Positions 1 to 64,000 of a stretch of DNA of 64,000 bases are shown here, piece by piece. The notes under the pieces are model-generated. The model made no database searches. It worked only from the letters and a program-made list of their open reading frames with translations, and had not been told where the DNA came from. Both the position numbers and the translations under genes were made by a program. This DNA is from Escherichia coli. Lineage in GTDB: Bacteria; Pseudomonadota; Gammaproteobacteria; Enterobacterales; Enterobacteriaceae. The stretch lies in the NCBI RefSeq assembly GCF_016026235.1, contig NZ_CP065613.1; one strand, given 5' to 3'. The stretch's first letter is position 1. The number at the start of each line of letters is the position of its first letter.

Positions 1-26
1 GGCGTGAACGCCCTATCCGGCCTACG
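1..26. repeat. Partial REP-like palindromic element downstream of yhdP, truncated by the window edge
   Basis: Sequence ggcgtgaacgccctatccggcctacgg resembles the 3' part of the E. coli REP consensus; lies just 3' of the yhdP stop. Confidence 0.4.
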
Positions 27-99
27 GTTATGTTCTGGCTCGTTGGCCTTTGGCAACGATTATCATATGAGATTGGGGCAATTACGCGCCCTCGTCAAA

Positions 100-3000
100 T
101 CATTGCGCTTTTTCTTTACGCGGTTGGCGCAACACTTCGTTGATTTGCGGATCGTCCAGCGGACCCGAAATGTGATAGCGCAAAATGGAGACTTTGCTCC
201 ACAGCGGCCCCAGCACTTTACTAGCGGCAAAAACTGCCGCGCCAACAATGGGGTTAACCGCAAAAGCCGCAGCCACGCCCACCGTCGCAGAAATCTCTGG
301 TGCGACAACCGCTTCCATATTCAGGTCGCGACGTACCAGATTTACCGACCCTTTCATGGCGATATCCGCCTCCAGACCATCCACCAGCGTGTCGTCGGTG
401 TGCATAACCCCGTCTTTAATCCACGCGGTGCTGCGAATGGAGTCAAAATAGAACCCTTCGCCAAAAGTGTCTCTGAAATCAAAACGCAGCTTACGCATCA
501 GGGCATCTACGCTCAATAAGCGCAGCAATTGCCCGGCATGTCCGGTATTGATTTCGGTAATTTCGCCTTTACCCAGTTGAGTATGAATGATGCCATTCAA
601 CGTCGCTTCATCTGGCTGCCAGGGTGCTTTACGCCAGTGTAAATCGTAATCCACATTAAATGACGACTGCCGTATGGGCGTCGTGACACCAAAAAATTCT
701 GCGGCGGCATCAATTTTCTGCCCGCGCAGTTTTCCTTTCAGCGAGGTACGTTCATTCCCCGGATTATTAACCCATTCACCATCGGCAGTAAGCCGCGAGA
801 AACCAGTATCAATCAGTCCATTGGTCAGCGTTAACGTATCGCCAGAAATGGTGAGATCACTGTCAATACGACCGAATTTTTGCCCCCAGAACCAGCACTC
901 TGTGCATCGTATTTGTGCGTCCGGCCAGCCACGGAAGTTAATGCGCTCCGTTGTCGGGAAAGGTGATGACGGTGTTGAATCACCACGAGTTTTCGCCATG
1001 CTCGGGTTGTAATAAAGATATTTGATATTCGCCAGCCACGGCGCGTTATTACGCATCGCCAGCGTGGCATTGATTTCACGCCCCTGCGCCTCAACCAGGG
1101 TGCCATTTGCCGTCGGTTGCGAAACAATACTCAGGTTATTCCATTGCTGATTTCCCAGTGACAACATAGGCGTACGTAACGTTATGTGTTGTGGGAAACT
1201 CGCTGCACCACCGACACTCTCCGCAGCGCCTTTCTGGAACAGGGCCAGCCACTCGGCACCATTCATCGGCGGCATATTGAGTTCAACGCCACTTTGTTCC
1301 GGCAACGGCGGGAGCGTTTTACTGTCTGCCGCCCAAATAGCACGATCGAGCGTCAGCTTTTGACCAAGCAACCAGCGGCTATTGAAATGGTTATCCGCAC
1401 CAGCCTGTCCGGTTAATTCAAAGCTGTTGAGATTGCCATCAACCTTAACGTTTACCGCTAGTGGTTCACCCGCAGGTTTGGCTAACGGTGAAGGTAAGTG
1501 ACTGCTCACATTCTTCAGATCGCCGTTCAGCTCTACGTTATAGGTCGCACCAGCATGATAAGGCAGATCAATGCCCACTTTACCATCCCACGCCACGCTG
1601 CCACTCAATGCTTCGTTCACCGCTTCAGGCAGAACGCCGGTTTTCGCCGGTTGCCAGTTACCGTTGAGGTTTACCGCTACCTGGTAGGCTTTTGCCCCTT
1701 CTTTGGTGGAAAAATCCACGTTCAACGGCTGATTAAACCAGCTTGCTGTCAGCGGTTCACTTTGCAGATCGCCATTGATAAAGCTGAATTTACCGCTCAA
1801 ATTTTTCAGGGTGCTGTCGAGTGGTTTGATAAACAGACTGTTATTACGCAGCGTCACTTCACCTTTCGCGGTTACCAGCTCGCCGTTCAGCGGGATATCA
1901 AGATGTAAGCGAGCATTCACATCGCCGTCGAGCTGGAGTTCTTGCAGGGTCGCACCCAGAGAATCTTTCAGCGGAGTCTCATCAAAGTAAGGGCCAACGG
2001 CTTTACCCGGACCTTTAATGTCAGCGTCAATCAGCAGTTTTTCTTTTGAGTAGTCAGGGATCACTGCGGTGAGATTACTCGCGCGCACGCCGCCCAGATT
2101 AACGCCATCGGTTTTCATCCATAAACCGTCGTTAATAAAGTCCAGTTCAATATCAAGGTTAGTTAATGCAGGCCAGTCCGGCTGGAAGGCAAACTTCGCG
2201 TTGCGCAGCGGCACCAGCACTTCAAACTGACCTTCGTTGTGTTTATAGGGGAAGAGTTGCGGATTGCCACCATAAACCAGCGTCGCGTTATCCGCTTCAC
2301 CGCCCTGAATCGCGCCACTTAAGTAATCAACCAGGTCTTTACCCATCAAGTTTTCCGGGAAATAGCGCCAGGCTTGTGAACCATCATCGGTACTGATGCC
2401 AGCCAGAATACCCAGCCAGGGTTCATCGTTAGCAGGTTGCAGGTAACGAAAACCGCCGCGCGCATGGACGGCTTTGGCTTTAACGTCAATATTACGCCCA
2501 TCCAGCTGGAAACCTTTGTCATTGTTCAGCCAGCTTATAGTTGCCTGGCCGTCGGCGATTTCCAGTGGCGCACGGAATACCGTTTCGTAAGGCATCTTTG
2601 CCTGCTTCATCGACGCGGTAAGCAAACCATTTTCAACGCTGCCGGAAAGCGTCCCGGAGAAGTGTTCCGCACCCGGTAATAATTTCCATTGCTTCCAGGC
2701 CAGATCGCTCCACGATGCCTGAAAACGGGTCTTGTCTGCCGCCTGAAGCGGGATATCCAGCGCCAGCGTGTTAATCTTGCCGCTCGGTTGTGTGGAGCGC
2801 CAAACATCACCCAGTGCAGGTGAAAGTTTCGCGGCCAGCGGGCGTATGCCCTCCAGGCCTGCCAGCTCCAGATTACTGGCGCGAATCCGGAGTTCGTCAC
2901 TGCGTTTATTGTCTTTGCCGCCAACGTCCTGTTCCGGTATCCAGGCCAGCGTCAATGCTCCGCTCGGCCAGGGTTTGCCGTCCATCGTGATCCGTGTATC

Positions 3001-3900
3001 GGGAATAGAGAACTGCCAGCCCGGATTTTCACGCGTAATATGCGCGGTCAGATTATCCACCGACAGCGTATGCGTTTGCTTCTCGCCCAACCAGCTGGCA
3101 CCGCCCTGTTTCAGCCAGACGTCACCGCCGGTTACATCGCCTTTGTCGATCGTCATCCAGCCTTCAAGGGAGAACTGTGCCGTTTCCAGCGCAATATTGT
3201 CCTGCATCCATTTACCGAGCCACGGCTTCAGGTCGATGTCATCCGCCTGGAGCCAGACGCGACCATTGCTTAACAACCCCTCATCATCGCGCAAATCCAT
3301 GCGCACCTGCATCACGCCGTGCTGTCCGGTAAGGCTGGAGAGGCTTACCAGGCCTTCCGCACGGTGTCGACGTGGATCGTTCAGCCAGGTGAGTTGTGGG
3401 ATCGCCAGCTCGGCGCGCTGACCGGATGGCGTCAGGAAACTGACTTCACTGTCGCGGAGATCGAAATGGTCAAATTGACGAAGAAACAGATCGCTGATGT
3501 GACTGGCTTCCAGACTGTCATCGCTACCACCGCTGGTGATAGGAGTGTTGGTGCGAAAGCGCAGCTGCCAGAAAGTGAGGTCGCGAAACTGCCAGCGCAT
3601 ATGTAACAGGCTCTGCCAGACATCCAGCGCCAGAGTAACGCGTTTAACCGAAAATTCGCCGCCATCTTTTAGTTCTGCACGGATGTCGTGTGCTTCAAGC
3701 GTCGGGCCAAAATTCTGCCAGCTGGCTGAGAGCTGACTGGCTTCAACCGGCATGCCAGTCGCGGATTCTATTTTGTTGAGGATTTCCGGACGCCAGGCGT
3801 CAAGATGCGGTAAAGCAATACGCAGGCCGCTAACCAGCAGGGCAGCGATCACAACGAGCGCGGCTCCAGTAAGCAGTAAAATCCCCGGCAATCGCCTCAC
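100..3900 (-). CDS. yhdP: AsmA-family inner membrane protein YhdP
   Basis: 1266 aa ORF; N-terminus MRRLPGILLLTGAALVV with a single TM segment; length and sequence match E. coli YhdP. Confidence 0.93.
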   Translation of the reverse strand: MRRLPGILLLTGAALVVIAALLVSGLRIALPHLDAWRPEILNKIESATGMPVEASQLSASWQNFGPTLEAHDIRAELKDGGEFSVKRVTLALDVWQSLLHMRWQFRDLTFWQLRFRTNTPITSGGSDDSLEASHISDLFLRQFDHFDLRDSEVSFLTPSGQRAELAIPQLTWLNDPRRHRAEGLVSLSSLTGQHGVMQVRMDLRDDEGLLSNGRVWLQADDIDLKPWLGKWMQDNIALETAQFSLEGWMTIDKGDVTGGDVWLKQGGASWLGEKQTHTLSVDNLTAHITRENPGWQFSIPDTRITMDGKPWPSGALTLAWIPEQDVGGKDNKRSDELRIRASNLELAGLEGIRPLAAKLSPALGDVWRSTQPSGKINTLALDIPLQAADKTRFQASWSDLAWKQWKLLPGAEHFSGTLSGSVENGLLTASMKQAKMPYETVFRAPLEIADGQATISWLNNDKGFQLDGRNIDVKAKAVHARGGFRYLQPANDEPWLGILAGISTDDGSQAWRYFPENLMGKDLVDYLSGAIQGGEADNATLVYGGNPQLFPYKHNEGQFEVLVPLRNAKFAFQPDWPALTNLDIELDFINDGLWMKTDGVNLGGVRASNLTAVIPDYSKEKLLIDADIKGPGKAVGPYFDETPLKDSLGATLQELQLDGDVNARLHLDIPLNGELVTAKGEVTLRNNSLFIKPLDSTLKNLSGKFSFINGDLQSEPLTASWFNQPLNVDFSTKEGAKAYQVAVNLNGNWQPAKTGVLPEAVNEALSGSVAWDGKVGIDLPYHAGATYNVELNGDLKNVSSHLPSPLAKPAGEPLAVNVKVDGNLNSFELTGQAGADNHFNSRWLLGQKLTLDRAIWAADSKTLPPLPEQSGVELNMPPMNGAEWLALFQKGAAESVGGAASFPQHITLRTPMLSLGNQQWNNLSIVSQPTANGTLVEAQGREINATLAMRNNAPWLANIKYLYYNPSMAKTRGDSTPSSPFPTTERINFRGWPDAQIRCTECWFWGQKFGRIDSDLTISGDTLTLTNGLIDTGFSRLTADGEWVNNPGNERTSLKGKLRGQKIDAAAEFFGVTTPIRQSSFNVDYDLHWRKAPWQPDEATLNGIIHTQLGKGEITEINTGHAGQLLRLLSVDALMRKLRFDFRDTFGEGFYFDSIRSTAWIKDGVMHTDDTLVDGLEADIAMKGSVNLVRRDLNMEAVVAPEISATVGVAAAFAVNPIVGAAVFAASKVLGPLWSKVSILRYHISGPLDDPQINEVLRQPRKEKAQ

Positions 3901-3967
3901 CCGTCACTCCTTGTCTGCTAAATATGTGACTCAAAAACCCTTTGCCGGATGGCGGCCCAGCATCTGT

Positions 3968-5437
3968 TTACATCATTACGACGTCAAACTGCTCCTGGTT
4001 ATAGAGCGGTTCAATTTGTACTTTAACCTGTTTACCAACGAAAATTTCCACTTCCGCCAGCGAGTGTGACTCTTCGCCTTTCAAGGCTTCAGCTACTGCC
4101 GGAGAAGCATAGACCAGGAAACGGTCGGAGTCGTAAGCATGGTGGACACGAACAATCTCGCGCATGATTTCATAGCATACCGTTTCCACGGTTTTCACCG
4201 TTCCGCGACCGTGGCAGGTTGGGCATTCGTTACACAGTACGTGCTCAATGCTTTCGCGGGTGCGTTTACGCGTCATCTCCACCAGCCCCAGCGCCGAAAA
4301 ACCATTAACGCTAGTTTTCACCCGGTCTTTGCTCAACGCCTGCTCCAGCGAGTGCAGCACTCGGCGGCGGTGATCTTCATTATTCATATCGATGAAATCA
4401 ATAATGATAATCCCGCCCAGATTACGCAACCGTAACTGGCGAGCGATAGCCTGCGTCGCTTCAATATTGGTATTGAAAATGGTGTCGTCCAGATTGCGAT
4501 GACCGACAAACGCTCCGGTATTGATGTCCACGGTGGTCATCGCTTCGGTCTGGTCGATAATCAGATAACCACCGGATTTCAGTTCTACTTTGCGTTCCAG
4601 CGCTCGCTGGATTTCGTTTTCGACATCAAAGAGATCAAAAATCGGCTGGCGTCCGGTGTAATGCTCCAGCTTGCTGGTCATCTCGGGAATGTACTCCGAG
4701 GTGAACTCAAGTAACGCTTCGTAAGTCAGGCGTGAGTCAACGCGAATGCGGTCCAGTTCGGCATCGGCGAAATCACGCAGAACACGCTGCGCCAACGCCA
4801 GTTCGCCGTACAGCTGATAACGGGTCTGCGGGCGTTTTTTACGCTCCATAACTTTGGTCCAGACGCGTTTCAGATAAGCGGCATCGGAGGCCAGTTCAGC
4901 CTCGCCAACCCCTTCCGCTGCGGTACGGATGATAAACCCGCCCTGCTCGTCGCAATACTCTGCGACCACTTTTTTCAGGCGTTCACGTTCTGATTCGCTT
5001 TCAATACGTTGGGAAACACCAACGTGAGAAGCCCCTGGCATAAAGACCAGATAGCGAGAAGGCAGCGTGATATCGGTGGTCAGGCGCGCCCCCTTAGTGC
5101 CAAGCGGATCTTTCACCACCTGCACCATCAGATCTTGCCCCTGACGAACCAGTTCCGAGATGTCGCGCACCGTGAATTGCTTTTGTTCTTCACCCGCCAC
5201 ACATTCGGTGTGCGGCATGATGTCAGATGCATGAAGAAACGCGGCTTTATCCAGCCCAATATCTACAAAAGCCGCCTGCATACCCGGAAGTACACGACTT
5301 ACACGACCCTTGTAGATATTGCCTACTATTCCGCGTCGCGCCTCACGTTCAATATGAATTTCCTGCAGAATACCGCCATCAATATACGCCACTCGCGTTT
5401 CCGAAGGCGTTACGTTTACTAACAATTCAGCCGTCAT
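3968..5437 (-). CDS. rng: Ribonuclease G
   Basis: ORF begins [22 protein letters not shown] (489 aa) after trimming a 6-codon upstream extension; RNase E/G family. Confidence 0.93.
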
Positions 5438-6020
5438 GTTTATCCCTTTTCTCACGCAGTGCGTTAAAATTACTTAATAATTCATACGTTTCAACTAGCG
5501 GTAAGCCGACTACGGCGTGATAGCTGCCATTTATCTTCCTGACAAAACAGCCACCCAGCCCCTGAATACCGTATGCACCTGCTTTATCTAACGGTTCACC
5601 GCTGGCGACATAGCCCGCGATGTCTTCGTCTGTTAACGTTCTGAAAGTCACATCGGTGACCACCAGGCAATCGAGAATGTGCTGGCTGTCGGCCAACGCC
5701 ACTGCCGTCATCACCTGATGGGTCTGACCCGATAATTTGCGCAACATCTGCGCCGCATGCTCTGCGTCGCGCGGTTTCTCCAGCACTTCTCCGTTCAGGA
5801 TAACGATAGTATCCGCACCCAGCACCGGGAGATCCTGCGCCGTTTGCGCGACACCTGCCCGTGCTTTCTCGCGCGCCAGACGCACAACATACTGCTGCGC
5901 GCTCTCCTGCGGCTGACGCTGCTCCTCAATGCCCGTAACAATACGTTCAAAGGTCACGCCAAGTTGCGCAAGTAACTCCTGACGACGCGGAGAACCGGAA
6001 GCTAAATACAGAGAAGTCAT
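5427..6020 (-). CDS. yhdE: Maf-like nucleoside triphosphate pyrophosphatase YhdE
   Basis: [22 protein letters not shown]af signature; 197 aa from the internal Met; overlaps the rng start. Confidence 0.88.
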
Positions 6021-6028
6021 AGAAACCT

Positions 6029-7620
<1,592 letters not shown>

Positions 7621-7685
7621 AAGTTATGCGTATTCTCGTATCAGACCAGGCAGGGTAAACAGACGCTTCCCCTGCCTGCATCCGA

Positions 7686-8855
<1,170 letters not shown>

Positions 8856-9033
8856 TTACAAATCTCTGCCTGAGTCCAGAAAGGCTTAATGCATCAGCAG
8901 CATTCCTCGCCTGTTTGCAACCGCATAAGGTCATTCATCTGCATATGTGCTGCAACAATCTGGCGAGCAGACAAGCACACTCCCATGAGACGCAGCGCGC
9001 GTTATTCTACGTGAAAACGGATTAAACGGCAGG

Positions 9034-10974
9034 TTAAACCGAGTATCTTTGTGAATATTTTTTCACGTTAGTATCAAGTGGCTGTGAGGACGCGAAAAAA
9101 TCCCCTTGCCCGCCTGTAACACCGCGCTGAATCAGGGTCTGCCACTCGCTTCGCGAACGCACGCCGGTGGCGTAAACCTGGGTGCTGGTCCCGGAGCAGG
9201 CTTCCACCAAGCTTTGAACCAGCAACTGGTTCTCCGTTCGCTTCTCAATGTTTCTGACCAGCCCCGGATGGAGCTTGAGTAACTCAACATTAAGTTCTTT
9301 GATCCAACTGGTGCTTACCAGCGTCAAACCAGCCTGGTTGACGGCTACCCGTACCCCTAAAGCATTCACTAAACGAATAACAGGTTGTAAACGACTGATA
9401 TGTTGACCTACATCGGCCTCTGCAAGTTCAATAATTATGCGTTTTCGTTGTGATTTTTCACATTGCATTAACGTATCGCGCAGCCAACGCTGAAAACGCG
9501 GGCGAATCAGCGACTCAACGGTAACCTGAATCGCCAGATTTTCCTCTGGCCAGTAACGCAATAGTGGAATAAGACGGCTGATTTGCAGACGGTCATACTC
9601 TTCCGATAAGCCAAACTGCAAGACCATCGGCATATACTCCGCCGAGCTAACCTCTTCATTACCATCGAAGATGCGGCACATGAGTTCGCGATGATGAACC
9701 TGACCTTCGCGAGTAACCGCCGGTTTTTGATAAAGGCGCGGGCCGCCGCGACTGAGCATTTGCTCGATAAGCGTACGCCAGCGAACATTACCGCGTCCTT
9801 TTTCAGGCAACGAGTCATCGTAAATAGCCCAGCTATTGCCGCCCTGCAATCCCGCATTACGCGTGGCAGACTCTGCATGTTCCATTACCTGCTCGGTATC
9901 CTGACCACTACGCCAGGCGCAGATACCAATGTGGATCATATCGTCGCGATCGAGCATTTTATTGTTCGGCAAGGTATCGACGGCTTTGATTAACTGACTG
10001 GCTATGCTCTCAGCCTCTTTTAACGTCCGGTGCGGTAACAACGCAGCAAAATCACTGCGGTGGTAACGCGCCAGCAGTGCGCCAGGGTAGCGCATCATAA
10101 ATGTCGATAGCAGATTCGTCAGAGTGAAGAACTGTTCTTCAACCTGGCTGTGCCCCCAGGTATCGCTCAACATATTGAAATCCGGCAGACGAATCATCAT
10201 CACGATCCCGTGGGTACCTACTTTCTCCTGATCTTCCAGTAACGTTGCTAACTGATTATCGAAAAAGAGTCGGTTATTGAGGCCGGTTTTCACGTCCTGT
10301 GCGGCATAAGAGCGGATCAGCGTATCAAGACGGCTGTGTTGTTCGCGTGCGTTCTGAATTTCACGAAGCAGCGTATCCAGCGCACTGCTGGTTCTGGGCG
10401 GCCATTCATAGATGGTTCCCAACACATTAGAGCCACGCTCACCGTTTAAGATACGAGTAGCCCGGGTTTCCAGCAATTCTTGCCCGGCAAGTTGCCGTTG
10501 TAACCAGCGTACCGCCAGAAAGAGCATAAGAATGATAAAGCCAATCGCCCCTGTGAGCGGCGCGGTGGTCATCAACGAATGGAAATAGTTGCCCATCGGA
10601 TCCTGATAAACCAGACGCAACGACATCCCCGGATGCTTTATCAACGGAACGCTCAGTTCACGAAACAGATCGCTGGTGCCAACCGGACGATAACTACCAT
10701 TTCTGGCCAGGGTATAAACCTGTTTATCACCATGCAGCAGGTCTACACGAACGATATCTGCCGACATCATTAATTCGGTAATTTGTGGCCTTAATGCGCT
10801 GAAGTCATTCGACACAAGGTGGGTATCAATCGCCGTCGCCACCGCCTGAACGCGATGACTAAACTTATACTGAATGGCGTTGTAGAAACTTAGCGAACAG
10901 CCCAGCAAAGTCACAAAAATTGTTAACCCGGTGAGCAGCGTAACAAAGGCCGAAAATTTCGTCGTTAATCTCAT
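9034..10974 (-). CDS. csrD: CsrD, degenerate GGDEF-EAL regulator of CsrB/CsrC turnover
   Basis: 646 aa; two N-terminal TM segments followed by GGDEF-like and EAL-like regions; position downstream of mreB upstream region. Confidence 0.9.
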   Translation of the reverse strand: MRLTTKFSAFVTLLTGLTIFVTLLGCSLSFYNAIQYKFSHRVQAVATAIDTHLVSNDFSALRPQITELMMSADIVRVDLLHGDKQVYTLARNGSYRPVGTSDLFRELSVPLIKHPGMSLRLVYQDPMGNYFHSLMTTAPLTGAIGFIILMLFLAVRWLQRQLAGQELLETRATRILNGERGSNVLGTIYEWPPRTSSALDTLLREIQNAREQHSRLDTLIRSYAAQDVKTGLNNRLFFDNQLATLLEDQEKVGTHGIVMMIRLPDFNMLSDTWGHSQVEEQFFTLTNLLSTFMMRYPGALLARYHRSDFAALLPHRTLKEAESIASQLIKAVDTLPNNKMLDRDDMIHIGICAWRSGQDTEQVMEHAESATRNAGLQGGNSWAIYDDSLPEKGRGNVRWRTLIEQMLSRGGPRLYQKPAVTREGQVHHRELMCRIFDGNEEVSSAEYMPMVLQFGLSEEYDRLQISRLIPLLRYWPEENLAIQVTVESLIRPRFQRWLRDTLMQCEKSQRKRIIIELAEADVGQHISRLQPVIRLVNALGVRVAVNQAGLTLVSTSWIKELNVELLKLHPGLVRNIEKRTENQLLVQSLVEACSGTSTQVYATGVRSRSEWQTLIQRGVTGGQGDFFASSQPLDTNVKKYSQRYSV

Positions 10975-11125
10975 CCTTGTGTTAACTCCGATAGTGAGGA
11001 AGCGGGCATACTAGCAAATCAGATTTATCTCGCAATTTATTGCGCTTCATCGGCTTTGCTTTTCCATTAGCGAGTATAGTCTTCAGAAATTATTTTCCAA
11101 TCCATCATGCACATGAGGACCACTT

Positions 11126-12100
11126 ATGCAGGCGTTACTTTTAGAACAGCAGGACGGCAAAACTCTCGCATCAGTACAGACACTTGACGAAAGTCGCCTG
11201 CCGGAGGGCGATGTCACGGTTGATGTTCACTGGTCGAGCCTGAACTATAAAGATGCGCTGGCGATTACCGGTAAGGGAAAAATCATCCGTAATTTTCCGA
11301 TGATTCCTGGGATCGATTTTGCCGGAACTGTACGCACCAGCGAAGATCCGCGTTTTCATGCCGGTCAGGAGGTGTTACTCACTGGCTGGGGCGTTGGTGA
11401 AAACCACTGGGGTGGGCTGGCGGAGCAGGCGCGAGTGAAAGGTGACTGGCTGGTTGCCATGCCGCAAGGGCTGGACGCGCGTAAAGCAATGATTATCGGT
11501 ACTGCCGGTTTTACCGCCATGCTGTGTGTGATGGCGCTGGAAGATGCCGGTGTTCGCCCGCAGGACGGGGAGATTGTCGTGACGGGTGCCAGTGGTGGCG
11601 TCGGCAGTACCGCCGTGGCGCTGCTGCATAAGTTGGGTTATCAGGTCGTTGCCGTTTCCGGTCGCGAAAGTACCCATGAATATCTGAAAAGTTTAGGTGC
11701 TAGCCGTGTTCTCCCTCGTGATGAGTTTGCCGAATCCCGTCCTCTGGAAAAACAAGTCTGGGCTGGGGCAATTGACACCGTTGGCGACAAAGTGCTGGCA
11801 AAAGTGCTGGCGCAAATGAATTACGGCGGCTGCGTGGCGGCCTGTGGTCTGGCGGGTGGTTTTACTCTGCCAACCACGGTCATGCCATTTATTCTGCGTA
11901 ATGTCCGTTTACAGGGGGTGGATTCAGTGATGACGCCACCAGAACGCCGCGCACAAGCCTGGCAGCGACTGGTCGCCGATTTACCGGAATCATTCTATAC
12001 CCAGGCGGCAAAAGAGATATCTCTGGCAGAGGCACCGAAGTTTGCCGAGGCCATCATTAATAACCAGATCCAGGGTCGCACGCTGGTGAAGGTTAACTAA
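11126..12100 (+). CDS. acuI: Acrylyl-CoA reductase AcuI (YhdH), MDR-family NADPH-dependent oxidoreductase
   Basis: 324 aa ORF with zinc-free MDR / quinone oxidoreductase-like fold motifs (GASGGVGS). Confidence 0.9.
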   Translation: MQALLLEQQDGKTLASVQTLDESRLPEGDVTVDVHWSSLNYKDALAITGKGKIIRNFPMIPGIDFAGTVRTSEDPRFHAGQEVLLTGWGVGENHWGGLAEQARVKGDWLVAMPQGLDARKAMIIGTAGFTAMLCVMALEDAGVRPQDGEIVVTGASGGVGSTAVALLHKLGYQVVAVSGRESTHEYLKSLGASRVLPRDEFAESRPLEKQVWAGAIDTVGDKVLAKVLAQMNYGGCVAACGLAGGFTLPTTVMPFILRNVRLQGVDSVMTPPERRAQAWQRLVADLPESFYTQAAKEISLAEAPKFAEAIINNQIQGRTLVKVN

Positions 12101-12136
12101 CCATTTAGCAAGGAATAATAAGAGAGGGAACTCATT

Positions 12137-12301
12137 TTGAAATCATTATTCAATCGGTTAACGGGAAAAGCGGTTAGCCGGACAGCTTTCGTCGAACACC
12201 TTGGTCATGAAGTTGTACAACATCATCCAAACTGGAAAGTCATGATTTCGACTGACCATAAATTGATGCGCATTGATACTCCACTAAACAGCTATTATTG
12301 A
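12137..12301 (+). CDS. Candidate small ORF (54 aa, TTG start), unverified
   Basis: Read from sequence: SD-like agagagggaa 6 nt upstream of TTG at 12137, open frame to TGA at 12299-12301 ([54 protein letters not shown]); 37 nt after the acuI stop; codon usage is poor. Confidence 0.2.
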
Positions 12302-12769
12302 TACGCCTCCGTCGCCTGTTAGGTTTATGGTGCTTTGCCTGGGCGACGCTACGCTTAACCCCTTACTTATTTCTGGTACCATGAGGTGAATAATCTGATT
12401 TTATTTGACTACAAATTAATCACTCGGACGTATTTAATGCTGTGCATTGTCAGTCGGTTAATTTTGCGTGCTTTAGCATTCACATCTATCCAGACGATGC
12501 AGTGAAAATTGGGTAATCCCCAGCAACCGCTGCGTAATGTCGTCTATCTTGTCGCGATCCTGGCATCCCTACATTATTTGTGGTCTGTGAAGATTATCTC
12601 ATTGCAGCCCCTCATCTTCGCAGGGCTGGCTTTACAGCTTTTCACCTTACGTTATAAGAAGTTCCGTCGATGATGGCGCTAATTTCGTGAATTGTGCGGC
12701 TTGTTGCAAATTACACGGTGTTGAAGGTTATTTACATGTTAGCTGTTGATTATCTTCCCTGATAAGACC

Positions 12770-12813
12770 AGTATTTAGCTGCCAATTGCTACGAAATCGT
12801 TATAATGTGCGAC
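12770..12813 (+). promoter_or_regulatory. Putative accBC promoter (-10 TATAAT at 12801-12806) ahead of a long 5' leader
   Basis: Consensus TATAAT hexamer roughly 270 nt upstream of the accB start; accBC is known to have a long untranslated leader. Confidence 0.35.
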
Positions 12814-13077
12814 CTCGTCCTCCCTGACGCAGTTTTTGCGCTGCGGAAAAGGTGACATTGGCGCAACGAAGGTATATTTTGTTTTTTGCCGGAGGATAGC
12901 AGCAGATCGCTGCACAATGTCCGTCAAGTCTAACATTGACACTCTGGGGCAAAATAGACCGGCGTCCCGGCCTGCTGGAATTTATCGCTATGCATACAGC
13001 TGTCGGGGCATACGCTTTACAGACGGCGGTGAAACGCCTGTCACAATCACACTAAACAAAGAGTACGGAACCCACTC

Positions 13078-13548
13078 ATGGATATTCGTAAGATTAAAAA
13101 ACTGATCGAGCTGGTTGAAGAATCAGGCATCTCCGAACTGGAAATTTCTGAAGGCGAAGAGTCAGTACGCATTAGCCGTGCAGCTCCTGCCGCAAGTTTC
13201 CCTGTGATGCAACAAGCTTACGCTGCACCAATGATGCAGCAGCCAGCTCAATCTAACGCAGCCGCTCCGGCGACCGTTCCTTCCATGGAAGCGCCAGCAG
13301 CAGCGGAAATCAGTGGTCACATCGTACGTTCCCCGATGGTTGGTACTTTCTACCGCACCCCAAGCCCGGACGCAAAAGCGTTCATCGAAGTGGGTCAGAA
13401 AGTCAACGTGGGCGATACCCTGTGCATCGTTGAAGCCATGAAAATGATGAACCAGATCGAAGCGGACAAATCCGGTACCGTGAAAGCAATTCTGGTCGAA
13501 AGTGGACAACCGGTAGAATTTGACGAGCCGCTGGTCGTCATCGAGTAA
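13078..13548 (+). CDS. accB: Biotin carboxyl carrier protein of acetyl-CoA carboxylase
   Basis: 156 aa; Ala/Pro-rich linker; biotinylation motif [10 protein letters not shown]. Confidence 0.96.
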
Positions 13549-13558
13549 CGAGGCGAAC

Positions 13559-14908
13559 ATGCTGGATAAAATTGTTATTGCCAACCGCGGCGAGATTGCA
13601 TTGCGTATTCTTCGTGCCTGTAAAGAACTGGGCATCAAGACTGTCGCTGTGCACTCCAGCGCGGATCGCGATCTAAAACACGTATTACTGGCAGATGAAA
13701 CGGTCTGTATTGGCCCTGCTCCGTCAGTAAAAAGTTATCTGAACATCCCGGCAATCATCAGCGCCGCTGAAATCACCGGCGCAGTAGCAATCCATCCGGG
13801 TTACGGCTTCCTCTCCGAGAACGCCAACTTTGCCGAGCAGGTTGAACGCTCCGGCTTTATCTTCATTGGCCCGAAAGCAGAAACCATTCGCCTGATGGGC
13901 GACAAAGTATCCGCAATCGCGGCGATGAAAAAAGCGGGCGTCCCTTGCGTACCGGGTTCTGACGGCCCGCTGGGCGACGATATGGATAAAAACCGTGCCA
14001 TTGCTAAACGCATTGGTTATCCGGTGATTATCAAAGCCTCCGGCGGCGGCGGTGGTCGCGGTATGCGCGTAGTGCGCGGCGACGCTGAACTGGCACAATC
14101 CATCTCCATGACCCGTGCGGAAGCGAAAGCTGCTTTCAGCAACGATATGGTTTACATGGAGAAATACCTGGAAAATCCTCGCCACGTCGAGATTCAGGTA
14201 CTGGCTGACGGTCAGGGCAACGCTATCTATCTGGCGGAACGTGACTGCTCCATGCAGCGCCGCCACCAGAAAGTGGTCGAAGAAGCACCAGCACCGGGCA
14301 TTACCCCGGAACTGCGTCGCTACATCGGCGAACGTTGCGCTAAAGCGTGTGTTGATATCGGCTATCGCGGTGCAGGTACTTTCGAGTTCCTGTTCGAAAA
14401 CGGCGAGTTCTATTTCATCGAAATGAACACCCGTATTCAGGTAGAACACCCGGTTACAGAAATGATCACCGGCGTTGACCTGATCAAAGAACAGCTGCGT
14501 ATCGCTGCCGGTCAACCGCTGTCGATCAAGCAAGAAGAAGTTCACGTTCGCGGCCATGCGGTGGAATGTCGTATCAACGCCGAAGATCCGAACACCTTCC
14601 TGCCAAGTCCGGGCAAAATCACCCGTTTCCACGCACCTGGCGGTTTTGGCGTACGTTGGGAGTCTCATATCTACGCGGGCTACACCGTACCACCGTACTA
14701 TGACTCAATGATCGGTAAGCTGATTTGCTACGGTGAAAACCGTGACGTGGCGATTGCCCGCATGAAGAATGCGCTGCAGGAGCTGATCATCGACGGTATC
14801 AAAACCAACGTTGATCTGCAGATCCGCATCATGAATGACGAGAACTTCCAGCATGGTGGCACTAACATCCACTATCTGGAGAAAAAACTCGGTCTTCAGG
14901 AAAAATAA
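13559..14908 (+). CDS. accC: Biotin carboxylase
   Basis: [33 protein letters not shown] start gives 449 aa; ATP-grasp domain. Confidence 0.96.
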
Positions 14909-14923
14909 GACTGCAAAAGCGTC

Positions 14924-14950
14924 AAAAGGCCGGATTTTCCGGCCTTTTTT
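14924..14950 (+). terminator. Intrinsic terminator after accC
   Basis: GC hairpin aaaaggccggattttccggcc followed by a T-tract. Confidence 0.7.
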
Positions 14951-15016
14951 ATTACTGGGGATCGACAACCCCCATAAGGTACAATCCTCGCTTTCTTCAC
15001 CCATCAGGGACAAAAA

Positions 15017-15259
15017 ATGGACACTCGTTTTGTTCAGGCCCATAAAGAGGCGCGCTGGGCGCTGGGGCTGACCCTTTTGTATCTGGCAGTTTGGTTAGTA
15101 GCCGCTTACTTACCTGGCGTTGCCCCCGGTTTTACCGGCTTTCCGCGCTGGTTTGAGATGGCCTGCATCCTGACGCCGCTGCTGTTTATTGGACTGTGCT
15201 GGGCGATGGTGAAATTTATCTATCGCGATATCCCACTGGAGGATGACGATGCAGCTTGA
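15017..15259 (+). CDS. yhdT: Small membrane protein YhdT
   Basis: 80 aa, two predicted TM helices, directly upstream of and overlapping panF. Confidence 0.8.
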   Translation: MDTRFVQAHKEARWALGLTLLYLAVWLVAAYLPGVAPGFTGFPRWFEMACILTPLLFIGLCWAMVKFIYRDIPLEDDDAA

Positions 15260-16700
15260 AGTAATTCTACCGCTGGTCGCCTATCTGGTGGTGGTGTTCG
15301 GTATCTCTGTTTATGCGATGCGTAAACGGAGCACCGGCACCTTCCTTAATGAGTATTTCCTCGGCAGCCGCTCTATGGGCGGTATTGTGCTGGCGATGAC
15401 GCTCACCGCGACTTATATCAGTGCCAGTTCGTTTATCGGCGGGCCTGGAGCTGCTTACAAATACGGCCTTGGCTGGGTATTGCTGGCGATGATTCAGCTT
15501 CCTGCAGTCTGGCTTTCACTCGGTATTCTCGGCAAGAAGTTTGCGATTCTTGCGCGCCGCTACAATGCAGTGACGCTGAACGATATGCTGTTTGCCCGCT
15601 ATCAGAGTCGTCTTTTGGTGTGGCTGGCGAGTTTGAGTTTGCTGGTCGCGTTTATTGGCGCGATGACCGTGCAGTTTATCGGCGGCGCGCGCCTGCTGGA
15701 AACCGCGGCGGGTATTCCTTATGAAACCGGGCTGCTGATTTTCGGTATCAGCATTGCGTTGTATACCGCCTTTGGTGGCTTTCGCGCCAGCGTGCTGAAC
15801 GACACCATGCAAGGGCTTGTGATGCTGATTGGCACCGTTGTGCTGCTTATTGGCGTGGTACATGCCGCTGGCGGCTTAAGCAACGCAGTACAGACCTTGC
15901 AAACCATCGATCCGCAACTGGTTACGCCACAAGGCGCTGACGATATTCTGTCGCCTGCCTTTATGACGTCGTTCTGGGTACTGGTGTGCTTTGGCGTTAT
16001 AGGCCTGCCGCATACTGCGGTGCGCTGTATCTCTTATAAAGACAGCAAAGCAGTACACCGGGGGATCATCATCGGTACGATTGTAGTCGCAATCCTGATG
16101 TTCGGTATGCACCTGGCCGGAGCCTTAGGTCGTGCAGTGATCCCCGATCTCACCGTACCGGATCTGGTGATCCCGACGTTAATGGTAAAAGTGCTGCCAC
16201 CGTTTGCTGCCGGGATCTTTCTGGCTGCACCTATGGCTGCGATCATGTCGACAATTAACGCCCAATTGCTACAAAGTTCCGCTACGATCATTAAAGATCT
16301 CTATCTGAATATCCGTCCGGATCAAATGCAAAACGAGACGCGTCTGAAGCGGATGTCGGCGGTAATTACGTTAGTTCTCGGCGCGTTGCTGCTGCTTGCC
16401 GCCTGGAAGCCGCCAGAAATGATCATCTGGCTGAATTTGCTGGCCTTCGGTGGGCTGGAAGCCGTTTTCCTGTGGCCGCTGGTGCTGGGTCTTTACTGGG
16501 AACGCGCCAACGCCAAAGGCGCGCTAAGTGCGATGATCGTTGGCGGCGTGCTGTATGCCGTACTCGCGACGCTGAATATTCAGTACCTGGGCTTCCACCC
16601 TATCGTGCCCTCGTTACTACTAAGTTTGCTGGCTTTCCTGGTCGGAAACCGTTTCGGTACATCCGTCCCGCAAGCTACCGTTTTGACTACTGATAAATAA
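15249..16700 (+). CDS. panF: Sodium/pantothenate symporter PanF
   Basis: 483 aa from [21 protein letters not shown]-family polytopic transporter; start overlaps yhdT. Confidence 0.92.
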
Positions 16701-16711
16701 AGAGTTTTGCC

Positions 16712-17593
16712 ATGCCTTGGATCCAACTGAAACTGAACACCACCGGCGCGAACGCGGAAGATCTTAGCGATGCGCTGATGGAAGCGGGTGCCGTTTCTAT
16801 CACTTTTCAGGATACCCACGATACGCCAGTATTTGAGCCGCTGCCGGGCGAAACGCGCCTGTGGGGCGACACCGATGTGATTGGTCTGTTCGACGCTGAA
16901 ACCGACATGAACGACGTGGTGGCGATTCTGGAAAACCATCCGCTGCTCGGTGCGGGCTTCGCGCATAAAATCGAACAACTGGAAGATAAAGACTGGGAGC
17001 GCGAATGGATGGATAATTTCCACCCGATGCGCTTTGGTGAACGACTGTGGATCTGCCCAAGCTGGCGTGATGTGCCGGACGAAAACGCCGTCAACGTGAT
17101 GTTAGACCCAGGGCTGGCGTTTGGTACGGGTACCCATCCAACCACATCTTTGTGCCTGCAATGGCTCGACAGCCTCGATTTAACCGGTAAAACGGTGATC
17201 GACTTTGGCTGCGGTTCCGGCATTCTGGCTATCGCAGCGCTGAAGCTTGGTGCAGCAAAAGCCATTGGTATTGATATCGATCCGCAGGCGATTCAGGCCA
17301 GCCGCGACAACGCCGAACGTAATGGTGTTTCTGAGCGTCTGGAACTCTACTTACCGAAAGATCAGCCAGAAGCGATGAAAGCCGACGTGGTGGTCGCTAA
17401 CATCCTCGCAGGCCCGTTACGTGAACTGGCACCGTTAATTAGCGTCCTGCCAGTTTCAGGCGGCTTACTGGGCCTTTCTGGTATTCTGGCAAGCCAGGCG
17501 GAGAGCGTTTGTGAAGCTTATGCCGATAGCTTCGCACTGGACCCGGTCGTGGAAAAAGAAGAGTGGTGCCGTATTACCGGTCGTAAGAATTAA
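16712..17593 (+). CDS. prmA: Ribosomal protein L11 methyltransferase
   Basis: 293 aa; SAM-binding motif [13 protein letters not shown]. Confidence 0.93.
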
Positions 17594-17853
17594 CCTTCGC
17601 ATCGCCGTAGGGTGACGCGGGGCGAAGTGCGAGCAAGCTCACAAAAGGCACGTAAATTTGCCGGTTATTTACGCAAATTTGCGTGCCAAAATTTTCATTC
17701 ATAAAGAAAAATTGAGAACTTACTCAAATTTCTTTGAGTGTAAATTTTAGTCACTATTTTCTAATATGATGATTTTTATGAGTAATTATCGCACCACGCT
17801 CATTTTAAATGCAATTCTTTGATCCATCTCAGAGGATTGGTCAAAGTTTGGCC

Positions 17854-17882
17854 TTTCATCTCGTGCAAAAAATGCGTAATAT
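17854..17882 (+). promoter_or_regulatory. dusB-fis operon promoter (-35 TTCATC, -10 TAATAT, GC-rich discriminator)
   Basis: tttcatc then 16-17 nt then taatat then acgccgcc about 40 nt upstream of dusB; AT-rich upstream region consistent with Fis autoregulatory sites. Confidence 0.5.
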
Positions 17883-17921
17883 ACGCCGCCTTGCAGTCAC
17901 AGTATGGTCATTTCTTAACTC

Positions 17922-18887
17922 ATGCGCATCGGACAATATCAGCTCAGAAATCGCCTGATCGCAGCGCCCATGGCTGGCATTACAGACAGACCTTTTCGGA
18001 CGTTGTGCTACGAGATGGGAGCCGGATTGACAGTATCCGAGATGATGTCTTCTAACCCACAGGTTTGGGAAAGCGACAAATCTCGTTTACGGATGGTGCA
18101 CATTGATGAACCCGGTATTCGCACCGTGCAAATTGCTGGTAGCGATCCGAAAGAAATGGCAGATGCAGCACGTATTAACGTGGAAAGCGGTGCCCAGATT
18201 ATTGATATCAATATGGGTTGCCCGGCTAAAAAAGTGAATCGCAAGCTCGCAGGTTCAGCCCTCTTGCAGTACCCGGATGTCGTTAAATCGATCCTTACCG
18301 AGGTCGTCAATGCAGTGGACGTTCCTGTTACCCTGAAGATTCGCACTGGCTGGGCACCGGAACACCGTAACTGCGAAGAGATTGCCCAACTGGCTGAAGA
18401 CTGTGGCATTCAGGCTCTGACCATTCATGGCCGTACACGCGCCTGTTTGTTCAATGGAGAAGCTGAGTACGACAGTATTCGGGCAGTTAAGCAGAAAGTT
18501 TCCATTCCGGTTATCGCGAATGGCGACATTACTGACCCGCTTAAAGCCAGAGCTGTGCTCGACTATACAGGGGCGGATGCCCTGATGATAGGCCGCGCAG
18601 CTCAGGGAAGACCCTGGATCTTTCGGGAAATCCAGCATTATCTGGACACTGGGGAGTTGCTGCCCCCACTGCCTTTGGCAGAGGTTAAGCGCTTGCTTTG
18701 CGCGCACGTTCGGGAACTGCATGACTTTTATGGTCCGGCAAAAGGGTACCGAATTGCACGTAAACACGTTTCCTGGTATCTCCAGGAACACGCTCCAAAT
18801 GACCAGTTTCGGCGCACATTCAACGCCATTGAGGATGCCAGCGAACAGCTGGAGGCGTTGGAGGCATACTTCGAAAATTTTGCGTAA
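17922..18887 (+). CDS. dusB: tRNA-dihydrouridine synthase B
   Basis: 321 aa; [29 protein letters not shown]-barrel Dus signature. Confidence 0.95.
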
Positions 18888-18912
18888 ACAGAAATAAAGA
18901 GCTGACAGAACT

Positions 18913-19209
18913 ATGTTCGAACAACGCGTAAATTCTGACGTACTGACCGTTTCTACCGTTAACTCTCAGGATCAGGTAACCCAAAAACCCCTGCGTGACT
19001 CGGTTAAACAGGCACTGAAGAACTATTTTGCTCAACTGAATGGTCAGGATGTGAATGACCTCTATGAGCTGGTACTGGCTGAAGTAGAACAGCCCCTGTT
19101 GGACATGGTGATGCAATACACCCGTGGTAACCAGACCCGTGCTGCGCTGATGATGGGCATCAACCGTGGTACGCTGCGTAAAAAATTGAAAAAATACGGC
19201 ATGAACTAA
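18913..19209 (+). CDS. fis: Nucleoid-associated protein Fis
   Basis: 98 aa [47 protein letters not shown]...; matches Fis. Confidence 0.98.
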
Positions 19210-19235
19210 TTCAGGTTAGCTAAATGCTTGATTAA

Positions 19236-19270
19236 AAAGGCGCTACTCGGCATGGGGAAGCGCCTTTTTT
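19236..19270 (+). terminator. Intrinsic terminator after fis
   Basis: Hairpin aggcgctactcggcatggggaagcgcct followed by tttttt. Confidence 0.7.
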
Positions 19271-19294
19271 ATAGGTGTCACAAAGGGAGTGACC

Positions 19295-20179
19295 ATGAGA
19301 ACAGGATGTGAACCGACCCGGTTTGGTAATGAAGCTAAGACCATTATTCACGGTGATGCGCTTGCCGAACTTAAAAAGATCCCCGCCGAAAGTGTCGATC
19401 TGATCTTTGCCGACCCACCATATAACATCGGTAAAAATTTTGATGGTCTGATCGAAGCCTGGAAAGAAGATCTGTTTATCGACTGGCTGTTTGAAGTGAT
19501 TGCAGAGTGCCACCGCGTTCTGAAAAAGCAGGGCAGCATGTACATCATGAACAGCACGGAAAACATGCCCTTTATCGATCTCCAGTGCCGCAAGCTTTTT
19601 ACCATCAAAAGTCGCATCGTCTGGTCATATGACAGTTCTGGAGTACAGGCGAAAAAACACTACGGCTCCATGTACGAACCCATCCTGATGATGGTGAAAG
19701 ACGCAAAGAACTACACATTCAACGGTGATGCTATTCTGGTAGAAGCCAAAACCGGATCGCAGCGCGCGTTGATCGATTATCGCAAAAATCCTCCACAGCC
19801 ATACAATCATCAAAAAGTACCGGGTAACGTCTGGGATTTTCCGCGCGTGCGTTATTTGATGGATGAATATGAGAACCACCCGACGCAAAAACCGGAAGCC
19901 TTACTGAAACGCATTATTCTCGCCTCTTCCAACCCAGGCGATATCGTTCTCGACCCGTTTGCCGGTAGCTTTACTACCGGTGCCGTAGCCGTCTCCAGCG
20001 GGCGAAAATTCATTGGTATTGAGATCAACAGCGAGTACATCAAAATGGGGCTTCGACGACTGGATGTCGCGTCACATTACTCCGCGGAGGAACTGGCGAA
20101 AGTGAAAAAAAGAAAGACGGGCAACCGGTCAAAACGATGTCGGGTTAGCGAAGTTGACCCCGATCTCATTGCAAAGTAA
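19295..20179 (+). CDS. yhdJ: DNA adenine (N6) methyltransferase YhdJ
   Basis: 294 aa; DPPY motif (IFADPPYNIG); SAM-dependent N6-adenine MTase family. Confidence 0.9.
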   Translation: MRTGCEPTRFGNEAKTIIHGDALAELKKIPAESVDLIFADPPYNIGKNFDGLIEAWKEDLFIDWLFEVIAECHRVLKKQGSMYIMNSTENMPFIDLQCRKLFTIKSRIVWSYDSSGVQAKKHYGSMYEPILMMVKDAKNYTFNGDAILVEAKTGSQRALIDYRKNPPQPYNHQKVPGNVWDFPRVRYLMDEYENHPTQKPEALLKRIILASSNPGDIVLDPFAGSFTTGAVAVSSGRKFIGIEINSEYIKMGLRRLDVASHYSAEELAKVKKRKTGNRSKRCRVSEVDPDLIAK

Positions 20180-20262
20180 AGGAAGTGTAAGCCTGGTTTT
20201 CAGATTATTCATTTCGTGTATATTTCCTGCCAGACTTGGTTAAACATACACAGGCTCAGGTA

Positions 20263-20442
20263 ATGATTCGCAAGTATTGGTGGCTCGTCGTTTTCGCTGT
20301 CTTCGTTTTTCTGTTTGATACTTTACTGATGCAGTGGATTGAACTGCTGACAACAGAAACAGACAAATGCCGTAATATGAACTCAGTTAATCCACTAAAA
20401 CTGGTTAACTGTGACGAACTGAATTTTCAGGACAGAATGTGA
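20263..20442 (+). CDS. yhdU: Small membrane protein YhdU
   Basis: 59 aa from MIRKYWWLVVFAVFVFLFDTLL; an alternative upstream ATG at 20236 would give 68 aa. Confidence 0.7.
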   Translation: MIRKYWWLVVFAVFVFLFDTLLMQWIELLTTETDKCRNMNSVNPLKLVNCDELNFQDRM

Positions 20443-20444
20443 AT

Positions 20445-21107
20445 TTACATGACACTTAATTCATTCGTTTGATGAATTAATTTCGTTATGTTTTCATCTG
20501 GCATGAACATTCTTAATACGTTATCGACCAGCGCGGGTGCTTGTTTATAAAGATCATAACCCGCCATATTCATTAACCAGTTTTGAACAATTCCGCTGAA
20601 GGCACCATCAATAATAATCATCACAACATCTAAATCGAGGTTATTTGCTACACAACCTTGTTGCTGACACGCCTGCAATACTTCGCGGAGAGTCTGCGGA
20701 TTAAAGCCCATCTTTTCGCGTATCACTCCCTCGGCCAGCATCTCATCATTAAATTCACATTTGTGATATAAGATTTTCAGCAACGCCTGCTGGCGGGGAA
20801 TTTTGGCAATATATTGCAAGCCGACAATCAATTTTTCACGCAATTGTTGAAACGGGTCATGCTCTAATCCAGCCGTCAAGTGTTCCTGGATTAACTCCCG
20901 CAATGAAGGCTGTTGCAACCACATCTCATTAAACAGTTGAGTCTTGTTTTCGAAGTGCCAGTAGATAGCGCCACGCGTAACGTTAGCGGCATCGGCAATG
21001 TCGTTGAGCGTCGTCTTGCTTACGCCATGTTGCGCAAACTGGGCGATGGCAGTTTCAATCAGTTCTTGCTGGGTCTTCAGAGCTTCGGCTTTGGTTCTTT
21101 TTGCCAT
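20445..21107 (-). CDS. acrS: TetR-family repressor AcrS (EnvR)
   Basis: 220 aa; N-terminal HTH (TLNDIADAANVTRGAIYWHF); divergent from acrEF. Confidence 0.92.
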   Translation of the reverse strand: MAKRTKAEALKTQQELIETAIAQFAQHGVSKTTLNDIADAANVTRGAIYWHFENKTQLFNEMWLQQPSLRELIQEHLTAGLEHDPFQQLREKLIVGLQYIAKIPRQQALLKILYHKCEFNDEMLAEGVIREKMGFNPQTLREVLQACQQQGCVANNLDLDVVMIIIDGAFSGIVQNWLMNMAGYDLYKQAPALVDNVLRMFMPDENITKLIHQTNELSVM

Positions 21108-21505
21108 GATTAATTATTCAGGAAATAAATATATTCGACACAGGGTGAGAAAATAGCGAAGGTTAATCTATCATCTAATGTGTATTTATACGAGAGGGTA
21201 ACATTGAGTTGCTATAAATCGTCAAATAAATAATATATATTATTTACCTAAAATACATTCGCCACATGAATATATATTTCAATTTACGAGGTTTTAATTC
21301 TGCCTCTTTCAACCCGCGTCAAAATAAAACAGTAGAATATTAATCTTTTTTTGTGTTTATGTGCCTTGAGACGCCAGTATTCATAACTATTCCTTACATC
21401 GACGAATGATAATTTGTAGGATAGCGAACTGTATTTTTCTTTCTGCGAGTTAACGCGTTGCCTTTCTGGGTAAATAACGCGCTTTTGGTTTTTTGAGGAA
21501 TAGTA

Positions 21506-22663
21506 ATGACGAAACATGCCAGGTTTTTCCTCCTGCCCTCCTTTATTCTGATCTCCGCGGCTTTAATCGCCGGTTGTAACGATAAGGGAGAAGAGAAAGC
21601 TCACGTCGGTGAACCGCAGGTTACCGTTCATATTGTGAAAACGGCCCCGTTAGAAGTTAAGACTGAATTACCAGGCCGCACCAATGCTTACCGTATAGCC
21701 GAAGTTCGCCCACAGGTTAGCGGGATCGTACTGAATCGTAATTTCACTGAAGGCAGCGATGTACAAGCAGGCCAGTCCCTGTACCAGATCGATCCCGCGA
21801 CCTATCAGGCAAATTATGACAGCGCGAAAGGCGAACTGGCGAAAAGTGAAGCCGCCGCCGCCATCGCGCATTTGACGGTAAAACGTTACGTTCCGCTCGT
21901 GGGTACGAAATACATCAGCCAGCAGGAGTACGACCAGGCCATTGCTGATGCTCGCCAGGCCGATGCCGCCGTGATTGCCGCAAAAGCCACAGTCGAAAGC
22001 GCTCGCATCAATCTCGCTTATACCAAAGTGACTGCGCCAATTAGCGGACGTATCGGCAAATCGACCGTGACCGAAGGCGCTCTTGTCACTAATGGGCAAA
22101 CGACTGAACTGGCGACTGTCCAGCAGCTCGATCCTATCTACGTTGATGTGACCCAATCCAGCAACGATTTTATGAGGCTGAAGCAATCCGTAGAGCAAGG
22201 AAATTTGCATAAGGAAAACGCCACCAGCAACGTAGAGTTGGTCATGGAAAACGGTCAAACCTATCCCCTGAAAGGTACGCTGCAATTCTCCGATGTGACC
22301 GTTGATGAAAGCACCGGCTCCATAACCCTACGTGCTGTCTTCCCTAACCCGCAACATACGCTTTTGCCGGGTATGTTTGTGCGTGCACGGATTGATGAAG
22401 GCGTCCAACCTGACGCCATTCTTATCCCGCAACAAGGCGTTAGCCGCACACCGCGTGGTGATGCAACCGTGCTGATTGTTAACGATAAAAGTCAGGTTGA
22501 AGCGCGCCCTGTCGTTGCCAGTCAGGCGATTGGCGATAAATGGTTGATTAGTGAAGGACTGAAATCTGGCGATCAAGTCATTGTCAGCGGCCTGCAAAAA
22601 GCGCGTCCGGGAGAGCAGGTTAAAGCCACTACCGATACCCCCGCAGATACTGCATCGAAGTAA
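21506..22663 (+). CDS. acrE: RND efflux periplasmic adaptor (membrane fusion) lipoprotein AcrE
   Basis: 385 aa; lipoprotein signal (LIAGC) then MFP domains. Confidence 0.93.
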   Translation: MTKHARFFLLPSFILISAALIAGCNDKGEEKAHVGEPQVTVHIVKTAPLEVKTELPGRTNAYRIAEVRPQVSGIVLNRNFTEGSDVQAGQSLYQIDPATYQANYDSAKGELAKSEAAAAIAHLTVKRYVPLVGTKYISQQEYDQAIADARQADAAVIAAKATVESARINLAYTKVTAPISGRIGKSTVTEGALVTNGQTTELATVQQLDPIYVDVTQSSNDFMRLKQSVEQGNLHKENATSNVELVMENGQTYPLKGTLQFSDVTVDESTGSITLRAVFPNPQHTLLPGMFVRARIDEGVQPDAILIPQQGVSRTPRGDATVLIVNDKSQVEARPVVASQAIGDKWLISEGLKSGDQVIVSGLQKARPGEQVKATTDTPADTASK

Positions 22664-22674
22664 GGTAATCTGAC

Positions 22675-25600
22675 ATGGCAAACTTTTTTATTCGACGACC
22701 AATATTTGCATGGGTGCTGGCCATTATTCTGATGATGGCGGGCGCACTGGCGATCCTACAATTGCCCGTCGCTCAGTATCCAACCATTGCACCGCCTGCG
22801 GTTTCTGTTTCAGCAAACTATCCGGGTGCTGATGCGCAGACCGTGCAGGATACGGTGACGCAGGTTATCGAACAGAATATGAATGGTATCGATAACCTGA
22901 TGTATATGTCCTCCACCAGCGATTCCGCCGGTAGCGTGACAATTACCCTTACCTTCCAGTCCGGGACCGATCCTGATATCGCGCAAGTGCAGGTGCAGAA
23001 CAAACTCCAGCTCGCCACGCCGTTGCTGCCGCAGGAGGTTCAGCAGCAGGGGATCAGTGTTGAAAAGTCCAGTAGCAGCTATTTGATGGTGGCGGGCTTT
23101 GTCTCTGATAACCCAGACACCACACAGGACGATATCTCGGACTATGTGGCCTCTAACGTTAAAGATACGCTTAGCCGTCTGAATGGCGTCGGTGACGTAC
23201 AGCTTTTCGGCGCACAATATGCGATGCGTATCTGGCTGGACGCCGATCTGCTAAACAAATATAAACTGACACCGGTTGATGTGATTAACCAGTTGAAGGT
23301 ACAGAACGATCAGATCGCTGCCGGACAGTTGGGCGGAACGCCAGCGTTACCAGGGCAACAGTTGAATGCCTCGATTATTGCTCAGACGCGGTTAAAAAAT
23401 CCGGAAGAATTCGGCAAAGTGACCCTGCGCGTAAACAGTGACGGCTCGGTGGTACGCCTGAAAGATGTCGCACGGGTTGAACTTGGCGGTGAAAACTATA
23501 ACGTTATCGCTCGCATCAACGGAAAACCGGCGGCAGGTCTGGGTATTAAGCTGGCAACTGGTGCGAATGCTCTCGATACCGCGAAAGCCATTAAGGCAAA
23601 ACTGGCGGAATTACAGCCATTCTTCCCGCAGGGAATGAAGGTTCTCTACCCTTATGACACCACGCCATTCGTCCAGCTTTCTATTCACGAAGTGGTAAAA
23701 ACACTGTTCGAAGCTATTATGCTGGTGTTCCTGGTGATGTATCTGTTCTTGCAGAATATGCGAGCAACGCTGATCCCCACCATTGCGGTACCCGTGGTGT
23801 TGTTAGGGACGTTTGCCATCCTCGCCGCTTTTGGTTACTCCATCAACACACTAACGATGTTCGGGATGGTGCTTGCCATCGGGCTGCTCGTCGATGATGC
23901 GATAGTGGTGGTGGAGAACGTCGAGCGCGTGATGATGGAGGATAAGCTCCCGCCAAAAGAAGCGACGGAAAAATCAATGTCGCAAATCCAGGGCGCACTG
24001 GTGGGTATCGCGATGGTGCTGTCAGCGGTATTTATTCCGATGGCATTCTTCGGCGGTTCTACTGGGGCAATTTATCGCCAGTTCTCTATCACCATCGTTT
24101 CGGCAATGGCGCTTTCTGTTCTGGTGGCATTGATTCTTACCCCTGCGTTATGTGCAACACTGCTCAAACCCACCTCAGCTGAGCATCACGAAAATAAGGG
24201 TGGTTTCTTCGGCTGGTTTAATACCACCTTCGATCATAGCGTTAACCACTACACCAACAGCGTCGGCAAAATCCTCGGTTCCACAGGACGATATTTACTG
24301 ATCTATGCGCTGATTGTTGCAGGAATGGTGGTGTTGTTTTTACGTCTTCCGTCTTCCTTCTTACCTGAAGAGGATCAGGGTGTCTTTCTGACCATGATTC
24401 AGTTACCCGCTGGCGCGACGCAAGAGCGGACGCAAAAAGTGTTGGATCAAGTGACGGATTACTATCTGAAGAACGAGAAAGCAAACGTTGAAAGTGTCTT
24501 TACGGTTAACGGCTTTAGCTTCAGCGGCCAGGCACAAAACGCCGGTATGGCCTTCGTCAGTCTGAAACCGTGGGAAGAGCGTAGTGGTGACGAAAACAGT
24601 GCGGAAGCGGTAATCCATCGTGCCAAAATGGAGTTGGGCAAGATCCGCGACGGTTTTGTCATTCCATTCAATATGCCAGCCATTGTTGAACTGGGCACGG
24701 CAACGGGTTTCGACTTTGAGTTAATTGATCAGGCTGGGCTGGGTCACGATGCCCTAACCCAGGCCCGTAACCAGTTGCTTGGTATGGCGGCGCAACATCC
24801 TGCCAGCTTAGTCAGCGTGCGCCCTAATGGCCTGGAAGACACCGCGCAGTTTAAACTGGAAGTTGACCAGGAAAAGGCGCAGGCATTAGGTGTTTCACTT
24901 TCTGACATCAATCAGACCATTTCAACGGCGCTGGGTGGGACTTACGTTAACGACTTCATCGACCGTGGTCGCGTGAAAAAGGTGTATGTTCAGGCGGATG
25001 CCAAATTCCGTATGCTGCCAGAAGATGTCGATAAACTTTATGTCCGCAGCGCCAACGGCGAAATGGTGCCATTCTCGGCCTTTACCACTTCACATTGGGT
25101 GTATGGCTCTCCGCGACTGGAACGCTACAACGGTCTGCCGTCAATGGAGATTCAGGGGGAAGCCGCGCCAGGAACCAGTTCCGGCGATGCCATGGCGTTG
25201 ATGGAAAACCTTGCGTCAAAATTACCTGCGGGCATTGGTTATGACTGGACGGGTATGTCGTATCAGGAACGCTTATCGGGAAACCAGGCTCCCGCTCTGG
25301 TAGCAATTTCCTTTGTGGTTGTTTTCCTGTGCCTTGCTGCACTCTATGAAAGCTGGTCAATTCCTGTCTCGGTTATGTTGGTAGTGCCGTTAGGGATTGT
25401 CGGCGTGCTACTGGCGGCAACACTCTTTAATCAAAAAAATGACGTCTACTTTATGGTGGGCTTGCTAACGACAATTGGCTTGTCGGCCAAAAACGCTATT
25501 TTGATTGTTGAGTTCGCTAAAGATCTCATGGAGAAAGAGGGTAAAGGTGTTGTTGAAGCGACACTGATGGCAGTACGTATGCGTCTGCGTCCTATCCTGA

Positions 25601-25779
25601 TGACCTCTCTCGCCTTTATTCTCGGCGTATTACCGCTAGCTATCAGTAACGGTGCCGGCAGTGGCGCGCAGAACGCTGTGGGTATCGGGGTAATGGGAGG
25701 AATGGTCTCTGCAACGTTGCTGGCAATCTTCTTCGTACCGGTGTTCTTTGTGGTGATCCGCCGTTGCTTTAAAGGATAA
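22675..25779 (+). CDS. acrF: RND multidrug efflux transporter AcrF
   Basis: 1034 aa; [23 protein letters not shown]; 12-TM RND permease. Confidence 0.95.
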
Positions 25780-26031
25780 ATCAGAAACATAAAGGCGCTT
25801 TCGGGTGCCTTTATTATTTCCAGTGAAACCCATAAAAATTAATAAGATATTCTTCTGCTCACTCTTTAAAAGCTTTCTATAGTTCCCGCTCCCTTCACTA
25901 TTTTTACAATTCACATAATTTGTCATTATTCATTCCGCAAGATTTATAACCTCCGGTGATAAAATGGCATTCAGCTCGTTAATAAGAGAGTTAACTTATT
26001 AAGCGTTAGCGTTTATTACTGAGGTAACACC

Positions 26032-26253
26032 ATGAAAAGATTAATTCCTGTGGCATTGCTCACCGCATTGCTGGCGGGCTGTGCTCACGATTCGCCCTGC
26101 GTTCCGGTTTATGACGATCAGGGTCGTCTGGTTCACACCAATACCTGTATGAAAGGCACGACTCAGGATAACTGGGAAACGGCTGGGGCTATTGCTGGCG
26201 GGGCAGCGGCTGTTGCTGGCCTGACGATGGGGATCATCGCTCTGTCGAAATAA
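26032..26253 (+). CDS. yhdV: Small lipoprotein YhdV
   Basis: 73 aa; lipobox LLAGC; Gly/Ala-rich C-terminal hydrophobic segment. Confidence 0.8.
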   Translation: MKRLIPVALLTALLAGCAHDSPCVPVYDDQGRLVHTNTCMKGTTQDNWETAGAIAGGAAAVAGLTMGIIALSK

Positions 26254-26479
26254 CTGAACAGGGCGCGGAGTTTCGCGCTCTGTTTAACGATACAGTATCT
26301 TTACATAAGATAAAATATTGCTATATTCTGCTGGCTAATTCTCTACTGATTTAGCATGTTATATCGCGTTATTTCGCTGCTTTCGAAATAACGCATCAAT
26401 TTAACTTTCACACTTCCCACCAGAAATATACTCACGCTAACAATCATTATTCTGCTTAGTAAAACACGCGTAAATATTT

Positions 26480-26498
26480 TGCGCCAAAATGTGGCGCA
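26480..26498 (+). promoter_or_regulatory. Palindrome tgcgccaaaatgtggcgca, candidate NtrC-type enhancer site
   Basis: Near-perfect inverted repeat about 100 bp upstream of the sigma54-like promoter; resembles the TGCACC-N5-GGTGCA class. Confidence 0.35.
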
Positions 26499-26587
26499 TG
26501 TTTCATTTTCGCACCATTGCGGGGCGCTGTTTTTATTATTTCCTGTCTACACTCAGCTTATTGCGACGCGAAATCGGGCGCAAAAGC

Positions 26588-26603
26588 TGGCACTACTTTT
26601 GCT
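26588..26603 (+). promoter_or_regulatory. Sigma54-type promoter (-24 TGGCAC / -12 TTGCT) upstream of yhdWXYZ
   Basis: tggcactacttttgct matches the TGGCAC-N5-TTGC(A/T) consensus with correct spacing, about 80 nt upstream of the yhdW ATG. Confidence 0.55.
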
Positions 26604-26683
26604 TATAAGAGGATGGCCACAGACAGGTAAAAGACGTTTCCCAAACGTCCTATAACGATAATTTTCGCCTCACAGGAAGCATT

Positions 26684-27698
26684 ATGAAAAAGATGATGAT
26701 AGCCCGCCAGCGTGCTGCTTGCCGTTGCAAATCAGGCGCATGCTGGCGCGACGCTTGATGCCGTTCAGAAAAAAGGTTTTGTGCAATGCGGGATCAGTGA
26801 TGGATTACCTGGGTTCTCTTATGCCGATGCAGACGGTAAGTTTTCAGGTATTGATGTTGATGTTTGTCGTGGTGTTGCCGCTGCTGTATTTGGTGACGAC
26901 ACGAAAGTGAAATATACCCCACTCACAGCAAAAGAACGCTTCACGGCTTTACAGTCAGGGGAAGTGGATTTGCTCTCCCGTAATACGACCTGGACTTCAT
27001 CTCGCGACGCCGGGATGGGAATGGCATTTACTGGCGTCACTTATTACGACGGCATTGGCTTCCTGACGCACGATAAAGCGGGGCTAAAAAGCGCGAAAGA
27101 ACTGGATGGCGCTACCGTCTGTATTCAGGCGGGTACTGATACCGAACTCAACGTCGCCGACTATTTCAAGGCAAACAATATGAAGTACACACCAGTGACT
27201 TTCGATCGTTCTGACGAATCAGCGAAGGCACTGGAATCCGGTCGCTGCGATACGCTGGCCTCGGATCAGTCGCAACTGTATGCCCTGCGCATCAAATTAA
27301 GCAACCCGGCTGAATGGATTGTCTTACCGGAGGTTATCTCTAAAGAACCGCTTGGGCCGGTAGTTCGTCGTGGCGATGATGAATGGTTCTCGATTGTACG
27401 CTGGACGCTTTTCGCCATGCTAAATGCTGAAGAGATGGGCATCAATTCCCAGAACGTCGATGAAAAAGCGGCTAATCCAGCAACGCCTGATATGGCACAT
27501 CTGCTGGGTAAAGAAGGCGATTACGGCAAGGATCTGAAGTTGGATAATAAATGGGCCTATAACATCATCAAACAGGTGGGTAACTACTCGGAAATTTTTG
27601 AGCGTAACGTAGGTTCAGAAAGCCCGCTGAAAATTAAACGTGGGCAAAATAATCTCTGGAATAACGGCGGTATTCAGTACGCACCGCCCGTGCGTTAA
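26684..27698 (+). pseudogene. yhdW: yhdW, polar amino acid ABC transporter periplasmic binding protein; 5' frameshift separates the signal-peptide start from the body
   Basis: ATG at 26684 (MKKMMIA...) runs 24 codons to a TGA; the 328 aa body (26712..27698) is in the +1 frame and begins mid signal peptide (LLAVANQAHA|GATLD). Confidence 0.6.
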
Positions 27699-27765
27699 GT
27701 CGGTGTGAGGTAACGAGCGTCGCTACGGCGGCGCTCTCTTCAGCGTTATGCTTTCCGAGGTTTCT

Positions 27766-28947
27766 ATGTCTCATCGCCGCTCAACCGTTAAAGGCTCACT
27801 CTCTTTTGCCAACCCTACGGTTCGCGCCTGGTTATTCCAGATCCTTGCCGTTGTTGCTGTTGTCGGCATTGTTGGTTGGTTATTTCACAACACTGTTACG
27901 AATCTCAATAATCGTGGCATTACTTCAGGTTTTGCCTTTCTGGATCGCGGCGCTGGCTTCGGTATTGTCCAGCATTTGATCGATTACCAGCAGGGCGACA
28001 CCTACGGACGCGTTTTTATTGTCGGCTTACTCAATACGCTACTGGTTTCTGCATTGTGTATTGTGTTCGCTTCTGTTTTGGGCTTCTTTATCGGTCTGGC
28101 GAGACTTTCGGATAACTGGCTGCTACGAAAGCTTTCCACAATTTATATTGAGATCTTCCGTAATATTCCCCCGCTGCTGCAAATCTTCTTCTGGTACTTT
28201 GCCGTGTTGCGCAATTTGCCCGGACCACGCCAGGCTGTGAGCGCGTTTGATCTGGCCTTTTTGAGCAATCGTGGGCTTTATATTCCGTCACCGCAGCTGG
28301 GAGACGGATTTATTGCGTTTATCCTGGCTGTTGTTATGGCTATAGTCCTTTCTGTTGGACTATTCCGCTTTAATAAAACATACCAGATAAAGACCGGACA
28401 GCTGCGCCGCACCTGGCCCATCGCCGCAGTGTTGATCATCGGTTTGCCTTTACTGGCGCAATGGCTTTTTGGCGCAGCACTACACTGGGATGTCCCAGCC
28501 CTACGAGGCTTTAACTTCCGCGGCGGGATGGTTTTAATTCCTGAACTGGCAGCCTTAACGCTGGCACTTTCGGTTTATACATCTGCATTTATCGCCGAGA
28601 TTATCCGCGCTGGGATCCAGGCAGTGCCTTATGGTCAACATGAAGCGGCTCGGTCACTGGGATTACCCAACCCGGTTACGCTACGCCAGGTCATTATTCC
28701 CCAGGCACTGCGGGTGATTATTCCACCGTTAACCAGCCAGTATCTCAACATCGTCAAAAACTCCTCTCTTGCCGCCGCTATTGGCTATCCCGATATGGTT
28801 TCGCTGTTTGCTGGCACCGTGCTGAACCAGACGGGGCAAGCCATCGAGACGATAGCCATGACCATGTCGGTCTATCTGATTATCAGCCTGACTATCTCGC
28901 TGCTGATGAATATCTATAACCGCCGCATCGCGATCGTGGAACGCTAA
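27766..28947 (+). CDS. yhdX: ABC transporter permease YhdX
   Basis: 393 aa from MSHRRSTVKGSLSF; polytopic permease with ABC TMD (EAA-like loop). Confidence 0.88.
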   Translation: MSHRRSTVKGSLSFANPTVRAWLFQILAVVAVVGIVGWLFHNTVTNLNNRGITSGFAFLDRGAGFGIVQHLIDYQQGDTYGRVFIVGLLNTLLVSALCIVFASVLGFFIGLARLSDNWLLRKLSTIYIEIFRNIPPLLQIFFWYFAVLRNLPGPRQAVSAFDLAFLSNRGLYIPSPQLGDGFIAFILAVVMAIVLSVGLFRFNKTYQIKTGQLRRTWPIAAVLIIGLPLLAQWLFGAALHWDVPALRGFNFRGGMVLIPELAALTLALSVYTSAFIAEIIRAGIQAVPYGQHEAARSLGLPNPVTLRQVIIPQALRVIIPPLTSQYLNIVKNSSLAAAIGYPDMVSLFAGTVLNQTGQAIETIAMTMSVYLIISLTISLLMNIYNRRIAIVER

Positions 28948-28953
28948 GGAGTC

Positions 28954-30060
28954 ATGATGACAAAAGTATTGCTGTCTCATCCCTCGCGCCCGGCGAGCCA
29001 TAACTCAAGCCGCGCGATGGTGTGGGTGCGAAAAAATCTGTTCTCCAGCTGGAGCAATAGCCTGCTGACTATTGGCTGCATATGGTTGATGTGGGAACTG
29101 ATCCCACCGTTGCTGAACTGGGCATTTTTGCAGGCTAACTGGGTTGGCTCAACGCGTGCCGACTGCACAAAAGCCGGTGCCTGTTGGGTCTTCATCCACG
29201 AACGATTTGGTCAGTTTATGTATGGACTTTACCCACACGACCAACGCTGGCGAATTAACCTGGCATTACTGATTGGCCTTGTGTCAATCGCACCAATGTT
29301 CTGGAAAATACTCCCGCATCGCGGTCGCTATATTGCGGTCTGGGCAGTGATTTACCCACTGATTGTCTGGTGGCTGATGTATGGCGGTTTTTTTGCTCTT
29401 GAGCGGGTTGAAACCCGGCAATGGGGCGGGCTGACGCTAACTTTAATTATTGCATCAGTTGGGATTGCGGGGGCGCTACCGTGGGGGATCTTACTGGCGT
29501 TAGGTCGCCGCTCCCATATGCCGATTGTGCGTATCTTATCGGTCATTTTTATCGAGTTCTGGCGCGGCGTACCGCTGATTACCGTATTGTTTATGTCTTC
29601 GGTCATGCTGCCTTTGTTTATGGCAGAAGGCACCAGTATCGACAAACTGATCCGCGCGCTGGTTGGCGTGATCCTGTTTCAGTCAGCATATGTTGCGGAA
29701 GTCGTGCGAGGTGGATTACAGGCGCTGCCTAAAGGGCAATATGAAGCGGCAGAGTCGCTGGCGTTGGGTTACTGGAAAACTCAGGGGCTGGTTATTCTGC
29801 CACAGGCGTTGAAGCTGGTAATTCCTGGGCTGGTAAATACCATCATCGCACTCTTCAAAGATACCAGCCTGGTGATCATTATCGGGTTGTTCGATCTTTT
29901 CAGTAGCGTTCAGCAGGCAACCGTTGATCCCGCCTGGTTGGGTATGTCGACGGAAGGGTATGTTTTCGCCGCGCTGATCTACTGGATCTTCTGTTTCAGC
30001 ATGTCGCGCTATAGCCAGCATCTGGAAAAACGTTTTAATACCGGGCGTACACCGCATTGA
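28954..30060 (+). CDS. yhdY: ABC transporter permease YhdY
   Basis: About 367 aa polytopic permease; true start may be the second Met. Confidence 0.88.
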
Positions 30061-30067
30061 GGACACT

Positions 30068-30826
30068 ATGAGCCAAATTTTACTACAACCTGCTAACGCG
30101 ATGATTACGCTGGAAAACGTCAATAAATGGTATGGACAATTCCATGTTTTGAAAAATATAAATTTAATCGTGCAACCGGGCGAACGGATCGTTCTGTGTG
30201 GCCCTTCAGGTTCCGGTAAATCGACAACCATTCGTTGTATTAATCATCTGGAAGAACATCAACAGGGACGGATCGTGGTAGATGGCATCGAACTTAATGA
30301 AGATATCCGCAATATTGAGCGCGTCCGGCAGGAAGTGGGAATGGTCTTTCAGCATTTCAATCTCTTCCCTCATCTGACCGTTCTACAGAACTGTACCCTG
30401 GCACCGATTTGGGTACGCAAGATGCCAAAGAAAGAGGCTGAAGCTCTGGCGATGCATTACCTTGAGCGGGTGAGAATTGCCGAACATGCGCATAAGTTTC
30501 CCGGACAGATTTCAGGTGGTCAGCAGCAACGCGTTGCCATTGCGCGCTCGCTGTGTATGAAGCCGAAAATTATGTTGTTTGATGAGCCCACATCGGCGCT
30601 CGATCCGGAGATGGTGAAAGAGGTGCTGGATACGATGATTGGGCTGGCGCAATCGGGTATGACAATGTTGTGTGTAACCCATGAGATGGGGTTTGCGCGA
30701 ACCGTCGCTGACCGGGTGATTTTTATGGATCGGGGCGAAATAGTGGAGCAAGCTGCACCGGATGAGTTTTTTGCGCATCCTAAGTCAGAGCGTACGAGGG
30801 CATTTTTATCGCAGGTAATCCATTAA
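30068..30826 (+). CDS. yhdZ: ABC transporter ATP-binding protein YhdZ
   Basis: 252 aa; Walker [10 protein letters not shown], signature LSGGQQQR, Walker [12 protein letters not shown]. Confidence 0.93.
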
Positions 30827-30847
30827 TTGAATGTTCGTTCGAAAAGC

Positions 30848-30875
30848 ATAAAGGCCATCCTTTCGGATGGCCTTT
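30848..30875. terminator. rrnD distal terminator (T2-like), bidirectional hairpin also placed to terminate yhdZ
   Basis: aaaggccatcctttcggatggccttt, same architecture as the rrnB T2 hairpin. Confidence 0.7.
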
Positions 30876-31010
30876 CGCTTGATTTGATGTCTGGCAGTTT
30901 ATGGCGGGCGTCCTGCCCGCCACCCTCCGGGCCGTTGCTTCGCAACATTCAAATCAGCTCCCGGCGGATTTGTCCTGGTTGGGAGAGTGTTCACCGACAA
31001 ACAACAGATA

Positions 31011-31050
31011 AAACAAAAGGCCCAGTCTTCCGACTGAGCCTTTTGTTTTA
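31011..31050 (-). terminator. rrnD T1 terminator after the distal 5S gene
   Basis: aaaacaaaaggcccagtcttccgactgagccttttgtttt hairpin immediately 3' of rrfF on the minus strand. Confidence 0.75.
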
Positions 31051-31054
31051 TTTG

Positions 31055-31174
31055 ATGTCTGGCAGTTCCCTACTCTCGCATGGGGAGACCCCACACTACC
31101 ATCGGCGCTACGGCGTTTCACTTCTGAGTTCGGCATGGGGTCAGGTGGGACCACCGCGCTACTGCCGCCAGACA
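31055..31174 (-). rRNA. rrfF: 5S rRNA, distal copy of rrnD
   Basis: Reverse complement matches the E. coli 5S sequence over 120 nt with a few substitutions. Confidence 0.93.
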
Positions 31175-31211
31175 AATTCTTTTCTAATCTGCCGAACTTT
31201 AACCTAAAAAG

Positions 31212-31287
31212 TGGTGCTGATACCCAGAGTCGAACTGGGGACCTCACCCTTACCAAGGGTGCGCTCTACCAACTGAGCCATATCAGC
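31212..31287 (-). tRNA. thrV: tRNA-Thr
   Basis: Reverse complement reads GCUGAUAUGGCUCAGUUGGUAGAGCGCACCCUUGGUAAGGGUGAGGUCCCCAGUUCGACUCUGGGUAUCAGCACCA. Confidence 0.93.
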
Positions 31288-31299
31288 ACGCTAAATTTG

Positions 31300-31419
31300 A
31301 TGCCTGGCAGTTCCCTACTCTCGCATGGGGAGACCCCACACTACCATCGGCGCTACGGCGTTTCACTTCTGAGTTCGGCATGGGGTCAGGTGGGACCACC
31401 GCGCTACGGCCGCCAGGCA
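31300..31419 (-). rRNA. rrfD: 5S rRNA, proximal copy of rrnD
   Basis: Reverse complement matches canonical E. coli 5S rRNA (UGCCUGGCGGCCGUAGCGCGG ... GCCAGGCAU). Confidence 0.95.
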
Positions 31420-31512
31420 AATTCTGTTTTATCAGACCGCTTCTGCGTTCTGATTTAATCTGTATCAGGCTGAAAATCTTCTCTCAATCCGCCAAAACAC
31501 CTTCGGCGTTGT

Positions 31513-34412
<2,900 letters not shown>

Positions 34413-34595
34413 TCACAACCCGAAGATGTTTCTTTCGATTCATCATCGTGTTGCGAAAATTTGAGAGACTCACGAACAACTTGCGTTGTTCAGTGTTTCA
34501 ATTTTCAGCTTGATCCAGATTTTTAAAGAGCAAAACTTCGCAGTGAACCTTTGCAGGTACACTCTGAAGTATTTTTTATTTAATCACTACAGAGA

Positions 34596-34671
34596 TGGTG
34601 GAGCTATGCGGGATCGAACCGCAGACCTCCTGCGTGCAAAGCAGGCGCTCTCCCAGCTGAGCTATAGCCCC
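34596..34671 (-). tRNA. alaU: tRNA-Ala (UGC) in the 16S-23S spacer
   Basis: Reverse complement reads GGGGCUAUAGCUCAGCUGGGAGAGCGCCUGCUUUGCACGCAGGAGGUCUGCGGUUCGAUCCCGCAUAGCUCCACCA. Confidence 0.95.
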
Positions 34672-34713
34672 ATAACATGTAGTTAAAACCTCTTCAAATT
34701 TGCCGTGCAAATT

Positions 34714-34790
<77 letters not shown>

Positions 34791-34858
34791 GTAGAGGTTT
34801 TACTGCTCATTTTCATCAGACAATCTGTGTGAGCACTGCAAAGTACGCTTCTTTAAGG

Positions 34859-36399
<1,541 letters not shown>

Positions 36400-36583
36400 A
36401 AAAGTTTGATGCTCAAAGAATTAAACTTCGTAATGAATTACGTGTTCACTCTTGAGACTTGGTATTCATTTTTCGTCTTGCGACGTTAAGAATCCGTATC
36501 TTCGAGTGCCCACACAGATTGTCTGATAAATTGTTAAAGAGCAGTTGCGACGCGGCTTTCAGCTCACTGTCGCGAGGTGGCGT

Positions 36584-36611
36584 ATATTACGCTTTCCTCT
36601 TTCAGAGTCAA
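36584..36611 (-). promoter_or_regulatory. rrnD P2 promoter
   Basis: On the minus strand TTGACT then 16 nt then TAATAT then GC-rich discriminator (acgccacctcgcg), about 200 nt upstream of the mature 16S 5' end. Confidence 0.6.
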
Positions 36612-36691
36612 CCCTGAATTTCAGGATTTTTTCTCTTCGTTGTTACGACCATCTTGTGAAGTGTTTCACGTTGTCGTCTCAACGGAGGCGC

Positions 36692-36719
36692 ATTATAGGG
36701 ATCCCAATTTTTTGCACAA
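36692..36719 (-). promoter_or_regulatory. rrnD P1 promoter with upstream A/T-rich UP / Fis region (to about 36860)
   Basis: On the minus strand cTTGTGCaaaaaattgggatcccTATAATgcgcctcc, with A/T tracts immediately upstream. Confidence 0.6.
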
Positions 36720-36871
36720 GTACTTTTTTGATCTTTTTTTCTGTTTGTTGTTTTTTCACCCTTTTTGCTGCATTCGCACACAAAACGGTGCTTTTTTGCA
36801 TACTAAAAGACTTGCACAAGGCCAATAATGCCCCCAAAGTCATTAGTAAATCATTTATTGCTGAGGTAAGT

Positions 36872-37426
36872 ATGTCTGATGTTTTACGCCCATACCGCGA
36901 TCTTTTTCCACAAATCGGTCAGCGCGTAATGATCGACGATAGCAGTGTCGTGATTGGTGACGTTCGTCTGGCTGATGATGTGGGGATCTGGCCGCTCGTT
37001 GTGATTCGTGGAGATGTACATTATGTACAGATCGGAGCACGCACCAATATCCAGGATGGCAGTATGTTGCATGTCACTCATAAATCCTCGTACAACCCAG
37101 ATGGCAACCCATTAACCATTGGCGAAGATGTCACTGTTGGTCACAAGGTGATGCTCCACGGCTGCACCATTGGCAATCGAGTTTTGGTTGGGATGGGCTC
37201 AATTTTACTTGATGGCGCAATAGTAGAAGATGATGTGATGATTGGTGCGGGTAGTCTGGTCCCACAAAATAAACGGCTGGAGAGCGGATATCTGTATCTC
37301 GGTAGCCCCGTCAAACAGATCCGCCCGTTAAGTGATGAAGAGAAGGCTGGGTTACGCTATTCCGCGAATAATTACGTGAAATGGAAGGACGAATATCTGG
37401 ATCAGGGTAACCAGACCCAGCCTTGA
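36872..37426 (+). CDS. yrdA: Hexapeptide-repeat (gamma-carbonic-anhydrase-like) protein YrdA
   Basis: 184 aa from MSDVLRPYRDLFPQIGQRVMIDDSSVVIGDV; the track ORF at 36545 is an artefactual 5' extension. Confidence 0.9.
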   Translation: MSDVLRPYRDLFPQIGQRVMIDDSSVVIGDVRLADDVGIWPLVVIRGDVHYVQIGARTNIQDGSMLHVTHKSSYNPDGNPLTIGEDVTVGHKVMLHGCTIGNRVLVGMGSILLDGAIVEDDVMIGAGSLVPQNKRLESGYLYLGSPVKQIRPLSDEEKAGLRYSANNYVKWKDEYLDQGNQTQP

Positions 37427-37659
37427 TCATCTTCACTTTGTTCCTGAATTAAGTTTTCCGCTTCTTCTTCCAGGTCCCAGCGATGCTGACGAAAACTCGC
37501 TAACCACTGTTCTGGCGTATCTCCAGTAAAGCGATACGCCAGACTCTCGCCAGAGATCGCGCATGTCAGTTGCATACCATTCACGAGAGCGGGAAAACAT
37601 ACACATTTTTTATTCTCGTCCCACTCTTCCCTGTCCGGAAACTGGATGGCCTGATTCAC
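37402..37659 (-). CDS. yrdB: Small acidic protein YrdB
   Basis: 85 aa, overlaps the aroE start; conserved aroE-yrdB arrangement. Confidence 0.8.
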
Positions 37660-38474
37660 GCGGACAATTCCTCCTGCAATTGCTTTATAACTGGTTCTAC
37701 GTCAGGCAGAACACCGTGCCAGAGAAGAAAGGCATGAGCCGCCTGTGCCACCAGCATTCCTAAACCATCAGCATTACGCTTTGAGCCTCGCTGCTCACAC
37801 CATGCCAGAAAAGGAGTTTTTCCTTTCTGATAGAACATGTCATAGCAATAAATGCCTGGATGAATGAGCGATGACGGGATCGCCGGAATATCACCACTGA
37901 TGCCACTGGATGTTGCATTAATAATGAGATCAAACTCATGACCTTCCAGTTCGTCCATACCCAACGCCTGAATACTGCCAGTGTGCGCAAACAATTTAGC
38001 CAACTCTTCCGCGCGGGATACCGTCCGATTAGTGATTGTCACCGCACAGTCCAGGGAAAGAAGTGGCAGTAGTACGCCGCGAGATGCTCCACCAGCGCCG
38101 ATGAGCAGAATACGTAAACCAGGACGGATAAAAGACAGACGTTCCAGATCGCTTAACAAACCTATACCATCGGTATTGTCACCCAGCAGGCGTCCATCTT
38201 CTAACCGCTTGAGGGTATTAACAGCACCAGCCAACGCTGCCCGTTCAGTAAGCTCATCCGCTCTGGCAAAAGCCTCTTCTTTAAAAGGCACCGTCACATT
38301 CGCACCTTTACCACCAGCACGAAAGAAAGCGTTCAGTGTGTTGATGAAATCATTGATGGGTGCCAACACGCGCCCATAGGGATGTTCAATATTCAGTTGC
38401 TGAGCAAATTGCTGATGAATGAATGGCGATTTGCTGTGGGCTATCGGATTACCAAAAACAGCATAGGTTTCCAT
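37656..38474 (-). CDS. aroE: Shikimate dehydrogenase
   Basis: [24 protein letters not shown] start gives 272 aa; NADP Rossmann motif GAGGASRG. Confidence 0.93.
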
Positions 38475-38478
38475 TATG

Positions 38479-39051
38479 TTACCCCTGTCGAAACAGTTCA
38501 CCCGTCAGGGCATCGCGGATTTCTGAAGGATTTAAACGCCCCCCCGTTTCACCAGGCACAACCGGGAACGCCGCGCCAAATTGTGCGCGAACTTCGTCTA
38601 CTGTTCGACAAGGTGGCAATCCACTCAAGTTGGCACTGGTAGAAACCAGCGGTTTACCATAAGCTTGGCACAAAGCAACCACCAACGGATGGTCGGTGAC
38701 TCGTACAGCAAGCGAATCAAAGCGGCCCGTCAACCAGCGCGGTGTTGTCGCAGGCGCGGGAAAGACAAAGGTGACAGGACCTGGCCAGCGGGAAAAAATG
38801 GTTTCACGCTGCGCATCAGTCAGCATGGTGTCATCAATATAGGGTTTAAGCTGCTCGTAATTTGCCGCGATTAAAATCAGCCCCTTATCAACCGGACGCT
38901 GTTTTAACTCCAACAGTCTCATCACTGCTGTTTCGCTATCAGGATCGCAGCCGACACCGAAAACAGCTTCCGTTGGATAGGCGATGACACGTTCTTCATT
39001 GAGGACATCTATCGCAGCTGCGATAGCGTCTCCTTGCAGGTTATTATTCAC
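38479..39051 (-). CDS. tsaC: Threonylcarbamoyl-AMP synthase TsaC (YrdC)
   Basis: 190 aa assuming GTG initiation ([32 protein letters not shown]); the track ORF starts 15 codons upstream at an ATG. Confidence 0.85.
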
Positions 39052-39055
39052 GTTA

Positions 39056-39598
39056 TTATTCCGCCGAAACCGGCTTTCCACATTGTTTACTGGCACAAAA
39101 GTGTTTTACACCCTGCGCGGTTTTCTTTTCGATGAGTAGCGGATAATGACACTCAGGGCACTCTCCGGCTATTGGTTTGAAGTTAATAGCAAATTGACAC
39201 TCAGGGTAGCGATCACAGGAGTGAAATGTTTTGCCATAACGGGAGCGGCGCTGGACCAGATGGCCCGTCCGACATTGGGGGCATGTAATTGCTGTTTCGT
39301 CCGGTTTATCGATAAGTTCGGTATGTTCGCATTCAGGGTAGTTACTGCAACCAATAAACATACCAAAGCGTCCCTGGCGTAATACCAGATTTGCGCCACA
39401 TGCAGGGCAAACCTGCCCCTCCAGAACTTTGACAATATGTCCATCCGCTGAAGATTTCAGAGGACGGACGTAGTCACACGCCGGATACTGTGAGCATCCA
39501 AGAAACGGACCGTGTTTCCCGGATCGAATAACCAGTTCAGCCCCGCACTTTGGGCAGGACTCATTATTACGCACCGTGAACAGTGCTGATTTCGCCAT
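39056..39598 (-). CDS. yrdD: Topoisomerase I-type zinc-ribbon protein YrdD
   Basis: 180 aa with repeated CxxC...CxxC zinc-ribbon motifs. Confidence 0.85.
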
Positions 39599-39626
39599 AA
39601 CAACTTATGCTGAATTAAAGAAATGA

Positions 39627-40100
39627 TTAATGCAGCATACCTTCATTCACTTCAAAGAGTAATTCTTCCATTTGCTGGTACGCATTTTCGCAGCCCGGAA
39701 TATTGAACAACACCATCAGGATTACCCATTTCAGGTCTTCCAGGTCGAACTCTGCGGTATCCAGCGCGAGCACTCGCTCTATCACCATTTCACGGGTTTC
39801 AAGGTTAATCACCTGAATTTGCTCAAGGAAAAGCAGAAAACCACGACAGCTGGCATCCAGTCTTTCACACTCCTCAGGGGTATAAATACGCATGGAGAGT
39901 GGATCAGAGGCCAGTTGCATCGGTTCTGCCAGTCCTTCCTGATAATCCGCAAGCTTTTCCAGCCAAAGCAGGGCATTGTAGATATCTTCTCGATCAAATC
40001 CTGCGTCGGTAAGATCCTGTTCAAGTTTGTCTTGATCCACACGCAACTCAGCTTCTGTGTGAATATAGGTTTCAAACAAATACATTAGTACGTCGAACAT
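39627..40100 (-). CDS. smg: Smg protein
   Basis: 157 aa acidic protein [23 protein letters not shown]; conserved dprA-smg pair. Confidence 0.9.
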
Positions 40101-41196
40101 GGCATGCCCTCCTCAATCGGACATAGCCGCCGGGTACAGCTGCGATCCATCCTGCTAACTCCAGTTCGAGTAGTTGAGTAACTACCTCTGGCACAGGTTG
40201 GCCGGCACGTTCAGCGACGACGTCAACAGGTGTTACCTCATCTCCTACGTTAGCCAGGAGCTCAGGAAATGGCAATGCCACGTCTTGCTGATCTGGTGAA
40301 TAAAATGAATTTTCAGGGGCGTCTGGCAACCAGTGCAATCCAAATTGCAAGTTTTCCAGAATTTCTTCCGGTTCCGTCACAAGAATCGCACCTTGTTTTA
40401 TTAACCAGTGAGGCCCTTCGCTTCCCGGATTCCCTATTGGTCCTGGCAAGGCAAAAACTTCACGCCCCTGCTCAAGCGCACAACGTGCTGTCACCAACGA
40501 ACCACTGCGCAAAGCCGCTTCCACCACCAGTACACCTTTACTTAGACCACTGATAATGCGATTTCTTCGTGGGAAATTGTAAGCAAGGGGTGGAACATCG
40601 AGGGGAAATTCCGAGACAAGTGCCCCACCATGTTCAAGCAAACTGGTAGCCAGTCGGGCATGGCGGCGCGGATGAATGGTATTAAGTCCGTTCCCCAATA
40701 CAGCAATGCTGACGCCATTTACCTGTAAGGCCGCTTTATGCGCCACACCATCGATTCCACGCGCCAGTCCACTCGTAATTGTCACTCCACGCGTGGCCAG
40801 AGTTTCGCAAAATAATCGTCCCCATCGCTCGCCATACCATGAATGCGCCCGACTCCCCACTACGGCAAGCTGAAATGAATGCAGCGCGTGCAGTTCTCCT
40901 TCAACAAACAGTGCGCCGGGGTAATCTGTCGTCGCCAGAAGTTGAGGAGGATAAAATTCGCTGTCCGCAGGGATTAAATGATGGTTGGGTTGCTCCAACC
41001 AACAAAGTGAGCTTTCGATACTCTTTCGCGGAAATGAAAGAAAGCGTTGTGCCTGCCGCAATGTAAGCCCTGTTTGCTGCAATACAACCGCATCAATATG
41101 CGACTGTTTTGCCAGCCAGTGAGCTATACGGACCATATCATCGCCGTACAAGCTGCTGATGCTCATTAAACGCAGCCAAATATCTGTATCGACCAT
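40072..41196 (-). CDS. dprA: DNA-processing protein DprA (Smf)
   Basis: 374 aa; Rossmann-like DprA domain ([15 protein letters not shown]). Confidence 0.9.
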
Positions 41197-41325
41197 CCTT
41201 ATCTCCCTGCCATAAGCAGCCTTAGCAATCTTTGCGATTGGTCAGTGATGCTGTCAATCAGAGGGGGATTTGTCTAGAATAGAAGAAATAATCTTTCTAA
41301 CTCCTGAACACATCTCTGGAGATTT

Positions 41326-41835
41326 ATGTCAGTTTTGCAAGTGTTACATATTCCGGACGAGCGGCTTCGCAAAGTTGCTAAACCGGTAGAAGAAGTGAAT
41401 GCAGAAATTCAGCGTATCGTCGATGATATGTTCGAGACGATGTACGCAGAAGAAGGTATTGGCCTGGCGGCAACCCAGGTTGATATCCATCAACGTATCA
41501 TTGTTATTGATGTTTCGGAAAACCGTGACGAACGGCTGGTGTTAATCAATCCGGAGCTTTTAGAAAAAAGCGGCGAAACAGGCATTGAAGAAGGTTGCCT
41601 GTCGATCCCTGAACAACGTGCTTTAGTGCCACGCGCAGAGAAAGTTAAAATTCGCGCCCTGGACCGCGACGGTAAACCATTTGAACTGGAAGCAGACGGT
41701 CTGTTAGCCATCTGTATTCAGCATGAGATGGATCACCTGGTCGGCAAACTGTTTATGGATTATCTGTCACCGTTGAAACAACAACGTATTCGTCAGAAAG
41801 TTGAAAAACTGGATCGTCTGAAAGCCCGGGCTTAA
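41326..41835 (+). CDS. def: Peptide deformylase
   Basis: 169 aa; [29 protein letters not shown] and HEMDHL metal-binding motifs. Confidence 0.97.
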
Positions 41836-41849
41836 GGATAAGAACTAAC

Positions 41850-42797
41850 GTGTCAGAATCACTACGTATTATTTTTGCGGGTACACCTGACTTTGCAGCG
41901 CGTCATCTCGACGCGCTGTTGTCTTCTGGTCATAACGTCGTTGGCGTGTTCACCCAGCCAGACCGACCGGCAGGACGCGGTAAAAAACTGATGCCCAGCC
42001 CGGTTAAAGTTCTGGCTGAGGAAAAAAGTCTGCCCGTTTTTCAACCTGTTTCCCTGCGTCCACAAGAAAACCAGCAACTGGTCGCCGATCTGCAGGCTGA
42101 TGTTATGGTCGTCGTCGCCTATGGCTTAATTCTGCCTAAAGCAGTGCTGGAGATGCCGCGTCTTGGCTGTATCAACGTTCATGGTTCACTGCTGCCACGC
42201 TGGCGCGGTGCTGCACCAATCCAACGCTCACTATGGGCGGGTGATGCAGAAACTGGTGTGACCATTATGCAAATGGATGTCGGTTTAGACACCGGTGATA
42301 TGCTCTATAAGCTCTCCTGCCCGATTACTGCAGAAGATACCAGTGGTACGCTGTACGACAAGCTGGCAGAGCTTGGCCCACAAGGGCTTATCACCACGTT
42401 GAAACAACTAGCAGACGGCACGGCGAAACCAGAAGTTCAGGACGAAACTCTTGTCACTTACGCCGAGAAGTTGAGTAAAGAAGAAGCGCGTATTGACTGG
42501 TCGCTTTCGGCAGCGCAGCTTGAACGCTGCATTCGCGCTTTCAACCCATGGCCAATGAGCTGGCTGGAAATTGAAGGACAACCGGTTAAAGTCTGGAAAG
42601 CGTCGGTCATTGATACGGCAACCAACGCTGCACCAGGAACGATCCTTGAAGCCAATAAACAAGGCATTCAGGTTGCGACTGGTGATGGAATCCTGAACCT
42701 GCTCTCGTTACAACCTGCGGGTAAGAAAGCGATGAGCGCGCAAGACCTCCTGAATTCTCGTCGGGAATGGTTTGTTCCGGGCAACCGTCTGGCCTGA
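41850..42797 (+). CDS. fmt: Methionyl-tRNA formyltransferase
   Basis: 315 aa; [16 protein letters not shown] start; formyltransferase signature. Confidence 0.96.
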
Positions 42798-42842
42798 TAG
42801 TCCACTCTTCTAAGCCCGGTCTTGCCGGGCATTTTTATACTT

Positions 42843-44132
42843 ATGAAAAAACAACGTAATTTACGTAGCATGGCGGCCCAGGCCGTTGAACAAGTCGTCG
42901 AGCAAGGGCAATCATTAAGCAACATTCTGCCACCGCTCCAGCAAAAAGTTTCCGATAAAGACAAAGCACTTCTTCAAGAGTTGTGCTTTGGCGTACTGCG
43001 TACGCTTTCGCAGTTAGACTGGCTGATTAATAAGTTAATGGCCCGTCCGATGACCGGCAAACAGCGCACTGTGCATTACCTGATTATGGTTGGTTTGTAT
43101 CAACTGCTTTATACCCGCATTCCACCTCATGCTGCGCTGGCTGAAACGGTTGAAGGCGCTATCGCAATTAAGCGTCCGCAACTTAAAGGGTTGATAAACG
43201 GTGTATTACGCCAGTTCCAGCGTCAGCAAGAAGAGTTATTAGCCGAGTTTAATACCAGTGATGCACGTTATCTGCATCCTTCCTGGTTGCTGAAGCGTCT
43301 GCAAAAAGCGTATCCAGAGCAGTGGCAATCCATCGTCGAAGCCAATAACCAGCGTCCGCCAATGTGGCTGCGTATTAATCGTACGCATCATTCCCGCGAC
43401 AGCTGGCTTGCATTGCTGGGTGAAGCAGGAATGAAAGGTTTCCCGCATGCGGATTACCCTGATGCTGTACGGCTGGAAACACCTGCACCTGTTCATGCGC
43501 TACCTGGTTTTGAAGACGGATGGGTTACCGTTCAGGATGCATCAGCACAAGGTTGCATGACCTGGCTTGCGCCACAAAACGGTGAACACATTCTGGATCT
43601 TTGTGCCGCCCCCGGCGGTAAAACAACGCATATCCTTGAAGTGGCACCAGAAGCGCAGGTTGTTGCGGTTGATATTGACGAACAGCGCCTCTCTCGCGTT
43701 TACGACAATTTAAAACGCCTTGGTATGAAGGCAACCGTGAAACAAGGTGATGGCCGTTACCCTTCCCAATGGTGTGGCGAGCAACAGTTTGATCGCATTT
43801 TATTAGATGCGCCTTGTTCAGCAACCGGTGTGATTCGTCGCCATCCGGATATTAAATGGTTACGTCGCGATCGCGATATCCCAGAACTCGCGCAATTGCA
43901 GTCTGAAATTCTCGACGCCATTTGGCCGCATTTAAAATCCGGTGGAACCCTGGTCTATGCCACCTGTTCGGTGTTACCGGAAGAGAATAGCCTGCAGATT
44001 AAAGCCTTTTTGCAACGTACCGCTGATGCCGAACTTTGCGAAACAGGAACACCAGAGCAACCGGGTAAACAAAATCTGCCTGGTGCCGAAGAGGGCGACG
44101 GCTTCTTTTACGCTAAGCTAATCAAAAAGTGA
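42843..44132 (+). CDS. rsmB: 16S rRNA m5C967 methyltransferase RsmB
   Basis: 429 aa from [19 protein letters not shown]; NusB-like N-domain plus SAM MTase ([10 protein letters not shown]). Confidence 0.93.
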
Positions 44133-44153
44133 TGAGATAACGGGTCGCGACTG

Positions 44154-45530
44154 ATGAAAATTATCATTCTGGGTGCCGGCCAGGTTGGCGGCACACTGGC
44201 GGAAAACCTGGTTGGCGAGAACAACGATATCACTGTTGTCGATACCAACGGTGAGCGTCTGCGAACCTTGCAGGATAAATTTGACCTGCGAGTCGTGCAG
44301 GGGCATGGCTCTCATCCACGCGTATTGCGGGAGGCAGGTGCCGACGACGCCGATATGCTGGTTGCTGTAACCAGTTCAGATGAAACCAATATGGTTGCCT
44401 GCCAGGTAGCCTACTCACTTTTCAACACCCCTAATCGCATCGCTCGTATCCGCTCACCAGACTACGTACGCGATGCCGATAAGCTATTTCATTCAGATGC
44501 TGTACCGATTGATCATCTGATCGCACCAGAGCAGTTGGTTATCGATAATATTTACCGACTGATTGAGTATCCCGGCGCATTGCAGGTGGTGAACTTCGCT
44601 GAGGGTAAAGTCAGCCTCGCTGTGGTTAAAGCCTATTATGGCGGCCCGCTGATTGGTAATGCACTTTCGACCATGCGCGAACATATGCCACATATCGATA
44701 CTCGTGTGGCAGCAATTTTCCGCCACGATCGCCCCATTCGTCCGCAAGGTTCAACCATTGTTGAGGCTGGTGATGAAGTGTTCTTTATTGCCGCTTCACA
44801 GCATATCCGCGCGGTGATGAGTGAATTACAGCGACTGGAAAAACCGTATAAGCGGATCATGCTGGTTGGTGGCGGTAATATCGGTGCAGGGCTGGCGCGT
44901 CGTCTGGAAAAAGATTACAGCGTTAAACTCATCGAACGTAATCAGCAGCGCGCTGCCGAACTGGCGGAAAAGTTGCAGAATACGATCGTCTTTTTTGGTG
45001 ATGCGTCGGATCAAGAACTGCTGGCCGAAGAACATATCGATCAAGTTGATCTGTTTATTGCCGTCACCAACGATGACGAGGCCAATATCATGTCCGCCAT
45101 GCTTGCCAAACGTATGGGTGCGAAAAAGGTGATGGTATTGATCCAGCGTCGCGCTTATGTGGATCTGGTTCAGGGGAGCGTGATCGATATTGCGATTTCA
45201 CCACAACAAGCAACTATTTCTGCGTTGCTTAGCCATGTGCGAAAAGCAGATATTGTTGGTGTTTCCTCATTGCGCCGCGGCGTAGCAGAAGCTATTGAAG
45301 CCGTTGCTCACGGTGATGAAAGCACCTCACGCGTTGTCGGCAGAGTCATTGACGAAATCAAGCTACCGCCAGGAACGATTATTGGAGCGGTGGTACGTGG
45401 AAACGACGTGATGATTGCCAATGACAATCTGCGCATTGAGCAAGGCGATCACGTAATTATGTTCCTCACAGATAAAAAATTTATTACCGACGTCGAAAGA
45501 CTCTTCCAGCCAAGCCCTTTCTTCTTGTAA
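44154..45530 (+). CDS. trkA: Potassium uptake protein TrkA (tandem NAD-binding domains)
   Basis: 458 aa; [19 protein letters not shown] and a second Rossmann repeat [13 protein letters not shown]. Confidence 0.95.
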
Positions 45531-45534
45531 TTAA

Positions 45535-45562
45535 TAAGGCGTCTAATGACGCCTTATTATTT
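45535..45562 (+). terminator. Intrinsic terminator after trkA
   Basis: taaggcgtctaatgacgcctta hairpin followed by a T-rich tract. Confidence 0.65.
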
Positions 45563-45866
45563 CCCTTTGATTATCAAGGATTAATTAAATTCATTCCTGG
45601 CAGGAAAATGGCTTAACATTTGTTAGACTTATGGTTGTCGGCTTCATAGGGAGAATAACATGAGCATTATTAAAGAATTTCGCGAATTTGCGATGCGCGG
45701 GAACGTGGTGGATTTGGCGGTGGGTGTCATTATCGGTGCGGCATTCGGGAAGATTGTATCTTCACTGGTTGCCGATATCATCATGCCACCTCTGGGCTTA
45801 TTAATTGGCGGGATCGACTTTAAACAGTTTGCTGTCACGCTACGCGATGCGCAGGGGGATATCCCC

Positions 45867-47149
45867 TGAGGGATCCCCAGAAAATTTAGTAAACCATTAT
45901 CATATTGGTATACCGTTGCTGTAGAACTTTCAGCCCTGCGTCAAGTGACAGTGTGTTTAGTATGAGTGGAGAATGTCGAATCACATTCTCCGCCAGTTTT
46001 AATAACGAGATGACTCGCCTGTGCTTCACTGTATTTGCCTGATATTTATGATGTATCCCTTTGTTTTCCAGGCTGAAACCGCTTAACCACATAATGATAC
46101 TGGCTAATGTTGCGATCAGACTCAATACCGTGACCCGCCCAGATGAATGACTGGCACCAAACCGTAGTCCAAATCCCCAGCGAGGATTTTTTTCATCCCT
46201 GAAATTTTGCTCAATTTGCATTCTACGGCTGTATAATTTCATTACCTGTTTTGGCGAGAACTCAGTACTGTTTGTGAAAATAAACCATGGTGATTTCCCG
46301 GCAGTACGAGCTTTAGCCGTCACCGATGGTCTGGTTGCTCTTTCCTTCGAGCGTTTAAATCTACGACCTTTAGGCTTACTTTTATAAAGATAAAAATGCC
46401 CTTCATGTTGTGCATTTTTATCTCGACCCAGCAGGCCTTCACCTAAATAAATTGCTGTCGTTGATGCTTTTGTGCCTGAGTCCGACACCTTTTCCCAGCC
46501 ATTACCAACATTGTAATAATGATTGCCCAGTACCCGGCAAATATAGGTCCAGCCACGGGAGCGGAGCTGTTGGAACCATCGCCCCTGAAAACCGGCATCT
46601 GTAATAACAATGACATCAGTCCCGGGGGAAAAGCACTCAGCAAGCGATTCCAGAAAACGCTCATGTACATCTGCATTCGCTGTCTGTGATGATGGAACGA
46701 CACAACTCATCAACGGTAAAGAACGCCCGTCACATGCCAGGCTTGCCCGCAAAAGCTGAAAACGAGAGGCATGATAAGCACTCCAGTCAATGAGTATCAC
46801 AACACGAGACATTCCCCGCGTAATCTTTTGGGTAATTCGCTGAAAAATGGTGGAAACCTCATTTTGCAAATGTCGATTCCCCAACAGTCGATCCACCCGC
46901 TTTATTTTGTTTTTAACTGATGCCGTACCGGTTAAATGACGCCCGATACTGGTAAGTGTGAGGGAAGCGCCATTTATTACAGCATTAGTTGCGTCAATCA
47001 GTGATTTTTGACGGTAAAGATGCAAAGGGGCCAGTATGTTGTTAAGGAAATTTTGGCATAATGAACGTGCAGGCATAGTGGTGATCTCCTTGAAATTGTT
47101 AGCACAATCAATTAGATCACATCTCACTATGCCTGTCTTGTTTTCTGGG
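45867..47149 (-). mobile_element. IS4-family (IS10-like) insertion sequence, about 1283 bp, with terminal inverted repeats and a 9-10 bp target-site duplication
   Basis: Left end CTGAGGGATCCCCAGAAAA versus reverse complement of right end CTGAGGAATCCCCAGAAAA (18/19 match); flanking direct repeat GGGATATCCC at 45857-45866 and 47150-47159; single transposase ORF inside. Confidence 0.88.
45886..47076 (-). CDS. IS4-family DDE transposase
   Basis: 396 aa from [10 protein letters not shown] with [25 protein letters not shown] and [15 protein letters not shown] (Y-2-R-3-E-6-K) motifs resembling the IS10 transposase but clearly diverged. Confidence 0.88.
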
Positions 47150-47370
47150 GATTCCTCAGGGGATATCCCTGCTGTTGTGATGCATTACGGTGTCTTCATT
47201 CAAAACGTCTTTGATTTTCTGATTGTGGCCTTTGCCATCTTTATGGCGATTAAGCTAATCAACAAACTGAATCGGAAAAAAGAAGAACCAGCAGCCGCAC
47301 CAGCACCAACTAAAGAAGAAGTATTACTGACAGAAATTCGTGATTTGCTGAAAGAGCAGAATAACCGCTC

Positions 47371-47589
47371 TTAACAAGCGCCTGAAAGCAGAAGACCAGT
47401 GGTAAAAAAGTGATTTACTTTCTTGCCACTGGCCTCCCAGTTCCCCCGATTGCCATGTTTTCCTTTTCGCATGTAACTACCTTTCCCTTTCTTATTTTTC
47501 TCTACGCGCTGTCGGAATAAGGGATCATGTAGTAATGCTTCTATCGCATTATCCTTTATCTGCCCTTTAGTATGCTGATATCGGCTCAT
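47371..47589 (-). CDS. arfA: Alternative ribosome-rescue factor A (YhdL)
   Basis: 72 aa [72 protein letters not shown]; 3' end overlaps the mscL stop. Confidence 0.92.
47384..47424 (-). promoter_or_regulatory. Stem-loop in the 3' part of the arfA ORF (candidate RNase III processing hairpin)
   Basis: Inverted repeat ccagtgg ... ccactgg flanking an A/T-rich loop inside the last ~15 codons; arfA mRNA is known to be processed to a non-stop transcript. Confidence 0.45.
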
Positions 47590-47644
47590 AAAAACTCCAG
47601 TTGGTTATTTAACGGCGCGAGTGTAATCCTGCCAGTGCAAAAAA

Positions 47645-48070
47645 TCAACAGCCACTCTTAACGCCACTCGCCCCTTGTTCAAGAGCTTCAAGAATCGAAC
47701 AATAAACACTGCTATGAGCAGTCCCACAACAGGCATCGTTAAGGCGTTGCAAGGAACGCTGCATACTCTGCAACTCGGCTATCCGTGCTTCGACTTCCTG
47801 CAATCTTTCCTGCACAATGCCTTTTGACTCCTGACAGGTATGGTGTTCAGGATCGATGCGGATCGACAGCAACTCGCGGATCGACTCCAGACTGAAACCT
47901 AGTTGTCTGGCATGGCGGATAAATTTCAATCGCTGGAGATCGCTTTCGGTATACAGGCGAAACCCACCTTCGGTACGCACTTCATGCTCCATCATCTGCT
48001 GCTTTTCGTAATAACGAATCGTGTCGGGTGTTACTTCCGCCATTTTTGCCAGCTCACCAATGCGATACAT
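47645..48070 (-). CDS. zntR: MerR-family Zn(II)-responsive regulator ZntR
   Basis: 141 aa from MYRIGELAKMAEVTPDTIRYYEKQQMM; C-terminal Cys/His metal site. Confidence 0.93.
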   Translation of the reverse strand: MYRIGELAKMAEVTPDTIRYYEKQQMMEHEVRTEGGFRLYTESDLQRLKFIRHARQLGFSLESIRELLSIRIDPEHHTCQESKGIVQERLQEVEARIAELQSMQRSLQRLNDACCGTAHSSVYCSILEALEQGASGVKSGC

Positions 48071-48080
48071 ACATACTCCA

Positions 48081-48449
48081 CTAGTTATCGTTGATTTTGT
48101 CCAACAACTTGTCAGCATAATCGCCGCGTAAAAAATCGGTACTCAATCCAGCTTGTCGCAGCTTCAATTCCAGTAATGACAATCGACGGCTAACCTCTTG
48201 ATATTGCGGATCATCGTGACGGATACCTTTGAGGATATCCAGAAGCTGAATTGCTTCCCTCCGTTGCTCAAGTTCTGGCGGTAAGCAACCGGCATTCTTC
48301 AACAAGCGATACCCCGCACGTAATTCCGGTGGCACGTGAGAATCATCATCCAGTATCAATGGTTCGCCGCTACCTGTCAGGTTATCAAACTCACCTTTCG
48401 CTTGCGCTTCTGCTATATGACGCTCTGCCCACTGGTCAAGTAACCACAT
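48081..48449 (-). CDS. yhdN: DUF1992-family protein YhdN
   Basis: 122 aa MWLLDQWAERHIAEAQAKGEFDNLTGSGEPL; conserved position between rplQ and zntR. Confidence 0.85.
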   Translation of the reverse strand: MWLLDQWAERHIAEAQAKGEFDNLTGSGEPLILDDDSHVPPELRAGYRLLKNAGCLPPELEQRREAIQLLDILKGIRHDDPQYQEVSRRLSLLELKLRQAGLSTDFLRGDYADKLLDKINDN

Positions 48450-48513
48450 AAATACTCCAGGGGATGAACAAAAAGAGTACAGCTATTGTAGATAAGTGGG
48501 GATACTACGGGTA

Positions 48514-48542
48514 TAAAAAAACCCGCCGGGGCGGGTTTTTTT
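48514..48542 (-). terminator. Intrinsic terminator after rplQ (end of the alpha operon)
   Basis: aaaaaaacccgccggggcgggttttttt perfect GC hairpin with flanking A/T tracts. Confidence 0.8.
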
Positions 48543-48555
48543 ACGTTGCTTCAGA

Positions 48556-48963
<408 letters not shown>

Positions 48964-48979
48964 TTAACCTGTGATCCGG

Positions 48980-49969
48980 TTACTCGTCAGCGATGCTTGC
49001 CGGTGGCCAGTTTTCCAGGCGCATGCCCAGAGACAGTCCACGGGAAGCCAGCACGTCTTTAATCTCAGTAAGAGATTTTTTACCAAGGTTAGGCGTTTTA
49101 AGGAGCTCAACCTCGGTACGTTGTACCAGATCACCGATATAGTGGATAGCTTCTGCTTTAAGGCAGTTAGCAGAGCGGACAGTCAATTCCAGATCGTCAA
49201 CAGGGCGCAGCAGGATCGGATCGAACTCTGGTTTCTCTTCTTTCACTTCAGGCTGACGTACATCACGTAAGTCAACGAAAGCTTCCAGTTGTTCAGCCAG
49301 AATGGTTGCCGCACGACGAATCGCCTCTTCAGGATCGATTGTGCCGTTGGTTTCCATTTCGATGACCAGCTTGTCCAGGTCGGTACGCTGTTCTACACGC
49401 GCTGCTTCAACATTGTAGGCAATACGCTCCACAGGGCTGTAGCATGCGTCGACCAGCAGACGGCCGATTGGGCGCTCATCTTCTTCCGAATGAATTCGGG
49501 TAGAAGCCGGCACATAACCACGACCGCGCTGAACTTTGATACGCATGCTAATAGACGCGTTCTCATCGGTCAGGTGGCAGATCACGTGCTGCGGCTTGAC
49601 GATTTCGACATCACCGTCGTGGGTGATATCGGCTGCAGTCACAGGGCCAATGCCAGATTTATTCAAGGTAAGAATAACTTCATCTTTGCCCTGAACTCTC
49701 ACCGCCAGCCCTTTCAGGTTGAGCAGGATTTCCAGGATATCTTCCTGAACGCCTTCTTTGGTGCTGTACTCATGTAGTACACCATCAATCTCAACCTCGG
49801 TCACCGCGCAACCCGGCATCGATGAGAGCAGAATACGGCGCAGTGCGTTACCCAGAGTATGGCCAAAGCCACGCTCTAAAGGCTCAAGGGTCACCTTGGC
49901 GTGCGTCGAACTCACTTGCTCGATATCAACCAGGCGCGGTTTTAGAAACTCTGTCACAGAACCCTGCAT
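48980..49969 (-). CDS. rpoA: RNA polymerase alpha subunit
   Basis: 329 aa [45 protein letters not shown]. Confidence 0.98.
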
Positions 49970-49994
49970 TGTGTCCTCTCTTTGGTACTAAGCT

Positions 49995-51041
<1,047 letters not shown>

Positions 51042-51054
51042 TCAATCACCCCGA

Positions 51055-53037
<1,983 letters not shown>

Positions 53038-53044
53038 CTGCTAC

Positions 53045-54178
<1,134 letters not shown>

Positions 54179-54183
54179 CTACC

Positions 54184-55491
<1,308 letters not shown>

Positions 55492-55518
55492 TTACTCCCG
55501 TGATTCAATTGGTGACAA

Positions 55519-55827
<309 letters not shown>

Positions 55828-55838
55828 GTAACCCTACC

Positions 55839-57196
<1,358 letters not shown>

Positions 57197-57232
57197 GAAA
57201 AAATAAACGGCTCATTTCTGAGCCGTTTATTC
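57197..57232 (-). terminator. S10 operon terminator downstream of rpsQ
   Basis: On the minus strand aataaacggctcagaaatgagccgtttatttttt hairpin with U-tract. Confidence 0.75.
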
Positions 57233-57253
57233 GTATCGAGAGAGTGTACTGTA

Positions 57254-59182
<1,929 letters not shown>

Positions 59183-59187
59183 CTACC

Positions 59188-59469
<282 letters not shown>

Positions 59470-59482
59470 TTATCCTCTAAAA

Positions 59483-61878
<2,396 letters not shown>

Positions 61879-61898
61879 TCAATCGCTCAATGACCTGA

Positions 61899-62382
<484 letters not shown>

Positions 62383-62384
62383 CG

Positions 62385-62418
62385 CGCATTATACGCAAAT
62401 CTGAGCCTGACGCAAGCA
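62385..62418 (-). promoter_or_regulatory. S10 operon promoter
   Basis: On the minus strand cTTGCGTcaggctcagatttgcgTATAATgcgcggg (-35 TTGCGT, 17 nt spacer, -10 TATAAT). Confidence 0.65.
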
Positions 62419-62588
62419 TCGGGTAGAAATTAATCGCAACGCGCAGATTGCGAGCTGTATTCCACGAAATTTGTAAGGTTGTGAAGATAGCGTTTTTCAC
62501 CGGAACCAGGTTAACAAATCAGCGATTTCTCTGTTGCTGAGCATCCGGAGTTATTCGATGGTGATACTCCAATTACAGAGGATGTTTT

Positions 62589-63056
62589 ATGGACGCTACC
62601 CTTCCCTTTCTGATTTTGTACGCTTGTTTATCTGTCCTACTTTTTTTATGGGATGCAAAGCATGGCTTGTTACCTGACAGATTTACCTGCCCGTTACTCT
62701 GGTCAGGTCTTTTGTTCTCTCAGGTTTGTAATCCTGACGGTTTAGCCGATGCGTTATGGGGGGCGATTATTGGTTACGGCACATTCGCTGTCATTTACTG
62801 GGGGTATCGCATACTGCGTCATAAAGAAGGATTAGGCTATGGTGATGTGAAGTTTCTCGCCGCCCTTGGTGCCTGGCATACCTGGACCTTCTTGCCACGA
62901 CTGGTTTTCCTTGCTGCCTCATTCGCTTGCGGAGCCGTAGTTGTTGGTCTGCTCATGAGAGGAAAAGAGTCATTAAAAAACCCGCTGCCGTTTGGGCCAT
63001 TTCTGGCGGCTGCGGGTTTCGTTGTAGGTTGGGATAGTTTGCTGGCAGGCCGTTAA
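62589..63056 (+). CDS. hopD: HopD/GspO-like type IV prepilin (leader) peptidase, peptidase-domain-only protein
   Basis: 155 aa polytopic membrane protein with the two aspartate motifs of A24 prepilin peptidases (LLPDRF and [16 protein letters not shown]) and C-terminal [11 protein letters not shown]; in-frame stop 9 codons upstream of the ATG; no other gsp genes adjacent. Confidence 0.7.
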
Positions 63057-63529
63057 TCTTTAACTTTTATTTGTGATTGCAGGTAATTTTGTAAACCGAT
63101 TTTACCGATGAGATCCAGCTCAGTTTCGAGCCAGTCAATATGACCTTCTTCATCGGCAAGGATCTCGATCATCATATCACGGCTAACATAGTCATGAACG
63201 CTGTCGGCATACGCGATAGCCTCACGGAGATCCTTCGCGCCTTCCAGTTCTAATCGCAGGTCGGATTGCAGCATCTCCTCGACATCTTCACCAATCCCCA
63301 GTTTGCCTAAATCCTGTAAGTTGGGGATTCCTTCTAAAAACAAAATACGCTCGATATATTTATCAGCGTGTTTCATCTCATCGATGGATTCATGGTATTC
63401 GACGTCATTGAGACGCATCAGGCCCCAGTTTTTAAACATCCGGGCATGGAGAAAATACTGATTGATTGCGACAAGCTCATTTCCCAATAGTTTATTGAGA
63501 TAATTTATGATTTTAACATCACCTTTCAT
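63053..63529 (-). CDS. bfr: Bacterioferritin
   Basis: 158 aa [37 protein letters not shown]; ferroxidase-centre residues present. Confidence 0.97.
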
Positions 63530-63601
63530 TTTATAGTCCCTCCGCTTCCACTATTAGAGCGTAGATGGGGCTAGCGGGATGTCAAAAAATAAGCGTGGTC
63601 T

Positions 63602-63796
63602 TCAGGCAATCTCTTTAAATTCTGGCATCTGCATCAACTCGTCCTGCATCACTTCGCGCGCGGCGCGAATGCACTTACCGCATTGATTTCCCACAGGAAT
63701 AAACTTACGCAATTGTTGGAAAGATTGCGGATGAAACTGACGGACTGCCTGGCGAATTTTTTTGTCACTTACACCATTACACAAACAAACGTACAT
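63602..63796 (-). CDS. bfd: Bacterioferritin-associated [2Fe-2S] ferredoxin
   Basis: 64 aa MYVCLCNGVSDKKIRQAV...CGKC; four-Cys motif. Confidence 0.95.
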   Translation of the reverse strand: MYVCLCNGVSDKKIRQAVRQFHPQSFQQLRKFIPVGNQCGKCIRAAREVMQDELMQMPEFKEIA

Positions 63797-63831
63797 GATT
63801 GCTCCCGTTCAAATTCTGCGCAAAGTGTAAA

Positions 63832-63852
63832 TGAGAATGGTTATGATTACAA
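63832..63852 (-). promoter_or_regulatory. Candidate Fur box in the bfd promoter region
   Basis: atgagaatggttatgattaca resembles the GATAATGATAATCATTATC Fur consensus, about 40-60 bp upstream of the bfd start; bfd is known to be Fur-repressed. Confidence 0.4.
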
Positions 63853-63926
63853 TAGCACAGTTTTATTTGCGCCATAGTTCAGCGAGCAAAATTACGACTA
63901 AATATTTCGAGCTCAAATTACGGGCA

Positions 63927-63955
63927 GCAAAAAGGGCGCCGAAGCGCCCTTTTCA
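63927..63955 (-). terminator. Intrinsic terminator downstream of tufA
   Basis: On the minus strand aaagggcgcttcggcgcccttttt hairpin with T-tract, 25 nt after the tufA stop. Confidence 0.7.
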
Positions 63956-63978
63956 ATTCAAAACTAATTAACGTGTAA

Positions 63979-64000
63979 TTAGCCCAGAACTTTAGCAACA
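63979..64000 (-). CDS. tufA: Elongation factor Tu, extreme 3' end only (gene continues beyond the window)
   Basis: Reverse complement of the last 22 nt reads ...V-A-K-V-L-G-stop, the EF-Tu C-terminus; assigned as tufA from the bfr/bfd context. Confidence 0.6.

Follow-up and report, generated by a model that had tools for sequence, protein, structure and literature searches.

At its right-hand end the window (the whole 64,000-nucleotide stretch of Escherichia coli DNA under study) carries one of two versions of the interval between tufA and rpsJ, and we hold with high confidence that these two versions segregate as single blocks, one of 16.6 kb and one short. The account that we regard as probable overall is that the window has the native short spacer of the Salmonella type between the str and S10 operons, and that the long block is an imported alternative to it. 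More narrowly, we lean towards reading the K-12 block with T2SS-alpha and chiA as a 16.6-kb foreign replacement that has its own bacterioferritin genes and was exchanged as a unit via its flanks, the window being ancestral. This is a strain polymorphism that is common and has been described before, and no peculiarity of the window strain. A preliminary description of this DNA had remarked on the absence of chiA and gsp; that observation was confirmed, and its interpretation was supported in substance with the qualifications given below.

Block structure and break points relative to K-12

At the left of the final 2.2 kb of the window rplC lies beside rpsJ, the latter 100% identical to K-12 rpsJ, and RefSeq annotation of identical sequence names the genes from there on as rpsJ, 'prepilin peptidase', bfr, bfd and tuf (Table 1). 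The 155-aa prepilin peptidase, hereafter HopD, is the sole gene between rpsJ and bfr. Annotation of K-12 gives the order rpsJ-gspB-gspA-gspC..O-bfr-bfd-chiA-tuf; the preliminary description was right to recall chiA between bfd and tufA in K-12, and right that the gsp cluster (gspA-M) is absent between rpsJ and bfr in the window. The convergent hopD and bfr overlap by 4 bp (63053-63056), their stop codons sharing the palindrome TTAA, which leaves no room for a terminator; in K-12 the ends of gspO and bfr lie 28 bp apart.

Table 1. Coordinates, strands and basis of the features in the final 2.2 kb of the window
Feature	Position	Strand	Basis
rpsJ (ribosomal protein S10), opening gene of the S10 operon and conserved flank on the left	61899..62210	-	ORF and RefSeq annotation of identical sequence
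S10 leader and S10 promoter -10 hexamer (TATAAT = 62393-62388); last K-12-identical stretch before the haplotypes diverge	62211..62394	-	ungapped comparison and blastn end point
S10 promoter -35 hexamer TTGCGT	62410..62415	-	ACGCAAGC kept in register in both haplotypes
Short haplotype segment, 1,532 bp	62395..63926		blastn break points
hopD, orphan 155-aa prepilin peptidase, A24 domain only	62589..63056	+	position and orientation as gspO
bfr, bacterioferritin, short-haplotype allele	63053..63529	-	ORF and RefSeq annotation of identical sequence
bfd, bacterioferritin-associated ferredoxin, short-haplotype allele, 64 aa	63602..63796	-	ORF and RefSeq annotation of identical sequence
Putative promoter of bfd, TTGTAA-17 nt-TACACT; the Fur-box-like site (63851-63833) overlaps it	63824..63852	-	consensus and conservation
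tufA 3' UTR with str-operon intrinsic terminator (hairpin ~63954-63929); K-12 identity resumes here	63927..63978	-	fold and compensatory changes
tufA 3' end, stop codon TAA 63979-63981, C-terminus ...VAKVLG	63979..64000	-	sequence and annotation of matching genomes

Blastn and side-by-side comparison show complete (100%) identity with K-12 as far as position 62394 of the window and 99.9% identity from 63927 onwards; the window has 1,532 bp between the two positions where K-12 has 16,638 bp of gspBA-gspC..O-bfr-bfd-chiA (L001:20596-37233). The left break (62394/62395) falls inside the S10 promoter, whose -10 and -35 hexamers are common to both haplotypes and whose 16-nt spacer and all upstream sequence differ, while the right break (63926/63927) coincides with the start of the tufA terminator region. 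The S10 leader, which we take to be 172 nt long, fits the stretch tabulated for it. Only bfr-bfd aligns with K-12 between the break points, at 77-79% nucleotide identity (bfr, 90% aa and about 82% nt identity to the K-12 allele; bfd, 88% aa and about 77% nt), and window Bfr shares 94-98% aa identity with the Bfr of Citrobacter, Phytobacter, Raoultella and Enterobacter. The K-12 T2SS-alpha locus and the window thus occupy the same interval with flanks that agree to the base, with homologous bfr-bfd and a peptidase gene in the same places, but gspA-M and chiA are absent from the window and the spacer and upstream part of the S10 promoter differ. Given such sharp boundaries and nothing in common between them other than a diverged bfr-bfd, the short form is not the K-12 type with two deletions.

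The bfd-tufA spacer and the orphan peptidase

As had been described, bfd adjoins tufA with nothing like a chitinase between them. The spacer, put earlier at about 180 bp, measures 182 bp (63797-63978) and holds no ORF of the kind of chiA (GH18 with CBM5/12, 897 aa), and its two proposed elements, the tufA terminator and a Fur-box-like site, were borne out by folding, consensus matching and conservation across genera. Shortly after the tufA stop comes a GC-rich hairpin with a U-run, the form of a rho-independent terminator: an 11-bp stem with a UUCG loop followed by UUUUU (~63929-63954, minus strand), which begins 25 nt past the stop and folds at -18.5 kcal/mol (z = -2.4). We aligned the spacers of 11 short-type Enterobacteriaceae genomes that have bfd beside tufA (3 Escherichia, 2 Citrobacter, Pluralibacter, 1 Enterobacter, 3 Kluyvera and Silvania), revealing compensatory changes in the terminator stem (GGGCAC/GTGCCC in Kluyvera, GGACGC/GCGTCC in an Enterobacter) and two conserved blocks, namely the hairpin and a nearly invariant ~55 nt just upstream of bfd, separated by ~75 unconserved nt.

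Within the spacer, the Fur-box-like site TGTAATCATAACCATTCTC (63851-63833) matches 14 of 19 positions of the 19-bp Fur consensus, with additional overlapping 13/19 matches, and a score of 14/19 is reached by only 2 of the ~128,000 positions in the window. The match overlaps putative promoter hexamers of bfd; TTGTAA-17 nt-TACACT (hexamers 8/12 to consensus) is a plausible sigma-70 promoter, and the overlap suggests that Fur may repress it. A promoter and terminator scan called neither element, the bfd promoter scoring 8/12 against a threshold of 9 and the terminator probably being missed through A/U pairs that lengthen the stem into the U-run, and we therefore relied on folding and cross-genus conservation instead. 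An Rfam search of 61800-64000 (E <= 0.1) returned no family.

For the peptidase, we found a match to Pfam PF01478 at 80 bits (cut-off 26.5) over profile positions 2-102 of 104, and 41% identity to K-12 GspO (225 aa) over GspO residues 80-215, with no detectable DNA similarity. Residues D22 and D86 line up with the two conserved aspartate motifs in GspO (the LLPD region and GYGD-K), and HopD is a predicted A24 peptidase with both catalytic aspartates. It is not a full-length GspO: at 155 aa it lacks the first ~80 residues, the N-terminal N-methyltransferase domain is absent, the protein starts at the A24 domain with in-frame stops upstream, and no relic of a GspO N-terminus or of gspM was found upstream of hopD. 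Maximal ORFs of GspO-like peptidases run to 254-285 aa at 4 of the 5 loci outside E. coli that bear gsp and ChiA, and to 254-277 aa at six further gsp-bearing loci.

The closest likeness of HopD is to the Salmonella 'leader peptidase HopD', also 155 aa, at 67-68% identity over 96-97% of its length, with identity dropping as phylogenetic distance grows (Salmonella 67-68%, Citrobacter 60-66%, Lelliottia/Enterobacter 55-59%). The 90% cluster of window HopD includes proteins named Escherichia marmotae and unclassified Escherichia. A further three clusters resembling HopD, at 83-92% identity, were set aside as evidence of other species, two coming from error-rich assemblies with fragmented ribosomal genes and the third being a variant within E. 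coli that shares 99.8% identity with the window. We infer that hopD is a relic of a far older loss of a gsp cluster. An orphan 'GspO' has been noted before in strains W and H10407, where it is no substitute for PppA in SslE secretion; in W, deleting pppA abolishes the secretion of SslE although this gene is present (DeCanio et al. 2013, PMC3707838).

Distribution in E. coli and other genera

In 5,426 complete E. coli genomes, the short arrangement (rpsJ-hopD-bfr-bfd-tufA) is contiguous in 2,254 (42%), and long-block sequence at >=95% identity occurs in 3,170, so that the two classes sum to 5,424 of 5,426. At least 80% of the long block lies in one place in 3,062 genomes, and the bfd-chiA-tufA segment is present in 3,146; the long K-12 type thus amounts to about 3,150 genomes (58%), of which at most about a hundred show secondary damage, for example a BL21 derivative with a partial chiA. 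With a junction common to thousands of complete genomes, we rejected an assembly artefact as the source of the short form. The preliminary description had left room for chiA and gsp homologues elsewhere in the genome; at megablast sensitivity, genomes of the window's type carry no chiA or T2SS-alpha DNA elsewhere, the long block matching the short-type genomes sampled through bfr-bfd only (about 78%). The K-12 chiA region likewise matches short-type genomes only over the 52-nt tufA terminator, as does the bfd-chiA-tufA segment in sampled genomes without it.

The correlated presence and absence of chiA and gsp that had been proposed proved tight, both in the 5,426 genomes and across genera. The co-occurrence is almost perfect in E. 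coli because both lie on one alternative 16.6-kb block; what did not stand is its reading as two linked losses, in place of which we see one block polymorphism that includes the diverged bfr-bfd and the peptidase. A record labelled E. coli DH5alpha (NZ_CM135829.1, 4.83 Mb) has the short haplotype, since its sole match to the K-12 chiA region is the 52-nt terminator; a K-12 derivative ought to carry chiA, and the label or the assembly is doubtful.

We evaluated the genomes closest to the window for type II secretion elsewhere. The closest complete genome, FDAARGOS_943, is 100% identical over window positions 1-25000 and 99.8-99.97% over the remainder, and T2SS-beta genes from pppA to gspG were seen in the 50 kb examined. 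Strain 600468, identical to the window over the 2.2 kb, has an intact sslE-pppA-gspS-beta-gspC-M-beta set ~340 kb away. With T2SS-beta in its closest genomes, the window strain lacks T2SS-alpha and not necessarily all type II secretion.

These genomes also brought some separate observations. In FDAARGOS_943 the substrate gene sslE, first in the T2SS-beta operon, is split by a ~34 kb Mu-like prophage (NZ_CP065615.1 4493430-4532388), and this strain may functionally be without any type II secretion substrate. An IS5-family element of ~914 bp with a frameshifted transposase lies between its dprA and smg genes (L087 24006-24919) and is absent at the corresponding place in the window (~40087). The window itself has mscL split by an IS4-like element (45660-47374; mscL fragments 45660-45869 and ~47150-47374) with a 413-aa transposase ORF (45886-47127, minus strand) annotated as ISEc60 in the near-identical FDAARGOS_943; given the interrupted gene, the large mechanosensitive channel is probably absent from the window strain.

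For other genera, a contig scan with Bfr gave 80 Enterobacterales loci, E. coli, E. albertii, E. fergusonii and Salmonella not being among them. The order tufA-bfd-bfr-hopD-rpsJ is widespread in this set (Citrobacter, Kluyvera, Pluralibacter, Silvania, Enterobacter, Buttiauxella and others), and the peptidase gene too is missing at the locus in the more distant Pantoea, Erwinia and Xenorhabdus. In Erwinia typographi (L056 1049-3681), bfd and bfr lie ~2.4 kb apart, unlike all other loci examined.

Among these loci the slot between tufA and bfd is occupied only where gsp or a full-length GspO-like peptidase is present. A K-12-like ChiA fills it in two Trabulsiella species, an Enterobacter MAG, Kosakonia oryziphila and a Superficieibacter MAG, and a different GH18 chitinase does so in Yokenella, Rahnella perminowiae and, more weakly, Enterobacter sichuanensis. 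The coordinates of these other chitinases are L036 516-3182 (Yokenella regensburgei), L066 18-2336 (R. perminowiae) and L022 237-1751 (E. sichuanensis); the Yokenella and Rahnella proteins match PF00704 strongly, the former also having beta/gamma-crystallin-like repeats. The slot seems to gather chitinases wherever gsp is adjacent. None of the gsp-less loci with tufA in view (at least 15) has anything in the slot. The converse fails, in that Rahnella bonaserana and R. victoriana carry gsp yet have bfd adjoining tufA; several Citrobacter and Chimaeribacter contigs stop where tufA would begin. A slot filled only alongside gsp, and gsp sometimes without a slot gene, imply that the cargo depends on the machine and not the reverse.

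The closest relative outside E. coli that we found for the long block is the colinear tufA-chiA-bfd-bfr-gspO-gsp locus of MAG UBA5654, which appears to be a Superficieibacter. Its block shares only 66-73% nt identity with the E. coli long block and has no relationship to the window's short block, and we rejected it as the donor on that identity, regarding it as a relative and not a recent source; no close donor of the long block came to light among the loci examined. Over tufA and fusA, E. coli and this MAG are 93.9% identical, and the high identity starts at the exact break-point base of E. coli.

Direction of change and published accounts of the locus

We assessed the native state by gene order, divergence and phylogeny. 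The Escherichia outgroup sample comprised two genomes, one of E. marmotae type and one unclassified Escherichia (E. albertii and E. fergusonii not included), and in both the gene order is that of the window. Identity to the window in the E. marmotae-type locus (L091) is 85.3% for hopD, 90.6% for bfr and 93.8% for bfd, next to 92.7% for tusB and 85.5% for tusC; the unclassified Escherichia locus (L093) gives 95.5%, 93.7% and 96.4%, next to 94.1% and 94.4%. The short segment hence diverges like the neighbouring non-ribosomal tusB and tusC (85-94% and 94-96% for the two genomes, respectively).

A neighbour-joining tree of bfd plus bfr (657 nt, 200 bootstraps) placed the three Escherichia short alleles in one monophyletic group in 100% of replicates, adjoining Citrobacter (85-87% identity), with the E. 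coli short allele 94.4% identical to the unclassified Escherichia locus and 91.5% to the E. marmotae-type locus. The long allele of E. coli, which shares 79.3% identity with the short one, falls outside the Escherichia and Citrobacter clade in 99.5% of bootstraps and pairs with UBA5654 in 97%. Protein clusters at 90% identity likewise differ, the short-type Bfd cluster including Salmonella, Citrobacter, Lelliottia, Atlantibacter and Klebsiella, and the long-type cluster naming only E. coli and one Superficieibacter.

The closest known counterpart is the tufA-bfd-bfr-hopD-rpsJ interval of Salmonella enterica, which has the same three genes in the same order and orientation as the window, with bfd beside tufA, and whose Bfd falls into one 90% cluster with window Bfd. 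According to Brandis, Cao and Hughes 2019 (PMC6735719), the str-S10 insert of Salmonella consists of bfd, bfr and hopD and nothing else. The window has this insert, bfd-bfr being co-directional with tufA, and the layout recurs in at least 15 gsp-less Enterobacterales loci; the short form is one of two alternative blocks in E. coli, whereas in Salmonella it is the fixed state. Shared with other Escherichia, Salmonella and Citrobacter, and diverged as species are, the short block most likely represents the native state kept by the window strain, and we have moderate confidence that it was vertically inherited within Escherichia. What had been described as missing is absent here, but the implied direction is probably wrong, as the short form looks native.

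In the mechanism that we propose, tufA transcription would end at the intrinsic terminator, followed after ~75 unconserved bases by a promoter of sigma-70 type that the Fur-box-like site overlaps; this promoter would drive bfd-bfr, hopD converges on bfr, and the S10 promoter comes next. In E. coli, chiA and T2SS-alpha are found only on the 16.6-kb version, with its own ~21-23% diverged bfr-bfd and full gspO. This version would have entered E. coli by horizontal transfer through recombination in the flanks, its ends at the S10 promoter and the tufA terminator being places where genus-conserved sequence may permit homologous recombination.

Three other histories were weighed against this one. 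That the window descends from a K-12-like ancestor through two recent deletions, one of chiA and one from rpsJ into gspO that left the 3' part of gspO, is in essence how the locus of E. coli W has been described (Archer et al. 2011, PMC3032704), and the 155-aa peptidase does align with the C-terminal two thirds of GspO and occupies its place. Yet the peptidase has only 41% protein identity to GspO and no detectable DNA similarity, the bfr-bfd genes between the supposed deletions differ by 21-23%, the spacers are unalignable, neither the 5' part of gspO nor gspM has left a relic upstream of hopD, and the same short block recurs at species-level divergence in other Escherichia, Salmonella and Citrobacter. 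We give this history next to no credence, and regard a recent two-deletion event as refuted by the divergence data. The reverse direction, in which the long block is ancestral in E. coli and the short one was imported into B1 and E from another Escherichia or a related genus through the flanks, is unlikely and has more to recommend it. The long block forms two sub-lineages in E. coli that are ~97% identical, and this divergence of about 3% is typical of deep E. coli lineages; the flanks would allow exchange either way. We take its phylogroups to be A, B2 and D/F, strains that we recognise as B2 or A carrying the long block and W (B1) and O157:H7 (E) the short. The long block is old in E. coli, and by the species tree alone could be ancestral. 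The short alleles, however, are not close to any sampled foreign species, their best matches (94.4% and 91.5%) showing flank-like divergence, and against an ancestral long block stand both the position of its bfr-bfd outside the Escherichia and Citrobacter clade and a Bfd cluster named from nothing but E. coli and one Superficieibacter.

We consider very improbable an ancient balanced polymorphism that predates the split from Citrobacter and Salmonella and is maintained by different niches, with chitinase-mediated adhesion set against the cost of a secretion system. It would suit the intermediate frequencies (42% and 58%), the coexistence of both states within Citrobacter, Enterobacter and Kosakonia, and the association of gsp and chiA with mastitis isolates and with fitness in the mouse mammary gland (PMC11390585), but it asks both blocks to survive several speciations. 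Moreover, Citrobacter with or without gsp has similar, Citrobacter-type bfd-bfr, unlike E. coli, and this likeness regardless of gsp speaks for histories that were separate and against a single old polymorphism. Replacement of a native short block in E. coli by an imported long one remains our preferred reading.

Much of the pattern itself was already known. The E. coli K-12 T2SS-alpha locus (gspAB, gspC-O) with chiA/yheB was reportedly described by Francetic and colleagues in 2000. E. coli W, which matches the 2.2 kb of the window at 99.9%, is without gspA-O between rpsJ and bfr, a state called a gspO-rpsJ deletion; no B1 strain has gsp between rpsJ and bfr, and no T2SS-secreted chitinase is known from W (Archer et al. 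2011, PMC3032704). The papers on W and B1 place T2SS-beta elsewhere (PMC3032704; PMC3707838), and gspA-M with the chitinase was found to act as one co-occurring accessory module (Hall et al. 2021). The absence of T2SS-alpha and chitinase in W and B1 and the co-occurrence of gsp and chiA are thus not new; in the literature searched we did not find the block-replacement reading or the direction of change stated. The divergence data here do not fit the deletion from the K-12 form given in the W papers, and block replacement with its direction refines that published description. One further report ties gsp, chiA, bfr and bfd to mastitis isolates and fitness, with identical strain proportions (Olson et al. 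2024, PMC11390585, Tables 2-3); two diverged alleles (77-79% identical) counted as separate genes would most simply explain the bfr and bfd signal.

Like 42% of complete E. coli genomes, the window strain is of the type in which ChiA and T2SS-alpha are never made. In annotation, the 155-aa peptidase should be named HopD and not a truncated GspO, and the locus should not be called deleted. The S10 promoters of the two haplotypes, alike in their hexamers and different in spacer and upstream sequence, are a natural variant that can be tested for an effect on expression. In pan-genome studies, bfr and bfd alleles ~21-23% apart travel with gsp and chiA and can pose as 'accessory genes'. If the replacement reading is true, both the published 'gspO-rpsJ deletion' and the pan-genome hits on bfr and bfd would need revising.
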